Source of the DNA: Gemmatimonadota bacterium
GTDB taxonomy: Bacteria; Gemmatimonadota; Gemmatimonadetes; Palauibacterales; Palauibacteraceae
Direction of reading: 5' to 3'
Length of the DNA: 64,000 bases
Assembly: GCA_039588275.1 (NCBI GenBank)
Contig: JBDHAC010000024.1
Span: forward strand, 1-64,000
The translations under genes were made by a program, and so were the position numbers. The notes beneath the pieces are model-generated. The model saw nothing but the letters and a program-made list of their open reading frames with translations. It searched no databases and was not told the DNA's origin. Below, piece after piece: positions 1 through 64,000 of the stretch. Numbering within the stretch: the stretch's first letter is position 1; every line of letters starts with the position of its first letter.

Positions 1-229
1 CGCCCTACACCCTACGTCTCACCACACAGAGTGGAACCGCCGTCGAACCGACATCGATCGCGGTAGTGGCAGCGTCTGCCCCCTTGCGGCGCTCGCTTTC
101 ATAGGTGAAACGTCCCGCCCGATCCCCGTGAATTACGTGCTCGAACTCAGGCATCGACAATCTCGCTCAAGCTCTCCACCACTCGCGTCAAGCTCGAGTC
201 GAGCTACACGAGAAGACTCGGGCGCCGGA

Positions 230-478
230 TCATCTCTGCGTCAACGATACGACGTTGCCGCTGATGGTTACGCCTCGCTCAAGGCAGCGGACGAGGTCCT
301 CCTGATCGTCGCTGCCAAAGGTCGTGAAGCTCGATGGGTTGCAGGACGCCACCGGCCTCGGACCGGTCACACTGTCCTTGCAGGCCGATGCTACGAACAT
401 GATCGAGAATAAGAGCGCCCCGACAGGAAGGGCCCTGCAACGACCCGTGACCCCCTTCTTGTTCCTACGATTCCTCAT
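230..478 (-). CDS. Small putative lipoprotein, hypothetical (82 aa)
   Basis: AGGAGG RBS before ATG at 478. Basic N-terminus, hydrophobic stretch and lipobox-like VASAC. Divergent from the ECF gene. Confidence 0.45.
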   Translation of the reverse strand: MRNRRNKKGVTGRCRALPVGALLFSIMFVASACKDSVTGPRPVASCNPSSFTTFGSDDQEDLVRCLERGVTISGNVVSLTQR

Positions 479-683
479 GATGCCTCCTATTTCGGGCGCG
501 GAACTCGGGCCCGGCAGAGTCACCGAGCGGAGTTGGTCGCCTTTGGGGAGGAACACGAAAAAACGGAGCGAAACGGCCAACGCAGGTTGTTCCGGGGTCG
601 ACTTGCCGCTTTCTTAGGCAGGGCTGGCGCACGGCTGGACGTGACGTCGGCGACTTTGGCCCCTCTCTCCGACCGGCACGCTT

Positions 684-1256
684 GTGGTGGAATCCAGGCC
701 CACTTCAGAAGTCACGCTTCTCCTCAGAGAGGTGGGGGATGGCAACCGCGCAGCCTTCGATGAGCTCGTCCCACTGGTCTATGAGCAGCTCCGCCGGCTG
801 GCCCACCACCGACTGCTCGCACAGCGCTCCGACCACACGCTCAACACGACGGCTCTCGTCCATGAAGCCTACCTGAGGTTGGTCGATGTGGATGGTGCCC
901 GTTGGCAGGACAGGGCCCATTTCTTCGCGACCGCCGCGACGGTGATGCGCAACCTCCTGGTGGACTACGCCCGCGCGCGAAACGCATACAAGCGTGGGGG
1001 AGGCCGAATGAAAGTGGAGCTCGACGACGAGGCGCTACGACTCTCGGAAGCATACGCCGGCGCCATCGAAGATCTCGACGATGCCCTCTCGCGGTTGGCG
1101 AAGCTGAGCCCGCGCCAGAGCCGGCTACTCGAGCAGCGTTACTTCGGCGGGCTCAAGCTCGAGGAGTGCGCCGAGGTGCTCGGTGTCTCCCTCACCACGG
1201 TCAAGAACGAGCTCCACCTAGCGCGTGCGTGGCTGGCGCGTGAGCTGGCCGCGTAA
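684..1256 (+). CDS. ECF-type sigma-70 factor, kinase-associated (TIGR02999-like)
   Basis: Motifs LVPLVYEQLRRLA, HTLNTTALVHEAYLRL, WQDRAHFF, KRGGG and a C-terminal sigma4 HTH (RYFGGLKLEECAEVLGVS...ARAWL). Confidence 0.93.
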   Translation: MVESRPTSEVTLLLREVGDGNRAAFDELVPLVYEQLRRLAHHRLLAQRSDHTLNTTALVHEAYLRLVDVDGARWQDRAHFFATAATVMRNLLVDYARARNAYKRGGGRMKVELDDEALRLSEAYAGAIEDLDDALSRLAKLSPRQSRLLEQRYFGGLKLEECAEVLGVSLTTVKNELHLARAWLARELAA

Positions 1257-1259
1257 GCC

Positions 1260-4200
1260 ATGAGCCCTGAGCGGTGGGACCGGATCCAAGCCCTCTTCGT
1301 CGAGGTGAAGGATCTCGCGCCCGAAGAGCGCGTCGAGCGGCTCGGTGACATCGCCGATAGCGATCCGGAACTCCATTCCGAGCTGACGTCACTCCTTTCC
1401 GCCCACGATCGGGCGGACGAGCTCCTGGACAGGTTCGAGAGACTCGTTTCGCAGCCGAGCTTCGAGCCCTCAACGGCTGACGATCAGGAGCTGTCCACCC
1501 CCGACCCGCACGGTCTGATCGGCCGCACCGTCTCCCACTACGAGGTCGTGGAGCTGCTGGGAGCCGGCGGAATGGGCGTCCTCTACAAGGCGCGGGACAC
1601 GGAGCTCAAACGTACGGTAGCGCTCAAGTTCCTTCCGCCGCAGTGGAGCCTGGATACGGCCTTCAACAGGCGCTTTCGGCAGGAGGCGCGAGCCGTCGCG
1701 GCCCTGGATCATCCAAACGTGTGCGCGATCTACGAGGTCGGCGAGACGGAGGACGGCCAGCTGTTCATCGCCATGGCCCATTACGAGGGCGAGACGGTTA
1801 GGGGGAAGATCGCGCGCGGTCCGCTGGATGTGGAGGACGCGCTGGAGTTGGCGACGCAGGCGACGAGTGGACTGGCAGCGGCACACAGAGCGGGGCTGGT
1901 GCATCGGGACATCAAGCCGGCGAACCTGATCGTGACGGAAGAGGGTGTCCTCAAGATCCTGGACTTCGGACTGGCGAAGTCGGCTGAAGCCAGCGTGACA
2001 GAGGCGGGACTACGGCTCGGCACGCCCGCCTACATGTCGCCGGAACAAACGCGGGGCGAGGAGGTGGATGGACGGACGGACCTGTGGTCCCTCGGGGTGG
2101 TCCTGTACGAGATGCTCACGGGGTGGAGACCGTTTCGCGGGGACAGCAACAGTGCGGTCATCCACGCCATTCGACACGAGGAACCGCACCAACCGAGCGA
2201 GCTGCGTGAGCGTCTCCCGCCGGGTGTGGAACAGCTCGTTCTGAGGCTGTTGAGCAAGGAACGGGAGGAAAGACACGCGGGGGCCGAGCTGCTCTCGGAG
2301 GAGCTGGCCCTCTCGAGCGCGACCCCGTCTGGAGCGAGTGCCCGGCAGAGCCGGTTTCGCCGCCGCCCACGATGGATCGGGTTCGCTGGACTCGCCGCCG
2401 CGGCTCTCCTGCTGGTGGCTGTCGGGTCGTTGGTCCTCGGAGATCGCGGACCGGCGGCTTCGAGCGATCCCGATCTGGTTGCGGTCCTTCCGTGGACGGT
2501 GCGAGGGGAGGACCCCGATCTGGAGTACTTGAAGCAGGGCCTCGTTGATCTCCTGAGCATCTCGCTCGCCGAGCTGCCGGGCTTCCGCGCGGTCGACCCA
2601 TACGCGCTCGCGAGGTTCGTGGAACGATCCTGTGAGGCTCCGGCCGATCCGCAGTGCGGGGTGGTTGTGGCCCGACGGTTCGGGGCCGGCCGATTCCTGA
2701 TCGGAGCCGTCGTACCGGTTGGAGGCGAGACCCTCCAGCTGGCGGCGTCCGTCTACGACGTGGATGGTGACGAGTTGAGCCGTACCACCGTGCTGGGGGA
2801 CGGACGGGAGCCACTTGTCGCGATCGAGGAGATGGGGCGACGGATCGCAGTGGAGCTGTTGGGCCCGGACGAGGCGGCGGTCGATGCGGCTGTGGAGCTC
2901 CCGGCCATAGCCGCGCGAACTACGACGTCGCTGACAGCGCTCCGGGCTTATCTGCAAGGAGAGGCCTATTTCCGATCGTTCCGGTACATCGATGGGATCA
3001 CGGTCCTTCGGGAGGCGGTCGCGGCGGACAGCAACTTCGCCCTCGCCTGGTATCGGCTCGCGATGCTGGCCAACAAGGCTCAAGCCTTCCCGCTCGCGGA
3101 CTCCGCAGCCGAGCAGGCGCTGAAACGGATGGATGTCTTACCCGACCGCTCGCAGAAGCTGCTTCGGGGGTTCGATTACTTTCGCCTGGGCAAGGCGGAT
3201 CTCGCCGAGCGCGAATTCCGCAACCTGCTGGCCACGCATCCGAACGACCCCGAGGCGTGGTTCCTCCTGGGAGAGACACTGCACCACTACAACAACGTGC
3301 GGGGCCTCCCGCCGGGCGGATACGAAGCGTTCGGGCGAGCGCTCGCGCTCGACCCGGATCTCGCGCCCGCGCTGTGGCACTATCGCAGGGCGGCGCTGTT
3401 GGACGGGCGCCTCGAGGAGTTCGACTCCCTCAACACCCGCTACATCGAACAGTTCTCGAAGGAGGCGGAAAACGCGCGGCTTGCCATAGCCGACTCCAGG
3501 CTGGTCACCCTACTGCAGGCTGAAGACGACTCGACGCGGGAGCGTTGGTTCGCCGACCTGGAGACGGCGAGTGACGACGACCTCACCCAGATCGCGAACG
3601 GGCTCGCAGGGCTGAGCTGGCCCGACCGCACCGCCGGGGCCATCCGCGCCGTCCGCATCCTAACGGACCCGGCACGATCACGCTCCGCCCGCCGCGAGGG
3701 CTACGTGCAGCTTGCAAGGTTGGCCATCCGGGCGGGGAGGTGGAAGGAGGCGAACCGCGAGCTGGACGGGCTGGCGACGGTAAGTCCGCTCTCGGCCGTG
3801 CTTCTCCGCGCCCAATTCGCGGCGAGCTTGACCTTTCTACGCCTGTCGGCGGCCGAGCTGTCGGAGATTCGAGCGGACGTCGCCTCGATCCTGGCCGGGT
3901 CACCGACCTACCGAACGGTCAGCTTGCCGAGCGGAGCTTCGAGGCCGGCCTCCGAACCCCGCGCCGCGCTCCTGATCCGACTGGCGCTCTTGAGCGCGCG
4001 TCTCGGGGAGTACGAGGTGGCCCGGGAGTACGCGGCCGAGCTCGCAGCGGAGCCCGTGCCGGAAGGCCTGGGCCTGGGCACGATCCCGGATGACATGCAG
4101 CTGGTTCTTCGCGCCCACATCCTCAACCAGGAGGGAGATCTACACGCCGCGCGCGCGGCGCTCGACAGCACCCGATACGAGGCGCGTTGGCGTCAGGCCG

Positions 4201-4496
4201 GCGATGCGGGCACCGCGTGGACGATCTTCCTGCGGGCCGAGGTGCTCTACCAGCTGGGCGAGCTGCAGGAGGCGAGACACTGGTACAGCCTGTGGCCGAC
4301 GCCGGGCGGGTTGAGCACTTCGCGCTACCTGGGGGCGGCGCTATACCGGCTCGGTCAGATCCACGACGCCTTGGGAGAACCCGAGGAGGCTCGGGAGCGA
4401 TTCGAGCAGTTCGTAGCGCTGTGGGAGAACGCGGATCCGGAGCTCCAGCCCTGGGTGGAGGATGCGAGGGCTCGACTCGCATTCCTCCGAGGATAG
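1260..4496 (+). CDS. Membrane Ser/Thr protein kinase with extracytoplasmic TolB-like/TPR region
   Basis: Hanks motifs LGAGGMGVLY, VALK, HRDIKPAN, DFGLAK, GTPAYMSPEQ, DLWSLG. One TM helix (WIGFAGLAAAALLLVAVGSLV), then VAVLP and TPR-like repeats ending LWENADPELQP. Starts 3 nt after the ECF stop. Confidence 0.95.
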   Translation: MSPERWDRIQALFVEVKDLAPEERVERLGDIADSDPELHSELTSLLSAHDRADELLDRFERLVSQPSFEPSTADDQELSTPDPHGLIGRTVSHYEVVELLGAGGMGVLYKARDTELKRTVALKFLPPQWSLDTAFNRRFRQEARAVAALDHPNVCAIYEVGETEDGQLFIAMAHYEGETVRGKIARGPLDVEDALELATQATSGLAAAHRAGLVHRDIKPANLIVTEEGVLKILDFGLAKSAEASVTEAGLRLGTPAYMSPEQTRGEEVDGRTDLWSLGVVLYEMLTGWRPFRGDSNSAVIHAIRHEEPHQPSELRERLPPGVEQLVLRLLSKEREERHAGAELLSEELALSSATPSGASARQSRFRRRPRWIGFAGLAAAALLLVAVGSLVLGDRGPAASSDPDLVAVLPWTVRGEDPDLEYLKQGLVDLLSISLAELPGFRAVDPYALARFVERSCEAPADPQCGVVVARRFGAGRFLIGAVVPVGGETLQLAASVYDVDGDELSRTTVLGDGREPLVAIEEMGRRIAVELLGPDEAAVDAAVELPAIAARTTTSLTALRAYLQGEAYFRSFRYIDGITVLREAVAADSNFALAWYRLAMLANKAQAFPLADSAAEQALKRMDVLPDRSQKLLRGFDYFRLGKADLAEREFRNLLATHPNDPEAWFLLGETLHHYNNVRGLPPGGYEAFGRALALDPDLAPALWHYRRAALLDGRLEEFDSLNTRYIEQFSKEAENARLAIADSRLVTLLQAEDDSTRERWFADLETASDDDLTQIANGLAGLSWPDRTAGAIRAVRILTDPARSRSARREGYVQLARLAIRAGRWKEANRELDGLATVSPLSAVLLRAQFAASLTFLRLSAAELSEIRADVASILAGSPTYRTVSLPSGASRPASEPRAALLIRLALLSARLGEYEVAREYAAELAAEPVPEGLGLGTIPDDMQLVLRAHILNQEGDLHAARAALDSTRYEARWRQAGDAGTAWTIFLRAEVLYQLGELQEARHWYSLWPTPGGLSTSRYLGAALYRLGQIHDALGEPEEARERFEQFVALWENADPELQPWVEDARARLAFLRG

Positions 4497-4503
4497 GCGG
4501 CCA

Positions 4504-7500
4504 GTGCCGAGGGTCGTCGTGCACACACAACTCGTCAGAACCACCCTGCTTGTCGGCGTTGCGGCGTTGGCCGCCGCGACTTCCACGAGCGCCGCACGCG
4601 CTCAGGTGGTCACGGCCGAGCTGCGCGGCAACGTCAGCGATCCAAACGGGGAGCCGCTCGACGGGGTCCAGATCATCGCGACGGACACGCGCACGAATTC
4701 CACGTTCGGCACGCTGACGAACGAGAACGGCCGCTTCCTCATCCTCCACCTCCAGCCCGGCGGCCCGTACACGGTCGCCGCGCAGAGGATTGGCTACCGC
4801 CCTGAAACCCGGGACGGCGTCGTGTTGACGCTGAGCCGAGCCACGAGGGTGGACTTGCGGCTCCAGATGGCAGTCGTCGAGGTAGCGCCCCTCGCGGTCG
4901 AGGTGGAGGGCACGGGTGCCGTGTTCAGCGCGACCCATACGAGCCCGGCGACGCAGATCAGTCGCGACGACATTGAGACCTTCCCCACGGTGTCGCGCAA
5001 CCTGGTGGAGCTCACGCTCCTCTCCCCCTACGTCAACACCTACCAGAACGCGCCATCGATCGCGGGAAAAGGCAATCTCGCCAACAGCATCGTCGTCGAT
5101 GGAGCGGTGAACAACGACGTGTTCGGGATCAGCGACACCGTAGTTCCCGGCGGGCTCGTGAACGCCAAACCGATCTCGCTCGAAGCCGTCGAGGAGATGC
5201 AAGTCCTCGTGGCGCCGTTCGACGTCCGACAATCCAACTTCACCGGCGGCCTGGTCAACGTCGTCACGCGGTCCGGCACGAACGACTGGGAGGGATCGCT
5301 GTTCGGCTACCACATCGACGAGAACCTGGTGAGCGATCTGGCCGGTGAGCGTGCACGCCAGTTCAAAGACACGCAATTCGGCTTCTCCTTCGGCGGACCG
5401 ATCGCCAGGGACAAGGCTTTCGTCTTCGCCGTGGGCGAGTTTCAGCTCAGGGACGACCCGGTTGATGGATTCGAGCTGGGGAGCTGCAACGAGCTATGCC
5501 AGTCGATCGGGGCCGATCCGGCCGAGGCGGCTGAGGTGGCGAACATCCTGAGGAATCAGTTTGGAGTGGATCCCGGAACCCCCTCTCCAGCGACCCTTCA
5601 GAATCCACGCACCAACATTTTTGCGCGGCTGGACTTCAACATCGGTGAGCGGCATCGTCTGGTGATCCGGGACAACTTCGTGCACGGTACGAGAGCGAGG
5701 ACGCTCTTCCGGTCAGGCTCCGGCTACATGTTCAGCTCGAGCTTCAACACGTTCACGACGGATTTCACCTCGATCGTGGCGCAGCTGTTCTCGCGGCTCG
5801 GTTCGGGGTGGAACAACGAGTTCCTGCTCAACTTCGAGACGATCCGTGGGGGGTCGGACCCGGCGGTCGACTACTCGCTGTTGAGCGTGGCGAGCTCGGG
5901 TCCCGACTACGTTTTGGGGGCAGAGCTCTCTTCCCAGGCGGCACGATCGAGCCAGGACATCTTTCAGCTCACCGACAACTTGACCAGAGACCTCGGTGAC
6001 CACCGCCTCATCTTGGGCACGTCGAACGATCTCTACTCGTTCAACGATTTGTTCCAACCCGGTCTTCTCGGCAGGTACAATTTCGACAGCATCCAGGACC
6101 TCGAAGCGAACAGCCCCTCCCGCTACATCAAAAGGGTTCCCGTCGAGGGCGTGACCGAGGACGAGCTCCCCATGGATTTCGACGCCGTTCAAATCGGCAT
6201 CTACGCGCAGGACGAGTGGACCGTGAGCGATCGGATCACCATCACGTACGGGCTCCGGGTCGACATTCCGATCCTGTCGGGCAGCCCACGCTTCAACCCC
6301 GAGCTCATGGAGGCATTCGGGATCAACAACGCGGCCGTTCCTTCGGGGAAGCCGCTCTGGCAGCCCCGACTCGGGTTCAACTGGAGCAGTCGCGAAACGC
6401 ACCGTACGCAGCTGCGGGGGGGCGCGGGCCTGTTCGCCGGCCGCCCAGCCTACGTGTGGATCAACAACGCCTACACTAACAGCGGCCTCGAGTCGCGAGA
6501 CCTTGTCTGCTTCGGTGCCAACGCTCCGGAGTTTGATCCCGATCAACCGCCGACCACTTGCGCAGACGGGACCGGCGGGTTGGAGGCCCAGCAGCGGATC
6601 GACGTGGTCGATCCCGACTTCAGGTTCCCGCTCGATCTGAAGATCTCGGGCGGCGTTGATCAGGGGCTACCATGGGGCTTAACGGCGACCTTCGAGGTGC
6701 TTTACACCAAGGCGATCGAGGAGGCGTTCTTCGAGGAAGTCAACCTGCGAGGGATCCAAGGCGTGGACCGGAATGCCGGCAACCGCCCCGTGTACGGCAC
6801 CCCCACCGCGTCCGGGTGCGGCAGCCGCGGCGGCTGCTTCACGAACACCAGGGCCGACGACCGCTTCGCACAGGTCATCAACCTGACCAACCGGAGCGGG
6901 AGCGAGTCGCTGCTCCTCACCTTCCAGCTCCAGCGCAGGTTTGCCGACTGGCTCGGCTTCAACGGAGCCTACACGTACTCGGATGTCGAGGACCTTCAGG
7001 TCCAGGCCTCACCCGTGGCGTCGAACAACATCGGAAGGAGCACGATTCGGGGGGATACCAACGACCCGGATCTGACCCGGTCTTCCTACGCGCGGCCCCA
7101 CAAGATCATTCTCGCGGCGACCGGCCGCTGGGACCTCGGCCGTGGCCTTCTCCTGGAGGTCACTCCCCAGTACTTCGGCCAATCCGGCGATGCATACACG
7201 TACGTCGTCCGGGGTGACCCCAACGGCGACGGCTACCGCGACCCCGTGATCGGTGCCAACAACGACGCCCTATACATCCCTGCCAACTCGAGCGACCTGG
7301 CCTGGAGGCGGCCCGAGGATCAGCAGCTGTTCGACCACCTGATCGCGGCCAACGAGTGCCTGCAGGAGCAGCGCGGCCGACTCATGGAGCGGAACAGCTG
7401 CCGGTACGCGTGGAACAACCGGCTCGACATGCGGCTCACACTGGGGATCCCGACGGGATCGATGGGTCGGCTGCAGCTGGTGGCCGACGTCATCAACCTG

Positions 7501-7707
7501 TTCGGGAGCGACTGGCGTGAGGGGCGAGTCGATAGCGGTGTCGAAGCGCTGAGAGTGGTCGGTCGGCTGAACGGCGAGGATGACGGCCCGTTCGTGTACC
7601 AGTACCGCGGTCCGCAGGCTGACGAGGATGGGAGGATTGATCCCTCCTTCCCGCGGGACCCGGAGTCGAGGGCGCGTTGGCAGCTCGGCCTGCGCTACAC
7701 CTTCTGA
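4504..7707 (+). CDS. TonB-dependent receptor, Oar-like, with N-terminal carboxypeptidase-regulatory-like domain
   Basis: Signal peptide ending AARA-Q. Motifs TNENGRF..L.PGGPYTV, plug motif ISLEAVEEMQV...FTGGLVNVVTRSGTN, YAQDEW, and C-terminal QLGLRYTF. Start is approximate (GTG 4504 or 4519). Confidence 0.9.
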   Translation: MPRVVVHTQLVRTTLLVGVAALAAATSTSAARAQVVTAELRGNVSDPNGEPLDGVQIIATDTRTNSTFGTLTNENGRFLILHLQPGGPYTVAAQRIGYRPETRDGVVLTLSRATRVDLRLQMAVVEVAPLAVEVEGTGAVFSATHTSPATQISRDDIETFPTVSRNLVELTLLSPYVNTYQNAPSIAGKGNLANSIVVDGAVNNDVFGISDTVVPGGLVNAKPISLEAVEEMQVLVAPFDVRQSNFTGGLVNVVTRSGTNDWEGSLFGYHIDENLVSDLAGERARQFKDTQFGFSFGGPIARDKAFVFAVGEFQLRDDPVDGFELGSCNELCQSIGADPAEAAEVANILRNQFGVDPGTPSPATLQNPRTNIFARLDFNIGERHRLVIRDNFVHGTRARTLFRSGSGYMFSSSFNTFTTDFTSIVAQLFSRLGSGWNNEFLLNFETIRGGSDPAVDYSLLSVASSGPDYVLGAELSSQAARSSQDIFQLTDNLTRDLGDHRLILGTSNDLYSFNDLFQPGLLGRYNFDSIQDLEANSPSRYIKRVPVEGVTEDELPMDFDAVQIGIYAQDEWTVSDRITITYGLRVDIPILSGSPRFNPELMEAFGINNAAVPSGKPLWQPRLGFNWSSRETHRTQLRGGAGLFAGRPAYVWINNAYTNSGLESRDLVCFGANAPEFDPDQPPTTCADGTGGLEAQQRIDVVDPDFRFPLDLKISGGVDQGLPWGLTATFEVLYTKAIEEAFFEEVNLRGIQGVDRNAGNRPVYGTPTASGCGSRGGCFTNTRADDRFAQVINLTNRSGSESLLLTFQLQRRFADWLGFNGAYTYSDVEDLQVQASPVASNNIGRSTIRGDTNDPDLTRSSYARPHKIILAATGRWDLGRGLLLEVTPQYFGQSGDAYTYVVRGDPNGDGYRDPVIGANNDALYIPANSSDLAWRRPEDQQLFDHLIAANECLQEQRGRLMERNSCRYAWNNRLDMRLTLGIPTGSMGRLQLVADVINLFGSDWREGRVDSGVEALRVVGRLNGEDDGPFVYQYRGPQADEDGRIDPSFPRDPESRARWQLGLRYTF

Positions 7708-7778
7708 ACCTTGACGCGGTCGCGGTCGCGCGGCGAGATTGGGATGTCCCGCCCGTGCGCCCATCAGGAGGTCGCACA

Positions 7779-8045
7779 ATGGCTCCAAGGACCGCTTCGC
7801 TCACCCTCATCGAACGCATCGAGCAGGAGCTCTCGGGACTGCAAACCCGCGCTGCCGAGCTCCGCTGTGCGCTCAAGATCGTCCGCGAGTTCACCGCAGA
7901 GCGAGACGACTCCTCGGTGCCCGTTGCGGACATCGGTGAGGTGATCAGGCCCACCGTCGACGTCCCCGAACCGGTAAAATCGCGGATTGCCCGGGTCAAG
8001 GGAGAGCCCGACAAGACCAACGGTGGAGACCTGGAAAAGAGCTAA
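7779..8045 (+). CDS. Hypothetical protein with N-terminal coiled coil
   Basis: AGGAGG RBS before ATG at 7779. Heptad-like LIERIEQELSGLQTRAAEL. Confidence 0.5.
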   Translation: MAPRTASLTLIERIEQELSGLQTRAAELRCALKIVREFTAERDDSSVPVADIGEVIRPTVDVPEPVKSRIARVKGEPDKTNGGDLEKS

Positions 8046-8147
8046 GCTCGACAGCGCAAGGAACCAGTCCTGTGCGCTAGACGGGGCCACCGATAGAAGA
8101 AACTCCATAACCGCGCGGGCCTTGGCGGGCGTCTCGGGTGGTAAGGC

Positions 8148-8657
8148 TCATGTGCGGGCCGAATCACGAATGTAGAGCTTCCGCTCTGCGTATTCGATGA
8201 TCGCTCCATATTCCTCCAGGAGATCCGCCCCGAGGATACCGTCGATCCGGTCTGCCCCCGCGCCCTCCAACTGGCCGTTGACCGAGGAGAGATCGAGGAC
8301 CTTCGCGTCGACTCCGAGAAGACGTACGGTCTCCAAGGCCAGCTCATCGAGGCTGGTCGAGTACACGGCCGTCTCCGAAAGCCCACACTCCGCGTAGCCT
8401 CTGGCTGACCCCGACGTGGGTGCGGTGGTCAACTCCAGACGCTCGGCGCTTTCCTTGTCGACAATCGTTGCCGACGCCCCCGTATCGATCAGCAGGGAAG
8501 CGTTCCGCCCGTTGATCGTGCCCAGGGTCTGAAGGTGTCCAACCGCCGTGCGAGACAGCGAGACGCTGCAGTAACCTCGGTCGCTGAGAAAGCGGTGCAC
8601 CGCGTCGATTGATTCTATGTGGTTATGCTCCGTGCGCGGTCCCTCGATGTCGGTCAC
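8148..8657 (-). CDS. Retropepsin-like (clan AA) aspartyl protease
   Basis: LLIDTGA catalytic motif, DGILGADLL, and IEY...KL C-terminus. GTGA overlap with the upstream gene. Confidence 0.85.
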   Translation of the reverse strand: MTDIEGPRTEHNHIESIDAVHRFLSDRGYCSVSLSRTAVGHLQTLGTINGRNASLLIDTGASATIVDKESAERLELTTAPTSGSARGYAECGLSETAVYSTSLDELALETVRLLGVDAKVLDLSSVNGQLEGAGADRIDGILGADLLEEYGAIIEYAERKLYIRDSART

Positions 8658-9058
8658 GAGTCGCCGCCGAGAACCACCTCGGCCCTCTTCTTCAAGCGCC
8701 GCTTGGCTTCCGCGACATCCTTCAGCGCCTCCTCCAGCTCCGCGAGCTCACCGTCTCGGATGCCCAGGCCCTCTCTCATGAAGAGTGCGGCGGCTTCGGA
8801 TCGGCTCTTGAGAGCGCCGGTCTCCACCCACGCATCCAGCTTTCGCACGGTCTCCGTATCCACCCGCACCATCACCACCTGGTCGCGGCTGGATTCACCG
8901 AGCGCGTTGAGACTGCCCTGAAGCGTCGCCGGTACGCAAATGACCTTCACTGCCGCATCGTCATCCTCGTGACACGACAGCGCGTGGGCCTGAATGCCCT
9001 GCTCGCGCAGCCGTTCAAGAACTCCGAGAAGCGTCTTCGCCCTCGTGTCGTCACTCAT
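8654..9058 (-). CDS. Ribbon-helix-helix (CopG-like) domain protein
   Basis: VVMVRVDTETVRKLDAWVETG..KSRSEAAALFMREGL has the RHH beta-alpha-alpha pattern with SRSE. GGAG RBS. Confidence 0.7.
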   Translation of the reverse strand: MSDDTRAKTLLGVLERLREQGIQAHALSCHEDDDAAVKVICVPATLQGSLNALGESSRDQVVMVRVDTETVRKLDAWVETGALKSRSEAAALFMREGLGIRDGELAELEEALKDVAEAKRRLKKRAEVVLGGDS

Positions 9059-9078
9059 GGCGGCGTCTCCGTTCCACC

Positions 9079-9128
9079 GTATTCGTGTAATACGTAATTA
9101 TGATACACACCGCACGGCGAGCGGTCAA
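9079..9128 (-). promoter_or_regulatory. Sigma70-type promoter of the RHH-protease operon, overlapped by AT-rich GTAAT/GTATT boxes
   Basis: Minus strand reads TTGACC (9128-9123), 17 nt, TATCAT (9105-9100). Plus strand shows GTATTC/GTAATAC/GTAATTA/TGATAC boxes at 9079-9106. Confidence 0.6.
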
Positions 9129-9250
9129 CAACCTGCGCTCTGGCGCCCAGTCGTCGGCCGATTCCCGACTGGCCACGCCCCCTTTCCCGCCACATTTTCG
9201 AGAATGTCTCATCCCTTCGATACGCTCTCTGTTCGATCTGGAGGTATACA

Positions 9251-11554
9251 ATGCGGCTTCGCGTCGCCCTTCTCGCGACCCTGATTCCGACGGCGGCGGC
9301 GGCTCAGGAGGCTCCGCGAGCCCTGACCGCGGACGATTACGCTCGCGCCGAGCGCTTCCTGTCGGCCAACACGAGCCCCCTCGTGTTAGCTGGTTCGGTG
9401 AGCCCGACGTGGATGGACGACGGCCGGTTCTGGTACCGCAACCGGTTCTCGCAGGGCGAGGAGATCGTGATCGTCGATCCCGACGCCCGTACGCGGGAGC
9501 GTGCCTTCGATCACGAGAGGCTGGCTGCCGCGCTCACGTCGGTGACGGACACGGCCTACACGTCCTTCGCGCTTCCGCTGCGCGGGTTCGAACTCGACCC
9601 CGGAACCGCGGCGTTCCAGATCGAACGGACCGGCTATTCCTGCGATCTCCGGATCTACCGCTGCACGGAAGACGCCGAGGATGAGGCCGCGGCCACTCGA
9701 ACCGATGTGGTCTCGCCGGATAGGTCGACGGCAGCGTTCATCCGGGACCATGACCTCTGGGTGCGCGATCTCGCGACCGGAGAAGAGACTCGGCTCACCG
9801 CTGACGGCGTGGAAGACTTCGGGTACGCCACCAACAACGCCGGCTGGGCGCGCAGCGATCGGCCCGTCCTGAAATGGTCCCCCGACTCCCGGAAGATCGC
9901 GACCTTCCAGCACGATGGTCGCGGCGTAGGGATGATGTACATGGTCCGCACGGAGGTGGGGAGCCCGGAGCTGGACGCGTGGCGGTACCCCTTCCCGGGG
10001 GACTCGGTGATCTTTCGCATCCACCGGGTGGTCGTCGACCTCGACGCCCCGGAGGGCAGCCGGGTGGTGCGCTTGGGGATGCCGCCCGACCCGCACCGCT
10101 CCACGGTGTGCGATCACGTTGCCTGCCGGGGTACGTTCGCCGATGTCGAATGGAGCGCCGACGGCTCTCGGCTTGCCTTCGTCTCGAGCTCCCGGGACCA
10201 CAAGCGCGCCACGCTCAGGGTGGCGAACGCGGCCACCGGTGACGTGCGCGACATCCTCGAGGAGGTCGAGGAGACCTTCTACGAGTCCGGCGGGAACTGG
10301 CGCTTCCTCTCGGAGACGGACGAGGTGATCTGGTTCTCCCACCAAGACGACTGGGGACACCTCTATCTGTACGATGCGGCCAGCGGCGAGATGAAGCGCC
10401 GAATCACCTCGGGCGAGTGGAACGTCAACCGGGTGCTCTCCATCGACGAGGCGGCTCGCACGGTGCTCCTCATGGGGAACGGCCGTGAGCCGGGCGACCC
10501 GTACTTTCAGTACCTGTATCGCGTCGGCCTGGACGGTGGTGACGTCCAGCTACTCACGCCCGACAGCGCGAATCACACAATCTCGCTCTCTCCAAGCGGA
10601 GGCTATTTCGTCGACAGCTACTCGACCCCGACGATTCCACCCGTGACCGTGGTCCGCGCTCTGGACGGGACCGTGACCCAAACCGTGGAGGAGGCCGACA
10701 TCTCGCGCCTGGTGGACTCGGGCTGGCCACCCCCCATCCCGTTCAACGTGAAGGCGAGGGATGGCGAGACCGATCTGTACGGGCTCATGTTCCGGCCGCT
10801 CGATTTCGATCCTGAAGAGAAGTATCCCGTCATCAACTACCTGTATCCAGGCCCGCAGAGCGGCAGCGTGGGGAGCCGGAGCTTCCGAGCCTCACACAGG
10901 GATCTCCAGGCTCTGGCGGCGCTGGGCTTCGTGGTGATCGAGCTCGATGCCATGGGCACGCCCATGCGCTCGAAGTCCTTCCACGAGGCGTACTACGGCA
11001 ACATGGGGGACAACGGGCTCCCGGATCAGATCGCAGGAATCCGGCAGCTGGCCGACCGATACTCGTGGATCGATCTCGACCGCGTGGGAATCTACGGTCA
11101 CTCCGGGGGCGGCTTCGCGTCCACCGACGGCATCCTGCGTTACCCCGACTTCTACAAGGTGGCCGTCTCCCAGGCCGGCAATCACGACAACCGGAACTAC
11201 GAGGACGACTGGGGAGAGAAGTGGCAGGGGCTGTTGGAGGAGTATCCCGACGGCACCACCAATTACGACAACCAGGCCAACCAACTCCTGGCGGAGAATC
11301 TCAAAGGCAAGCTCCTCATCGCGCACGGGACGCTGGACGGGAACGTGCCCGCCTCCAACACCATGCTGGTCGTCGACGCCCTGATCGCGGCCAACAAGGA
11401 TTTCGATCTCTTGCTGCTTCCCAATCGCGGCCACGGGTTCGGGAACGAGCCGTACATGATGCGGCGTCGGTGGGACTACTTCGTGCGGCACCTGCTGGGT
11501 GCGGAGCCCCCACAGGGATACGAGATCGGGCGGGAGCGACCGCTGGTGCCCTGA
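9251..11554 (+). CDS. S9 family peptidase (dipeptidyl peptidase IV-like), secreted
   Basis: GGAGGT RBS, signal peptide, DPPIV N-terminal propeller, YPGPQ, nucleophile GHSGGG, HGTLDGNV, and HGF. Confidence 0.93.
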   Translation: MRLRVALLATLIPTAAAAQEAPRALTADDYARAERFLSANTSPLVLAGSVSPTWMDDGRFWYRNRFSQGEEIVIVDPDARTRERAFDHERLAAALTSVTDTAYTSFALPLRGFELDPGTAAFQIERTGYSCDLRIYRCTEDAEDEAAATRTDVVSPDRSTAAFIRDHDLWVRDLATGEETRLTADGVEDFGYATNNAGWARSDRPVLKWSPDSRKIATFQHDGRGVGMMYMVRTEVGSPELDAWRYPFPGDSVIFRIHRVVVDLDAPEGSRVVRLGMPPDPHRSTVCDHVACRGTFADVEWSADGSRLAFVSSSRDHKRATLRVANAATGDVRDILEEVEETFYESGGNWRFLSETDEVIWFSHQDDWGHLYLYDAASGEMKRRITSGEWNVNRVLSIDEAARTVLLMGNGREPGDPYFQYLYRVGLDGGDVQLLTPDSANHTISLSPSGGYFVDSYSTPTIPPVTVVRALDGTVTQTVEEADISRLVDSGWPPPIPFNVKARDGETDLYGLMFRPLDFDPEEKYPVINYLYPGPQSGSVGSRSFRASHRDLQALAALGFVVIELDAMGTPMRSKSFHEAYYGNMGDNGLPDQIAGIRQLADRYSWIDLDRVGIYGHSGGGFASTDGILRYPDFYKVAVSQAGNHDNRNYEDDWGEKWQGLLEEYPDGTTNYDNQANQLLAENLKGKLLIAHGTLDGNVPASNTMLVVDALIAANKDFDLLLLPNRGHGFGNEPYMMRRRWDYFVRHLLGAEPPQGYEIGRERPLVP

Positions 11555-11710
11555 GGGCTCCGCCCGGCGCTCGCCGCCGGACTGGCCTGCTCTTTCATCG
11601 CGTTCCCGGGGGGTGCCACTTGCGCACCGCGCCGGCGGCGGTACTTTCGCCCGTCTCCGTTGTCTCGTTCTCCCTGTCCCTGGAAGGACCTGTCCCGGAA
11701 GGAGTCGCTC

Positions 11711-12460
11711 ATGAAGTGGAGGAACTTGCTCATCCCTGTCGTGGCCGTCCTGGCGTTCGCGCCCCAGCCGGCCCAATCCCAGTCGCTGGTCGGCATGTAC
11801 TACCGTTGCAGCACGGCCGATGAAGGCGAGGCGGACTTCATCATGAACCAAGTGCTCAGCCGCGTCTTCGACCGAAACGTCGAGGCCGGGAACATGACCG
11901 GCTGGGGCTGGGTCGAGCATCAAGCGGGCGGGGCCTGGCGCCGGATCGCGACAATCACTGCTCCCGATCGCTCGGCGCTCATGACCGCCTGGGGGCAGGT
12001 CATCAACGAGATCGAGGACGAGCACCCGAACGCGTGGCACCGGTTCAACGAGATTTGTGACTCGCACGACGACTACATCTGGAGCCTGGTCGCCTCGGAC
12101 GCGGGCTCGGACCCGTCCGTCACGCCAGACGCTTGGGTGTCGACCTATTGGGTCTGCAGCGAGCGGACCGAGGCCCGGGCCAACGAGATCTTCCAGGAGA
12201 CCATCGCGCCGGTGATCGACAGGCACATCGCCGCCGGCCACCTCGGAGGATACGGCTGGTACGCGCACGATCTCGGAGGGCGCTTCCGTCGCCTGATGAC
12301 CCTCCAGGCGGCGGATGACTTCGATCTGCTGGAGGGGCGCCAGATGGTCATCGATGAGCTCCAGTCGGACCATGCGGACGCACTCGATGAGTTCAGCTCG
12401 ATCTGCAACGGCCACGTCGACTATCTGTGGGCGAACGCTCGCTCGGGAGCCGACGAGTAA
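11711..12460 (+). CDS. Secreted hypothetical protein made of two homologous ~100-aa domains
   Basis: AAGGAG RBS, signal peptide, and internal repeat ICDSHDDYIW / ICNGHVDYLW. Confidence 0.8.
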   Translation: MKWRNLLIPVVAVLAFAPQPAQSQSLVGMYYRCSTADEGEADFIMNQVLSRVFDRNVEAGNMTGWGWVEHQAGGAWRRIATITAPDRSALMTAWGQVINEIEDEHPNAWHRFNEICDSHDDYIWSLVASDAGSDPSVTPDAWVSTYWVCSERTEARANEIFQETIAPVIDRHIAAGHLGGYGWYAHDLGGRFRRLMTLQAADDFDLLEGRQMVIDELQSDHADALDEFSSICNGHVDYLWANARSGADE

Positions 12461-12499
12461 TACGCTTTCAACTCACAGTCGAGCCACAACGGAGAACGT

Positions 12500-12528
12500 C
12501 GAAAGCCCGCCAGGACGGCGGGCTTTCG
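12500..12528. terminator. Intrinsic terminator-like hairpin
   Basis: CGAAAGCCCGCC-aggac-GGCGGGCTTTCG is a perfect 12-bp stem about 40 nt after the stop at 12460. Confidence 0.7.
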
Positions 12529-12580
12529 TGCGTTCAGGCGCTTGGTTCGTGCGTTTGGGGCTTGGTTCGCGCGTTTGTAG
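12525..12580 (+). repeat. Three imperfect ~20-bp tandem direct repeats (core TTCG[T/C]GCGTT)
   Basis: Cores start at 12525, 12546 and 12566. Units 2 and 3 share CTTGGTTCGyGCGTTTG. Confidence 0.6.
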
Positions 12581-12732
12581 GGCAGGTATCCCCGTCCAAT
12601 CCGCGCCTGGCCAACCTCGCGTGATCGCATGACCCGCCCGGGAAACGTCTCGAATGCTCCCCTCGTATACACCTGTGCACCAATACACCCGGGCACAGAG
12701 CCCCGAATGCACTCACGCATGGAGGGAATGAC

Positions 12733-12912
12733 TTGAAGGACTGGAAGAAACTGTCACGCGCGCTGCTGCTCGCCGGCGGCCTCAACTGGGGGCTGATCGG
12801 GCTACTGGGCTTCAACCCCATCGGGGCGGTGTTCGGACCCCTGGCGCGATTCGTCTACCTGGCGGTCGGGTGGGCGGCCGTGTACGCGTTGACCAACGGA
12901 AACGACGCCTGA
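12733..12912 (+). CDS. DUF378 family small membrane protein (59 aa, not in the ORF track)
   Basis: GGAGG RBS and TTG start. Translation MKDWKKLSRALLLAGGLNWGLIGLLGFNPIGAVFGPLARFVYLAVGWAAVYALTNGNDA has the GGLNWGLIG and LARxVYxxVG signature. Confidence 0.85.
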   Translation: MKDWKKLSRALLLAGGLNWGLIGLLGFNPIGAVFGPLARFVYLAVGWAAVYALTNGNDA

Positions 12913-12937
12913 TCGAACCGCATCTCCACGAGGTGAC

Positions 12938-13669
12938 ATGGTTCTGCTGCGGAAGGTGGTAGCGGTTGGCGCTCTACTCGCGCTGGCCGGCCTCATCTGG
13001 ACGCTCGAGCGCGGCTCATACGGCGTCAATCCGCGGTTGGTGATTGCCACTCGCGTACTGCTCTTCCCACTGGGTGTCGCCATCACAGGCGTGCTCCTCG
13101 AGCAGTATTGGGGGCGGTGGCTGGCGCTCGCGGCCGCGCTGGTGGTTCTCCCCTGGGCCCTCGTCCTGACCTTCGGACTGCCTCCCGGTGTCCCATTGAG
13201 GCAGCAGACGATCGCCCTGATCGCCTCCGGACTGCTGCTCCTGACCCTGTCGGGTCGAGTGATGTTCGAGCGATACGAGGGGCGCGCGGCGACGGATTGG
13301 ACCGGTCTCCGGATGGGGCTCGTGCGCTGGACCATCATCCTCAACATGGCGTCTGCCGCAGCGCTCTTCCTGTTCGTGGCGCTGTACCGCTACACGATCG
13401 AATGGCACGTCGTCCTCCCGGCCGTACTGCTCGTGGCTCTCGTGGCCGGCGTGCTGATGCTCACCCGGCAGAAGACCCTGGGCCTCGTCCTGGTGGCGCT
13501 AGCCTGCGTTCTATTCGTTCCGGCGGCGGCGTTCTTCGTCTGGATGGAATCGAGCTACGCCGGCGGAGTGCGGATCTTCGCGATGAGCTTCATTCCGGGT
13601 GTCGTGGCCGGGTGGGCGTGCCTGTTCGCCTTCGGGCGCCCCATCTGGCGCACGCTGCGCACGGACTGA
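12938..13669 (+). CDS. Hypothetical integral membrane protein (about 8 TM)
   Basis: GAGGTG RBS and many hydrophobic segments. Confidence 0.75.
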   Translation: MVLLRKVVAVGALLALAGLIWTLERGSYGVNPRLVIATRVLLFPLGVAITGVLLEQYWGRWLALAAALVVLPWALVLTFGLPPGVPLRQQTIALIASGLLLLTLSGRVMFERYEGRAATDWTGLRMGLVRWTIILNMASAAALFLFVALYRYTIEWHVVLPAVLLVALVAGVLMLTRQKTLGLVLVALACVLFVPAAAFFVWMESSYAGGVRIFAMSFIPGVVAGWACLFAFGRPIWRTLRTD

Positions 13670-13760
13670 GGTCTCCGCGCAGAGTGACCCTAAGAAGAAA
13701 CAAGCCCGGATCCCGGCGTCAACCCAAACGGAGCGGGCGACCGGAGTCCGTCGGGCGTAA

Positions 13761-14681
13761 TTACCAGCTGATGTACTTGTACATGAGACGGATCAGCCGG
13801 TACGCCTCGTCCACGGTTCGCGCCTCGTACTCGACGGTCGTGCCGTCCACCCGTCGCATGCCGGGTACCGCTTGCAGGATGTCCGCGCGCGTCGTGGTCG
13901 CGAACCGCATGCGAACCGTGGCGGGCTCGCCTACCTCCAGCGGTCGTGCGGCGGCCAAATCGTTCAACGCTTCCAGCGTCGTCGCGTGCAGGCGTTCGCG
14001 CACGACCTCGGGGTGATGGAGTCTGGCGACCGAGGAGCCGACAGCCTCCTTGGTCGCCACCGTCCGTGTGTTCACCAGCTCCCGAAACTGAAGCGTGAAG
14101 GTCGAGTCTCCGGCGGCGAGAATCACCGGCACGCCATGCGCGCCCGCGAAGTGTGCGTTCATGCCCCCTTCACCCACCTCCACTCCGTTGATCCACAGCC
14201 CCTTCACCGAGCCGGAGCCGGTGTGCGCGAGGAAACCGTCCTCCGTGCCCGCGCGCGCGTGATATCCGAGGAAGATCACCGCATCGAACGAGGCATCCAG
14301 CCCCTGCACCATGCCCAGCGGCTTGATATTCCCCTGGATATACTCGACCCGCTCGTCCAGCCCAGTGTGGAGGAGGTTCTGCATGTCCCCGTGCGAGTCG
14401 TTGACCAGGACCTCGGCCGCTCCATGCTCGAAGATCGCTGCCACCACGGCATTCACCTCAGCGGTCATGAGCTCGCGCCCCAGCGCGTAGTCCTTTCCGG
14501 AGCCGCTGGTCATCTTCGGCGTCCCGATACCACCGATGCCCTCCATGTCCACCGAGATGAAGATCTTCAGCGGATTGTCCCCGGATTGTCCGTCCTGCGC
14601 GCCGAGCGGTGGGGGAGCGTATGCCGAGCAAAGAGCAGCGAGGACGATCAAGCGAGAATACACGCAGCTGGTGCGGCTCAT
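13761..14681 (-). CDS. M55 family metallopeptidase (D-aminopeptidase DppA-like), with signal peptide
   Basis: KIFISVDMEG, VNDSHG, GYHARAG, LAHT, GEGG, AGD and TKEA motifs. Confidence 0.92.
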   Translation of the reverse strand: MSRTSCVYSRLIVLAALCSAYAPPPLGAQDGQSGDNPLKIFISVDMEGIGGIGTPKMTSGSGKDYALGRELMTAEVNAVVAAIFEHGAAEVLVNDSHGDMQNLLHTGLDERVEYIQGNIKPLGMVQGLDASFDAVIFLGYHARAGTEDGFLAHTGSGSVKGLWINGVEVGEGGMNAHFAGAHGVPVILAAGDSTFTLQFRELVNTRTVATKEAVGSSVARLHHPEVVRERLHATTLEALNDLAAARPLEVGEPATVRMRFATTTRADILQAVPGMRRVDGTTVEYEARTVDEAYRLIRLMYKYISW

Positions 14682-14903
14682 CTGGAATCTCCCACGGCTA
14701 TTGGCACGCGTACCCCCATCCTTCGAGGCACATTCGGTCTCGGTCGGTCTTCCTCCAAGGTCGTTTCCGAGACTCGCAGACGCGAGGCTTCGGCAGCGAG
14801 CCGAGACAGCCGGCCTGGATGCGCCCTCTAGCGCGGCACACCGCGGCACAGCACGCTACTAGCCGTTCGGCACGTTCCACCTCACCCACGAAAGGACTGA
14901 GAC

Positions 14904-15491
14904 ATGCGCCGACTTGCGGTCTACAGCCTCCTGGCGGGAGCGTTCGCGCTCACGGGTGTCGCTCCTGCGGCTGCCCAGGGGGAGTCGGAACTCCTCCCCG
15001 TCGGTGCGGCGGCTCCCGACTTCGAGCTGCCCGGGGCGACGCGGCATGGCCTCCTGGCAAGCCCCGTCAGCCTGAGCGAGTACCGGGGGGAGACGGTCGT
15101 CCTGGCGTTCTTCTATCGCGTCAGAACACCTGGGTGAACGGTTCAGATGAGAGCGTACCGGGATCAGTACGCAAGCGTATTCAACGAGGGACGAAACGTC
15201 GTCCTGATCGGCATCTCGAACGACTCGCCCGATGAGCTCGCCTCCTGGCTGAAGGACGAGGACTTCCCGTTCGTGTTCGCGAGCGATGCCGCCAATGAAG
15301 GTGCGACCTACACGGAGTTCGGCGGCGGCCTGAGGGACAACAACATGGTCGAAAGCCGGAGTGTGATCGTGGTGGGGCCCGATGGCCGGATCGCAGGGGT
15401 CATCCCCCGGTTCAACCAGGTCGATCCGCTGGCCTACGAGGAGCTCGGGGGGATCATCGACGAGGTGACGCCGGAACCGGAAGATCCGTAG
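14904..15491 (+). CDS. Exported peroxiredoxin-like (AhpC/TSA, BCP-type) selenoprotein; UGA at 15135-15137 read as Sec (195 aa)
   Basis: ORFs 14904-15137 and 15147-15491 are in the same frame. Joined they read VG..APDFELP...SLSEYRG.TVVLAFFYRVRTPG-U-TVQMRAYRD...VVLIGISNDS...FPFVFASD...RSVIVVGPDG, with UGA at the peroxidatic Cys position. No Cys elsewhere. AAAGGA RBS. Confidence 0.88.
15138..15172 (+). promoter_or_regulatory. Candidate bacterial SECIS element
   Basis: Stem GCGTAC (15153-15158) pairs with GTACGC (15167-15172) around a G-rich loop CGGGATCA. The stem starts 15 nt after the in-frame UGA. Confidence 0.6.
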
Positions 15492-15535
15492 GGGAGCTCC
15501 TGGAAGATCCTGAATGGCGCGTGGGCGGGGGCGGA

Positions 15536-16117
15536 TCAGCTCCCGCCAGACGCGGCCTTCCCCACGATTCGCTCCACCGCACCGATCAGGTCCTGCTGCC
15601 CGCCGACACCGGTGTAGGCGACCTTGCCTTCCCCATCCAGGATAACGACCACCGAGGTGGTGGGCGCCTCGTAGGCCCGAACCGCCGCGCCACGGCCATC
15701 CCAGAGATACGGGTACCCCGGATCGTGCGCCTCCAGGTGTCGCTTGACGCGCCGGAGAGACTGGGACACGGCTACCGCGACCGCGACGATCTTCAGGCGC
15801 TCGCCATGGGTTGCGTGAATCCGGTCCAGCTGCGGCTGGAGCGCTTCGCAGTTCTCACACCAGCTGGCCCAGAACTCGATCAGGGCGGGCCCGTCACCGA
15901 TATAATCCAGAAGCTCGGCGGGATTCCCGTCCAAATCCTCGACCGCGGCCGCCGGCGCCCGGGTCCCGATCGCGAGGCCGACCTCGCCTTCGCCCGCCTG
16001 GGCCCGAAGCGCGCTCGGAGCCAGGCCGGCCCCGATCAACAGGAGGCACGTTGCGATGGCGGCGCCGCGAATGCGTGAGGCGCACGGCGCTTCGCGAGGA
16101 GATGCCGCGCTCGTCAT
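15536..16117 (-). CDS. TlpA/ResA-like thiol-disulfide oxidoreductase, exported
   Basis: Signal peptide, AP...EDLDG, IEFWASWCENC, and VVILDGEG. ATGA overlap with the ccdA stop. Confidence 0.88.
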   Translation of the reverse strand: MTSAASPREAPCASRIRGAAIATCLLLIGAGLAPSALRAQAGEGEVGLAIGTRAPAAAVEDLDGNPAELLDYIGDGPALIEFWASWCENCEALQPQLDRIHATHGERLKIVAVAVAVSQSLRRVKRHLEAHDPGYPYLWDGRGAAVRAYEAPTTSVVVILDGEGKVAYTGVGGQQDLIGAVERIVGKAASGGS

Positions 16118-16851
16118 AGATTGAAGCCCGCTCTGATGAAGTAGTATTCGGCCATCGCGATCATAATGACCGCTGCGGCCCGTTTCATCCACACCATCCA
16201 CCGACCGGAACGCGGCAGGCGGGCCAGGGTTCCCGAGAAGATCCCGACCAGCACGAGCAGCATCGTCATACCGATGGAGAACACAAACAGGTACACGAAG
16301 CCCATCAGCCCGGCACGGGTGGCGGCCACCCAGGTGAGAACGACCGCGAACGCCGGCGCCCCGCACGGTGCCGCCACGATGCCCGAGCTGGCGCCGAGCA
16401 GGAACACCGCGCCGTAAGAACCGCCGCCGCGTCCGCTCGCCCACTCCAGCGCACGTCGCGGGACGGGCACGGGGAACACGTCCAGCATGAAGAGCGCGAA
16501 CAGGACGAGCAGGTTGCCGATCGCCGCGAGCGCCCATGGGTTGGCGCTGACCGTCCCGAACAATGTGCCCGTGAGCCCGGCGATCATGCCGAGGAGGGCG
16601 TACAGCACTGCCAGGCCACAGACATAGGTCAGCGTGAGCCCGACGGTGCGACCCCGCGTCTGGTCTTCGCGCGCGGTGCCCGTGATGATCGACGCGGTGA
16701 TCGGGATCATCGGGTAGATGCACGGCGTGAGGCTTGTGAGGACCCCGGCCACGAACAGCGTGCCCAGCGCGAGCAGCGGGCTGCTCGAGAGCGCTTGAGA
16801 GAGCCCGCCGGACGGCTCCACCTGGAGCAACACCAGAGAGAAGTTCATCAC
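16114..16851 (-). CDS. ccdA: CcdA/DsbD-beta membrane electron transporter
   Basis: About 6 TM with the two Cys-Pro motifs SLTPCIYPMIP and VAAPCGAP, plus LPRSGRWM. Confidence 0.88.
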   Translation of the reverse strand: MMNFSLVLLQVEPSGGLSQALSSSPLLALGTLFVAGVLTSLTPCIYPMIPITASIITGTAREDQTRGRTVGLTLTYVCGLAVLYALLGMIAGLTGTLFGTVSANPWALAAIGNLLVLFALFMLDVFPVPVPRRALEWASGRGGGSYGAVFLLGASSGIVAAPCGAPAFAVVLTWVAATRAGLMGFVYLFVFSIGMTMLLVLVGIFSGTLARLPRSGRWMVWMKRAAAVIMIAMAEYYFIRAGFNL

Positions 16852-16895
16852 GCGACGAGGGTGCGCGGATGGCGAGGTCCGCGCAAGCGCCTATC

Positions 16896-17612
16896 CTATG
16901 CGGGGCCGGAATCTCCCATTCCGGCCTTGCGTGCAAGGAGGATATAGGTGTCGCCGACGACCCTCGGGCCGTAGACAGCTCGAAACAACAGTCTTGCGGG
17001 GTATGCGGCGAGCTTCTGCAATGGCCCGGCGAAGTCGCCCGCCGTGGTCGATTCGATGATCCCGAACCCCTCCTCGGTGAGCAGCGTTCGCAGAACGCTA
17101 TCGGGAAGCGGAGAACGGTGTCTCGTGGATCCCTGCACCTTCGGGTCGAAGAACAGGAGCTCGCCCTGGAGCAGGAACTTGAGCCGTCCCAGCCAGCTGG
17201 CGAGGTTCGGGGTCGAGATCAGGAGAAACCCGTCGTCCTCGAGTAGCTGCCAGGCCTGTCGGAGGAATCCTGTTGGAGATTCGAGGTGCTCGATGATCTC
17301 GATGGCGATCAGAAGCCTGTATCGACGCCCGAGCCGCTGAACGAACTCCTCGTTGAGGTCCAGCCGTATCGGAGTCACGCCTTCCAGCTCGAACCTCGGT
17401 GTATCATGCTCCACAGCGTGCAGATCGCGGAAGCCGGCATCCTCCAGCCGCGCGAGGAAGGCACCTGAGCCGGCACCGAGGTCGAGTACGCCACCGCAAG
17501 GATCGAGGTGCCGCGTGAGCAGCGCGAAGGCGGCCTCGTGCGTGCCCGGCGCGCAACGCATGAGGAGCCCGCGGTAGCGCGCTCTCTCTCGGACCCAGAG
17601 AGAGCCGCTCAC
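16896..17612 (-). CDS. Class I SAM-dependent methyltransferase
   Basis: VLDLGAGSG, EIIEHLESP, and GFLLISTPN. GGAGGT RBS before GTG at 17612. Confidence 0.85.
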   Translation of the reverse strand: MSGSLWVRERARYRGLLMRCAPGTHEAAFALLTRHLDPCGGVLDLGAGSGAFLARLEDAGFRDLHAVEHDTPRFELEGVTPIRLDLNEEFVQRLGRRYRLLIAIEIIEHLESPTGFLRQAWQLLEDDGFLLISTPNLASWLGRLKFLLQGELLFFDPKVQGSTRHRSPLPDSVLRTLLTEEGFGIIESTTAGDFAGPLQKLAAYPARLLFRAVYGPRVVGDTYILLARKAGMGDSGPA

Positions 17613-17825
17613 CTGCCGAAACCTCCGATACGATCGCGACGGGTCCACGGAGAAGTCATGCGTAAAACGGGGCCCTCTCCGTTCATTTGTCCAGCGCCGG
17701 GCGTCCACCGAGTTTCGCGTGTGGCACGGCACGATGCCCGAAGCCTACTCCGGATAGCCGCGTCCGGATGCTCCGAATAACTTGAAACACTCTGACGAGA
17801 CGCGGCGCTTCTGCGGAGCTTCGTT

Positions 17826-18392
17826 ATGAAAGCGGTCATCCTGGACGGTGCGCGAAACGGTGACGGTGCGCTGAGCGCCGCGCATCGGATCATCGTCGAC
17901 GAGCTCCAGGGAATGGGGTGGGTGGCCGAGACCTTCGTCTTGCGTGAGTTGGACATCTCCTACTGCCAGGGGTGCTTCGAGTGTTGGGTGAAGACCCCGG
18001 GCGTGTGCGTTTCGACGGGCGCAGGACGCGACATCGCGAGGGCGGTCATACAGAGCGATGTGACCGTGTTCCTTACGCCGATCACGTTCGGTGGTTACTC
18101 CTCGGAGCTGAAGAAGGCCGTCGATCACCTCATCGGTCTGGTGTCGCCCTTCTTCATGCGAATCGGCGGGGAGACGCATCACAAGCCACGCTACGACAGG
18201 TATCCGCGATTGCTCGGTCTGGGTACGCTGCCGAACGCGGACGATGAGAGCGAACGCATCTTCACGACCCTGGTCGAGCGCAACGCCCTCAACCTGCATT
18301 CACCTGCCCACGCGGCTGGGATCATCTTGGACGCCTGGCCCGCCGCGGAAGTTCGGGCCGAAGTGCGGTCCCTCCTGATGGCCGCGGCGTAG
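17826..18392 (+). CDS. Flavodoxin-fold iron-sulfur flavoprotein / NADPH-dependent FMN reductase family
   Basis: CQGCFECWVKTPGVC (CxxCxxCx5C) and TPITFGGYSSELKKAVD. Confidence 0.85.
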   Translation: MKAVILDGARNGDGALSAAHRIIVDELQGMGWVAETFVLRELDISYCQGCFECWVKTPGVCVSTGAGRDIARAVIQSDVTVFLTPITFGGYSSELKKAVDHLIGLVSPFFMRIGGETHHKPRYDRYPRLLGLGTLPNADDESERIFTTLVERNALNLHSPAHAAGIILDAWPAAEVRAEVRSLLMAAA

Positions 18393-18396
18393 ACCG

Positions 18397-19101
18397 ATGA
18401 ACTCCCCGGGGCAAGTCCTCCTCCTCATCGGGAGCGCCAAGCGAAATCGCAGCACGTCGGAGGTGCTCGGTACCACCCTTCTCGAGCGACTGGGTGAGCA
18501 TGGGCTCGAGGGTGAGACGTTGTTCCTGCACCGGTCGGTTCACACGGAAGAGCGTCGCCAGGAGCTGCTCGCGGCGACCGAGCGCGCAGATATCATCGTG
18601 CTCGCCACGCCACTGTACGTGGACGCACTGCCCTATCTAGTCGTCCGCGCCCTGGAGCTGATCGCGGAGCACCGCCGAACGAGTCCCAACGCGGGCCGCC
18701 AACGCCTGGTGAGCATCCTGAACTGCGGTTTCCCGGAGGCGCACCATAACGACACGGCCCTCGCCATCTGTCGGCAGTTCGCGCGCGAAGCCGGTTTCGA
18801 GTGGGCGGGTGGACTCAGCCTGGGCGGTGGGGAGGCCATCAGCGGCCAACCCCTGGAGAGCAAGGGTCGCATGGTGCGGAACGTCAGCCGGGCCCTCGCG
18901 CTGAGTGCCGATGCGCTCGCCGAGGGCGACCCCGTGCCCGAGGAGGCCGTGAGACTGATGGCCAAACCTCTCGTTCCGGCACGCATGTACACCTGGCTGG
19001 GTGCGGCCGGTTGGAAGCGGCAGGCGAAGAAGCACGGCGTGGCTGACAAGCTCGGCGATCGTCCGTACGACACGGCGGCGGAATCGGTTGACCAGAGCTA
19101 G
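18397..19101 (+). CDS. Flavodoxin-like NAD(P)H-dependent oxidoreductase
   Basis: LLIGSAK..STS, ATPLYVDALP, NCGFPE and WAGGL. Starts 4 nt after the previous gene. Confidence 0.8.
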   Translation: MNSPGQVLLLIGSAKRNRSTSEVLGTTLLERLGEHGLEGETLFLHRSVHTEERRQELLAATERADIIVLATPLYVDALPYLVVRALELIAEHRRTSPNAGRQRLVSILNCGFPEAHHNDTALAICRQFAREAGFEWAGGLSLGGGEAISGQPLESKGRMVRNVSRALALSADALAEGDPVPEEAVRLMAKPLVPARMYTWLGAAGWKRQAKKHGVADKLGDRPYDTAAESVDQS

Positions 19102-19334
19102 AGGCCGAGGGCGCGCCGGTGTGGTGGTTTTCCCTATTGCCCGCTCCCCGGCTGCCGTGACTATGACCTCGTAGCGGTGGCGAACTCACGGTCGCCCCGC
19201 CCAGACGATGCCGCCGCAGGCGTCCCTCCCCTTTCAAATGGCCCTGCCGGCACCCCCCGACATCGTGACCGCACGAGCCCACCGCCCAAGAGCGTCCTCA
19301 CGTTGCACCGAGGCGATTGATCGCCCGTCGCGGG

Positions 19335-19844
19335 TCAGGTGCCCTCGATGATCAAGTCCAGGTGAGGCACGAACACCTCCTCAACATCTGGACGCACGTT
19401 CGTGGTCAGGATCACGACGCCGGAATGCTCCTCGATCCGCTGGAGCAGGTAGTCGATCTTCAAGTTGGCGTAGCGGTCGCCAGCGTCTCTCACCTCCGAC
19501 CGTTTGCTGAACAGGACGTCCGCCTCATCCAAGAAGAGAACCGCGCTGGCGCGCTCGGCCTCCTCGAAAACCCGTTCGAGATTCTTCTCCGTCTCGCCGA
19601 TGTACTTGCTCACCAAGCGGCTCAGGTCGACATGGAAGACATCTGTGCCCAACTCCGCCGCCACCGCCTCGACCGCCAGCGTTCTGTCGGGGCCGGACGA
19701 GTCCGTGAACAGAGCGACGACACGTCGGTGCTCGCGAGTCCGAATCGCCTGGATCAGGTCCCGCAGTCGCTCCACCAGTGCCGCGGAGGCCGCCAGTTCG
19801 CTCAACCCTCGCGTGGGCGTGTGCCTGTAGCCACCCTGCATCAT
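19335..19844 (-). CDS. Stand-alone AAA+ ATPase domain with degenerate Walker A; possible remnant
   Basis: VDLSRLVSKYIGETEKNL, Walker B VLFLDEAD, DRYAN, YLLQRIE and ILTTN are present. The P-loop reads FTDSSGPDRT instead of GxxGxGKT. Confidence 0.7.
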   Translation of the reverse strand: MMQGGYRHTPTRGLSELAASAALVERLRDLIQAIRTREHRRVVALFTDSSGPDRTLAVEAVAAELGTDVFHVDLSRLVSKYIGETEKNLERVFEEAERASAVLFLDEADVLFSKRSEVRDAGDRYANLKIDYLLQRIEEHSGVVILTTNVRPDVEEVFVPHLDLIIEGT

Positions 19845-19938
19845 CGCGCGTGGTGTCCTGGGAAGCGCGGGACTAGTATCGAGATGTCCCCGCCAATTGG
19901 CGCCGGGCGCGCCCTCGGCACCAGAGGAGGAGTACGAG

Positions 19939-21060
19939 ATGCACCCGAGCATCCCCCGACGAGCCTTTCTGAAGCGCGCCGCAGCGTCCGCGGTGGCTCT
20001 GCCACTGGCGCCTCGCGCGGCGCTCGCCGCCACGCCGGAGACCGAGGCGGGCCGTACCCCCGAGACGCCGCAGGATCCGGGCGCCCTCATCATGGACGCC
20101 ATGGGCGAGCTACGCCCGATCTACGAGCCGCCCCTCGTGCGCGAGATGCTCGCGAGCGGCATCGACTCGATCACCGTGACGCTGTGCGATCCGAAGGCGG
20201 AAGGGGCGGAGGTGCTCGAGCTCGCCGTGGACGGGCTGCTGGAGTATGACCGCTACCTGACGGCGCACCCCGAGCTGTTCGTGAAGGCCACATCCGTCGC
20301 GGATGTCGATGCCGCGCGTCGCTCGGGGCGGATGGCGGTCTTCTACCTGTACCAGAACACCACCCAGTTCGATGACGACCTGGACCGCGCCGACATGTTC
20401 TATCGGCTGGGTCTGACCAGCTGCCAGCTCACGTATAACGAGCGCAACCTGGCGGGCGTGGGGTGCCGCGCGGAGGGCGACGACGGCGGGCTCACCGATT
20501 TCGGGCGCCAGTTGATCGATCGGATGAACGCGCTCGGCATGCTCGTGGACGTGTCGCACGCGAACATGCGTACGATGGCCGAGGCGATCGAGGGCTCACG
20601 CATGCCGGTGATCATCTCGCACACCGGGTGCGATGCGGTGCACCCGCACGTGCGGAACACGACCGATGCGAACCTCCGGCTGCTCGCAGACCGCGGCGGG
20701 GTCGTGGGCGTGTGCCAGCTACGGCCCTTCCTGACACTGAAGAAGCAAGACAACCTGCACGCGTATTTCGACCACATCGACCACGCGGTTCAGGTCGCGG
20801 GGCTCGAGAGCGTGTGCGTCGGGAGCGACCGCGACCACCGGGTCATCGAGATGACGCCGGAGTACGTGGCGGAGCTCAGGGCGGAGGAGGGGAGCCAGGT
20901 CGTCGACCACGAGCTCCCATACTTCATCGATGAGCTGAACGGACCGCGCCGGATGGAAGTGGTGTGGGAGGGGCTCGCCGGACGGGGTTATTCAGAGGAC
21001 GAGATCGAGAAGATCATGGGGCTCAACCTGTATCGCCTCTATCGAGAGGTGATCGGGTGA
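19939..21060 (+). CDS. M19 membrane dipeptidase family protein, Tat-exported
   Basis: GAGGAGG RBS, Tat motif PRRAFLK, and QLTYN..N, GLTDFG, VDVSH, ISHTG, RN..D, GSD. Confidence 0.88.
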   Translation: MHPSIPRRAFLKRAAASAVALPLAPRAALAATPETEAGRTPETPQDPGALIMDAMGELRPIYEPPLVREMLASGIDSITVTLCDPKAEGAEVLELAVDGLLEYDRYLTAHPELFVKATSVADVDAARRSGRMAVFYLYQNTTQFDDDLDRADMFYRLGLTSCQLTYNERNLAGVGCRAEGDDGGLTDFGRQLIDRMNALGMLVDVSHANMRTMAEAIEGSRMPVIISHTGCDAVHPHVRNTTDANLRLLADRGGVVGVCQLRPFLTLKKQDNLHAYFDHIDHAVQVAGLESVCVGSDRDHRVIEMTPEYVAELRAEEGSQVVDHELPYFIDELNGPRRMEVVWEGLAGRGYSEDEIEKIMGLNLYRLYREVIG

Positions 21061-21069
21061 ACGCGACCC

Positions 21070-23499
21070 CTACTCGCTCCGGAGAGCCACCGCTGGATCG
21101 ACCCGGGTCGCGCGTCGGGCCGGAACGTAGATAGCGAGCAACGAAACGCCGGTCAGCACCGCGACGACGCCCGCGAAGGTCATGGGATCCGCAGACCCGA
21201 CGCCGTAGAGGCTGTTCCGCAGGATCCGCGCGAGGCCGAACGCGGCGGGGAGCCCTACGACCACTCCGATCAGCACGGGCCGTATCGACTGACTGACGAG
21301 AAGTCGGAGGACGTCGGTCTTTTGCGCGCCAAGGGCGATCCGGACCCCCATCTCGCGCCGCCGCCGACCCACCGCGTAGCTGACGACTCCGAAGACGCCA
21401 ACGGAGGCGAGTACGAGCGCCAACAGGGAGAAGATCCCCATCAGCGTCGCGGAGAACCGTTCCCTGGCAACCGACTCGGCCAACACCTGCTCCATCGTGG
21501 TCGCATCGTAGACGGGAACGCCGGGGTCGAAGCGCCGGATCTCCCGGCGCACGCTCTCGAGCGTTCCACCGATGCCGCTGCGGCTACGAACCACGAGCGA
21601 CAGGTTTCCGCGCCACGGAGCCTGATCGAAGAGCAGGTAGGCGACCGGGTTTCCCTGCACCCGCAGGCTTTCGTGGCGCACGTTGCCGACGACCCCCACG
21701 ATCCGCGGCACATATCCGAACATCCCGATGCTCGCGAACAAGGGATCCGTGCCGGGGAAGAACTGATCCGCCAGGGCCTCGTTCACGATCACCACGGGGT
21801 CGCCGTCGGGCCGATCGGCGCTCGAGAAGTCGCGGCCGCGCCGAACCGGGATGCCCATCGCGTCGAAGTATCCGGACGTGACGATGCTGAAGTTGACGCC
21901 GCGGTTCTCACCTTCGGGCGGCTCGGTCTCCCCGGGGAGCGTGATCTGGGTCCCTTGCCGATCCGCCGCGAGCGGGACGTCGTAGATGAAACCTGCGGCC
22001 TCGACCTCCGGGAGAGCCGCGATGCGGCTTCGTAGTTCCCCGTACGCGGTCACTCGGCTGCGGTCGTCCGTGTATCGGCCCTGCGGGAGCGCGACCGTAG
22101 CGGTGAGCGTCTGCTCCGGGGCCACACCGACGTCCGCGTCGCTCAGCCGTAGGAAGGTCTGGAACATCAGTCCGGCAGCGACCAGGAGTGCGAGCGAGAG
22201 TGCGATCTCGCCCGCAATGAAAGCGGACTGAAAGCGACGGTGGGCTCGGGCACCGGCCTCACCCCATCCACCCTCCCGTAGATGTCCGGACAGCTCGAGG
22301 GACGAGTTCGACCATGCGGGCACGAGGCCGAACAGCACCGCGCTGAGCATGGACACCGCGAACGTGAACAGGACCACCCGCAGGTCGAGCGCCGCCTCCG
22401 ACGCCCGCAACACCGTCTCCGGGGCGAGCCCCACCAGGCTTCGGAGTCCGATCCGGGCGAGCGCGAGCCCGACCGCCCCGCCTGCCAGGCCGAGCAAGAA
22501 ACTCTCGGTGAGCAGTTGGCGCACCAACCGCGCACGGCTGGCGCCAATGGCTGCCCGCACAGCGATCTCTTCCCGTCTCGCCGTACCCCGAGCGAGCAAC
22601 AAGTTGGCGACGTTGATGCACGCGATCATCAGCACGAGGCCGACGGCTCCGAGCAACAGCGCTAGTTGGCCGCGAGACTGTCCCGCGAGCTGCTCATGCA
22701 ACGGGACGGTCGTGACGGTCCAACCTTCGTTGGTGTCGGGGTACGCCCGCTCCAACCGCGTCGCGATCGCCCGAAGCTCCTCTTCGGCTGCCTCCCGCGG
22801 GATCCCCTCCCGTACCCGAGCGACCGTCGTGAGAAAATGAGCCGCGCGCGACGTCCCCTCGCGCAGAGGGAGCGGCGTCCAAAGGTCGGTGCCGCCAGTG
22901 GCCGGGCCGGACTCGGAGATCTCCGGGGGGAAGGAGAAACCGGGCGGCATGACCCCGACGATCGTTGCAGGCTCGCCATCCACTTCCACGGTTCGGCCGA
23001 CAACGCCGGGGTCGCGCGCGAACTGTGCGCTCCACAAGGGATCGCTCAGGATCACGAGTGGAGATCCGCCCGGGAGCATGTCGGCCTCCTGGAAGGGACG
23101 ACCGACTCGGGGGGACACGCCCAGGGCGGCGAACAGCCTCGCCGTGACTTGGGCGCCCTGTACCGCGACGGCGTTGTCCCCGCCGGAGAGTGCCATACGC
23201 TCCGTGGTGAACGCCCCGATCTCCTCCAGGCTGCGCGCCTCGTCACGCCAGTCCGCGAAGTTCGGAGGAGACGCGTACATGAAGCGGTACCCGCGGTCGA
23301 CGTTCCGCTCCCAGACCATCACCAGCCGCTCGGCATCCGGATATGGCAGGTCGCGCAGAAGGGTCGCATCGATGATGGAAAAGATCGCGCTCGTGGATCC
23401 GATCCCGATCCCGAGAGCGGCCACCGCGATGGCGGCATACGCGGGATACCGACGAAGAAGTCGTGCCTCGTGCTGAAGATCCTGCAGCCACCCGCTCAT
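21070..23499 (-). CDS. Duplicated MacB/FtsX-type ABC permease (ADOP-like), no ATPase domain
   Basis: Two MacB-PCD/FtsX halves: IACINVANLLLAR, EIAVRAAIGA, QLLTES, EMGVRIALGA, PARRATRVDP. Confidence 0.92.
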   Translation of the reverse strand: MSGWLQDLQHEARLLRRYPAYAAIAVAALGIGIGSTSAIFSIIDATLLRDLPYPDAERLVMVWERNVDRGYRFMYASPPNFADWRDEARSLEEIGAFTTERMALSGGDNAVAVQGAQVTARLFAALGVSPRVGRPFQEADMLPGGSPLVILSDPLWSAQFARDPGVVGRTVEVDGEPATIVGVMPPGFSFPPEISESGPATGGTDLWTPLPLREGTSRAAHFLTTVARVREGIPREAAEEELRAIATRLERAYPDTNEGWTVTTVPLHEQLAGQSRGQLALLLGAVGLVLMIACINVANLLLARGTARREEIAVRAAIGASRARLVRQLLTESFLLGLAGGAVGLALARIGLRSLVGLAPETVLRASEAALDLRVVLFTFAVSMLSAVLFGLVPAWSNSSLELSGHLREGGWGEAGARAHRRFQSAFIAGEIALSLALLVAAGLMFQTFLRLSDADVGVAPEQTLTATVALPQGRYTDDRSRVTAYGELRSRIAALPEVEAAGFIYDVPLAADRQGTQITLPGETEPPEGENRGVNFSIVTSGYFDAMGIPVRRGRDFSSADRPDGDPVVIVNEALADQFFPGTDPLFASIGMFGYVPRIVGVVGNVRHESLRVQGNPVAYLLFDQAPWRGNLSLVVRSRSGIGGTLESVRREIRRFDPGVPVYDATTMEQVLAESVARERFSATLMGIFSLLALVLASVGVFGVVSYAVGRRRREMGVRIALGAQKTDVLRLLVSQSIRPVLIGVVVGLPAAFGLARILRNSLYGVGSADPMTFAGVVAVLTGVSLLAIYVPARRATRVDPAVALRSE

Positions 23500-23599
23500 C
23501 GCCCCCCCTGTCGCGGGCTCGTCCGGTCTGGAAGAGGTATGGGCTTTTGGGAGTTGGACGCCATCGGGAGGCCCAAGGTTGGAGTCGTGGATACTCTGG

Positions 23600-23829
23600 T
23601 TATGCTACTCGGCCCGAAGCGCGAGGGCTGATGTCCGGTGATCCGCTCTCGGGAACCTGATAGACTCGCACGAGTCGATCCGGGTCCTCGAACGGAAGCT
23701 CGGGGCGCAGCGATGTCTTCGCGGCGCTGAAGATCGCGGTATTCATCCCGATCCCCAGCCCCAGAGTCGCGATAGCTACGATGGCGAAGAGCGGGTTCCT
23801 GCCGAGCTGCCTAGCGCGTAGCGAAGGTC
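23600..23829 (-). pseudogene. Decayed N-terminal fragment of another ADOP-type ABC permease
   Basis: DLRYA / frameshift near 23812 / RQLGRNPLFAIVAIATLGLGIGMNTAIFS...LPFEDPDRLVRV, then a stop after about 75 aa. Confidence 0.75.
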
Positions 23830-24026
23830 GTTCGTGCGGGCGATGCTCCCGTGCTGGGCTCCCGTGGCCAGAGATCCTTGAACTTGGACACGGGCACGCG
23901 CCTCTGGTTCCTGCATTCGATGGTCCCCGCGCTGATCGATACGAGCCTCCGGGCTGAAACTCTCCAGTCGCCCGAGCGCTGTCGGGAGCCCGGGTGAAGG
24001 GCCAGCTTGCGGGAAGGCAGGTGACG

Positions 24027-25157
24027 ATGGCGCACGACAAGCTACGGCAGAGATTCGAAGAGCTGCTCGCCCTGGCCGACGTGAAGATCGGTGGCGATCG
24101 GCCCTGGGATCTCCACGTCCACGATGACCGGCTGTACGTCAGGGTGTTGACCGACGGGCCTCTCGGGTTGGGCGAGTCGTACATGGATGGCTGGTGGGAG
24201 TGCGAGCAGCTCGATGAGCTCGTTCGCCGTCTACTCGACGCGGATCTGGACGAGCGGGTCAAGCCACGGCGGGACTTCCCGCGCCTCTTCCTGGCCAAGA
24301 TGGCGAGCCTCCGGGGCCCCGTGGATGCCTTCCACATCGGACGGCACCACTACGACATCGGCAACGATCTGTACCGACGCATGCTCGACGAGCGGATGGT
24401 CTACTCGTGCGGCTACTGGCGTGAGGCGACGACCCTGGACGAGGCGCAAGAGGCCAAGCTGGATCTCGTTTGCCGGAAGCTCGGCCTGTACCGCGGTATG
24501 AGGGTGCTGGACATCGGATGCGGGTGGGGCGGCACGGCCCGGTATGCGGCCGAAGAGTACGGTGTCAGCGTGCTGGGGATCACGGTTTCGGCGGAGCAGG
24601 TCAAGCTCGCGAGAGAGCTGTGCGCCGGTCTCGAGGTCGAGATCCGGTTCCAGGATTACAGAGAGCTGGATCGGAGCCGGGACGGCACGTTCGATCGGGT
24701 GCTGTCGCTCGGGATGTTCGAGCACGTTGGCCACAGGAACTATCGGACGTTCATGCACACCGTGCAGAAGCACTTGAAGGAAGAAGGCCTCTTCCTCTTG
24801 CACACCATCGGCGGTCTCCGGAGCGTCAGCCGCACTGATCCCTGGATCAACCGCTACATCTTCCCGAACTCCATGCTGCCGTCCGCCCGGCAGATCACGA
24901 CCGCGGTCGAGGGACTGTTCGTGATGGAGGATTGGCACAGCTTCGGGGCTGATTACGACCGGACGCTGACGTGCTGGCACCGCAACTTCGAAGACGCCTG
25001 GCCGGAGCTGAAGGGGCGGTACGACGAGCGGTTCCACCGTATGTGGCGATACTACCTGTTGGGCTCGGCGGGGTCCTTCCGCGCCCGCCGCAACCAGCTA
25101 TGGCAGATCGTGCTGTCGCCGCGCGGTATGCCGGGAGGGTACGTCGCTCCTCGCTAG
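24027..25157 (+). CDS. cfa: Cyclopropane-fatty-acyl-phospholipid synthase
   Basis: LGLGESYMDGWW, HYDIGNDLY, YSCGYW, VLDIGCGWGG, GMFEHVG, WINRYIFP, RMWRYYL and LWQIV. Confidence 0.95.
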   Translation: MAHDKLRQRFEELLALADVKIGGDRPWDLHVHDDRLYVRVLTDGPLGLGESYMDGWWECEQLDELVRRLLDADLDERVKPRRDFPRLFLAKMASLRGPVDAFHIGRHHYDIGNDLYRRMLDERMVYSCGYWREATTLDEAQEAKLDLVCRKLGLYRGMRVLDIGCGWGGTARYAAEEYGVSVLGITVSAEQVKLARELCAGLEVEIRFQDYRELDRSRDGTFDRVLSLGMFEHVGHRNYRTFMHTVQKHLKEEGLFLLHTIGGLRSVSRTDPWINRYIFPNSMLPSARQITTAVEGLFVMEDWHSFGADYDRTLTCWHRNFEDAWPELKGRYDERFHRMWRYYLLGSAGSFRARRNQLWQIVLSPRGMPGGYVAPR

Positions 25158-25330
25158 CACAGCCCACCGCGTGGGCTGACTCGGACTGCCGGGGGCGCCC
25201 TCCAGATCCCGGTGGCCTGCGCGGACATCGCTCGAATTCCGATTCAGCTCCACGGCGCGCAACCTTTCGTGCGGCAGAATGGTCGAATCAGGGTGAGACT
25301 ACGTGCGCCACACACATATTTGGCCCATCC

Positions 25331-25708
25331 ATGAAGCGTACGACTCGGAAGCCCGGAAGCAGCCTCCCCTTGAGGCCGGTCGAGTTCCACATCCTCCTGG
25401 TTCTCGCTGAAGGCGAACGGCACGGATACGGGATCATCCGGGACACGGAGATCCAGACCGAAGGACAGATGCGCCTCGAGACGGGGACGCTCTACCGAGC
25501 CCTGAGGCGCCTCTCCGCGCTGGGGCTCGTCCGTCCAACGAAGAGGCGCCCGGCGTCCGACCTGGATGACGAACGACGGCGCTACTTCGCCATCACGCCG
25601 ATGGGTCGCAGGGTGGCTGCAGCCGAAGCCCGTCGAATGGCGAAGCTGGTCGAAGTGGCGCGTGACCGCGACCTCATCCCGGGGGCGAAAGTGGCCGGGG
25701 CTGGCTGA
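25331..25708 (+). CDS. PadR family transcriptional regulator
   Basis: FHILLVL..GERHGYGI, GTLYRALRRL and DERRRYFAITPMGR. Stop overlaps the permease start (TGATG). Confidence 0.92.
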   Translation: MKRTTRKPGSSLPLRPVEFHILLVLAEGERHGYGIIRDTEIQTEGQMRLETGTLYRALRRLSALGLVRPTKRRPASDLDDERRRYFAITPMGRRVAAAEARRMAKLVEVARDRDLIPGAKVAGAG

Positions 25709-28425
25709 TGCCAGGACGAGACGCCATGCACCGCCGGATCTATCGCGCCCTCCTGATCGCGTATCCACCCGAGGTCCGGAGCGAATTCGCGCGGGACATG
25801 GAGGAGACGTTCCACGATCGATACCGCGCCACGCGCGGCACGGCTGAACGATTTCGCTTCTGGCTGCGCGCTGTATCGGATCTGGTCGCGACTGCGACTC
25901 TCGATCGATTAGGCGTTGGACGAGCGCGGGGGCTCGGGTCGGGAGCCGGAGGAGGCGTGCGTCGAGCGCGGGGAGCATCGATGATAGCCCGTATCCTGCA
26001 GGACCTGCGAATCACGACACGTTCACTTGCCAAGCGGCCGGGATACACGACGGTCGTTCTCTTGACGCTGGCACTGAGCATCGGTGCTCCCGCGGCGATC
26101 TTCACCGTGGTCGACGGCGTGCTGTTGAGCGCTATGCAGTACCGGGATCCGGACCGCCTGACTCGGGTGCTGGTGAATACCGGCGGTCCGGGTTGGCATG
26201 GCGCCTCCGGCCCCGAGTTCGCGGACTACGAAGCACGACTCGAGTCGTTCGAAAACGTCGCCGCGTACCGGGGGAGATACACGACGCTGGGTGGCTCGAC
26301 CGCCCCACTTCTCACCATGGCCGTATTCGCCACAGCGGATCTCCTGCCGATGCTGGGCGTGACCCCGGCTCTCGGACGAACGTTCAGCGCCGAAGAAGAT
26401 CGACCTGGGGGAGACCCGGTGATTGTCCTGAGTTACGGGCTCTGGGTGCAGCTGTTTGGCGGCGATCCCGAGGTGCTTGGCCGGACCGTGAAGGTGAACG
26501 GGAGTCTTCACACCGTGATCGGAGTGATGCCTCGCGGGTTCAACTTCCCGAGTCCCGACTACCAGGCATGGCTGCCCCTTCAGCTGAGCCTCGACAATCC
26601 ACTGGCGCGAACCAATCACGATCTCGACATCCTGGCGAGGCTGGGATCGGGTGTCCCCATGAGCCGGGCCCGGGCCGAGGTCGGATTGCTCGCCCAGAGG
26701 TCGTTCGACGCTTATCCGGAGTTCTACGCCGAGCACGGGTATCGAATCCGGCTCCAGACGTTGCGCGACCAGACGGTGGGCGAGAGCGGGACACCCCTGT
26801 TGATCATCCTCGGCGCCGCGCTCTTCCTTCTCCTCGCCGCCTGCGTGACGGTGGCCAACCTCGTGCTGGCGCGAGGCGAGACGAGGAAGCGAGAGGTGGC
26901 GGTTCGAACCGCCCTCGGCGCTCCGCGTATGAGGCTCACCGGCCAGCTCCTGACCGAGCACATGCTGCTGGCGGTCGTCGGCGGGTTGGGGGGCGTCGCC
27001 CTCGCCTTCTTCGGGGTGCGCGCGCTGATCGCGGCCGATCCGGGCTGGATCCCGCGTTTGTGGGAGGTCGGCCTCGACGCCCGGACATTGGGCTTCTCGT
27101 TCCTCCTCGTGCTGACGACCGGGTTGGCCTTTGGCCTGGCTCCCGCGCTCAAGATGGCGAGGGCGGATATCTCCGAGTGCCTGAAAGAGGGTGTTCGATC
27201 GGGCGCGGGCAGCGGGTCGTCCCACAGGTTGCGGCGAACCCTCGTCGTGACGCAGGTGGCCTTCGCGGTTGTGCTCGCGACCGGGGTCGCGATCATGGTG
27301 CAGACAGTGAGGAACCTGTACCGGGTCGACCTGGGTTTTCGTCCCGACCACGTGCTCACGATGCGTCTCGTTCCCTCGTTCGAGACCTACGGGACGGCAC
27401 CCGCGCGGGTACGCTTCTACGAGGACGCGCTCCGTCGGGTCCGGATACTCCCGGGTGTGACCGAAGCGGCAGCCGTGAGCGCCCTCCCGCTCGCCGGTGA
27501 GGGAGCGTCCAATTGGTCGTACCTGATCGCCGAGCAGCCGGATCTGAGCATCGGCGACGCACCATTCGCTCCGATCGAGCAGGTCACACCGGGTTATCTG
27601 GACGCGCTGGGACTCACGCTGGTGCGGGGCCGGTTCTTCAACGAGCGAGATGGCCCCGCTAGCCCCGCCGTCGCGGTCATCAACGAAGCCATGGCGCGCA
27701 CCCACTGGTCTGAGGAGGACCCGCTCGGCAAACGAATAAAAGTCTTCGATCCGGGCTGGCCGTGGATGGAGGTGGTGGGCGTCGTGAAGGACGTGAGAGG
27801 CGCGGGCTTGGATCGCGAAGCTCGCCCGCTGGTTTACGTACCGCATGCGCAGGGACACGCGACGGCGTATCTGTCGCACCTCTCCCTCGCGCTGGCGGTG
27901 AAGACTGAGGGAGATCCCACCGCGCTCGCCGGCCCCATTCGAGACGCCGTATGGGGCCTCGACGCCGACGTTCCGATACCCGATGTGGCGACCATGGGCG
28001 AGCTGATCGCGGCATCAGTGGCCGATCGGCGCTTCACGATGCTGCTGCTGTCCGGCTTCGGACTCGTAGCCCTGTTCCTGGCATCGGTGGGCGTGTACGG
28101 GGTGATCTCGTTCGTGGTATCCCAGCGCACACACGAGATCGGCATTCGGATGGCGCTGGGGGCCCGAGGGGCGCGCATCCTCCGTCAGGTCGTGGGAGAG
28201 GGATTGCTCCTCGCGCTGCTGGGCGTCACGCTCGGTCTGGTCGGCGCACTGTTCGTCTCCCGCGTCTTCCAGCCGCTCGTGTTCGGCGTCGCGGTCGACG
28301 ACCCCATCACCTACCTCGGAGTCGCGGTGATGCTGATCCTGACGGCGGTGTGCGCGTCGTTCGCCCCGGCACTCCGGGCCGCCCGGCTCGATCCGCTCAG
28401 GGCGCTACGCGCCAACGCGGAATAG
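25708..28425 (+). CDS. Duplicated MacB/FtsX-type ABC permease (ADOP-like) with N-terminal prefix domain
   Basis: Prefix RIYRALLIAYP..R.EF..DM, then QDLR, EVAVRTALGA, THEIGIRMALGA and PALRAARLDP. Confidence 0.92.
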   Translation: MPGRDAMHRRIYRALLIAYPPEVRSEFARDMEETFHDRYRATRGTAERFRFWLRAVSDLVATATLDRLGVGRARGLGSGAGGGVRRARGASMIARILQDLRITTRSLAKRPGYTTVVLLTLALSIGAPAAIFTVVDGVLLSAMQYRDPDRLTRVLVNTGGPGWHGASGPEFADYEARLESFENVAAYRGRYTTLGGSTAPLLTMAVFATADLLPMLGVTPALGRTFSAEEDRPGGDPVIVLSYGLWVQLFGGDPEVLGRTVKVNGSLHTVIGVMPRGFNFPSPDYQAWLPLQLSLDNPLARTNHDLDILARLGSGVPMSRARAEVGLLAQRSFDAYPEFYAEHGYRIRLQTLRDQTVGESGTPLLIILGAALFLLLAACVTVANLVLARGETRKREVAVRTALGAPRMRLTGQLLTEHMLLAVVGGLGGVALAFFGVRALIAADPGWIPRLWEVGLDARTLGFSFLLVLTTGLAFGLAPALKMARADISECLKEGVRSGAGSGSSHRLRRTLVVTQVAFAVVLATGVAIMVQTVRNLYRVDLGFRPDHVLTMRLVPSFETYGTAPARVRFYEDALRRVRILPGVTEAAAVSALPLAGEGASNWSYLIAEQPDLSIGDAPFAPIEQVTPGYLDALGLTLVRGRFFNERDGPASPAVAVINEAMARTHWSEEDPLGKRIKVFDPGWPWMEVVGVVKDVRGAGLDREARPLVYVPHAQGHATAYLSHLSLALAVKTEGDPTALAGPIRDAVWGLDADVPIPDVATMGELIAASVADRRFTMLLLSGFGLVALFLASVGVYGVISFVVSQRTHEIGIRMALGARGARILRQVVGEGLLLALLGVTLGLVGALFVSRVFQPLVFGVAVDDPITYLGVAVMLILTAVCASFAPALRAARLDPLRALRANAE

Positions 28426-28492
28426 GACGGTCTCCAGGCGGTGTACGAGGCGGCCGGAGCCGCCCCCAAACGCGAACGGCTCAACCGCTCGG

Positions 28493-28693
28493 CTATCCCC
28501 CGCGTACGCGGAGCTGCACGTAGTCGTCGTCCACGCTCGAGCAGGGACACATTTCGACGCGATAGCGGATCTCCGCTCGGAGCAGCTCCAACGCGCTCCC
28601 GGCGCTCGCCCCCCGCATGCTGACCATGGGGTCCGAACAGCTCGCCTCGTACTGGCCATCCTCGGTCGCCTCGACCTGCACGTCGTAGATCAT
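28493..28693 (-). CDS. Small hypothetical protein (66 aa), HicB-like N-terminal fold, CPC motif
   Basis: GGAGGT RBS. Y.V.VE..EDG.Y.ASC.D....RG.S...AL..L..EI resembles the HicB partial RNase H fold. Confidence 0.65.
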   Translation of the reverse strand: MIYDVQVEATEDGQYEASCSDPMVSMRGASAGSALELLRAEIRYRVEMCPCSSVDDDYVQLRVRGG

Positions 28694-28800
28694 GGGCCAC
28701 CTCCCGGGGGCTCGATGCCCGGTCTCTCCTGAAGTTGTCGCTCGCTCGACTGGCGGGGCGACCCCGTTACTGGCTCAAGAGTTGGTCCAGATCGACGGGC

Positions 28801-30024
28801 TCAGCGAGCGATCTGAGCCCAGGGTCGAACCAGCAGTCTGCGGGATTGCCAGGCCAGACCGTTGCCGAGCGCCTCGTCGTAGTGGACCGAGACGGGTCCC
28901 GCGCCACCCTTCCAGATCGTCACGTTCCGCCCGATAACGGCGCCGAACACGTCGCTGTCGTTCTGGATCACGATGTCGTCGTCCGGCGCGTAGATGGCGG
29001 CCCAGGCGAGGGAGTTCTGGTCGAGGCTCCACAGGTTGAGGCTCGTACCGCACCCGTAGACCATCAGTTCGAGCGGAGACCCGTTGTCGTTGAGCGTACC
29101 CTGGTTCACCAGGGTGAGGCTCCCCTCGATGTGCATCGCGACCTCGGACCCGGGAATCGGGCCCAGATTCCCGTTGGTTTTCTTCACCACCACGTTGTTG
29201 AAGTAGTAGGTGCCGGTGGGAAGATCGAGGTTCTTGTTGTCGACCGTCAGGTCGCCCGTAGTCTCGTTATAGCTGTACGGCCCCGGTGGCAGGTCGGCCG
29301 CCTTCGTGTAGCCCCCGGTCGGGCAATGCACGGGCGGATAGGGGTGCGGTGGGGCCCCGCTGGACGTCCCCAGCGTGGCCGTGCCGCCCGTGGCGGTGGT
29401 CACCACGCCCGTCGCGGTCGCCCCCCCGTGCACCGTCGAGTTGTTCGTGATGTCGGCGTTTCCGTTGGCGTGGACGTGTCCCTCGTCATCGATGTTGGCG
29501 CCCCCGTACGGACCCAGCTTGGAGTCGTAGCTGTCGACGAGCGCGTCGTTGTCGATCTTCAGGTTACCTCGCGCTCCGACGGCCCTCCGGAACAGGTTGG
29601 CCCCCCGCGTGCTCCACAGCTCCACAACCCGCTGTCCGCCCTTCACGCCCGGCCCACGCCCCTCGACCCGCAGTACTCGGAGTTGCTGCACGGAGCCGCT
29701 GTCGACCCGCGTGATAACGGCCCGGTATTGAAGACCATCAGGGAGCGATCTCCACCCCAGGTCCACGCTGTCGCCCGGCACTAGCGCGGCGGCGGCCGCG
29801 GGCCAGTTGGCCCACGTTTCGTTCGCGCCCGCCTGGGCGGCGAAATGGGCTCGTTCGCCTCCGGCTACGGCCCACGACGCCTCCCGATCCGAGAGCGACA
29901 CCTGCACCGCGACGACGGCGATGACGCTCATCACGACCAGCCCGAAAAGGACCGTGGCGAGGGCGAATCCCGCTTGAGGGTCTCTAGGGGGGGTGTGCCC
30001 TTTTCGTTCCCGGATACCCATCAC
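28801..30024 (-). CDS. PilX-like minor pilin with large C-terminal beta-rich domain
   Basis: Prepilin site QAG|FALATVL lacks Glu5, as in PilX/GspK. Also A.FAAQAG and C-terminal DSYDS..GPY, AIYAP, FGAVIG, VHYDEAL. Confidence 0.8.
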   Translation of the reverse strand: MMGIRERKGHTPPRDPQAGFALATVLFGLVVMSVIAVVAVQVSLSDREASWAVAGGERAHFAAQAGANETWANWPAAAAALVPGDSVDLGWRSLPDGLQYRAVITRVDSGSVQQLRVLRVEGRGPGVKGGQRVVELWSTRGANLFRRAVGARGNLKIDNDALVDSYDSKLGPYGGANIDDEGHVHANGNADITNNSTVHGGATATGVVTTATGGTATLGTSSGAPPHPYPPVHCPTGGYTKAADLPPGPYSYNETTGDLTVDNKNLDLPTGTYYFNNVVVKKTNGNLGPIPGSEVAMHIEGSLTLVNQGTLNDNGSPLELMVYGCGTSLNLWSLDQNSLAWAAIYAPDDDIVIQNDSDVFGAVIGRNVTIWKGGAGPVSVHYDEALGNGLAWQSRRLLVRPWAQIAR

Positions 30025-30072
30025 AACACCCTTTGGCTGTCTCTCTGATCGCCGGCGATCAGGTACGTACGA

Positions 30073-30927
30073 TCAGCCACGTACGTGAACTTTCATGCGG
30101 ACGCTGTCCACCGGAGCGCCGTGGACGGCGTCCACGCGTTTGGTGCTCTCGGCACGGAGGCGGAATTCTACCGACGACACCTGGCTGGGCACCGCCGTCG
30201 GTAAACCCGCCGCGTCGAAGTACCTGAGCTGGAGTCCCGTCGAATCGGGCATCGGACCCGCGAGGGGCTCCCACCCGAGGCCGCCTACGTTCCGCCCCAG
30301 CCACCAGCGCCCGTTCCAACGGAAGGGACCGTACTGCACGCCTCGGAACAGGCGAACCGCGGCTCCGACTCGAATGCCCACCGTGTCGGCTGGCGACGCG
30401 ACGTCTACGTGGAGCCTGCGGGCGATCACCGGTGGCGATGGCCAGTCGCAGATGGCACCGCCCGGGGGCGCAAGCGTCTTCAGCGCGACCGTCGTCCACC
30501 GGTCATCCAGTTGACCTACCGTACCGGCCGCGAAGATGAGCACGCTGTCAGCACCCAAGGAGACGCCGCCTTCCGTGCGGACCAGCCCGTACCAGCCACC
30601 GGGGTCCTTCGTACAGATGAGAGCGGTTCCCTGATAGGATCGGAGCGTGATCGAGTTCGGCCCGATCGCGTACAGATCGCCGCCCGCCGGGGACGTGTAC
30701 CGCAGGTTCCAACCGAGCAGCGCCGCGCTGGAGCGCAGCGTTCCGTGCACATCACCCAACTCCCGTACCCTGCTATAGCCTTGGTTCTGAACCACCATGA
30801 CCGTATACAGGCCGGCGGTGAGGATTCCCGTGACGACAAGGGCGATCAGCAGCTCGACGAGCGTGAAGCCCCTCGAGGGCTCGGGTGCGGAGCGCGAGCG
30901 CCGGGCGGTAGTTCGAGGGCGGATCAT
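30073..30927 (-). CDS. PilW-like prepilin
   Basis: RG|FTLVELLIAL class III signal and GLQLRYFD..G.PT near the C-terminus. Confidence 0.85.
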   Translation of the reverse strand: MIRPRTTARRSRSAPEPSRGFTLVELLIALVVTGILTAGLYTVMVVQNQGYSRVRELGDVHGTLRSSAALLGWNLRYTSPAGGDLYAIGPNSITLRSYQGTALICTKDPGGWYGLVRTEGGVSLGADSVLIFAAGTVGQLDDRWTTVALKTLAPPGGAICDWPSPPVIARRLHVDVASPADTVGIRVGAAVRLFRGVQYGPFRWNGRWWLGRNVGGLGWEPLAGPMPDSTGLQLRYFDAAGLPTAVPSQVSSVEFRLRAESTKRVDAVHGAPVDSVRMKVHVRG

Positions 30928-31340
30928 GGTGTCGGATTCGACAGGTAGAGGGTCAGCGTGTCCTCGACCGTGCTCGTGGCCAGGGCCCCCAGACGTTGGA
31001 CCACGAGGTCGACCCTGTCGAGGTTGGCCGAAACGGTCGTCACGTTCCAGGCGATCTTGTGATGTGTGTGCGATTCCGCCCCGTTCGTCACGGCTCCCCA
31101 GCCGGTCACCTGAAGGCTGTCGGATATACGAGTGACATCCGACAGGACCTGAAGATCGCGCGCGCTCAGTGCGGCGCGCTTGAGCGACTGTCCGGCCGCC
31201 GCACCCAGTGCCAGCAAGGCGACGGTGAGCAAGACAACCGCGGCTAGCACCTCGAGCAGCGTGAAGCCAGCCTGCCGTCGAACCGGGTTCCCTCGATGGG
31301 GACCCGGACGCCTCCCGTGAGCACGTCGCATCTTGCTCAT
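30924..31340 (-). CDS. PilV-like prepilin
   Basis: QAG|FTLLEVLAAVVLL. ATGA overlaps on both sides. Confidence 0.85.
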   Translation of the reverse strand: MSKMRRAHGRRPGPHRGNPVRRQAGFTLLEVLAAVVLLTVALLALGAAAGQSLKRAALSARDLQVLSDVTRISDSLQVTGWGAVTNGAESHTHHKIAWNVTTVSANLDRVDLVVQRLGALATSTVEDTLTLYLSNPTP

Positions 31341-31828
31341 CGCAAGACGTTCCCCGCGGCGGTGATCCTGATCGTGTCGGCGTGATGACCGGATGTGAAG
31401 ACGATGACCGCCAGTCCGGAGCCGCATGCCCCTCGGCTCGAGGCGGCGCCGCTGGCGTCGAAACAGATCATCGGTCGGCTGCTGGTCACGCGCACGCGCT
31501 TCTTTGCTGGGTATCGCGGGGACCCGATCGTGTCGGCCACACCTGTGCCCGCCGTGTCCACTTGGACCCAAAACCGGCCGGTCGAGGGGTCGATGTGAAG
31601 CTCGCTCAGCCGCCCGTACTTCGTGGCCATCGAGCGGGCGAAGCCGTGCGTGCTCACGAAATCATCAGCGGTAGTCCGCGTGGTGTACCGCCGATAGGCG
31701 TCCGAGACCCTGGGGGTCACGACGGCGATCGCGATCGCACCCACGACGAGCGCGATGACGATTTCGATGATGCTGAAGCCGCCGGCCGTCGCCGACGCCG
31801 CTCGCTGTTTGCTCACGCCCCGACTCAT
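31337..31828 (-). CDS. FimT/FimU (GspH-like) prepilin
   Basis: GG|FSIIEIVIAL, ARS.A, ICFDASG and I.ITAAGNV. Confidence 0.85.
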   Translation of the reverse strand: MSRGVSKQRAASATAGGFSIIEIVIALVVGAIAIAVVTPRVSDAYRRYTTRTTADDFVSTHGFARSMATKYGRLSELHIDPSTGRFWVQVDTAGTGVADTIGSPRYPAKKRVRVTSSRPMICFDASGAASSRGACGSGLAVIVFTSGHHADTIRITAAGNVLR

Positions 31829-32148
31829 TCATCTTCGGTGAAACACCACGGAACGGCCCTCATATCCGGCAATTCCCCATCCTGCGCGGCAGAACGACCT
31901 GCATCCTTGGCACCGAGCCAGGAGGTCCTTGCTAGATCTTGTGACGACAGTGGGTTACAGGCTCGGGGAGGGGGGGCTGAGGCCGGGCTGCCACACCCTG
32001 ATGTGGCATTCTGAGAGACCGTAGCGCACAATCCGGACCCTTGTGCCGCGGTATGGTCCTATCGTGTCGGACGTGGTGATGCGAGGGTGGGGCTAGAATC
32101 CGAGAATCTACCGACGCTCGCGAAACTAGCCCCGGAACGATTCGCTCC

Positions 32149-35100
32149 TCACCGGTCGGGCGGCTCAGGTGCCTCGGGGGCTTGTAGGAGGAGCTCGGCC
32201 TCCCGGCTCAGGGCCTCGTACATCTCTTGGAAGTAGGTCCATTGGCTCGCCTGCTCGCCGGTAAGCGGACCGACTATGTCTTCGGCCTCGCCCTCCAGCC
32301 GGCCAATCCGGCTCGCGAGCTCCCCTGTCTCGCGGCGGAGGACCTCGAGCACTTCGAGCGAGCGGTCGTCCATCTCCTCGTCCGTACCCTCCGTTTCAGC
32401 TTGGGCGTCTCGCAAGGCCCGCTGGACTCGCCGGGATAGCGCGCGGGCATCACGCCTGAGCCCGGCGATCTCAAGGAGCATCGCTGTCCACGCAGCGCGC
32501 GCGTCGGGATCCACCTTGGCCGCGATGCGCGGATCCTCGCGCACCTCGATGCTGCCCTCAGCGGTTTCGTCGAGAACGGTGACGCGGACCGTGTACGTCC
32601 CCGGGGCCACCAGTGGCCCTCGTCGCTCGAAGCCACCGAAGCCGCCGCCCGGTCCGCCGCCCGGCGGACCTCCATCCGAGTCCTGTTCGTCCTCCACTTC
32701 CGGCTCGGAATGACGTAGGTCCCACACGACCCGGTTGATGCCTGCGTGCCCCGTGCCGTCCAGACGAGCGACCTCTACCCCTGAGGCGCGCTGCACGATG
32801 ATCGAGACCTCCTCGTCGTCCGGAAGCTCGGATGCGAGCCAGTAGTCGATGATCCCGCCGGCGGGGGGTTCTCACCGAAGAAGATCGCGTCGCCGCCGTG
32901 CCCTCCCTCACGCTGGTAGCGAATCTGTTCGGCCGGCTCCGTCGAGAAAACGCGCACGGTAGGGGTTTCGTCGCCATCGGCCGCAGGCACCGAGGTCCTC
33001 AGCTCCTGGAGCGCGTTCAGGTTGTCCAGTATCCAGATGCCGCGCCCGTGCGTGCCGAGAACGAGATCGTTGTCACGAGGGTGCACGACGAGGTCGTTGA
33101 TGGCCATGGTGGGCAAGTCACCCGTGAGCTCGGCCCACGACCCCCCGCGGTTCGGAGAGTAGAACAGACCGAACTCCGTCCCCATGTAGAGGACGTCGGG
33201 GGTTCGCGGGTCCTCGCGCGCGGCACGGGTTACGACTCCGGGGGGCAATCCGGCCGCGATCGAGCGCCAGGTCTCGCCGAAGTCTTCCGTGGCCCAGGCG
33301 TAGTTGGCGTAATCGTCGTTGCGGTAGTTGCTGGCCACGACGTACGCACGCCCGGCCTCGGCTCGAGAAACCTCGATCGTGTTCACCCACATCATGTCCG
33401 GGACGTCCGGTAGACGATCAGTCACGTTGCTGAAGCTCGCGCCCGCATCGATCGAGACCAGCACCTGACCGTCGTCGGTGCCGATGTACAGCAAGCCCTC
33501 CTGCAACGGCGACTCCTCGATCGCGGTCAGGGTAGGCCAGTACGGGATGCCATCATCCAACGAGCGGATCGTATCGGTGGGCATCTGGCCCATGATGCTC
33601 AGCGTTCGCCTGTCCGCCCCGGTGGTCCAATCCCCGAGATCCTCCCAGTTCTGCCCCTGGTCGCGCGAGCGCCACAGGCGGCGCGTGCCCGCGTATATGG
33701 TGCGGTTGTCGTGCGGCGAGATGATGAACGGTCCGTCCCAGTTGGCGGGCTCCATCGCGTTACCGAGGCGTTCGAACGGGTCGCTCAGGTCGGGCCACGT
33801 ACGCCAATTGCGGCGCGCGCCGATCGCGCCTTCCGGGTCACCCGGCCGGATGTCGCTTCGCTCCCCCGTGGCCATGTCCACCCGCGACAGCCCCAGGTAC
33901 TGCGTTTCGAGGTACAGGGTGCGGTTGTCGGTCGTGTCCACGACGTTGAGGAACCCGTCGCCCCCACCCCACTTGATCCAATCGTCGTGCCGTATGCCCT
34001 CGGCACGGTAGGTGGCCGATGGCCCCGCCCACGATCCGTTGTCCTGCAGGCCGCCGTATACCCAGAACGGCTTCTTCATGTCGGTGCGAACGCGGTACCA
34101 CTGGCTGACGGGTAGATGCCTCGCGTACCACCACGTCACCCCGCGGTCGTACGAGATGCCGAGCCCCCCGTCGTCGGCCTTCATCACGTGGTCGGAGTCG
34201 TTCGGGTTCACCCACACCAGACGGTCATCGCCGTGCAGCGATTGGCGCGCGCGCTCGAAGGTCCGGCCCCCGTCGTCCGACCACGAGAACGTGTTCACCA
34301 TGTAAATCCGTTGGTCATCGGACGGATCCACGAGGATCTGCGAGGCGTACATCGGTCGGGGATTCCAGTCGCTCATGTACTCCCAGGTCTCCCCGTGGTC
34401 CTCGGAGCGGTAGACCCCTGCCAGTCGCTCCTCGTAGGCGGTGGAGGCGTTGTACCTGAGGCCCTGCTCGACGCTCACATAGACGATCCGAGGATCGGAT
34501 CGGTAAATGGATACGCCTATGCGCCCGATCGTCCCTACAGGCAGGCCGTTTTCCAGTCCTGCGTTGGTGAGCTGATTCCACGTGTCGCCGCCATCGGTGG
34601 ACTTCCACAGCGCGCTTCCGGGGCCTCCGCCGTGGAAACCCCAGGGTTGCCGACGGCGCTGGAACGTGGCCGCGTACATGACATCGTGATCCACGGGATC
34701 CATCGCCACGTCGACGGCGCCCGTGTCCTCGTCCACGAACAGGATCCGCTCCCAGGTCCCGCCGGCATCGACGGTCCGGTACGGCCCGCGCTCCTCGTTT
34801 GGCCCCCACAGGTGACCCATGGCCGCGACATAGGCCACGTTTCGGTCCGCCGGGTGAAGCACGATCCGGCCGATGTGGTGGGTGTCCTCGAGGCCCACGT
34901 GCGTCCACGTCTGTCCCCCGTCGTCGGAGCGCCACACGCCGTCCCCCCACGACGACGACTGGCGACTGGCCCGCTCGCCCATCCCGAGCCACACCCGCGC
35001 CGTGTCGACCTGGTGGACGGCCACGTCCCCGATCGAGTGAGTCGGGAGGTCATCGGTGATCGACTCGAACGTGATTCCGCGGGTAGTGGTCTTCCACAGC

Positions 35101-35297
35101 CCGCCCGTGGAGGACGCCACGTAGAACACGTCGGGATCCACGTCCAGCACCTCGAGGTCCACGATTCGTCCGCTCATCGTCGAAGGCCCGATCGTGCGGA
35201 AGTCCAGGTGGGCGAAGGGATCGAAGTCCTGGCCGGCCAACGGAGCGACGAGTGCTCCCAGAGCGGCGAGCGAGACCAACGGGGTCAGGTGCTTCAT
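32149..35297 (-). CDS. Secreted VPS10/BNR-repeat beta-propeller (glycosyl hydrolase-like), split by a 1-nt frameshift in the G6 run at 32863-32868
   Basis: FRTIGP..MSGRI, BNR repeats (WRSDDGGQTW, WKSTDGGDTW), VYGGLQDNGSW, GGDG and GTHGRGIWILD. Adding one C gives GENPPAGGIIDYWL...GINRVVWDLR, joining ORF 32149-32796. Confidence 0.85.
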
Positions 35298-35465
35298 TTC
35301 GACGTCCAGATCAGGTGGCGTGGCAACGGGCGAACGGACAAATGGAGCGGCGAAGATGGGACCTGGTTTCGCGCCCCTGCAAGCGTCTCGGCGAAAAGGG
35401 CGGATCGGGTATCTGCCCCGATCCGCCCTCGCCAGGCCCAACGGTGTTGGAGGTGTATTGAACGA

Positions 35466-36428
35466 TTACAGCGCGTCGAAGAACTGCTCCATGCGGGTGC
35501 GCGTCGCCGCATCCGGCATCCAACCGCGGGCCGCGCCAAGGTTGTCGACCATGTGGTGTGGCTTCGTCGTGCCTGGAATCGCGCACGTGATCGCCGGGTG
35601 CGAGACGACGTACTTGAGGAAGAACTGCCCCCAGCTGTCACACCACTCCGAGGCCCAATCGGGCAGCTCCATATCCCCTACGGCCTGGAATAGCCGCCCA
35701 CGCCCGTACGGCAGGTTGATCAGGGTCGCGATCCCCCTGTCCTGGCACATGGGGAGGATGCGCTGCGAGGACTCGCGGTCGCCGAGCGAGTAGTTGATCT
35801 GGACGAAGTCCAGCTCCTCGCTCGCGATCGTCTGTTCCATGCGCTCGAAAGCGCGCCTGCTGGACGACGTGACTCCGGCGTACCGAATCCGTCCCTCGGC
35901 CTTCCACTCACGGATGGTGGCGAGCTGCGTCGACGTGTCGCGTAGGTTGTGGACCTGCATGAGGTCCACCTGCTCCTGACGGAGCTTCTCGAACGATCCC
36001 TCCATGCGGGCGACCCCCTCGGCCACCCCTTCACGGTCGACCTTCGTGGCCCAGAACAGGCCGTCGACCCTGGCGTCCCACGCACCATCGTCGCGGGCTC
36101 CGAGCTCTGCGATCAGGTCGCCGAGCACGGTCTCGGAGGTCCCGCGCCCGTACCCTGCCGCGGTGTCGATCACGGTGCCGCCATGCTCGACGAAGGCCTC
36201 GAGTGTCTCGCGGAACTGACCCATCACCTCCGGCGTGGCGGATGTGTTGTAGTCTCGCGTCCCGATCCCGACGACCGGGATCTCCTCGCCGGTGGACGGG
36301 ATCGGCTTCGTGACGACGTCGGAGGATTGCGGGCGCAGGGTCCAGGCTCGCGCGGACCGGCGCCCAACGGCGAGATACGCTCCCGCACTCGCACCCAGCT
36401 TGAGCAATTCTCGACGTGTGAGCTTCAT
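35466..36428 (-). CDS. Aldo/keto reductase, Tat signal
   Basis: TRRELLK, IP.VGIGT, IDTAAGYG, ATK, DLMQVHNL, GRIRYAGVT, VQINYS and IPGT. Confidence 0.92.
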   Translation of the reverse strand: MKLTRRELLKLGASAGAYLAVGRRSARAWTLRPQSSDVVTKPIPSTGEEIPVVGIGTRDYNTSATPEVMGQFRETLEAFVEHGGTVIDTAAGYGRGTSETVLGDLIAELGARDDGAWDARVDGLFWATKVDREGVAEGVARMEGSFEKLRQEQVDLMQVHNLRDTSTQLATIREWKAEGRIRYAGVTSSSRRAFERMEQTIASEELDFVQINYSLGDRESSQRILPMCQDRGIATLINLPYGRGRLFQAVGDMELPDWASEWCDSWGQFFLKYVVSHPAITCAIPGTTKPHHMVDNLGAARGWMPDAATRTRMEQFFDAL

Positions 36429-36584
36429 GGCAGATCCCCGGAACATGGTTTTGCTGAGAGCGTCACTTCCTCTCTTGGGAACAGATGGGTGCGAGGCAAC
36501 GTTGGGCGGCCCGCGAATTCCGGCACCGCGCGGTCTGGCCCAACCACCGCACCGCAGCGCAGGGATCACCCGTACGGGAGTACC

Positions 36585-38381
36585 CTATTGGTTGGCTGTC
36601 TCGCAGAAGGTGGGCGGCTCGTACGTCCAACCGCGACGCAATCGACGTTCCTCACGTCTCATCATGAACCCGGCGTACCGTCCGACGAGCGGACCCACCG
36701 CGCGAGCCTTGAACCCGAACTCATGGTAGAAATCGCGCAGGATCCGGCCGATCTTCGACTCCAGGATCGGGTCGGCACGCGCCCACCGCCGGGCCGCCCA
36801 CAACGCCCCCCCGTAACTGGCGGCGAGATTGCGGGCCTCCCACGTGAACCGCGCGCGTATTCGGGAGTCGGAGTGGTTCCGGTACCGGCGCCAACCCTGC
36901 AACGTGGTCCGCGCGACCCTCACGATGCTCGGCCCGTTCACCTTGAAGTCGCGCTCGAACGCCCTCCGGAGGAACTCCGCCTCCTGTCCATCCTTGATGT
37001 GGGGGTGGCGGTGGCTGAACCGGAATTGTCCGTGCCGGTCCGCCTCGGGGCATTCCTCGGGATCGACGAGCGTGCCCTTCTCGAGATGCTCCTCGTACAG
37101 CGGCGTTCCCGCCACGGGCGTGTACAGCATGAACTGATGAAAGTCCGTGTCGTGAGCCACGGCGTAGTCGATGGCGGCATCGATGTTGTCCGGCGTGTGC
37201 TCCTCGAGCCCGATGATGGTCGAGCCAAGCACGCGGATGCCGTGGCTCTGAAGTCCGCGCACCAATTCCTGTGTGTTGATTCCCTCGAGCTTGCTGTAGT
37301 CCGCGTCCGCGCCCTCGAGTCCCATCCAGACCCACGAGATCCCGAGAGCTACCAGCTGCTCGATCGTGTATCGCTGGAGTACGTTGGCCGAGCTGAACGA
37401 GTACAGAGCCCAGGGCTTGTCGTTGTCCGCCATGAGGTCCAGCAGTCGCAGCGCCCGCTTGCGGTACAGCAGGAAGTTCTCGTCCATCACGAAGAATGAT
37501 CGCACCCGCATCGCGTCTTCAAGCTCGCACATGACGTCGAACAGCTCGTCCCCCGTCTCGTAGAAGTGGACGAACTTCCCCTTTCCGCCGAACATCGCCG
37601 ATGTCGCGCAGAAATTGCAGCCCATCGGACAGCCCACGGAGGGGATCAGCGTCGCCGCGGTGTCGCGGGGTCGGCGCCTGAGGGGGATTCCCATCGAGCG
37701 CGCTCCAATGCCGGAGAGGATATGGGGGTGCCGGATCGGGCGGTCTTCGTCTTCCGAGAGAAAACGCCGCATCCAGCGCACGCCCTCGCCCCGGACGACG
37801 TGGTCAGCGTCGATGCGCCGGTGCAGGTCGGGAAGGTTGGCGACGTGACCCCCGACTACGATCGTGGCCTCGGGCGCGTGCTCGCGAATCAGCTCGCACA
37901 TCTTCCGCACCTTCCCGACGTTGGGTTGGATCGCTCCGATTCCCACGATGTCGTATCGGTGCGTCGCGACCTCGTGAATGAAGCGGTCCATGGTCGGGAA
38001 ATCCAGGAGCGTGCAGGGAGCGTCGATGTTGTTCTGGATGAGCATGAGCCCCCAGGAACGATGGAACATCCGCACCGAGAATCCTCGCTGTCCCCGGGTA
38101 ACCTGGTTGTGGTAGAGCTCCATCGGGTTGATGGCCCGGCTCCCGTACTCGTCATCGCGGGCGTAGGGACCGAACACGCTGCTCAACAACACCCGCGCCT
38201 CGGATCGCAGCGGATGACGAGGGTGATCGGACCGGGTAGCGCCGAGGGCAGGAATCAACGTCCGGCTGTCTCCAGGAAGAGGGTCCGTCCAGGCGGAAGC
38301 GATAGGCGCCAGCTCACGGCGTCGGTCACCACGCTCAAACGGATATGAAGGTACGCAAGTCGGTAGTCCGCGCCACCTCAA
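36585..38381 (-). CDS. Cobalamin (B12)-binding radical SAM protein
   Basis: B12-domain YDIVGIG and IVVGGH. GCPMGCNFC (CxxxCxxC), MDENF, GLE, STIIGL and YTP..GTPLY. The true start may be later, e.g. TTG at 38258. Confidence 0.88.
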   Translation of the reverse strand: MRWRGLPTCVPSYPFERGDRRRELAPIASAWTDPLPGDSRTLIPALGATRSDHPRHPLRSEARVLLSSVFGPYARDDEYGSRAINPMELYHNQVTRGQRGFSVRMFHRSWGLMLIQNNIDAPCTLLDFPTMDRFIHEVATHRYDIVGIGAIQPNVGKVRKMCELIREHAPEATIVVGGHVANLPDLHRRIDADHVVRGEGVRWMRRFLSEDEDRPIRHPHILSGIGARSMGIPLRRRPRDTAATLIPSVGCPMGCNFCATSAMFGGKGKFVHFYETGDELFDVMCELEDAMRVRSFFVMDENFLLYRKRALRLLDLMADNDKPWALYSFSSANVLQRYTIEQLVALGISWVWMGLEGADADYSKLEGINTQELVRGLQSHGIRVLGSTIIGLEEHTPDNIDAAIDYAVAHDTDFHQFMLYTPVAGTPLYEEHLEKGTLVDPEECPEADRHGQFRFSHRHPHIKDGQEAEFLRRAFERDFKVNGPSIVRVARTTLQGWRRYRNHSDSRIRARFTWEARNLAASYGGALWAARRWARADPILESKIGRILRDFYHEFGFKARAVGPLVGRYAGFMMRREERRLRRGWTYEPPTFCETANQ

Positions 38382-38403
38382 CCCTTTCTGCGTATGTGTC
38401 GCC

Positions 38404-39660
38404 CTAAAAGAACCGACTCAGCCTGAGCGTCAGGAAATCGTCCCGGCGAAGGTCGTGGACCGGCGCGGTCGCGTCGGTATTGAAGAGCCAGCGAGCCTCC
38501 AGCTCGGCTACCCAGCGATCGCCGAACCGCCGCTCGGCCTCGAGGAACGCGATGATCTCGCCGCTCTCGTAATCCACCACGGGGCCGCCGAGTATGGAGG
38601 TATCGGCGAGGTCGTTGAACGCCCACCGGAAGCCCACGAACACGTCGTGATCGAACGCGGTGAAAGGCGCTTCCTCACTCCTTCCATCGAGCATGACCTC
38701 GGCCAGCAAACCGAGGTCGGCGGGGCCGGGTCCGATGCCGAACAGGGTGTGCTCGACGCCCCCGACGGCGGCCAGGAACCGGTCACCGTGCCCGCCGCGG
38801 GTCATGGCCTCGAGCTTCCACAGCGTGGCGCCGCGCGTCCACTGCGCGTCGAGCGAGACCTGATCGATGATGTCGTACTGTGGCTGGAGCGCGAGCCCGT
38901 CACCGGTCGACACCGGCACGAGCAACGGTTCTCGGCCGGTACCGCGAAACGCGGACACGGCCAGGTCGAGCTCCCCGATGAAGTACGACCACCGCACCGC
39001 GAGATCGGGGTGCCAGCGCCCCGCGCCAGACCCGTAGGCCGCGTCGTCGAGCACCGGGAGCGGCCCGCGCAAACGACCGCGATCCCCGGGGTACGTGCGC
39101 TCGCGGAAGTACGGAAGCACGAAGAAGTCGATCGCGCCCCAGTCTCGCTCGAGCGTGAAGTTGACCATGGGCTGCCCGAGCTTGTCCTCTGTGTCGATGT
39201 CCTCGACCCCGTCCGTCTGGTTGATGATATCGACCAGGTGATGGGCCTCGGTCTTGCCCCAAAAGACCTTTCCGACGCCGGCGAGCAGCGTCCAACCCTC
39301 TCCCAGCCAAAGCGCGCTCGCCTCGCGCACATCGAAGTGCGTGCGGCTCCCATCGTGCGCGTCGATGCGAAAGAACGGCTTCAGTCGAAGCTGGAGTTGG
39401 CCGCTCGACGACTCCCAGATGAGCTCCGGCTCGAGCCCGATCGAGGGTGACACCGCCGCTCCCCGCTGATCGACGAACGCCGGGTCGCTGGGGAAGAGCC
39501 TCGTCTCCACGAAGGCGCTACCGCGGATTTCCTGCCCGTCGAGGGTCGCCGGTCCGAAGGGGGCCACGGCCCCCCCGAGAACGGCTGCCACCAGGAGTCG
39601 TCGGCGCGGAACGCGCGGGCGCAAAGTGCCCACGAGGCGGGTTCGTCGAAGCGATCGCAT
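38404..39660 (-). CDS. Putative outer-membrane beta-barrel protein of the RND/LolA-like cluster
   Basis: Signal peptide, D.REA, G...VFWG..E..HLVDIINQ.D, alternating beta-strands and C-terminal LRLSRFF. Confidence 0.75.
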   Translation of the reverse strand: MRSLRRTRLVGTLRPRVPRRRLLVAAVLGGAVAPFGPATLDGQEIRGSAFVETRLFPSDPAFVDQRGAAVSPSIGLEPELIWESSSGQLQLRLKPFFRIDAHDGSRTHFDVREASALWLGEGWTLLAGVGKVFWGKTEAHHLVDIINQTDGVEDIDTEDKLGQPMVNFTLERDWGAIDFFVLPYFRERTYPGDRGRLRGPLPVLDDAAYGSGAGRWHPDLAVRWSYFIGELDLAVSAFRGTGREPLLVPVSTGDGLALQPQYDIIDQVSLDAQWTRGATLWKLEAMTRGGHGDRFLAAVGGVEHTLFGIGPGPADLGLLAEVMLDGRSEEAPFTAFDHDVFVGFRWAFNDLADTSILGGPVVDYESGEIIAFLEAERRFGDRWVAELEARWLFNTDATAPVHDLRRDDFLTLRLSRFF

Positions 39661-39668
39661 GGTCCCCC

Positions 39669-40511
39669 CTACCGCGTGCGCCGCAGACGCGACGGCGTGA
39701 ACTCGCCCTCCGAGAGTCCGTTCCCGAACGACCACTCGTCGAACACCAGCTCGGTGCTCTTGCCGTTCTGATGGTTCTCCATGGTCATGCGATCGGGCCG
39801 CCAATACTCCCCCGCGTATTCCCTATACCCGTGATACAGGAGGGTTTTGAGCAACGTGTCTTTTCGATCGTAGAAGTCGATGCGCTGGATCCGGTACTCG
39901 GACACATCCCACCACACGACCTGCTTCGTGTAACCCGAGTTCTCGTACAGCGGGGTACGCTCGACGACGAAGCACTCCACTCCGCCGCACGATTCCTCGC
40001 GCAGGAAGCGGTACTCGTACTTGTCGACCTCCTGCGAGACGAGGTCCTCGTACGCGAACTCGCTTCCCACGAACGGACCCGACTTGTTGGCCGACGAGAT
40101 CCGCTTCACCCGCTTGAGCGCGGGGAGAAAGAGCCACTGATCGTCGGGCTCGAGGATCTTCGTGTGCGAGAGGAGCGAGGTCCCCGCCACATCGCGCGGC
40201 GCGTCGAACGTGATCACGCTCTTGTCGCCTGCCCCTTCGTCGTGGGTCTCGAGCGCCTGCCGTCGCAGCTCGCGCACACTCTCGTCGCCGTTCCGGTTGC
40301 GGAGGACCATCCGCATGGTGCTCGCGTTGTCACCCCAGCCGAGGTCGCGCCGGTCCGCCTCCTCCGCGATCTGCTGGCCCAGCGCCTCGTCGGAATCCTG
40401 CGCCAGGACCGGGCTCGCCAATAGAGCGGCGGCCATCGTGGCCGCGAACACGGCCGCGGGCATCCCACGTCGGGGCCCGAGCTCGGTGAGGTATGTCGTC
40501 CTGTATGTCAT
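39669..40511 (-). CDS. LolA-like outer-membrane lipoprotein-sorting protein
   Basis: F..PRDVAGT.LL, DDQWLFLPALKRVKRISS..KSGPFVGSEFAYEDL and FYDR...LLK. Confidence 0.9.
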   Translation of the reverse strand: MTYRTTYLTELGPRRGMPAAVFAATMAAALLASPVLAQDSDEALGQQIAEEADRRDLGWGDNASTMRMVLRNRNGDESVRELRRQALETHDEGAGDKSVITFDAPRDVAGTSLLSHTKILEPDDQWLFLPALKRVKRISSANKSGPFVGSEFAYEDLVSQEVDKYEYRFLREESCGGVECFVVERTPLYENSGYTKQVVWWDVSEYRIQRIDFYDRKDTLLKTLLYHGYREYAGEYWRPDRMTMENHQNGKSTELVFDEWSFGNGLSEGEFTPSRLRRTR

Positions 40512-40548
40512 CGGAGTGTCTCCTCGATTGCAGTAGTCAGTGAAATCG

Positions 40549-42960
40549 TCAGAGGGCCGCGGCCTGTGCGGCCGCCTTCCTGGCCGCCTTCGCCACCGCC
40601 GCCAGGTCCCCGCTGGTCTCGGGGCGCTCCGCCCTTTTGCGGTCGAAGGCCAGGAGCAGCGTTGGGAGGAGCAGGAAGTCCACGAACAGCGCTGCGGCCA
40701 CGGTGAGCGAGGTCAGGAGTCCCATGTAGGACGTGACGCGGAACGTGCTCAACCCAAGCATGGCGAACCCGACCGCGACGATGAACGTCGTGCCGAGGAT
40801 CGCGGTCCCGACCGTGCGGAACGCGTAACGCACCGCGTCGGGCGCATCCATCGATTTGTTACGCCGCGCGTATGTGTACTTGCTGAGGAAGTGGACCGTG
40901 TCGTCGACGATAATCCCGATCGAGAGCCCGGCCACGACCGAGACGGCGAACCCGACGTCGCCCACGAGCCAGGCCCACACACCGAACGCCAGGGCCGCGG
41001 GGAGCACGTTCGGGATAAGGCTGATCACGCCCATCCGCACGCTCCGGAGCGCCACGACGAGGATGCCCGCGATGAGGAGAAAACCGAGCCCCGTGCCGAG
41101 GATCATCGACGCGATGTTCCTGCGCGTGATCTTCCCGAACATCATGGGAACACCCGTCGCCCTATCCGTCTGCATGCTCGGCGTACCGTTCTCGGCCAGC
41201 CACGCCTCGGCGAGCCGAGTCTCCTCCTCGACCACGGCCATGTCGACGTCCCCGTACGTCACATCGAGCCGCAACGAGCTCTTGTCGATGTCGATCTGGT
41301 CGTTCACGTCGAGTCCATACGGCAGCGACAGCTCGTACAGAAGCAGGTACTGCGCGGCCAGCTCCTGGCCATCGGGCAGCCGGTACTCGGCCGGGTCATC
41401 GGCGTGCAGGTTCTTGTTGAGTCGCTTCATGGTCCGGGTGAAGCTGTTTACGTGGACCACGGCGGGGCGCGACTCGAGGTAGTCGGCGAACGCGTCAACG
41501 GCGGCCAGGTACTCGGGGTCGCTCACCTCCTGCGAGCCACCAGCCTCGAGCGAGTATGTCGTGGTGTACACGCCGCTCAGGTTCTCGACCGTGAAATCCG
41601 ACGCGACCCGGATCGGCAGCGACCGGTCGAAGTAGTCGATGTACTGGTCGTTGATCCCGAGCCGGGTGATCGAGAGCGACAGGACGACGGCTGCGGCGCC
41701 CACCGTGGCCAGAATCGGCCGGTACCTGCGGACGACCAGGGTCGAGAACCGGTCGACGATTCGATCAAGCTGACCCCGGCCCGCCTGCGCTCGGTTCCTT
41801 GCCGGCATAATCGCGATGACGGCCGGCAGCACGGTCATCGAGAAGACCCAGGCCACGATCACGCCGAAGGCGGTGATGTTGCCGAGCAGGCGGAAGGGCG
41901 GGGAATCGCTGAAGTTGAGGCTCAGGAACCCGATCGCGGTCGTGATCGAAGTCAGAAAGACCGGCTTGGCGTTGACCCGCAGCGCCTCGACCAGTGCCTC
42001 CCGCCTCTCCGTGTTCTCGCGCAGCGACTGGATCCACGTCACGAGTATGTGGATCGAGTCCGCCACGGCGAGCGTGAGGATGATCGTGGGCGCCGAAGAC
42101 GAGACCGGGTCGAGTAGCACGCCCAGGTGTCCGGCCACTCCTACCGCGGTGACGGTCGAGAGCATGAGCACCGTGAGCGTGCCCACGATCCCCGAGATCG
42201 TCCGTAGGAAGAGGACGATCGCCAGCACGAAGGCGCCGAACATGAGCGGCATCACCACCGGCATGTCGCGCATGGGTGCCTCGGCGAACGACCAGTTCAT
42301 CATCGAGATGCCGGACGCGTGGATCTCGAGGTCGGTGTAGTCCGCGCGGTACTTCTCGAGCAGCCCCCGCACGTGCTCGACCGTAGCCGGAAGCTCGGCC
42401 TTCGACTCACCCGGGAGCGAGATCCGGACGTTGACGCCCGTCGTGCGAGCGTCCGCCGAGACCAGCCGACCGGCCAGAAGCGGCTCCGTCGTCGCGACCT
42501 CGCGCGCACGGGCGACCATCTCGGCGGTGATCTCGCCCTCCCCGACCAGGTCCTCGACGATCAGGTCATCGCCATCGGCCCAGGTATGCTGGAAGTTCGC
42601 GATCCCGTCCACGCGCGTGGAGTTCGGGATCTGCCACGCGTCCTCGGTCAGCGACCGGATCATCCCCAACACCCGCGGCGTGAACACGTCCCCCTCCCGG
42701 GGGCGAATCACGAACAGGACGTTGTCGTTCTTCGTGTAGATGTTCTCGACCGCCTCGTAGGCCGCGAGATCGGGGTTGTCCGCGCTGAAGAACGTCCGGT
42801 AATCCGTGGCGAGCCCCAGCCTGGGCAGCCCACTCGCGGCTGCGATCGTTGCGAGCAGAGCGAGGGCCAAGACCGACCATCTATGCTTGATCACCCAGCG
42901 CGCGTACCGCTGGGTGCGGTTCTCGGGTCGGATATTCTCGATATCTGGTGCGCGACTCAT
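40549..42960 (-). CDS. MMPL/RND family transporter
   Basis: Two-repeat RND with LAVADSIH, LTSITTAIGF, GIIVDDTVHF and LLLP.LL. GGAGGA RBS before ATG at 42960. Confidence 0.92.
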   Translation of the reverse strand: MSRAPDIENIRPENRTQRYARWVIKHRWSVLALALLATIAAASGLPRLGLATDYRTFFSADNPDLAAYEAVENIYTKNDNVLFVIRPREGDVFTPRVLGMIRSLTEDAWQIPNSTRVDGIANFQHTWADGDDLIVEDLVGEGEITAEMVARAREVATTEPLLAGRLVSADARTTGVNVRISLPGESKAELPATVEHVRGLLEKYRADYTDLEIHASGISMMNWSFAEAPMRDMPVVMPLMFGAFVLAIVLFLRTISGIVGTLTVLMLSTVTAVGVAGHLGVLLDPVSSSAPTIILTLAVADSIHILVTWIQSLRENTERREALVEALRVNAKPVFLTSITTAIGFLSLNFSDSPPFRLLGNITAFGVIVAWVFSMTVLPAVIAIMPARNRAQAGRGQLDRIVDRFSTLVVRRYRPILATVGAAAVVLSLSITRLGINDQYIDYFDRSLPIRVASDFTVENLSGVYTTTYSLEAGGSQEVSDPEYLAAVDAFADYLESRPAVVHVNSFTRTMKRLNKNLHADDPAEYRLPDGQELAAQYLLLYELSLPYGLDVNDQIDIDKSSLRLDVTYGDVDMAVVEEETRLAEAWLAENGTPSMQTDRATGVPMMFGKITRRNIASMILGTGLGFLLIAGILVVALRSVRMGVISLIPNVLPAALAFGVWAWLVGDVGFAVSVVAGLSIGIIVDDTVHFLSKYTYARRNKSMDAPDAVRYAFRTVGTAILGTTFIVAVGFAMLGLSTFRVTSYMGLLTSLTVAAALFVDFLLLPTLLLAFDRKRAERPETSGDLAAVAKAARKAAAQAAAL

Positions 42961-42999
42961 CCGTTTCCTCCGTGTGGCGTGGGTGGATCGGCAGGTGTC

Positions 43000-43035
43000 T
43001 CGGTGCACGTCTCGGTGCACGCATCGGTGCATGCG
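43000..43035. repeat. Three 12-bp tandem repeats TCGGTGCAyGyn upstream of the MMPL gene
   Basis: tcggtgcacgtc / tcggtgcacgca / tcggtgcatgcg. Confidence 0.75.
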
Positions 43036-43080
43036 TCGACGGGTGACTTGAGGGGGATTTCCACTTCCTCGACCCACCAT

Positions 43081-43098
43081 ATACCGACTGGTTGGTAT
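43081..43098. promoter_or_regulatory. Putative TetR operator upstream of the MMPL operon
   Basis: Inverted repeat ATACCGAC-TG-GTTGGTAT with 1 mismatch. It matches the site at the tetR start. Confidence 0.75.
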
Positions 43099-43165
43099 GT
43101 TTTGGTGCGGGCAGAAGCCATGTGCATGATCATCGTCTTCACTCGTTGGGATTCGGGTCGCTCGG

Positions 43166-43825
43166 TTAGGCGGCGGGCGCCTCGGCCAAGGCCGGCCGCA
43201 GGCTCTCGAGGAGCTGTAGGAACATCGTCGTCGCCGAGCCGGTGACCTCACGATCACGGCTGCTCTTCATGGTCGCGGCGAGGCCCTCGACGCTCGACAC
43301 GATGAACGCGGCCGCGGCGGCGGGATCCACATCCTCTCGAACGGTCCCGGCCGCCTTTCCGCGCTCGAACGCCTCCGCGAGACCCGCGCGCCACTCGTCG
43401 CATACTCGGGCGAGATGGTCGTGGAAGCCCTCCCCGGCGTTGGCAAGCTCCTGGACCAGGTTGTTGAGCGGACAGCCGCAGGCCATCTCCTGGTCGGTGA
43501 AGTTGGCCATCACTTCGGTGGCATGCTCGCGCAGCGCCGTGATCGGGTCGTCCGACTCTCGGATGGGATCCGCCCAGCGCTCGATCATGAACGGCCGGAT
43601 CACTTCATCGATCACGGCCTTGGCGAGCTCGGCCTTGCTGCCAAAATGATGGTACAGGGCACCCTTGGTCACACCCGAGTTCGCCAGGATCCGGTCCAGG
43701 CTCGCTCGCGTGTATCCGTGCTCGTAGATCTCCTGAAACGCGCAGTGAAGCAAACACTCGCGCGTCGCTTCGGGATCTCTCGTACGCCCCTTAGGGACCT
43801 GGTGCGTCTCGATTCCACATTTCAT
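43166..43825 (-). CDS. TetR/AcrR family transcriptional regulator
   Basis: TR..LL..A.....GY...SLDRILANSGVTKGALYHHFGSKAEL and GCPL. Confidence 0.93.
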   Translation of the reverse strand: MKCGIETHQVPKGRTRDPEATRECLLHCAFQEIYEHGYTRASLDRILANSGVTKGALYHHFGSKAELAKAVIDEVIRPFMIERWADPIRESDDPITALREHATEVMANFTDQEMACGCPLNNLVQELANAGEGFHDHLARVCDEWRAGLAEAFERGKAAGTVREDVDPAAAAAFIVSSVEGLAATMKSSRDREVTGSATTMFLQLLESLRPALAEAPAA

Positions 43826-43861
43826 ACCGACCAGTATGTATGAAACGGGCAGGCCTGTCAA
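43823..43861 (-). promoter_or_regulatory. tetR promoter (leaderless) overlapped by a second TetR operator
   Basis: Minus strand reads TTGACA (43861-43856), 17 nt, CATACT (43838-43833), 7 nt, ATG (43825). Operator CATACATACTGGTCGGTATG spans 43823-43842. Confidence 0.8.
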
Positions 43862-43892
43862 CCCCCACGTGAGGCTGGACCTCTGGACTAAC

Positions 43893-43920
43893 AGAAAGCC
43901 CGCCATGCGACGGGCTCTCT
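43893..43920 (-). terminator. Intrinsic terminator for the 43944-44435 gene
   Basis: Minus strand AGAGAGCCCGTC-gcat-GGCGGGCTTTCT followed by GTT. Confidence 0.65.
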
Positions 43921-43943
43921 GTGCAACGCCGAAGCACTGGTAG

Positions 43944-44435
43944 CTACCGGATCGGCACCATCAGATGCGTCCCGCGTCCTTCACCCATGGCGTACGGAAG
44001 CCCGGACTCTTCGTCGGCGTCGAAGCCTGCGACAGCCTCGGGGCCTGCGTAGATCATCAGGTGCGGCTCATCTCCCGCGAGCATGTAGGAGATCGCGATA
44101 CCGTCGAACTCCACTTCCTCACCCCTGCTGCGGGCCTTCTGTCTCTCGACGGAAGCGGGGTCCCAGCACGCGGGCTCCATTTCGTCATCGGCGCCCGGGA
44201 AGCATCCCCATCCGTTGGTGCCCTCGCGGAGCACGATCCAATCTTCTCCGTTCTCGCCCTCGCGAACGTAGATGGTGGCTTCCGCCGAGATCGAGGCCGG
44301 AGCGGCCAGCATCGCTTTGTGGATCCTCCAATTCGTCGTGGCCTCGTCCTGCGCCTGGACGGAGCCAGGGAGCGTGATGAGCAGAACCGCGAGCGCGATC
44401 CCGGTGAGGACGATGTTCAGAGTAAGTCTCCGCAT
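43944..44435 (-). CDS. Secreted conserved hypothetical protein
   Basis: GAGGAGGT RBS, signal peptide, and motifs AAP, LREGTNGWGC, PAC.D, SYML, PHLMI, HLMVP. Confidence 0.8.
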   Translation of the reverse strand: MRRLTLNIVLTGIALAVLLITLPGSVQAQDEATTNWRIHKAMLAAPASISAEATIYVREGENGEDWIVLREGTNGWGCFPGADDEMEPACWDPASVERQKARSRGEEVEFDGIAISYMLAGDEPHLMIYAGPEAVAGFDADEESGLPYAMGEGRGTHLMVPIR

Positions 44436-44648
44436 AGTACCTCCTCGTGGGGGGTGTGGGGCAAAGGACGCGCGAAGATAGGGGACCCCTTCGACGCACC
44501 ACAAGCGTGCCCGTGACCACGCCGCAGCCCCGGCGTCCATGCGCCCGGCGTTGGCCCATCAGGTCGACATCCGGGATCGAACCCTGTTATTTCCGAGGCG
44601 AGTCCGACGACCAACGCAGTTCCGCGTGAAGATCGAACCAGGACGCCC

Positions 44649-45797
44649 GTGATGACGCGAACTCTCATTCTCGGCGCCGGCTTCGGCGGCCTCACCGTAG
44701 CCACCGAGCTTCGGGGACGGTTTGGCCCCGACCACGATATCATCCTGATCGACCGGCGACCGGACTTCCTGATGGGACTCCGGAAGCTGTGGGCCCTCGT
44801 CGGGATCGGCAGTCTTGAAGACGGCAGTCGATCCCGTGCGCTCCTCGAGGAGCGCGGGCTGCGCTTCTTGCAGGAGCAGATCCTGGCCATCGACCCCGTG
44901 ACCCGAAGCGTCCGGGCGGAGACCGGATCGACCGACGCGGATCACCTGGTCGTCGCGCTCGGCGCGAAACCCCGTCCCGATCTCGTTCTCGGGCTGTCCG
45001 AGCACGGGCACAACGTGTGGGACCCCCGGGCGGTACCGGGTCTCTCCGACGCCCTGGCGGGGCTCGACCAGGGGACGATCGCGATCGTGATCGCCGGTGT
45101 GCCCTATACCTGCCCCCCGGCGCCGTACGAGTGCGCCATGCTGCTGGACGACGATCTGAGGCAGCGCGGGCTCCGCGATCGCATCCGGATCGTCGTCAGC
45201 ACGCTTCAGCCGCTACTGATGCCGAATGCGGGGGCCGAAGGCTCCGCGTGGCTCGGCGAGCAGCTTCAGGCCCGGGGGATCGAGCACCACACCGGGCGGC
45301 AGGTCGAGCGGGTGGAGGCGGACCGCGTCGTGTTCGCGGACGGCGACCTCGCCTTCGATGTGCTCATCGGCGTGCCGCCGCACCGGCCCCCGAGCTTGAT
45401 CGCCGATAGCGGCCTGGCCGGGGACACCCCGTGGATCGAAGTCGATCCCGGTACCCTGCGGACCTCTTACGAGGGTGTGTACGCGATCGGCGACGTTACC
45501 AAGATTACGCTCGCGAACGGCCTCCCCCTGCCGAAGGCCGGTCTGATGGCGGAGCTGGAGGGCGAGCGGGTAGCGGCTGCCATCGCGGCCGAGCTACGCG
45601 GCGATGAGCCCCCGCCTCCGTTCGATGGCCGGGGCTACTGCTTCATGGAAATGGGGAAGACGAGCGCGACCCTGATCGAGGGCGAGTTCTTCGCGGCTCC
45701 CGAGCCGCGGGTCCGACTCGGCGACGTCTCGTCCAAGAACGCGGAAGACAAGCACCGCTTCGAGGCTGAGCGGTTGGAGCGTTGGTTCGGGGGGTAG
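44649..45797 (+). CDS. Sulfide:quinone oxidoreductase-like FAD-dependent oxidoreductase
   Basis: ILGAGFGG FAD site, LVVALGA, YTCPPAPYE, YAIGD, LPKAG and FDGRGYCF. Confidence 0.8.
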   Translation: MMTRTLILGAGFGGLTVATELRGRFGPDHDIILIDRRPDFLMGLRKLWALVGIGSLEDGSRSRALLEERGLRFLQEQILAIDPVTRSVRAETGSTDADHLVVALGAKPRPDLVLGLSEHGHNVWDPRAVPGLSDALAGLDQGTIAIVIAGVPYTCPPAPYECAMLLDDDLRQRGLRDRIRIVVSTLQPLLMPNAGAEGSAWLGEQLQARGIEHHTGRQVERVEADRVVFADGDLAFDVLIGVPPHRPPSLIADSGLAGDTPWIEVDPGTLRTSYEGVYAIGDVTKITLANGLPLPKAGLMAELEGERVAAAIAAELRGDEPPPPFDGRGYCFMEMGKTSATLIEGEFFAAPEPRVRLGDVSSKNAEDKHRFEAERLERWFGG

Positions 45798-45928
45798 ACT
45801 CTTTCTGAGCGCCGGCCACGGAGCAGGTTCCCCCGGAGGGGTGGCCCGGTCCGTTCGATCAGGGTACATCCGATTACCGTAATCGAGCGTTTCACGCCCG
45901 TGGTTACCCCAGCCGAGGAGATCCAGGC

Positions 45929-46219
45929 ATGCGCAGGTTCATCATCGAGCGAGACCTACCGGGCATCGGAGGTGCGGCTTCGAGCGACCTTCAGGGCGCT
46001 GCGGAGACGTCAAACGCCGCCCTCGCGGAGCTCGGAACCGACATTCAGTGGTTGCACAGCTACGTAGCGGGCGACAAGACGTTCTGCGTATACCTGGCGA
46101 CCGATGAGGAGCTCATCCACAAGCACGCCGACCTGAGCGGTTTCCCGGCCACCACGATCACCGAGATCAAGCGCATCATCGATCCGACCACGGCCACGAA
46201 GGTCAGCCGGACGCGCTGA
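45929..46219 (+). CDS. DUF4242 family protein
   Basis: GAGGAG RBS. M..FIIER..PG.G, IQW.HSYV..DKTFCVYLA and HA..SGFPA..I.EI...IDPTTA. Confidence 0.88.
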   Translation: MRRFIIERDLPGIGGAASSDLQGAAETSNAALAELGTDIQWLHSYVAGDKTFCVYLATDEELIHKHADLSGFPATTITEIKRIIDPTTATKVSRTR

Positions 46220-46289
46220 TACCGCGGACGCGGGCGCTCGAAGACGCCACGTCACTGCCGTGCCACGCCGCGGTGGGTGCCGTGGATCG

Positions 46290-46976
46290 TCAGAACCTCG
46301 CCGGGCGTCTGGTTTTCGCGTGATGGCGGGCCTGATCGATCTGCTCGGCGGAGAGCCTGGTGCGATCCCCCGAATCGCAGCCGGGCGCCATCAGGTTCCC
46401 GACCGCCGTGCACTCCACATGCAACAGCGTCAGTGAATGACCAAGCTCGTGGGCGAGGATGCGCCCCGGGTCGTTCACTCCTGCGGGATCCACCTCGGAG
46501 GAGACCGCCGCGGGTATGACGGCCAGATAGACGCCAGGTGCCGCCCCCGTGCTGGCGAGATCGTGCAGGACGAAGGCATCCCAGCCTTCCTGGAACAGCC
46601 GGTCCTTCGGCAGGATGGCCGTGATCACCGCGGTACTGAAGGGCCGCCCCGCCAGCAGGACCTGCTCGACCTCATCCTCGGACTGGGCGAATTCCCGCAT
46701 AATCGCCTCGATCTCCCACATGATGTCCGCCTGGCTCCAAACCTCGTTCACGCGGTCTAGCAGGGCCCTCACCTCGCCGTTGGCGAGCATGGAATGGACG
46801 GGCGTCAAGCGGGAGGTCAGGAGGTGCACCCGCAGGGGAAGCCTCAGCGTCTCGGTGGAAGCGGGGGGTGGTCCGGTTCCGGTACTCGAGTCGTCGCCGC
46901 ACGCGAGTCCGACGCACGAGGTGATCAGGAGAGCGAACCGCCAGGGGTGCCTCCAACCGGTGGCTTTCGTACGCAT
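46290..46976 (-). CDS. Lipoprotein with zincin metalloprotease motif
   Basis: GGAGG RBS, lipobox LAC, VNEVWSQA.I, and ILAHELGHSLTLLH...NLM (HExxHxxxxxH plus Met-turn). Confidence 0.8.
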   Translation of the reverse strand: MRTKATGWRHPWRFALLITSCVGLACGDDSSTGTGPPPASTETLRLPLRVHLLTSRLTPVHSMLANGEVRALLDRVNEVWSQADIMWEIEAIMREFAQSEDEVEQVLLAGRPFSTAVITAILPKDRLFQEGWDAFVLHDLASTGAAPGVYLAVIPAAVSSEVDPAGVNDPGRILAHELGHSLTLLHVECTAVGNLMAPGCDSGDRTRLSAEQIDQARHHAKTRRPARF

Positions 46977-47259
46977 CGCCTCGCCCTCCTGCCCGGGCTC
47001 GGGGTCTTCACTCACACCCAGCACGCCACCTCCACTTCGGCCGCGCCGGCGGCCCATGGCATCAACGCCTGGAAGAGGAGCGGGTTCCACGATCCCGGAA
47101 ACTGAACCCCGGGGCGCTCCCGCACAATCGAAGGCTGCTGGTGGGCTGGCCTTCGCACGTGTAGCGCCACGAGGCAGCTGGCCCTATCTCAGGGTCAGGC
47201 CCGACTCCCATGGTTTGCGGCCGGCTCCGATGTTCGCACACCCGCACCGAGGAGGCGAG

Positions 47260-48666
47260 ATGGACCTGCACGAAGACCCGAGCCCCCCTCGTTTTGAGGG
47301 CCAGGCGCTGGAACGCCGTGAACTGATCAAGCTTGGCGCTCTGGGGGCCGGCGCCGCGCTTCTGGGCGGTTGCGCCTCCGGCGCGCAGCGAAGGGACACG
47401 GCGGGTCCGAGCCGCGCCTCGAGCGCGACGCCCGAGCAGCCCTTCGCGGCACCGCCCCTCGAGCGCGTCCGAATCGGGTTCGTCGGCATCGGCGGGATGG
47501 GCTCGGTACATGTCCGGAACCTTCTCGAGATCGAGGGCGTCGAGCTCACCGCCCTGTGCGACATTCGCCCGGCTCACGCCGAGCGAGCGAGAGATTGGGT
47601 GCTCGAGGCGGGTCAGCCCGAGCCGACGCTGTACACGAGGGGCGAGACCGATTTCGAGCGCATGTGTGCGGAAGAGGAGCTCGACCTGGTCTATACGGCC
47701 ACCCCGTGGCGCTGGCATGTACCCGTGTGCGTGGCGGCGATGGAGAACGGTAAGCACGCGGCCACCGAAGTCCCCGCCGCGTACACGCTGGAGGACTGCT
47801 GGAGGTTGGTCGAGACGGCCGAGGCGCGAGGGAAGCACTGCGCGATGATGGAGAACGTGAACTACGGCCGCTGGGAAATGCTCGTCTTCCACATGGTCCG
47901 GCAGGGCTTGTTCGGCGAGGTCCTGCACGGCGAGGGCGGCTACCTGCATGATCTCCGCGCGATCAAGTTCGCGTCCGAAGGGGAGGGGCTATGGCGCCGC
48001 GATCACGCCTGGACGCGGAACGGCAATCTGTACCCGACTCATGGACTCGGCCCGATCGCGAACTGCATGGACATCAACCGGGGCGACCGGTTCGAGTACC
48101 TCGTGTCGATGAGCGGCCCTTCGCGCGGGCTCCAGGAGTATGCCCGCGAGCACTTCCCAGCGGATGCGCCCCAGCGGAGGGAGACATTCGCGCTCGGCGA
48201 CGTCAACGTGAGCCTGATCAAGACCGCGAACGGGCGCACGGTTTACGTAAGTCACGATACGAACCTCCCTCGCCCGTACAGCCGGATCCATCTCGTGCAG
48301 GGGACGAAAGGTCTCTTTCAGGGGTACCCGAACCGCGTTTACCTGGAAGACCGAAGTCCCGAGCACCGGTGGGAAGCTGCGGATGATTACCTGGACGAGT
48401 TCAAGCACCCGCTGTGGGGGGAGCTGGGGGAAGCCGGGGAAGGGCGCGGCCACGGTAGCATGGACTTTCTCGAAGACTATCGGCTCATAAAATGCCTGCG
48501 GGAGGGTCTGCCCACGGACATGAACGTATACGACGCCGCGACGCTCTCGGCGGTGTGCGAGCTTTCCGAGCGCTCCGTGGCGAACGGGAGCCGGCCGATG
48601 GAGTTTCCCGACTTCACCGGTGGTCGCTGGAGTACCTGGCCAGAGCTCGGGGTCGTGACCGCCTAG
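47260..48666 (+). CDS. GH109-like NAD+-dependent glycosidase (alpha-N-acetylgalactosaminidase-like; Gfo/Idh/MocA fold), Tat/lipoprotein signal
   Basis: ERRELIK..LGGC, VRIGFVGIGGMG, ATPW.WH, KHAATEVPAA, MMEN, YLHDLR, NGNLYPTHG, HDT..PRPYSR and GHGSMDF. Confidence 0.9.
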   Translation: MDLHEDPSPPRFEGQALERRELIKLGALGAGAALLGGCASGAQRRDTAGPSRASSATPEQPFAAPPLERVRIGFVGIGGMGSVHVRNLLEIEGVELTALCDIRPAHAERARDWVLEAGQPEPTLYTRGETDFERMCAEEELDLVYTATPWRWHVPVCVAAMENGKHAATEVPAAYTLEDCWRLVETAEARGKHCAMMENVNYGRWEMLVFHMVRQGLFGEVLHGEGGYLHDLRAIKFASEGEGLWRRDHAWTRNGNLYPTHGLGPIANCMDINRGDRFEYLVSMSGPSRGLQEYAREHFPADAPQRRETFALGDVNVSLIKTANGRTVYVSHDTNLPRPYSRIHLVQGTKGLFQGYPNRVYLEDRSPEHRWEAADDYLDEFKHPLWGELGEAGEGRGHGSMDFLEDYRLIKCLREGLPTDMNVYDAATLSAVCELSERSVANGSRPMEFPDFTGGRWSTWPELGVVTA

Positions 48667-48722
48667 GACGGCCGGTCCGCATCACCGAGGCCAGCGCGCG
48701 AGCTCGGCGCCAGCGAGAAGCG

Positions 48723-49400
48723 ATGGTGTTGCCCGGGTGCTTGCTGTTGCTCGCGTCCGTTTTCCCGTTGCCTGCCGCTCGTGGCGATGGCGCGCCGGGA
48801 CCGGGCCCGTTCTCCGCGGTGAACGCGCCGCAACTCATTGGGGTGCGGAGGTCGAGCGACACCGTCGCCATCGATTTCGAGACCTACCCCGACGGCACGC
48901 CGGCATGCGAGTACTGTCCGCTCAGCGATGAGTACCGCTCGCTCGGTGTCATCTTCTCGTTTCGATCCTGGACAGCGGGCGCGCGGTATCCTTACCTCGT
49001 GGATGCGGGCTCGTACCTTCCCGAAGACGCGGAGCGTCCCCATGGGGTCGTCCCCGCGCTTCAGGAGCGAGGCCTCGAGGTGGGCGTCATCCGCATGCAG
49101 TTCCCGGATGCCCCGACGCGTGTCGCCTTCGACCTCACGGGTCCGGACCTGATCGACCGCTTCGCGGTGACGGCATGGACCCCGCGCGGCCGAGTCGATA
49201 CCGGTGCGATCCTGCGCCGGCGCCCGCAGACGTTCCATGCCGCAGGTGGCGGGGTGTTTCGACAGGAACGGGTGACGGTCGAGAACGCGGCCGGCATCGT
49301 GCGGATCGAATTGGACGGGTGGGGACCACCCGGTCACCTGATGCTCATCGACAACCTGAGCGTCGGCGATGACGCGTCGCCTCGACCCGCCCCTCGCTGA
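48723..49400 (+). CDS. Secreted hypothetical protein
   Basis: Signal-like N-terminus, IDFE..PDG, L..EY..LGVIFS and C-terminal IDNL. Confidence 0.6.
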   Translation: MVLPGCLLLLASVFPLPAARGDGAPGPGPFSAVNAPQLIGVRRSSDTVAIDFETYPDGTPACEYCPLSDEYRSLGVIFSFRSWTAGARYPYLVDAGSYLPEDAERPHGVVPALQERGLEVGVIRMQFPDAPTRVAFDLTGPDLIDRFAVTAWTPRGRVDTGAILRRRPQTFHAAGGGVFRQERVTVENAAGIVRIELDGWGPPGHLMLIDNLSVGDDASPRPAPR

Positions 49401-50790
49401 CAAGCTGGCTCTGGCAGTCTACTATCCACCACATGCAGGGTATGCATCCGAGGCGCGGTATCCTGAAAGGCGAGCCCGGATCTTGACCGATTCCGGCGGA
49501 GGGCCCGAGGCGCTGGAGCGTTCGCAGGAAGAGTTCCAGGCTCTTTACTCGCATCCTCCTGCGTACCTCGTGCAGGCTCCGGGCCGGGTGAACCTGGTCG
49601 GGGAGCACATCGACTACTGCGGGCTTTCCGTGCTGCCGATGGCGATCGAGCGCCGCGTCCGGCTCCTGGCGCGGCCGCGCCAGGACGCGCAAGTACGAAT
49701 CGCGTCCACTGCTTGGAACTACGAGCTACGCACCTTCCAGCTAGCCGAGGCGATTCCCCGATACCCGGGAGGTGACTGGGGCAATTACGTTAAAGCCGCC
49801 GGCCAGGCCATGGTTCGCCACCTGGCGTCGGGACCGATTGACGATGCGAAAGGGATTCCTCTGCGCGGATTCGACGGTCTCGTCTATTCGGATCTGCCCC
49901 TCGCCGCCGGGCTCAGCTCCTCCTCCGCACTCGTGATCGCATCCGGGTTAGCGTTCCTCGCGGCAAACGATCTCGCTGTCCCGGCACTGCATGATGCAGA
50001 GGGAGAGTTGGACGCCAGTCACAAGGCCATCACGCGAGCACAGCTTGCTGCGCACCTGGCGCACGGTGAACGCTACGTGGGCACCGCCGGTGGAGGGATG
50101 GACCACGCGGTCTGCCTGCTCGCTCGCACGGGGACGGCGCTACGCATCGACTTCGAGCCGTTGCATACGACGCCGATTCCGATTCCCGAGGATTGGAGGT
50201 TCATCGTCGCACACAGCTTCGTGCGCGCCGAGAAATCGAGATCCGCGCTCTCCGTCTACAATCAGCGCACCCGCCAGGCGCGGGAGGCCCAGGAGATCGT
50301 GTGGGATGCCATGAACCCCTCGGGCGGCACGGGCAGTTACCAGGACCTGCTCGTGGACCACGTCCCGCACGAGCTGGTCATCGCGGCCGAGGACAATCTT
50401 CACCCCATGCTTCGCCGGCGCTTCCGACACATCGTGACGGAAGCGCAGCGCGTCCACTGGGCGGAAGCCGCGCTCGAAACGGGCGACTTGGGCCGGTTCG
50501 GCGACATCCTGTCCGCCTCGCACCTCAGTCTCCGCGACGATTACGAAGTGAGCACCGTCGAGCTCGACGAGCTCGTCAAGATCATGCTGGAGGCGGGTGC
50601 AGCCGGTGCGCGGCTCACGGGAGCCGGGCTGGGGGGATGCGCGATGGGAGTGTGTACGGAATCCGAGGTAGAAGCGGTGTGCGACGCCGTGCGGACCGAC
50701 TTCTATGGACGGCGCTTTCCGCCGGGCGAAGTGGTCGAGTACCCGTTCGTCGCTCACGCCTCGGAGGGCGCCTCGGTGACGAGCGTCTAA
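49369..50790 (+). CDS. galK: Galactokinase / GalNAc kinase (GHMP family)
   Basis: APGRVNLVGEHIDY, WGNY, P.AAGLSSSSAL, GGMD, YN.R, RH..TE..RV, SH.SLRDDYEVS and GARLTGAGLGGC. The start may be downstream. Confidence 0.9.
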   Translation: MTRRLDPPLADKLALAVYYPPHAGYASEARYPERRARILTDSGGGPEALERSQEEFQALYSHPPAYLVQAPGRVNLVGEHIDYCGLSVLPMAIERRVRLLARPRQDAQVRIASTAWNYELRTFQLAEAIPRYPGGDWGNYVKAAGQAMVRHLASGPIDDAKGIPLRGFDGLVYSDLPLAAGLSSSSALVIASGLAFLAANDLAVPALHDAEGELDASHKAITRAQLAAHLAHGERYVGTAGGGMDHAVCLLARTGTALRIDFEPLHTTPIPIPEDWRFIVAHSFVRAEKSRSALSVYNQRTRQAREAQEIVWDAMNPSGGTGSYQDLLVDHVPHELVIAAEDNLHPMLRRRFRHIVTEAQRVHWAEAALETGDLGRFGDILSASHLSLRDDYEVSTVELDELVKIMLEAGAAGARLTGAGLGGCAMGVCTESEVEAVCDAVRTDFYGRRFPPGEVVEYPFVAHASEGASVTSV

Positions 50791-50794
50791 TCCC

Positions 50795-51569
50795 TCAGAA
50801 GTCGTCGACCTCTCGGTACGCCGCGATCACCGCGAGCTCCCCCTCCGGACCGGGCCGCGAATTCCCGTGCTCCATGCCGAGGATGCCCGTGTACCCTTTC
50901 CCGTGAATGTGCCGGAAGATTCAGGATCTTGCACGCCGGGCTGTCCACGGCACGGCAGATCTCGTACGCCTGTGGGATCTTCTCGAGGAAGAGCCCTGGG
51001 TGGTTGAAGAAGTTGAGCGGCTCGAGGACCATCACCAGCCCATGCGGCTCGAGTATGCCGGCGGCCCGCTTGAGGCTCTCGATCACGTTCGCCGTCTGGT
51101 ATCCGAAGTCCCGCCGTAGGTCGACGTGGCCCGGCACGACCGTCATCCAGGTCGCGTTCGTACGCTTCGCCACCTCGACGGAACCTCGGATGTCCGCCAG
51201 GAACTCCTCGCGCCAATCCTCCCGGCCGCTGGCGAGGTTCGGCTCGCGCCAATAGATGGTGTGCGCCACGAACACTCCCATCGCCATCCCCAGCCGCCCC
51301 ATCTCGCGAGCGATCCTCTCCAGCTCGGACACGGGGCGCTCGCGCATCTCGTTGTCCTCGAGCGCGCTGAACCCGTGCTCGGCCATGAAGCGCAATTGGT
51401 CGAGGGGGTCTTCGCCGGCGCTTCCCTCGAACATCCCGAAATGAGGCGCGTAGCGGAGCTTGAATGCTTGCCTGCCCGGCGCTTCATGGCTGGCTGCGAG
51501 CCCGGAGCGCGCAGCCAGCGTGCCGACGGCCGCGGCTAATCCTGATTTGATCAGATCTCGACGTTCCAT
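50795..51569 (-). pseudogene. Hydroxypyruvate-isomerase/xylose-isomerase-like TIM barrel (Tat signal) with internal deletion and frameshift near 50921
   Basis: ERRDLIK, YAPHFGMF, VLEPLN..NHPG and SP.CKIL, then a jump in another frame to IFRHIHGKGYTGILGMEHG...AYREVDDF* (stop at 50795). The D-x-Y-H...GR..P..GEINY segment is missing. Confidence 0.75.
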
Positions 51570-51595
51570 GCTACGATCCGTTTCCTAACAGCCTG

Positions 51596-52987
51596 CTAAA
51601 GCGCGTGGCTGACTCCGGGAACAGGCACTGCGTAGCGCCCATCCGCATCGGGCAGGACGGGCGGATCCGCGTCCCAGGCATATCGCACGGGCATCAGGTT
51701 CAGCTCCGAGCCCAGCGCCTCCTCCCACTCCACTTCCTGACCGGAGTACGTGGCCATGCGCCCCATGATGGCGGTCATCGTCGCGATCGCCCCGACGTCC
51801 GCGTCCGCGTACTTGAACTCGCCCGCCGCGATCGCCGCGAACAGCTTGTCGTGCTCGACCTGATACGGGTTCGGGTCGCCCTCGTCGTCGTGCTCGAAGA
51901 GGACGTGACCAGAGCTCGACAGGATCAAACCGGGGCGGGGGGCGACCCCATTGGTACCGTGGAACGCTTCGGAGACGCGGTTCATGCAATCGGGTTGGTG
52001 CCGGCATTGGCTGAGCACCCGGCTCCCGTCCTCGTATTCGAACTCGACGAAGTGATGGTCGAAGATCTCGCCGTGGTCCTTGCCCCTGCGGACCTCACGC
52101 CCACCCTGGCCCTGGGCGCGCACCGGGTGCCCCTGCTTGACCCAGTTGGCCACGTCCATGTTGTGGATGTGCTGCTCGACGATGTGATCGCCGCACAGCC
52201 AGTTGAAGTAGTACCAGTTCCGCATCTGGTACTCCATCTCGGTCTGGCCGGGCTCCCGTTCCCGCACCCAAACCCCCGAGCTGTTCCAGTAAATGCGGCT
52301 CAACGTGATGTCACCGATCATGCCCGCGTGCAGCCGGGCCACCCACTCGCGGTACACCGTCTGGTACCGGCGCTGCAACCCGACCACCACGTTGAGCCCG
52401 CGGGCTTTCGCCTTCTCGTGCGCCGCGAGGACTTTACGCACGCCGGGTGCGTCGGTGGCCACGGGCTTCTCCATGAAGACCTGCTTCCCCGCGTCGATCG
52501 CCGCCTCGAAGTGCAGCGGGCGAAAGCCCGGGGGCGTGGCGAGGATCACGACGTCGACGAGGGGGAGAACCTCCCGATATGCCTCGAAGCCCGCGAACCG
52601 GCGCCCCTTCGGTACCTGGATACGATCCCGGATGTCGCGCTCCGGTCCGAGCTCCTCGGCGAGCTCATCCCCCTGGAGCGTCTCCATGCAACTCCGAACC
52701 CGATCGGGGAAGGCGTCCGCCAACGCCACGAGCTGGACGTCCTGTCCTGTCTGGAGTGCCTGCGATGCGGCTCCGGTTCCGCGCCCCCCGCAGCCGATCA
52801 GTCCGACGCGGATGGGGCTCGCTGTCTGTCGCCGGAGTGCGAGCCCATCAGATTCGGTGGCCTCGATTCCTGCCTCGGCAGACACCGACAGCGGTGCGGC
52901 CGCGAGGGATCCGACGGCGGCAGCGGTTGCCTTCACGAAGTCGCGGCGATCGATAGGGGACCTGGAACCAGAGCGTGTCTCGTTCAT
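51596..52987 (-). CDS. Gfo/Idh/MocA family oxidoreductase, Tat signal
   Basis: DRRDFVK, VGLIGCGGRG.GA, ATPPGFRP, FMEKPVA, GLQRR and NWYYFNWLCGDHIVEQHIH..D. Confidence 0.92.
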   Translation of the reverse strand: MNETRSGSRSPIDRRDFVKATAAAVGSLAAAPLSVSAEAGIEATESDGLALRRQTASPIRVGLIGCGGRGTGAASQALQTGQDVQLVALADAFPDRVRSCMETLQGDELAEELGPERDIRDRIQVPKGRRFAGFEAYREVLPLVDVVILATPPGFRPLHFEAAIDAGKQVFMEKPVATDAPGVRKVLAAHEKAKARGLNVVVGLQRRYQTVYREWVARLHAGMIGDITLSRIYWNSSGVWVREREPGQTEMEYQMRNWYYFNWLCGDHIVEQHIHNMDVANWVKQGHPVRAQGQGGREVRRGKDHGEIFDHHFVEFEYEDGSRVLSQCRHQPDCMNRVSEAFHGTNGVAPRPGLILSSSGHVLFEHDDEGDPNPYQVEHDKLFAAIAAGEFKYADADVGAIATMTAIMGRMATYSGQEVEWEEALGSELNLMPVRYAWDADPPVLPDADGRYAVPVPGVSHAL

Positions 52988-53088
52988 GACCCTGTGTCCG
53001 GGTTGAGGGTTTTGGCGGCTGTGCGCCGGCAGGCATCCCATCAACCTGGCGCGCGGGATTCGAAAGAGACAAGAGGTCGGCCTGAAGC

Positions 53089-54105
53089 TCAGGTGCCGAG
53101 GAGATCGTCCCAGTAACCCCGGATCTCCTCGAGTGACATCTCTTTCGCGGGGCGAACGAGCCTGAAGCCGACGTGTGGAGAGTCGGTGTTCCACCATCGG
53201 CTCTTCGGGAGCTGAGGGTCGCGACGTTGCCAGTCGGGGGTGGATGGGAGGCGGGCGGCGCAGCGAAGCGCCGGGGCAGCGTCGTCGAACGCTCCTCCGC
53301 GCACGGTATGACGAGCGCCCCGTCCGGGCCGTGACCAGGGCGCCACGGCCGGTTCGCCCTCGAGCGTGGCGTAGAAGTCGGGGTCATACTCATCCATGGT
53401 CCACTCGGCGACGTTGCCGTGCATGTCGAAGATGCCCCAGCGATTGGGCTCGTTCGCGCCGACCCTGTGGTGAGTGTCCCCGCTGCTCGCGGCATACCAG
53501 GCGTACCGCTCCAGCGCCTCGGGGTCGTCGCCGAACCCGTACGCGGTCTGCTCCCCCGCTCGGCAGGCGTACTCCCACTCGGCCTCGGTCGGAAGTCGGT
53601 ACAGGCGTCCGGTCTTTTCGGAGAGCCACCGGGCATACTGGAGGGCAGCGCGCTGGGTCATGCCCACCGCAGGATGGGCGCCGTGACCCATCCCCTGCGC
53701 CGGGTCCTCGTAAGGGGGACTCGGCCGCGAGATGGCATCGACATCCATGGATACGCCGGGTACAGCGGTCTGCTCGCTGTCGAGCCGCCGAAATCGGAAG
53801 ATGGCGTATTCGTTGAACGTGACCTCGTGCACTCCGATCCAGAACGGCTCGACCGCAACGGCACGTCGAGGACCCTCGTCGGTTGACCGGCCCGACTCGT
53901 CAGCCGGACTTCCGATCAGGAACGTCCCTCCCGGCACGTACACCATGCTGAACGAGATGTCGGTGCCCGGGATCGTCTGCAAATCGGTGATGCCGGCCTC
54001 CTGCTCCACCAGGCCGGTGTCCCCCGGAGCGGCCACGATCTGCGGAGCGCACCATCCCGTCAGGGTGAGGGCGAATCCGATGCTCGCTCCACCGCGACCC
54101 CTCAT
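53089..54105 (-). CDS. Formylglycine-generating-enzyme (SUMF1/FGE-sulfatase) domain protein
   Basis: GGTFLIGS, EGP...V, HEVT, YRLPTEAEWEYACRAG, PN.WG.FDMHGNVAEW, RGG and GFRLVR. Confidence 0.9.
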   Translation of the reverse strand: MRGRGGASIGFALTLTGWCAPQIVAAPGDTGLVEQEAGITDLQTIPGTDISFSMVYVPGGTFLIGSPADESGRSTDEGPRRAVAVEPFWIGVHEVTFNEYAIFRFRRLDSEQTAVPGVSMDVDAISRPSPPYEDPAQGMGHGAHPAVGMTQRAALQYARWLSEKTGRLYRLPTEAEWEYACRAGEQTAYGFGDDPEALERYAWYAASSGDTHHRVGANEPNRWGIFDMHGNVAEWTMDEYDPDFYATLEGEPAVAPWSRPGRGARHTVRGGAFDDAAPALRCAARLPSTPDWQRRDPQLPKSRWWNTDSPHVGFRLVRPAKEMSLEEIRGYWDDLLGT

Positions 54106-55874
54106 TCGAATCCCACCTTCGGTACGACTCGGAACAATGCGACCGCGGCGAGCGCCGTGAGGCCGATGCAGAAGGCAGCGAGCCAGTGGCGTCCGTACAG
54201 CAGATACCCGGTCGCGAAGAGGGCCGAATACACGGCCAGACAACCGAGCGCCCACGCGAGCAACCCGGCGGACGCACTACCGGCCGCGCCGCCCGCCTCC
54301 GCGCGGATCTCGACGGCTTTCTTCCACCCTCGGGCGAACGGCCGGATCCGGTCGTAGAAGCGCTGGAGGGTCTCGCCGTCCACGGGTGCCGTGAGGAACG
54401 TGACCGTGACCCACACCACGGTCGTGATCGCGACCCCCACGACGAGCGCCACGGCGGGATGAAACGCCGCGAACCCGAGCGCCTCGTGAACGAATTGGAA
54501 GTACAACGCCACGAGGAACGAGATGATCATCGCGGAGATCTCGCTCCACACGTTGATGCGCCACCAGAACCAACGGAGCAGGAAGATGAGTCCCGTACCG
54601 GCTCCGATCTGGAGCAGGATCTGGAACGCCTGCAGAGCGTTCTCGAGCCAAAGCGCCACGGCCGACGCGAGGATGATCAAGCCGACCGTCGAGAGACGTG
54701 CCACCCGGACGTAGTGAGCCTCGTCGCGTTCGGACGAGACAAAGCGGCGGTAACAGTCGTCCACGATGTACGAGGCGCCCCAATTCAGATGGGTGCTGAT
54801 CGTGGACATGTAGGCCGCGGCAAGCGAAGCGACGACGAGCCCCAGCAGCCCGTGGGGGAGGAACACCAGCATGGCGGGATAGGCGAGATCGTGCCGGATG
54901 ATCGACGGGTCCAACCCTGGAAAACGGGCCGCTATCGAGTCGAGCGTCGGGTACATGATCAGCGAGGCCAATGCAACGAGGACCCACGGCCACGGCCGGA
55001 GCGCGTAGTGTGCGATGTTGAACCACAGGGTCGCACGCATCGACTCCCGCTCGTCTCGGGCCGCCAGCATGCGTTGCGCGGCGTAGCCTCCGCCCCCCGG
55101 CTCCGCGCCCGGATACCAGGTGCTCCACCACTGCACCGCGATCGGGATCAGGAAGACGACCGCAGCGTTTCTCCAATCCGAGAAGTCGGGCAGCAACGAC
55201 AACTTGTCCGCGAGCGCCGGGTGCGAGACGAGCCCGGCGAGCCCGCCGACCTCCGGTTGGCGCAGGGCGAACACCGCGGCGGAAATCGACCCGATCATCG
55301 CGATCGCGAACAGGAGGAGGTCGGTCACCACCACGCCCCACAGACCTGAAGTGGCCGAGTACACGGCGGTCACCACCCCGGCGACGAACACGGTCGTATA
55401 CTCGTCGGCCCCCAACAGCACCCCGGCGATCTTGATGGCGGCCAGGGTCACGGTGGCCATGATCATCACGTTGAAGAACACGCCCAGGTAGAGCGCGCGG
55501 AACCCGCGTAGGAAGGCCGCCGGCTTTCCCGAGTACCGCAGTTCGTAGAACCCGATGTCCGTGAACACGCCGGAGCGGCGCCACAGCTTGGCGTAGAAGA
55601 AGACCGTGCACATCCCGGTGATGAGGAAGGCCCACCAAACCCAGTTCTGGCTCACGCCGCCGTTGCGCACGAGATCCGTGACCAGGTTCGGCGTGTCGGT
55701 GGAGAACGTGGTGGCTACCATCGACGTCCCGAGCAACCACCACGGTAGCTGGCGGCCGGCGAGGAAGTACTGACCGGTGCCCGATCCGGCCCGCCGGGCG
55801 AACGCCAGCCCCACGACCAGCGCCACGAGCCCGTACGACCCGAGAACCGCCCAGTCCAAGGCCGTCAGTTGCAT
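54102..55874 (-). CDS. Sodium:solute symporter family protein
   Basis: YFLAGR.LPWW..GTSMVATTF, AQRML.A, AAYMST and about 14 TM. Confidence 0.92.
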   Translation of the reverse strand: MQLTALDWAVLGSYGLVALVVGLAFARRAGSGTGQYFLAGRQLPWWLLGTSMVATTFSTDTPNLVTDLVRNGGVSQNWVWWAFLITGMCTVFFYAKLWRRSGVFTDIGFYELRYSGKPAAFLRGFRALYLGVFFNVMIMATVTLAAIKIAGVLLGADEYTTVFVAGVVTAVYSATSGLWGVVVTDLLLFAIAMIGSISAAVFALRQPEVGGLAGLVSHPALADKLSLLPDFSDWRNAAVVFLIPIAVQWWSTWYPGAEPGGGGYAAQRMLAARDERESMRATLWFNIAHYALRPWPWVLVALASLIMYPTLDSIAARFPGLDPSIIRHDLAYPAMLVFLPHGLLGLVVASLAAAYMSTISTHLNWGASYIVDDCYRRFVSSERDEAHYVRVARLSTVGLIILASAVALWLENALQAFQILLQIGAGTGLIFLLRWFWWRINVWSEISAMIISFLVALYFQFVHEALGFAAFHPAVALVVGVAITTVVWVTVTFLTAPVDGETLQRFYDRIRPFARGWKKAVEIRAEAGGAAGSASAGLLAWALGCLAVYSALFATGYLLYGRHWLAAFCIGLTALAAVALFRVVPKVGFE

Positions 55875-55881
55875 GGTGGCC

Positions 55882-56826
55882 TCAACCCGGGACCGTGCCG
55901 CGGCGGGCCCTGAACCATGCCGCCAGGTCTATGGGATAATCCCCCGCGGCGACCGCCTCGTTGACGCCGGACGCCACCTCTTCGCGGTCTTCGGGGAACG
56001 TGAGCGCCAGGCCGCTATCCTCCGTCGGAATGACCCGCACGCGGACCCGCCGGGATTCGACCAGCCCGCCCACGGCGCTGCTCAGTAGAAACTCGTCCGC
56101 GATCGGATCGTCCGTTTCCGCGTGAAAGCGCTCGAAGCGGTGCCACAACGGCTCGAAGATCGAAGGTTGGAAAGCCCACAGGTTCATGGAGGCGAGCTCG
56201 TCACCCGTCAACAGGCACGGGCTCCCGTCCTCCTGCAATCCGGCGATGGCCGAGCCCTCGTGCCGAATCTCGCGCACCTCCTCGATCGACTCGGCGAAGC
56301 CGGACTTGTCACACCGGCAGATGCCGCGGTTCGCTCCCCCCGACGTGGGCAGGAGGGTGTCCTTCAATCGGTACCCGATGACGAAATGAGAGGGATCGCC
56401 GGTCGTGAGGGCATCCCGAACGCGCCGCGCCAGACGCCCGATCGATCGTGGACCGTAGAAATCGTCCGCGTTACAGACGATGAACGGCTCCCGCACCAGG
56501 CGTCGGAGCGTCAGGACGGCGTGACCGGTGCCCCAGGGCTTGGTCCTCCCGGCGGGAACTCGGAAGCCCGCAGGGAGATCACCGGTATCCTGGATCACGA
56601 ACTCGACGCGGAGCGCGTCGCCGAGTCGGCCCGCGACGTGGGCTCTAAGCCGAGGCTCCAGATCGGGCCGCGTGACGAACACGACGCGGTGGCATCCCGC
56701 CCGGACGGCGTCGTGTACCGCGTACTCGAACAGCGCCTCGTCGCTCGGGCCGATGGGCTCCAGTTGCTTGAGCCGCCCGAACCGGCTCGCGCGACCGGCC
56801 GCCAACACCACGAACGAAAGGAGCAT
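55882..56826 (-). CDS. Sugar-phosphate nucleotidyltransferase (NTP_transferase family)
   Basis: VVLAAGRASRFG.LKQ, RTKPWGTGHAV, NADDFYG, NRG.C, SMNLW.F and EF.L. Confidence 0.88.
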   Translation of the reverse strand: MLLSFVVLAAGRASRFGRLKQLEPIGPSDEALFEYAVHDAVRAGCHRVVFVTRPDLEPRLRAHVAGRLGDALRVEFVIQDTGDLPAGFRVPAGRTKPWGTGHAVLTLRRLVREPFIVCNADDFYGPRSIGRLARRVRDALTTGDPSHFVIGYRLKDTLLPTSGGANRGICRCDKSGFAESIEEVREIRHEGSAIAGLQEDGSPCLLTGDELASMNLWAFQPSIFEPLWHRFERFHAETDDPIADEFLLSSAVGGLVESRRVRVRVIPTEDSGLALTFPEDREEVASGVNEAVAAGDYPIDLAAWFRARRGTVPG

Positions 56827-56872
56827 CGGCCCATTGTACCGCAGGGCCCCAAAAGCGGATAGCTTCGCGTCC
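56827..56872. promoter_or_regulatory. 46-bp divergent intergenic region with two candidate leaderless promoters
   Basis: Minus: TACAAT (56838-56833), 6 nt, ATG 56826. Plus: TAGCTT (56860-56865), 7 nt, ATG 56873. No Shine-Dalgarno on either side. Confidence 0.55.
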
Positions 56873-58162
56873 ATGCTGGATCGCTACTTCGGGCTCTCCG
56901 AGCACGCGACCGACGCGCGGACGGAGGTGATCGCCGGGATCACCACGTTCCTCACCATGGCGTACATCCTGTTCGTCAACCCGCTCATTCTCGCCGATGC
57001 GGGGATGGACCGTGGCGCCGTCTTCGTCGCGACCTGCGTGGCCTCCGCGTTCGGTACGCTGATCATGGGCCTGTACGCCAACTACCCGATCGCGCTCGCC
57101 CCGGGGATGGCCCTGAACGCGTTCTTCGCCTACACGGTCGTGGGCTCCATGGGGTACAGCTGGCCGACGGCGCTCGGAGCCGTCTTCATGTCGGGCATCC
57201 TGTTCACAGCGCTCAGCCTGCTCCGCGTCAGGGAGCAGGTGGTTCGAGCCATCCCCGTGACGATGAAGCGCGCCATATCGGCGGGGATCGGACTCTTCTT
57301 GGGACTGATCGCCCTGCAGAGCGCGGGCTTGGTGACTGGCGACCCGACGACGCTCGTGACCCTCGGTGATGTGCGCCGACCGGAACCGCTGCTCGCGGCG
57401 CTCGGATTCGCGCTCATCGTGGCCCTCACCCACCGCGGTGTACTCGGGGCCATAATCATCGGAATCCTCGCCGTCGCATTGCTGGGCCTCCCGTTCGGGC
57501 TCGCGACCTTCTCCGGCGTGGTCGCGGTGCCGCCCGATCCGCGCCCGACGCTGCTGGCGCTCGACATCGCCGGCGCGCTGGACGTGGGGTTCGTGACCGT
57601 GATCTTCACGTTCCTGTTCGTCGATCTGTTCGATACGACGGGCACCCTCGTGGGCGTGGCTCACCGTGCGGGGATGCTGGACGAGGACGGCCACCTGCCG
57701 AGGTTGAACCGGGCACTCCTCGCGGACAGCACCGCGACCGTAGCGGGCTCCATGCTCGGAACGTCCACGGTGACGAGCTACATCGAGAGCGCGGCGGGCA
57801 CCAACGTGGGAGGGCGCACGGGTCTGACCGCGGTGGTGGTGGCAGCCCTGTTCCTGCTGTCGCTGTTCCTCGCGCCGTTGGCCGGCATGATCCCCGCATA
57901 CGCGACCGCTTCGGCGCTCTTCTTCGTGGCCTGCCTGATGGCGAGAGGGCTGTCGGAGCTCGATTGGGACGACCCGACCGAGTACGCGCCAGCCGTGATC
58001 GCCGCGATCGCGATGCCGCTCACGTATTCGATCGCCACGGGAATCGGTTTCGGCTTCGTCGGGTATGTGGCCGTGAAGACGTTGGCCGGCCGGTGGGGCG
58101 ACCTGCGCTTCGCGACGGTGGCGATCGCGCTTCTCTTCATCCTGAAGTTCGCGATCGCATGA
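56873..58162 (+). CDS. NCS2/AzgA-type purine (adenine/guanine/hypoxanthine) permease
   Basis: E..AG.TTFLTMAYI..VNP, APGM.LNAFF, D.FD..GT, YIESAAG...GGRTGL and MPLTYSIA.GI. Confidence 0.93.
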   Translation: MLDRYFGLSEHATDARTEVIAGITTFLTMAYILFVNPLILADAGMDRGAVFVATCVASAFGTLIMGLYANYPIALAPGMALNAFFAYTVVGSMGYSWPTALGAVFMSGILFTALSLLRVREQVVRAIPVTMKRAISAGIGLFLGLIALQSAGLVTGDPTTLVTLGDVRRPEPLLAALGFALIVALTHRGVLGAIIIGILAVALLGLPFGLATFSGVVAVPPDPRPTLLALDIAGALDVGFVTVIFTFLFVDLFDTTGTLVGVAHRAGMLDEDGHLPRLNRALLADSTATVAGSMLGTSTVTSYIESAAGTNVGGRTGLTAVVVAALFLLSLFLAPLAGMIPAYATASALFFVACLMARGLSELDWDDPTEYAPAVIAAIAMPLTYSIATGIGFGFVGYVAVKTLAGRWGDLRFATVAIALLFILKFAIA

Positions 58163-58240
58163 CGCGGTGAGCGAGCCGAGCGTGTGGGCGGCGCCCGGGC
58201 CGCCCACGCCCGCATAGGCCCGAACGCGAGGAGGCACGCG

Positions 58241-59941
58241 ATGCCGGGGAGGAGGGACGGACGATTCGGGTCCCCGCTACGCTGCGGCGTCTTGGGACTC
58301 GTCTTGCTCGTTTCCCCTGAACCGGGGCGGCTTGCCGCCTCGACGGGGTCGTCGATCGAGCCCCGCGAGTCACCCCGCGCGTCTGTTTCGGTCACGGTCG
58401 CGCAGGCTGGCCAGCGGGATACCATCCCACGCGTTACCGGGTTCATACTCGACGGAGAGCTGGGGGAGTGGCGTTCGCGCCCGACGGACCAGGTGCTCCC
58501 CGCCACCCCGACGACGCCGCAGACGCTCGTCTGGATTGCCCAGGTTGACGGGGGCCTGGCAGTCGCCGCGGAGATCCGGACGACCGGAGCCCCGAATCTC
58601 CAGAACCCCCGGCTCTCGATCTGGCTCGCGGACGCCGGGCCACCCGCTCTGCCTCCGATCGGTTGGGGCCACCAGTTCGGCTTCGAGACGCTCGCGAGCG
58701 AGGCCGAGTGCGAGACCGTGGACTGGGGTGAGGAGCTGCGAGCGTTCTGCGCGGAGTGGTTCCGCGAACAGGTCGAGCACCGGTCCCGACTGGCGCCCCT
58801 GTTCGAGCGACGCTGGGTGGTGTCCGCGACGGCGCCCGAAGTGCCCGCGGAGACGCTGGCACGCCCCGCGTTCGAAGCGCTGGCGCCCGAGGTGCGCTCG
58901 AGGCTCGGACCTCTGGAGCCGGCGGCGGAGCCGGACGCACAACCGGATGCGCGCGCTCGGTCCGTGGCCGGGACGCCGGGTGCCCTGGGGCTCGAGGTGC
59001 TCGTCCCGTGGACTGCGTTCCCGCCCGTGAAAGCGCTCGACTTCACAGCCATGCGGGTGCGCGTGGGCCTGGTCGGACGCGACGCGGGTCCCGAAGCTGC
59101 CGGCGCTGGCGTTGCGGTTCCGGAAGATCTGCCCCCGCGGCGCCTGACCGCCCCGATCGAACACCGACTCACTCCGTGCGGCTACGGCCTGGGCCAGATC
59201 GCGATCTTCAGCGAGCCGCATGTCGGAGTCCGTCTTCCTTCGGAGCAGGCCGGTCTGTACATGATCCCCGAAGCGTCAGGAGATCTGCGCCGCCTCATCG
59301 TGATCGACAACGAAGCCGCCGGCTACCAGTACGAGCCCGACTCCGCCTCGATCTCGCCCGCCGCGTTCGCGGCCGAGTACTCCGCGCTGGAGCTGGGCGA
59401 TGGTGAGGTCCTGTGCGGGCCCTTCCTCGCACACAAGCGTGGGGAGCGCGTCTCGGAGACCGTCGAGGGCACGCTCTCGGGGGAGGAGAGCCCATGGCCC
59501 TTTCTCATAGATGCTCGACACATGGAAACCCGCCGACTGGCGGATGGTGATTGGCTCGTGAAGGAGGGCCCCCGCGTCTGGTGGAGCTACTACGGGTCGG
59601 GGCAGTGCGGGGCCTGCCCGCGCGTCGGCGTCCGGATACACCACGTCGATGCGGAGACGGGCGCCGTGACGGAGACTCTCGGATTCACCCAGCTGGCCGG
59701 GAGCGGCGTGCAGGATGTGGAGATCGAAGTGTCGGAAGACTGGCGCGAGGTCATCGCATACGAATCGATCACCGACTGGGAGGAGGAAACTCCCGAGAGC
59801 CACTGGAGAGCGACGCGGTACTGCTTCCGGGATGCGGAAGCCGGCCAGCGCCCGCGCTACGATGTTTGCGGGGAGGAGGAACCGGTTCCCGAGCCGCCCA
59901 AGCGACTGCGGTTGGAATACGAGGCGTACTTTGACCCGTAG
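58241..59941 (+). CDS. Secreted hypothetical protein with possible CBM9/DOMON-like N-terminal region and a CxxC motif
   Basis: GAGGAGG RBS, signal-like segment, ILDGELGEW, LGLEVLVPW..F and GQCGACP. Confidence 0.65.
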   Translation: MPGRRDGRFGSPLRCGVLGLVLLVSPEPGRLAASTGSSIEPRESPRASVSVTVAQAGQRDTIPRVTGFILDGELGEWRSRPTDQVLPATPTTPQTLVWIAQVDGGLAVAAEIRTTGAPNLQNPRLSIWLADAGPPALPPIGWGHQFGFETLASEAECETVDWGEELRAFCAEWFREQVEHRSRLAPLFERRWVVSATAPEVPAETLARPAFEALAPEVRSRLGPLEPAAEPDAQPDARARSVAGTPGALGLEVLVPWTAFPPVKALDFTAMRVRVGLVGRDAGPEAAGAGVAVPEDLPPRRLTAPIEHRLTPCGYGLGQIAIFSEPHVGVRLPSEQAGLYMIPEASGDLRRLIVIDNEAAGYQYEPDSASISPAAFAAEYSALELGDGEVLCGPFLAHKRGERVSETVEGTLSGEESPWPFLIDARHMETRRLADGDWLVKEGPRVWWSYYGSGQCGACPRVGVRIHHVDAETGAVTETLGFTQLAGSGVQDVEIEVSEDWREVIAYESITDWEEETPESHWRATRYCFRDAEAGQRPRYDVCGEEEPVPEPPKRLRLEYEAYFDP

Positions 59942-60035
59942 GTACGCGTCGCACGGATGTGCGTCGGGCCGGGTGAGGCGGCATGCAGGTGACAACCGCC
60001 GGGGCGTCGGCTAGGTGCCGGACGCCGTGCTCGCC

Positions 60036-61541
60036 TCAGCCGCCGCTCCCCATGATCGGCCGGCCCGGGTAAACGCCATCGACGACCTCGCCGTCACGCA
60101 CGACGAATGTTCCCTCGACCAACACGTGGTGGATTCCCTCTGACGGCGCTTCCGGCTGTTCGTAGGTCGCCCGGTCGATCACGGTCTGCGGGTCGAAGAT
60201 CGTGAGATCGGCATCCGCACCGAGTTGTACACGGCCCTTACGACGCATGGCCGATGCGACCGTCTCGACTCGACGAGCGGGGAGGAGAGTCATCTTCGCG
60301 AGCGCCTCCATCAACGTCAGAGCCCCGCGCTCACGCACGTAGTGACCGAGCACACGCGCGTAAGTGCCCGCGCCCCGGGGGTGCACCGCCACGTATAAAA
60401 ACGGGATCCCATCGCTGGCGATCATTACATCCGGCTGCGCCACGATCCACTCGTTCATCTCCTCGTTGCGACCGTGGATCACGACCCAGCCACCCCGCTG
60501 CCGGTACTCCTGGAAGGTCCGTGCAGTCAGCCGCTCGCCGGTGCCGGGCCACTCCAGACGTTGGTAGTCGTCATCGTCGAGCCCCTCCCATGAATCGAAC
60601 AGGGCGGATTCGATATACGTGGAGCTCGCGGTGTAGGGATACGCCTCGGTGGTGACATCGACACCTCGCTCGGTGGCGCCCCGAATCATCTCCAACGTCG
60701 TCCGCGCCATCTCATCGGCACTGCTATTCATATGAACGATATGCACCGACGCGCCCGTGGCGGCCGCATCCGCGATTACCTCTTGGAAGGCACCGAGCGT
60801 CCCCCCCGAGTTCTCACCCCGCAGGTGCACGTAGGCCGGCGCTTCTCGTGCGGCTGCAAGCTGGAAAAGGCGGTAGATCTCCGTTCGCGATGCTCCGGGC
60901 GTGTACGTGATCCCGAATCCGAGTCCGAGCCCCCCTTCGTCCAACCCCTGCGCGATCAGCCCGGATAGCTCCAGGACCCGCCCTTCGTCCAGCTCCTCGT
61001 AGATGAGGTCCGACCCGAACGGGTTGTCGGCGGTCGGTGGCATCGTGGGGGTGTGGCCGACGTCGATGCCGGCGAGGAGCTTCATCCGCGCACCAGGATG
61101 GCTGACGGTCGCACCGTAATGGATGAGCGCCTTTCCCTCGCGCGACTCGAGCCATTCGGCCACGGGCCAAACACCGACTTCCATTTCGAGCGCGGTCGTA
61201 ACGCCGTCCAGCGCCTGCAGACGGCCGCTCACGGAGTCCTGCCCGTGCGCGTGCAAATCGATGAAGCCCGGCGCGACTACGAGCCCGCTGGCGTCGAGCG
61301 TGTCCGAGGCGGTGAGAGGTCCCTCGCTGATGGCTGCGACCCGACCCGAGCTGATTCCCACGTTTCGCACCGCATCCAGACCCGTCTCAGGGTCCATCAC
61401 GCGACCCGCTGCAATCACCAGGTCCAGCTCGGCGGTCGACGAGTCGGGAGGGGAGTCTGACTGGCAGGCCCAGAAAGACAGGATGCCGCTGCCCGCGACC
61501 AGGAGCCCGAACAGGGTGCCCAGGTGGCTCCGTGCCCTCAT
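60036..61541 (-). CDS. Amidohydrolase (N-acyl-D-amino-acid deacylase-like), lipoprotein
   Basis: Lipobox-like FWAC, VVAPGFIDLHAH, DGVTT, YVHLR, HIVH, EAYPY, IASDG, HPRG.GT and GADAD.TIFDP. Confidence 0.9.
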   Translation of the reverse strand: MRARSHLGTLFGLLVAGSGILSFWACQSDSPPDSSTAELDLVIAAGRVMDPETGLDAVRNVGISSGRVAAISEGPLTASDTLDASGLVVAPGFIDLHAHGQDSVSGRLQALDGVTTALEMEVGVWPVAEWLESREGKALIHYGATVSHPGARMKLLAGIDVGHTPTMPPTADNPFGSDLIYEELDEGRVLELSGLIAQGLDEGGLGLGFGITYTPGASRTEIYRLFQLAAAREAPAYVHLRGENSGGTLGAFQEVIADAAATGASVHIVHMNSSADEMARTTLEMIRGATERGVDVTTEAYPYTASSTYIESALFDSWEGLDDDDYQRLEWPGTGERLTARTFQEYRQRGGWVVIHGRNEEMNEWIVAQPDVMIASDGIPFLYVAVHPRGAGTYARVLGHYVRERGALTLMEALAKMTLLPARRVETVASAMRRKGRVQLGADADLTIFDPQTVIDRATYEQPEAPSEGIHHVLVEGTFVVRDGEVVDGVYPGRPIMGSGG

Positions 61542-62887
61542 GACCAGCCCCACCCATCGCGGAACGTCGGGCGGATGTACTCTTCGGGGATCGACGCGTT
61601 CGTGACCTGCCCGGTCGAAGGGTCCAGCTGCAACGCGCGAGCGCTACGCACCGCCAGGTTGCCCAGCAGCACCATCTCGGAGAGGGGTCCCGCATGCTCG
61701 GCGAAGCTGGAGCCGGCGGGGGCGCCGCCCTTGCACGCCACGACGAACTCGTCGTACACGCCGTCGATCCGCGGGTACTTCTCGGCCGGCGGGTTCGCGC
61801 GGATCTCGGCGTCCCGGGCCTCGTCGAGTAGCTTTGGGTCCTCCCCATAGGTCCCTGCCATCAGCTTTCCATCGTCGCCGATCCACAGCTGTCCCCCGCT
61901 GGGTTCGATCGGCCAGCGCTGTCCGTCTCCGATCTCCTGCGGCTTCGGCGGCGACAGGTTGCCGTCCCGCCACACGACCTTGACCGGCCCGCGCCCGCCC
62001 TTCACCGGGAATTCGTATTCGATGCGCGATGCGGCCGGGGCCGTCTCGTCGAATAGCGTGGTCGATTCCGCCACAATTCGGGTCGGGAAGCCCAGGTCGA
62101 GCGTCCAGAACGCGGCGTCCATCGAGTGGCAGGCGATGTCGCCCAACGCGCCGGTGCCGTAGTCCCACCATCCGCGCCATCGGAAGGGGGCATAGGCCGG
62201 GTGATACGGCCGTTCCGGTACGGGGCCCAGCCACAGGTCCCAATCCAGCCAGGGGGGCACGTGGTGCACCTCGGTCGGCCGGTCGATCGCCTGCGGCCAG
62301 ATGGGCCTGTTCGTCCAGTACTGGATCTCGCGCACGGTGCCGATGGCGCCCGCTTCCACCCACTCCCGGATCTGACGCGTGCCCTCTCCGGCGTGTCCCT
62401 GGTTGCCCATCTGTGTGGCAACGCCCGTTTCACGCGCGACCCGCATCAGCTCGCGGACCTCCCACAACGAGCGCGCGAGGGGTTTCTGGATCCGGCAGTG
62501 CAGCCCCAGCCGCATGGCCATCACGCCCGCGACGGCGTGGGTGTGATCCGGTGTGGAGACGATCACCGCATCGAGGTTCGCGCTCTCCCGTTCCAGCATG
62601 ACGCGGAAGTCCTTGTAGCGCTTCGCGGCCGGGAACGACCCGAACGCAGCCTGCGCCCGTCGGTCATCGACATCGCACAGCGCATAGATGTTCCCGCCGG
62701 CCCCGGCGATGCCCCGCACATCGTTCCGACCCATCCCTCCGACGCCGATGCAGCCGACGTTCACCGTGTCGCTCGGCGCGCGGTAGCCCTGCCCCCCGAG
62801 GACATGACGCGGCACGATGACGAGCCCGGCGCCGGCGGCGCCGGCGGCTCTGACGAACGTCCGTCGAGCGATGGCGTGGGGCTTCAT
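61538..62887 (-). CDS. Gfo/Idh/MocA family oxidoreductase, Tat signal
   Basis: ARRTFVR, IGVGGMG, STPDHTHA, QKPL, TQMGNQG, LDWDLWLGP and WRGWWDYGTGALGDIACH..D. Confidence 0.92.
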   Translation of the reverse strand: MKPHAIARRTFVRAAGAAGAGLVIVPRHVLGGQGYRAPSDTVNVGCIGVGGMGRNDVRGIAGAGGNIYALCDVDDRRAQAAFGSFPAAKRYKDFRVMLERESANLDAVIVSTPDHTHAVAGVMAMRLGLHCRIQKPLARSLWEVRELMRVARETGVATQMGNQGHAGEGTRQIREWVEAGAIGTVREIQYWTNRPIWPQAIDRPTEVHHVPPWLDWDLWLGPVPERPYHPAYAPFRWRGWWDYGTGALGDIACHSMDAAFWTLDLGFPTRIVAESTTLFDETAPAASRIEYEFPVKGGRGPVKVVWRDGNLSPPKPQEIGDGQRWPIEPSGGQLWIGDDGKLMAGTYGEDPKLLDEARDAEIRANPPAEKYPRIDGVYDEFVVACKGGAPAGSSFAEHAGPLSEMVLLGNLAVRSARALQLDPSTGQVTNASIPEEYIRPTFRDGWGWS

Positions 62888-63112
62888 GGCGAGCTCTCCT
62901 GTGGGTTCCTGACAGGCCGCTGCAAGACTCGAGTGGGCCACCCTATGAAGGGAGACGCCGCTCACGGCGGCGGCTCCGGAAGTATGAATCTCGTCATCGC
63001 GGCGCGCCAGACGCCGGGCGGACGATGGCGCCTTGCGGCCGGCGGACCGCCTGCTTCGGTTTGCAGCGAGCCGCGGCACTCGAGGTCGGTCCATTCTCAT
63101 GAGGAGAGCAGA

Positions 63113-64000
63113 ATGACAGGAGCCAGAAGCTCCACGTCCGCCGGCGACCTGACCCTGGCGGATATAGCGGAGCGAATCGGGGGCGTCGTCCAGGGGGAGC
63201 CGGAGCTGAGGATCCGCGGCGTGGCCCCGGTGCGTGACGCCGGGCCGGACCAGCTGGGTCTCCTCGCGGCGCGCCGGTACGTCAGATTCGTCGAAGATTC
63301 GCGCGCGGGCGCCCTGTTGGTCTCATCGGACTTGGCCGAGACGGTGCCCGCCGACAGGTCGTGCGTCATCGTGCAGGACCCCCATCGGGCGCTGCCGAGC
63401 TTGCTCGAACATTTCCACCCACCCTCCGGGCGGCGGCCCGGGATCCACCCGACCGCGATCGTGGGGTCCGGTGTGTCGCTGGGAGAACGCGTGCGGATCG
63501 GCGCCTACGCGGTGATCGAGGACCACGCGCGAATCGGTGACGACGTGGCGATTGGCGCCCATTCCTGTGTCGGGCCGGATGTGTCCATCGGCGACCGGAC
63601 CGTGCTTTACCCGCACGTGGTCCTCTACGCGGGGGTTACGGTTGGAGCCGATGTCATCCTCCACGCCGGCGTTCGTCTCGGTGTGGATGGGTTCGGCTAC
63701 GTCACGGTCGACGAGCGACACCGGAAGATCCCGCAGGTGGGAGGGTGCGTCATCGAGGACGACGTCGAGATCGGCGCGAACGCGTGCGTCGACCGGGGCT
63801 CGATCGGCGATACGAGAATCGGGGAGGGCACCAAGCTCGACAACCTCGTCCACATCGCCCACAACGTGCAGCTCGGCGAGCTGTGTCTGTTCGCAGCGGG
63901 GGTGGGGATCGCGGGCTCGACCCGGATGGGGAAGGGTGTGGTGTTCGGGGGCCACGCGGGCGCGATCGATCACATCGAGATCGGAGACGGTGCGAGCGCC
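63113..64000 (+). CDS. lpxD: UDP-3-O-(3-hydroxyacyl)glucosamine N-acyltransferase; partial, runs off the window
   Basis: My translation from ATG 63113 (GAGGAG RBS) gives LTLADIAERIGG, GIHPTAIV, hexapeptide repeats, DGFGY, KIPQVGG..IEDDVEIGAN..VDRG and TKLDNLVHIAHNV. Confidence 0.93.
   Translation, partial: MTGARSSTSAGDLTLADIAERIGGVVQGEPELRIRGVAPVRDAGPDQLGLLAARRYVRFVEDSRAGALLVSSDLAETVPADRSCVIVQDPHRALPSLLEHFHPPSGRRPGIHPTAIVGSGVSLGERVRIGAYAVIEDHARIGDDVAIGAHSCVGPDVSIGDRTVLYPHVVLYAGVTVGADVILHAGVRLGVDGFGYVTVDERHRKIPQVGGCVIEDDVEIGANACVDRGSIGDTRIGEGTKLDNLVHIAHNVQLGELCLFAAGVGIAGSTRMGKGVVFGGHAGAIDHIEIGDGASA

Follow-up and report, generated by a model that had tools for sequence, protein, structure and literature searches.

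Selenoproteins of the 'Peroxiredoxin (Prx), TxxU' family (PF00578 / COG1225) are described in the accessible portions of the Sargasso Sea survey of 2005 (PMC1088965), the GOS survey of 2008 (PMC2398784) and a 2026 review (PMC13188914), which calls the motif PxxxTxxU highly conserved and cites PrxU of Eubacterium acidaminophilum as an experimentally verified selenoprotein. For peroxiredoxins at large, the accessible text of one study calls the active-site Pro, Thr, Cys and Arg absolutely conserved (PMC3322552), and that of another describes the proline as a barrier to solvent (PMC3337327). The closest described entry is AACY01587908, listed as a Sec 'Peroxiredoxin' in the available part of the Sargasso supplement (PMC1088965), which carries the motif FFFRVRTRG-U-TVQM and shares its hairpin sequence with the clade that we describe here; the clade had therefore already been catalogued, although its export is not visible in that entry, which begins after the signal peptide. 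BSepDB probably holds further members.

Here we analyze one such gene in a window of 64,000 nucleotides (positions 1 to 64,000 of a Gemmatimonadota contig, JBDHAC010000024.1). It shares the TxxU motif and a BCP-type fold with the family as described in the accessible text of the ocean surveys, and it has Sec at the peroxidatic position as does PrxU, which belongs to a different subfamily (NF040737, score 36.8). The first-pass annotation of the window had read the locus as a Sec-peroxiredoxin; our results support that reading but lower its novelty, given the 2005 entry. The selenoprotein itself is thus no discovery, and the part that looks new is a coupling between the active-site proline and the choice of Sec or Cys. 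In the open-access literature that we searched, we found no report of this coupling and none that names a Sec-peroxiredoxin of Gemmatimonadota.

Results

The gene appears in the window as two ORFs in the same frame, 14904–15137 (77 aa) and 15147–15491 (114 aa), which are parted, as originally described, only by a TGA and the codons ACG GTT CAG. Reading through the TGA gives a 195-aa product with Sec at position 78 and, as had been claimed for the joined protein, not a single Cys. A contig of sequencing run X1 spanning 14702–15304 matched the window with zero differences, TGA included, but is not independent because X1 is possibly the source sample; runs X2 and X4 covered the gene in part. The expectation that annotation pipelines would split such a gene was borne out, in that the window's own halves exist in public collections as separate 77-aa and 114-aa proteins, and among the 150 library matches listed 20 stop at the Gly that precedes the UGA and 25 begin at Met82.

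Table 1. Features of the peroxiredoxin locus and its neighbors, in window coordinates.
Feature	Position	Strand	Remarks
Shine-Dalgarno-like AAAGGA	14891..14896	+	From sequence; 7 nt upstream of ATG
Putative single gene, 195 aa with TGA as Sec; BCP/PrxQ-like peroxiredoxin fold, no Cys	14904..15491	+	
Predicted signal peptide, residues 1–24	14904..14975	+	Basic N-end, hydrophobic core, AAA before Gln25
Tyr71 codon TAT; column is Pro in canonical PxxxT/SxxC	15114..15116	+	Most Sec/Cys-discriminating column
Thr75 of TxxU	15126..15128	+	Thr/Ser in 153/154 Sec and 19/19 Cys forms
In-frame TGA, inferred Sec78, peroxidatic position	15135..15137	+	Cys codon at the same column in homologues
SECIS-like hairpin, 6-bp stem, 8-nt loop	15153..15172	+	15 nt after TGA
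Arg152, catalytic Arg column	15357..15359	+	Arg in 152/152 Sec and 142/142 Cys distinct rows
TlpA/ResA-like exported thioredoxin (WCENC), candidate reductant	15536..16117	-	Convergent; start codon inferred
CcdA / DsbD-membrane-domain protein, candidate transmembrane electron donor	16114..16851	-	

The proposal of a hidden selenoprotein with a recoded UGA hinged on whether the genome has the Sec machinery and on which residue relatives have at the TGA column, and both came out in favor of Sec. Genes for selA, selB, selD and tRNA-Sec are all present with scores over their cut-offs, and selD (L007, G000:C4) itself has an in-frame TGA. TGA stands at column 78 in all of the 80 best of 235 genome-collection relatives (66–87% identical; record titles mostly naming Gemmatimonadota), with Cys in other homologues. 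Across 101 genomes of the family, each of the 71 matches at E < 2e-45 carries one internal TGA, selA is found in 94 genomes and selB in 92. Phylum-wide, 173 of 201 genomes have a match to the gene, with 0/19 in four families, from this class and outside it, and 0/3 in one more. The 171 loci that we retrieved across the phylum gave 173 matches for the motif and hairpin tallies, comprising 154 with TGA, 19 with a Cys codon and no third class, a ratio that says nothing of prevalence because lack of a stop was the criterion by which the Cys loci were selected. The unpublished genome G248 enters three of our tallies, but none of our conclusions depends on it. Among the matches listed, selA is present in 125 of the 127 genomes with a TGA copy, and 20 of the 21 genomes in which only a Cys copy was seen are without it, these being related genomes rather than independent ones; the two TGA genomes with no selA match are G271 and G274 (94–95% complete). 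Taken with the Cys at the same column and the conserved hairpin described below, these results support the original reading, and we conclude from the comparison of sequences that the in-frame UGA almost certainly encodes Sec.

Three genomes carry both Sec and Cys copies. Two-copy genomes include G206, G234 and G231; G256 (L203) has two Sec copies 4.7 kb apart, and in G180 (L188) a Sec copy with Pro adjoins a Cys copy with Pro. A second TGA-marked peroxiredoxin match, in G050, was rejected as an upstream stop ahead of an ordinary Cys BCP. Three loci in records with Gammaproteobacteria titles (L029–L031) have the length and motif of Longimicrobiales loci and are possibly mislabelled.

The hairpin GCGTAC/CGGGATCA/GTACGC lies where the first-pass annotation had placed it. 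Its loop, which had been called G-rich, is so in the present variant but not in general, 139 of the 154 TGA genes having the loop CGTGATCA. Folding, which had been suggested as a check, gave a divided answer: the 26-nt hairpin piece is modestly above chance (z = -3.31, 2/200 shuffles), whereas 61–81 nt after the TGA do not fold above shuffles (z = +0.41 at 61 nt). The hairpin of a single sequence is thus weak evidence alone, and it is the comparative data that carry the putative element. The stem is fully paired in 154/154 TGA genes versus 2/19 Cys genes; the Cys gene L170 retains five of six pairs. In TGA genes the choice among synonymous codons in the stem is fixed (Ala GCG in 147/147, both Tyr TAC in 147/147), whereas in Cys genes it varies (for the first Tyr, TAC in 69 and TAT in 58, n = 127); because the stem is invariant among TGA genes, it offers no compensatory pairs. 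SelB bound to this hairpin would deliver the Sec-tRNA. Codon bias also extends past the hairpin: using relatives L099–L269, we found that Arg at -4 (15123–15125) is AGA, AGG or CGA in 106/150 TGA genes versus 227/1227 elsewhere in the same genes, and that Gln at +3 (15144–15146) is CAA in 98/154 versus 33/381, which suggests a recoding context wider than the hairpin. In selD, the site GAG-U-ACK is followed, from 11 nt after its TGA, by a 9-bp hairpin with a GGA loop; the peroxiredoxin loop contains (T/G)GA at a similar distance from its TGA.

The Pfam domain AhpC-TSA (PF00578) covers residues 33–164, across the TGA, with 81.7 bits (cut-off 26). Structure prediction from the single sequence was uninformative (pLDDT 40.6), but a model from a 59-row alignment (pLDDT 94.5) has BCP and AhpE as its best structural matches, in agreement with the earlier claim of a complete BCP/Prx-type fold. 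The 1-Cys AhpE/BCP structures 1xvw, 4x1u, 3hjp and 5epf have the same fold (TM-scores 0.76–0.80 to the model), and 2cx3, also of this set, is the best sequence match; all five are Cys enzymes of 25–28% identity, and none is from the present clade. The motif reads FFYRVRTPG-U-T, with Tyr71 at the Pro column, Thr75 in place and, as had been noticed from the sequence, the conserved late Arg retained as Arg152. With T75-P-G-U78 and a PF00578 score over the cut-off, the gene is a member of the known TxxU peroxiredoxin selenoprotein family; it lies below the cut-offs of the BCP equivalog NF006960 (54.2 versus 140) and of PrxU NF040737 (36.8 versus 270). Thr/Ser, the distal Arg and the peroxiredoxin fold are as in canonical peroxiredoxins, but the Pro of PxxxT/SxxC(U) is absent here, as it is from 148/154 Sec forms, which puts the gene outside the canonical Pro-containing motif class. 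A resolving Cys is absent from the mature domain of all 154 Sec and all 19 Cys forms. Because the column that lacks Pro here is one that the accessible text of PMC3322552 calls absolutely conserved, a peroxidase function is an extrapolation.

Some relatives diverge at the active site itself. A second Sec copy, L250 (G231:C112), has the loop FFHKAHSKL-U, without the Gly that precedes Sec, and P0087, P0100 and P0104 are relatives with a signal-peptide-like N-terminus and the peroxiredoxin fold that have Ser or Asn at the catalytic column and are possibly non-catalytic.

The first-pass annotation had taken the change from Pro to Tyr as the mark of a divergent subfamily. Tyr71 is confirmed, but it is more than such a mark, since within the subfamily the column tracks Sec versus Cys. 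The residue is Phe in 98 of the 154 Sec forms, Tyr in 46, Ile in 2, His in 1 and Val in 1, with Pro retained in 6, and it is Pro in all 19 Cys forms. No other column discriminates Sec from Cys as well (0.92; next best 0.66). With patterns that did not constrain the Pro column, 33 of 34 Cys matches in 401 genomes had Pro, as did 120/120 Cys loci among the metagenome matches listed, a redundant set from which divergent forms may escape. The lone non-Pro match in the genomes, L295 (G278), was dropped as unrelated (score 44 versus at least 119 for the rest) and is presumably a tyrosyl-tRNA synthetase. Among the library matches listed, Pro occurs in 42 of 43 Cys motifs and Ser in the other, and Phe or Tyr occupies the Pro column in 19 of 20 N-half proteins that end before the UGA. 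Two library proteins, P0012 and P0029, may be errors, one having Tyr at the Pro column with Leu at the catalytic column and one having Cys with Ser at the Pro column. Other Sec-peroxiredoxins of the Sargasso survey with the column visible have Pro in 22/25 and Ser, Thr or Ile in 3 (27 of the 43 peroxiredoxin entries, namely those matching 'GuT', in the available part of PMC1088965). Sec therefore does not require loss of the Pro, which 6/154 Sec forms here and these 22 keep, and the three exceptions fit a relaxation of the column under Sec.

Before tree building we masked the Pro column, the Sec/Cys column and the residues encoded by the hairpin. A single clade of Sec, non-Pro forms was rejected (p-AU 1.9e-69; heuristic search, LG+G4; 131 rows, ten long or outgroup rows being omitted). 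A careful tree (LG+G4, 149 columns) of 135 rows, which remained of 294 after thinning at 75% identity, requires at least 18 changes of the Sec/Cys residue and at least 17 of the Pro column, and its well-supported branches give 10 independent pairs, of which on average 7.8 go the same way, 0 the opposite way and 2.2 show no difference (median p 0.008). With quick trees, the supported pairs numbered only 6 and fell short of significance (p 0.0625), and a Pagel-type test (LR 84) is indicative only, with rates at their bounds and a pair count that allowed one pair per polytomy. Pro and the Sec/Cys residue thus switch together repeatedly on the masked-alignment tree, at p 0.008 on the careful version and 0.0625 on the quick ones. 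The Pro column can also change alone, as seen in the near-identical L139 and L140 (144/150 residues), which are both Sec forms yet have Tyr and Pro, respectively. The nested Cys lineages, the loss of selA and the decayed hairpins suggest reversion from Sec to Cys, and L139 and L140 suggest that it may pass through a state with Sec and Pro, a direction that depends on the root.

The protein is likely exported: by a custom, lenient heuristic that tried several starts per gene, a signal-peptide-like N-terminus was found in 144/154 Sec and 17/19 Cys relatives versus 21/93 control ORFs. A convergent TlpA-like gene lies within 3 kb in 63/80 loci and CcdA in 60/80, while DppA and a methyltransferase, also neighbors here, occur in 1/80 each. 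Among related genomes with short flanks or contigs, the TlpA-like gene adjoins 18/20 and 37/81 more distant Sec loci versus 0/25 and 1/80 Cys loci. The CcdA is the only copy found in the genome. Its stop overlaps the inferred TlpA start at 16114–16117 (ATGA), which suggests translational coupling. Because the pair is on the opposite strand, adjoins only 37/81 distant Sec loci and includes the sole CcdA found, it may act on other substrates. Peroxide would be attacked by the selenolate, which Thr75 and Arg152 would hold in place; because a resolving Cys is missing, reduction of the oxidised selenium would have to come from outside, the TlpA-like protein fed by CcdA being the most likely source, an assignment to which we give about an even chance. 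This candidate pathway, known here from the gene neighborhood, resembles that of PprX of Caulobacter crescentus, which the accessible text of PMC3322552 describes as an exported BCP/PrxQ-type peroxiredoxin that is reduced by the thioredoxin-like TlpA, itself fed by a DsbD-family membrane protein. In that account PprX has Cys, PXXXTXXC, a resolving Cys and ScsB as donor, whereas the present protein has Sec, lacks both the Pro and a resolving Cys, and is encoded near a CcdA-type protein. Elsewhere in the window, 11660–12460 holds a 266-aa ORF without a Pfam match, apparently exported and made of two similar halves, and 12938–13669 holds a 243-aa membrane-protein ORF without a Pfam match that has a 53% paralog on C1.

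Discussion

From these sequence comparisons we think it very likely that the locus is one intact gene whose UGA almost certainly specifies Sec, encoding a likely exported, single-selenium peroxiredoxin with Tyr in place of Pro that is predicted to reduce peroxides in the envelope. We find it highly implausible that the TGA is a true stop (in a pseudogene, through a sequencing error or between two proteins) or that a different code assigns it to Trp, Gly or Cys: separate proteins of 77 and 114 aa in public collections and an in-frame ATG four codons past the TGA would suit such readings, but the TGA is fixed in the 80 closest and in 154 relatives with both halves conserved, the Met82 encoded by that ATG is kept in 126/127 Cys genes and is therefore a protein-level residue, TGA is the commonest stop of the genome (981 of 1617 long high-GC3 ORFs), and the sole TCA-anticodon tRNA reported by ARAGORN is tRNA-Sec. 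For the replacement of Pro, our tentative preference, held at a little under an even chance, is a catalytic adaptation specific to Sec, in which selenium would make the Pro dispensable and an aromatic residue preferred, the Cys enzyme would need the Pro back when Sec is lost, Sec with Pro would be a viable intermediate, Cys without Pro would never be tolerated, and a dedicated CcdA–TlpA relay in the envelope would recycle the enzyme. The aromatic residue could instead serve recoding in a genuine selenoprotein, its codon or the nascent peptide in the tunnel favoring Sec insertion over termination. This explanation, which we judge unlikely, stays viable because the codon bias reaches -4 and +3, and, with the ribosome paused at the UGA, residue -7 would lie in the exit tunnel. 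On the other hand, we saw no sign that a Pro codon upsets the hairpin, which six natural genes with Sec and Pro fold equally well (mean pair probability 0.87 versus 0.76); anti-Shine-Dalgarno pairing ahead of the UGA is not enriched in Sec genes; 144/148 replacements are Phe or Tyr, which points to a choice at the protein level; and the constant Pro of the Cys forms is left unexplained.

Shared ancestry, or recombination of the active site with copies that have Cys and Pro, might produce the association without repeated selection, an account that we consider quite improbable. The alignments offer only 149–151 columns and leave many forks unresolved, three genomes hold both kinds of copy, and with 21 nt between the two codons a single recombination could shift both together. 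Opposed to this account are the rejection of a single Sec, non-Pro clade, the independent pairs, none of which runs the opposite way, the Pro column changing alone between L139 and L140, and the Cys gene L170, which still has five of its six stem pairs. The protein might also be mainly an envelope redox relay or reductase with the peroxiredoxin fold but another substrate, its pocket reshaped by the Arg-rich loop (RxRT) and the aromatic residue. The missing Pro, scores under the NCBIfam cut-offs for BCP and PrxU, the lack of a resolving Cys in every mature domain and the conserved link with the CcdA/TlpA pair are all compatible with such a role, but the peroxidatic triad keeps its Thr/Ser and Arg, the Cys members of the clade bear the full canonical motif and the best structural matches are the BCP and AhpE peroxidases, and we regard it as a decidedly long shot.

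For annotation, the consequence is that a Sec-peroxiredoxin gene stands split in two in public collections. For the organisms, our results suggest a selenium-based peroxide defence of the envelope in a widespread, little-studied class. Why some enzymes use selenium despite the existence of cysteine versions is a long-standing question. The gene itself is ordinary for specialists, but the coupling of Pro and Sec makes a clean experimental question of it: the clade offers natural sets with Sec and Phe/Tyr, with Sec and Pro, and with Cys and Pro, leaving Cys without Pro as the missing class, and such matched variants bear on what the Pro does and what selenium replaces. If the adaptive reading is true, the exported single-Sec peroxiredoxins of the Gemmatimonadetes would constitute a repeated natural experiment on selenium versus sulfur catalysis.
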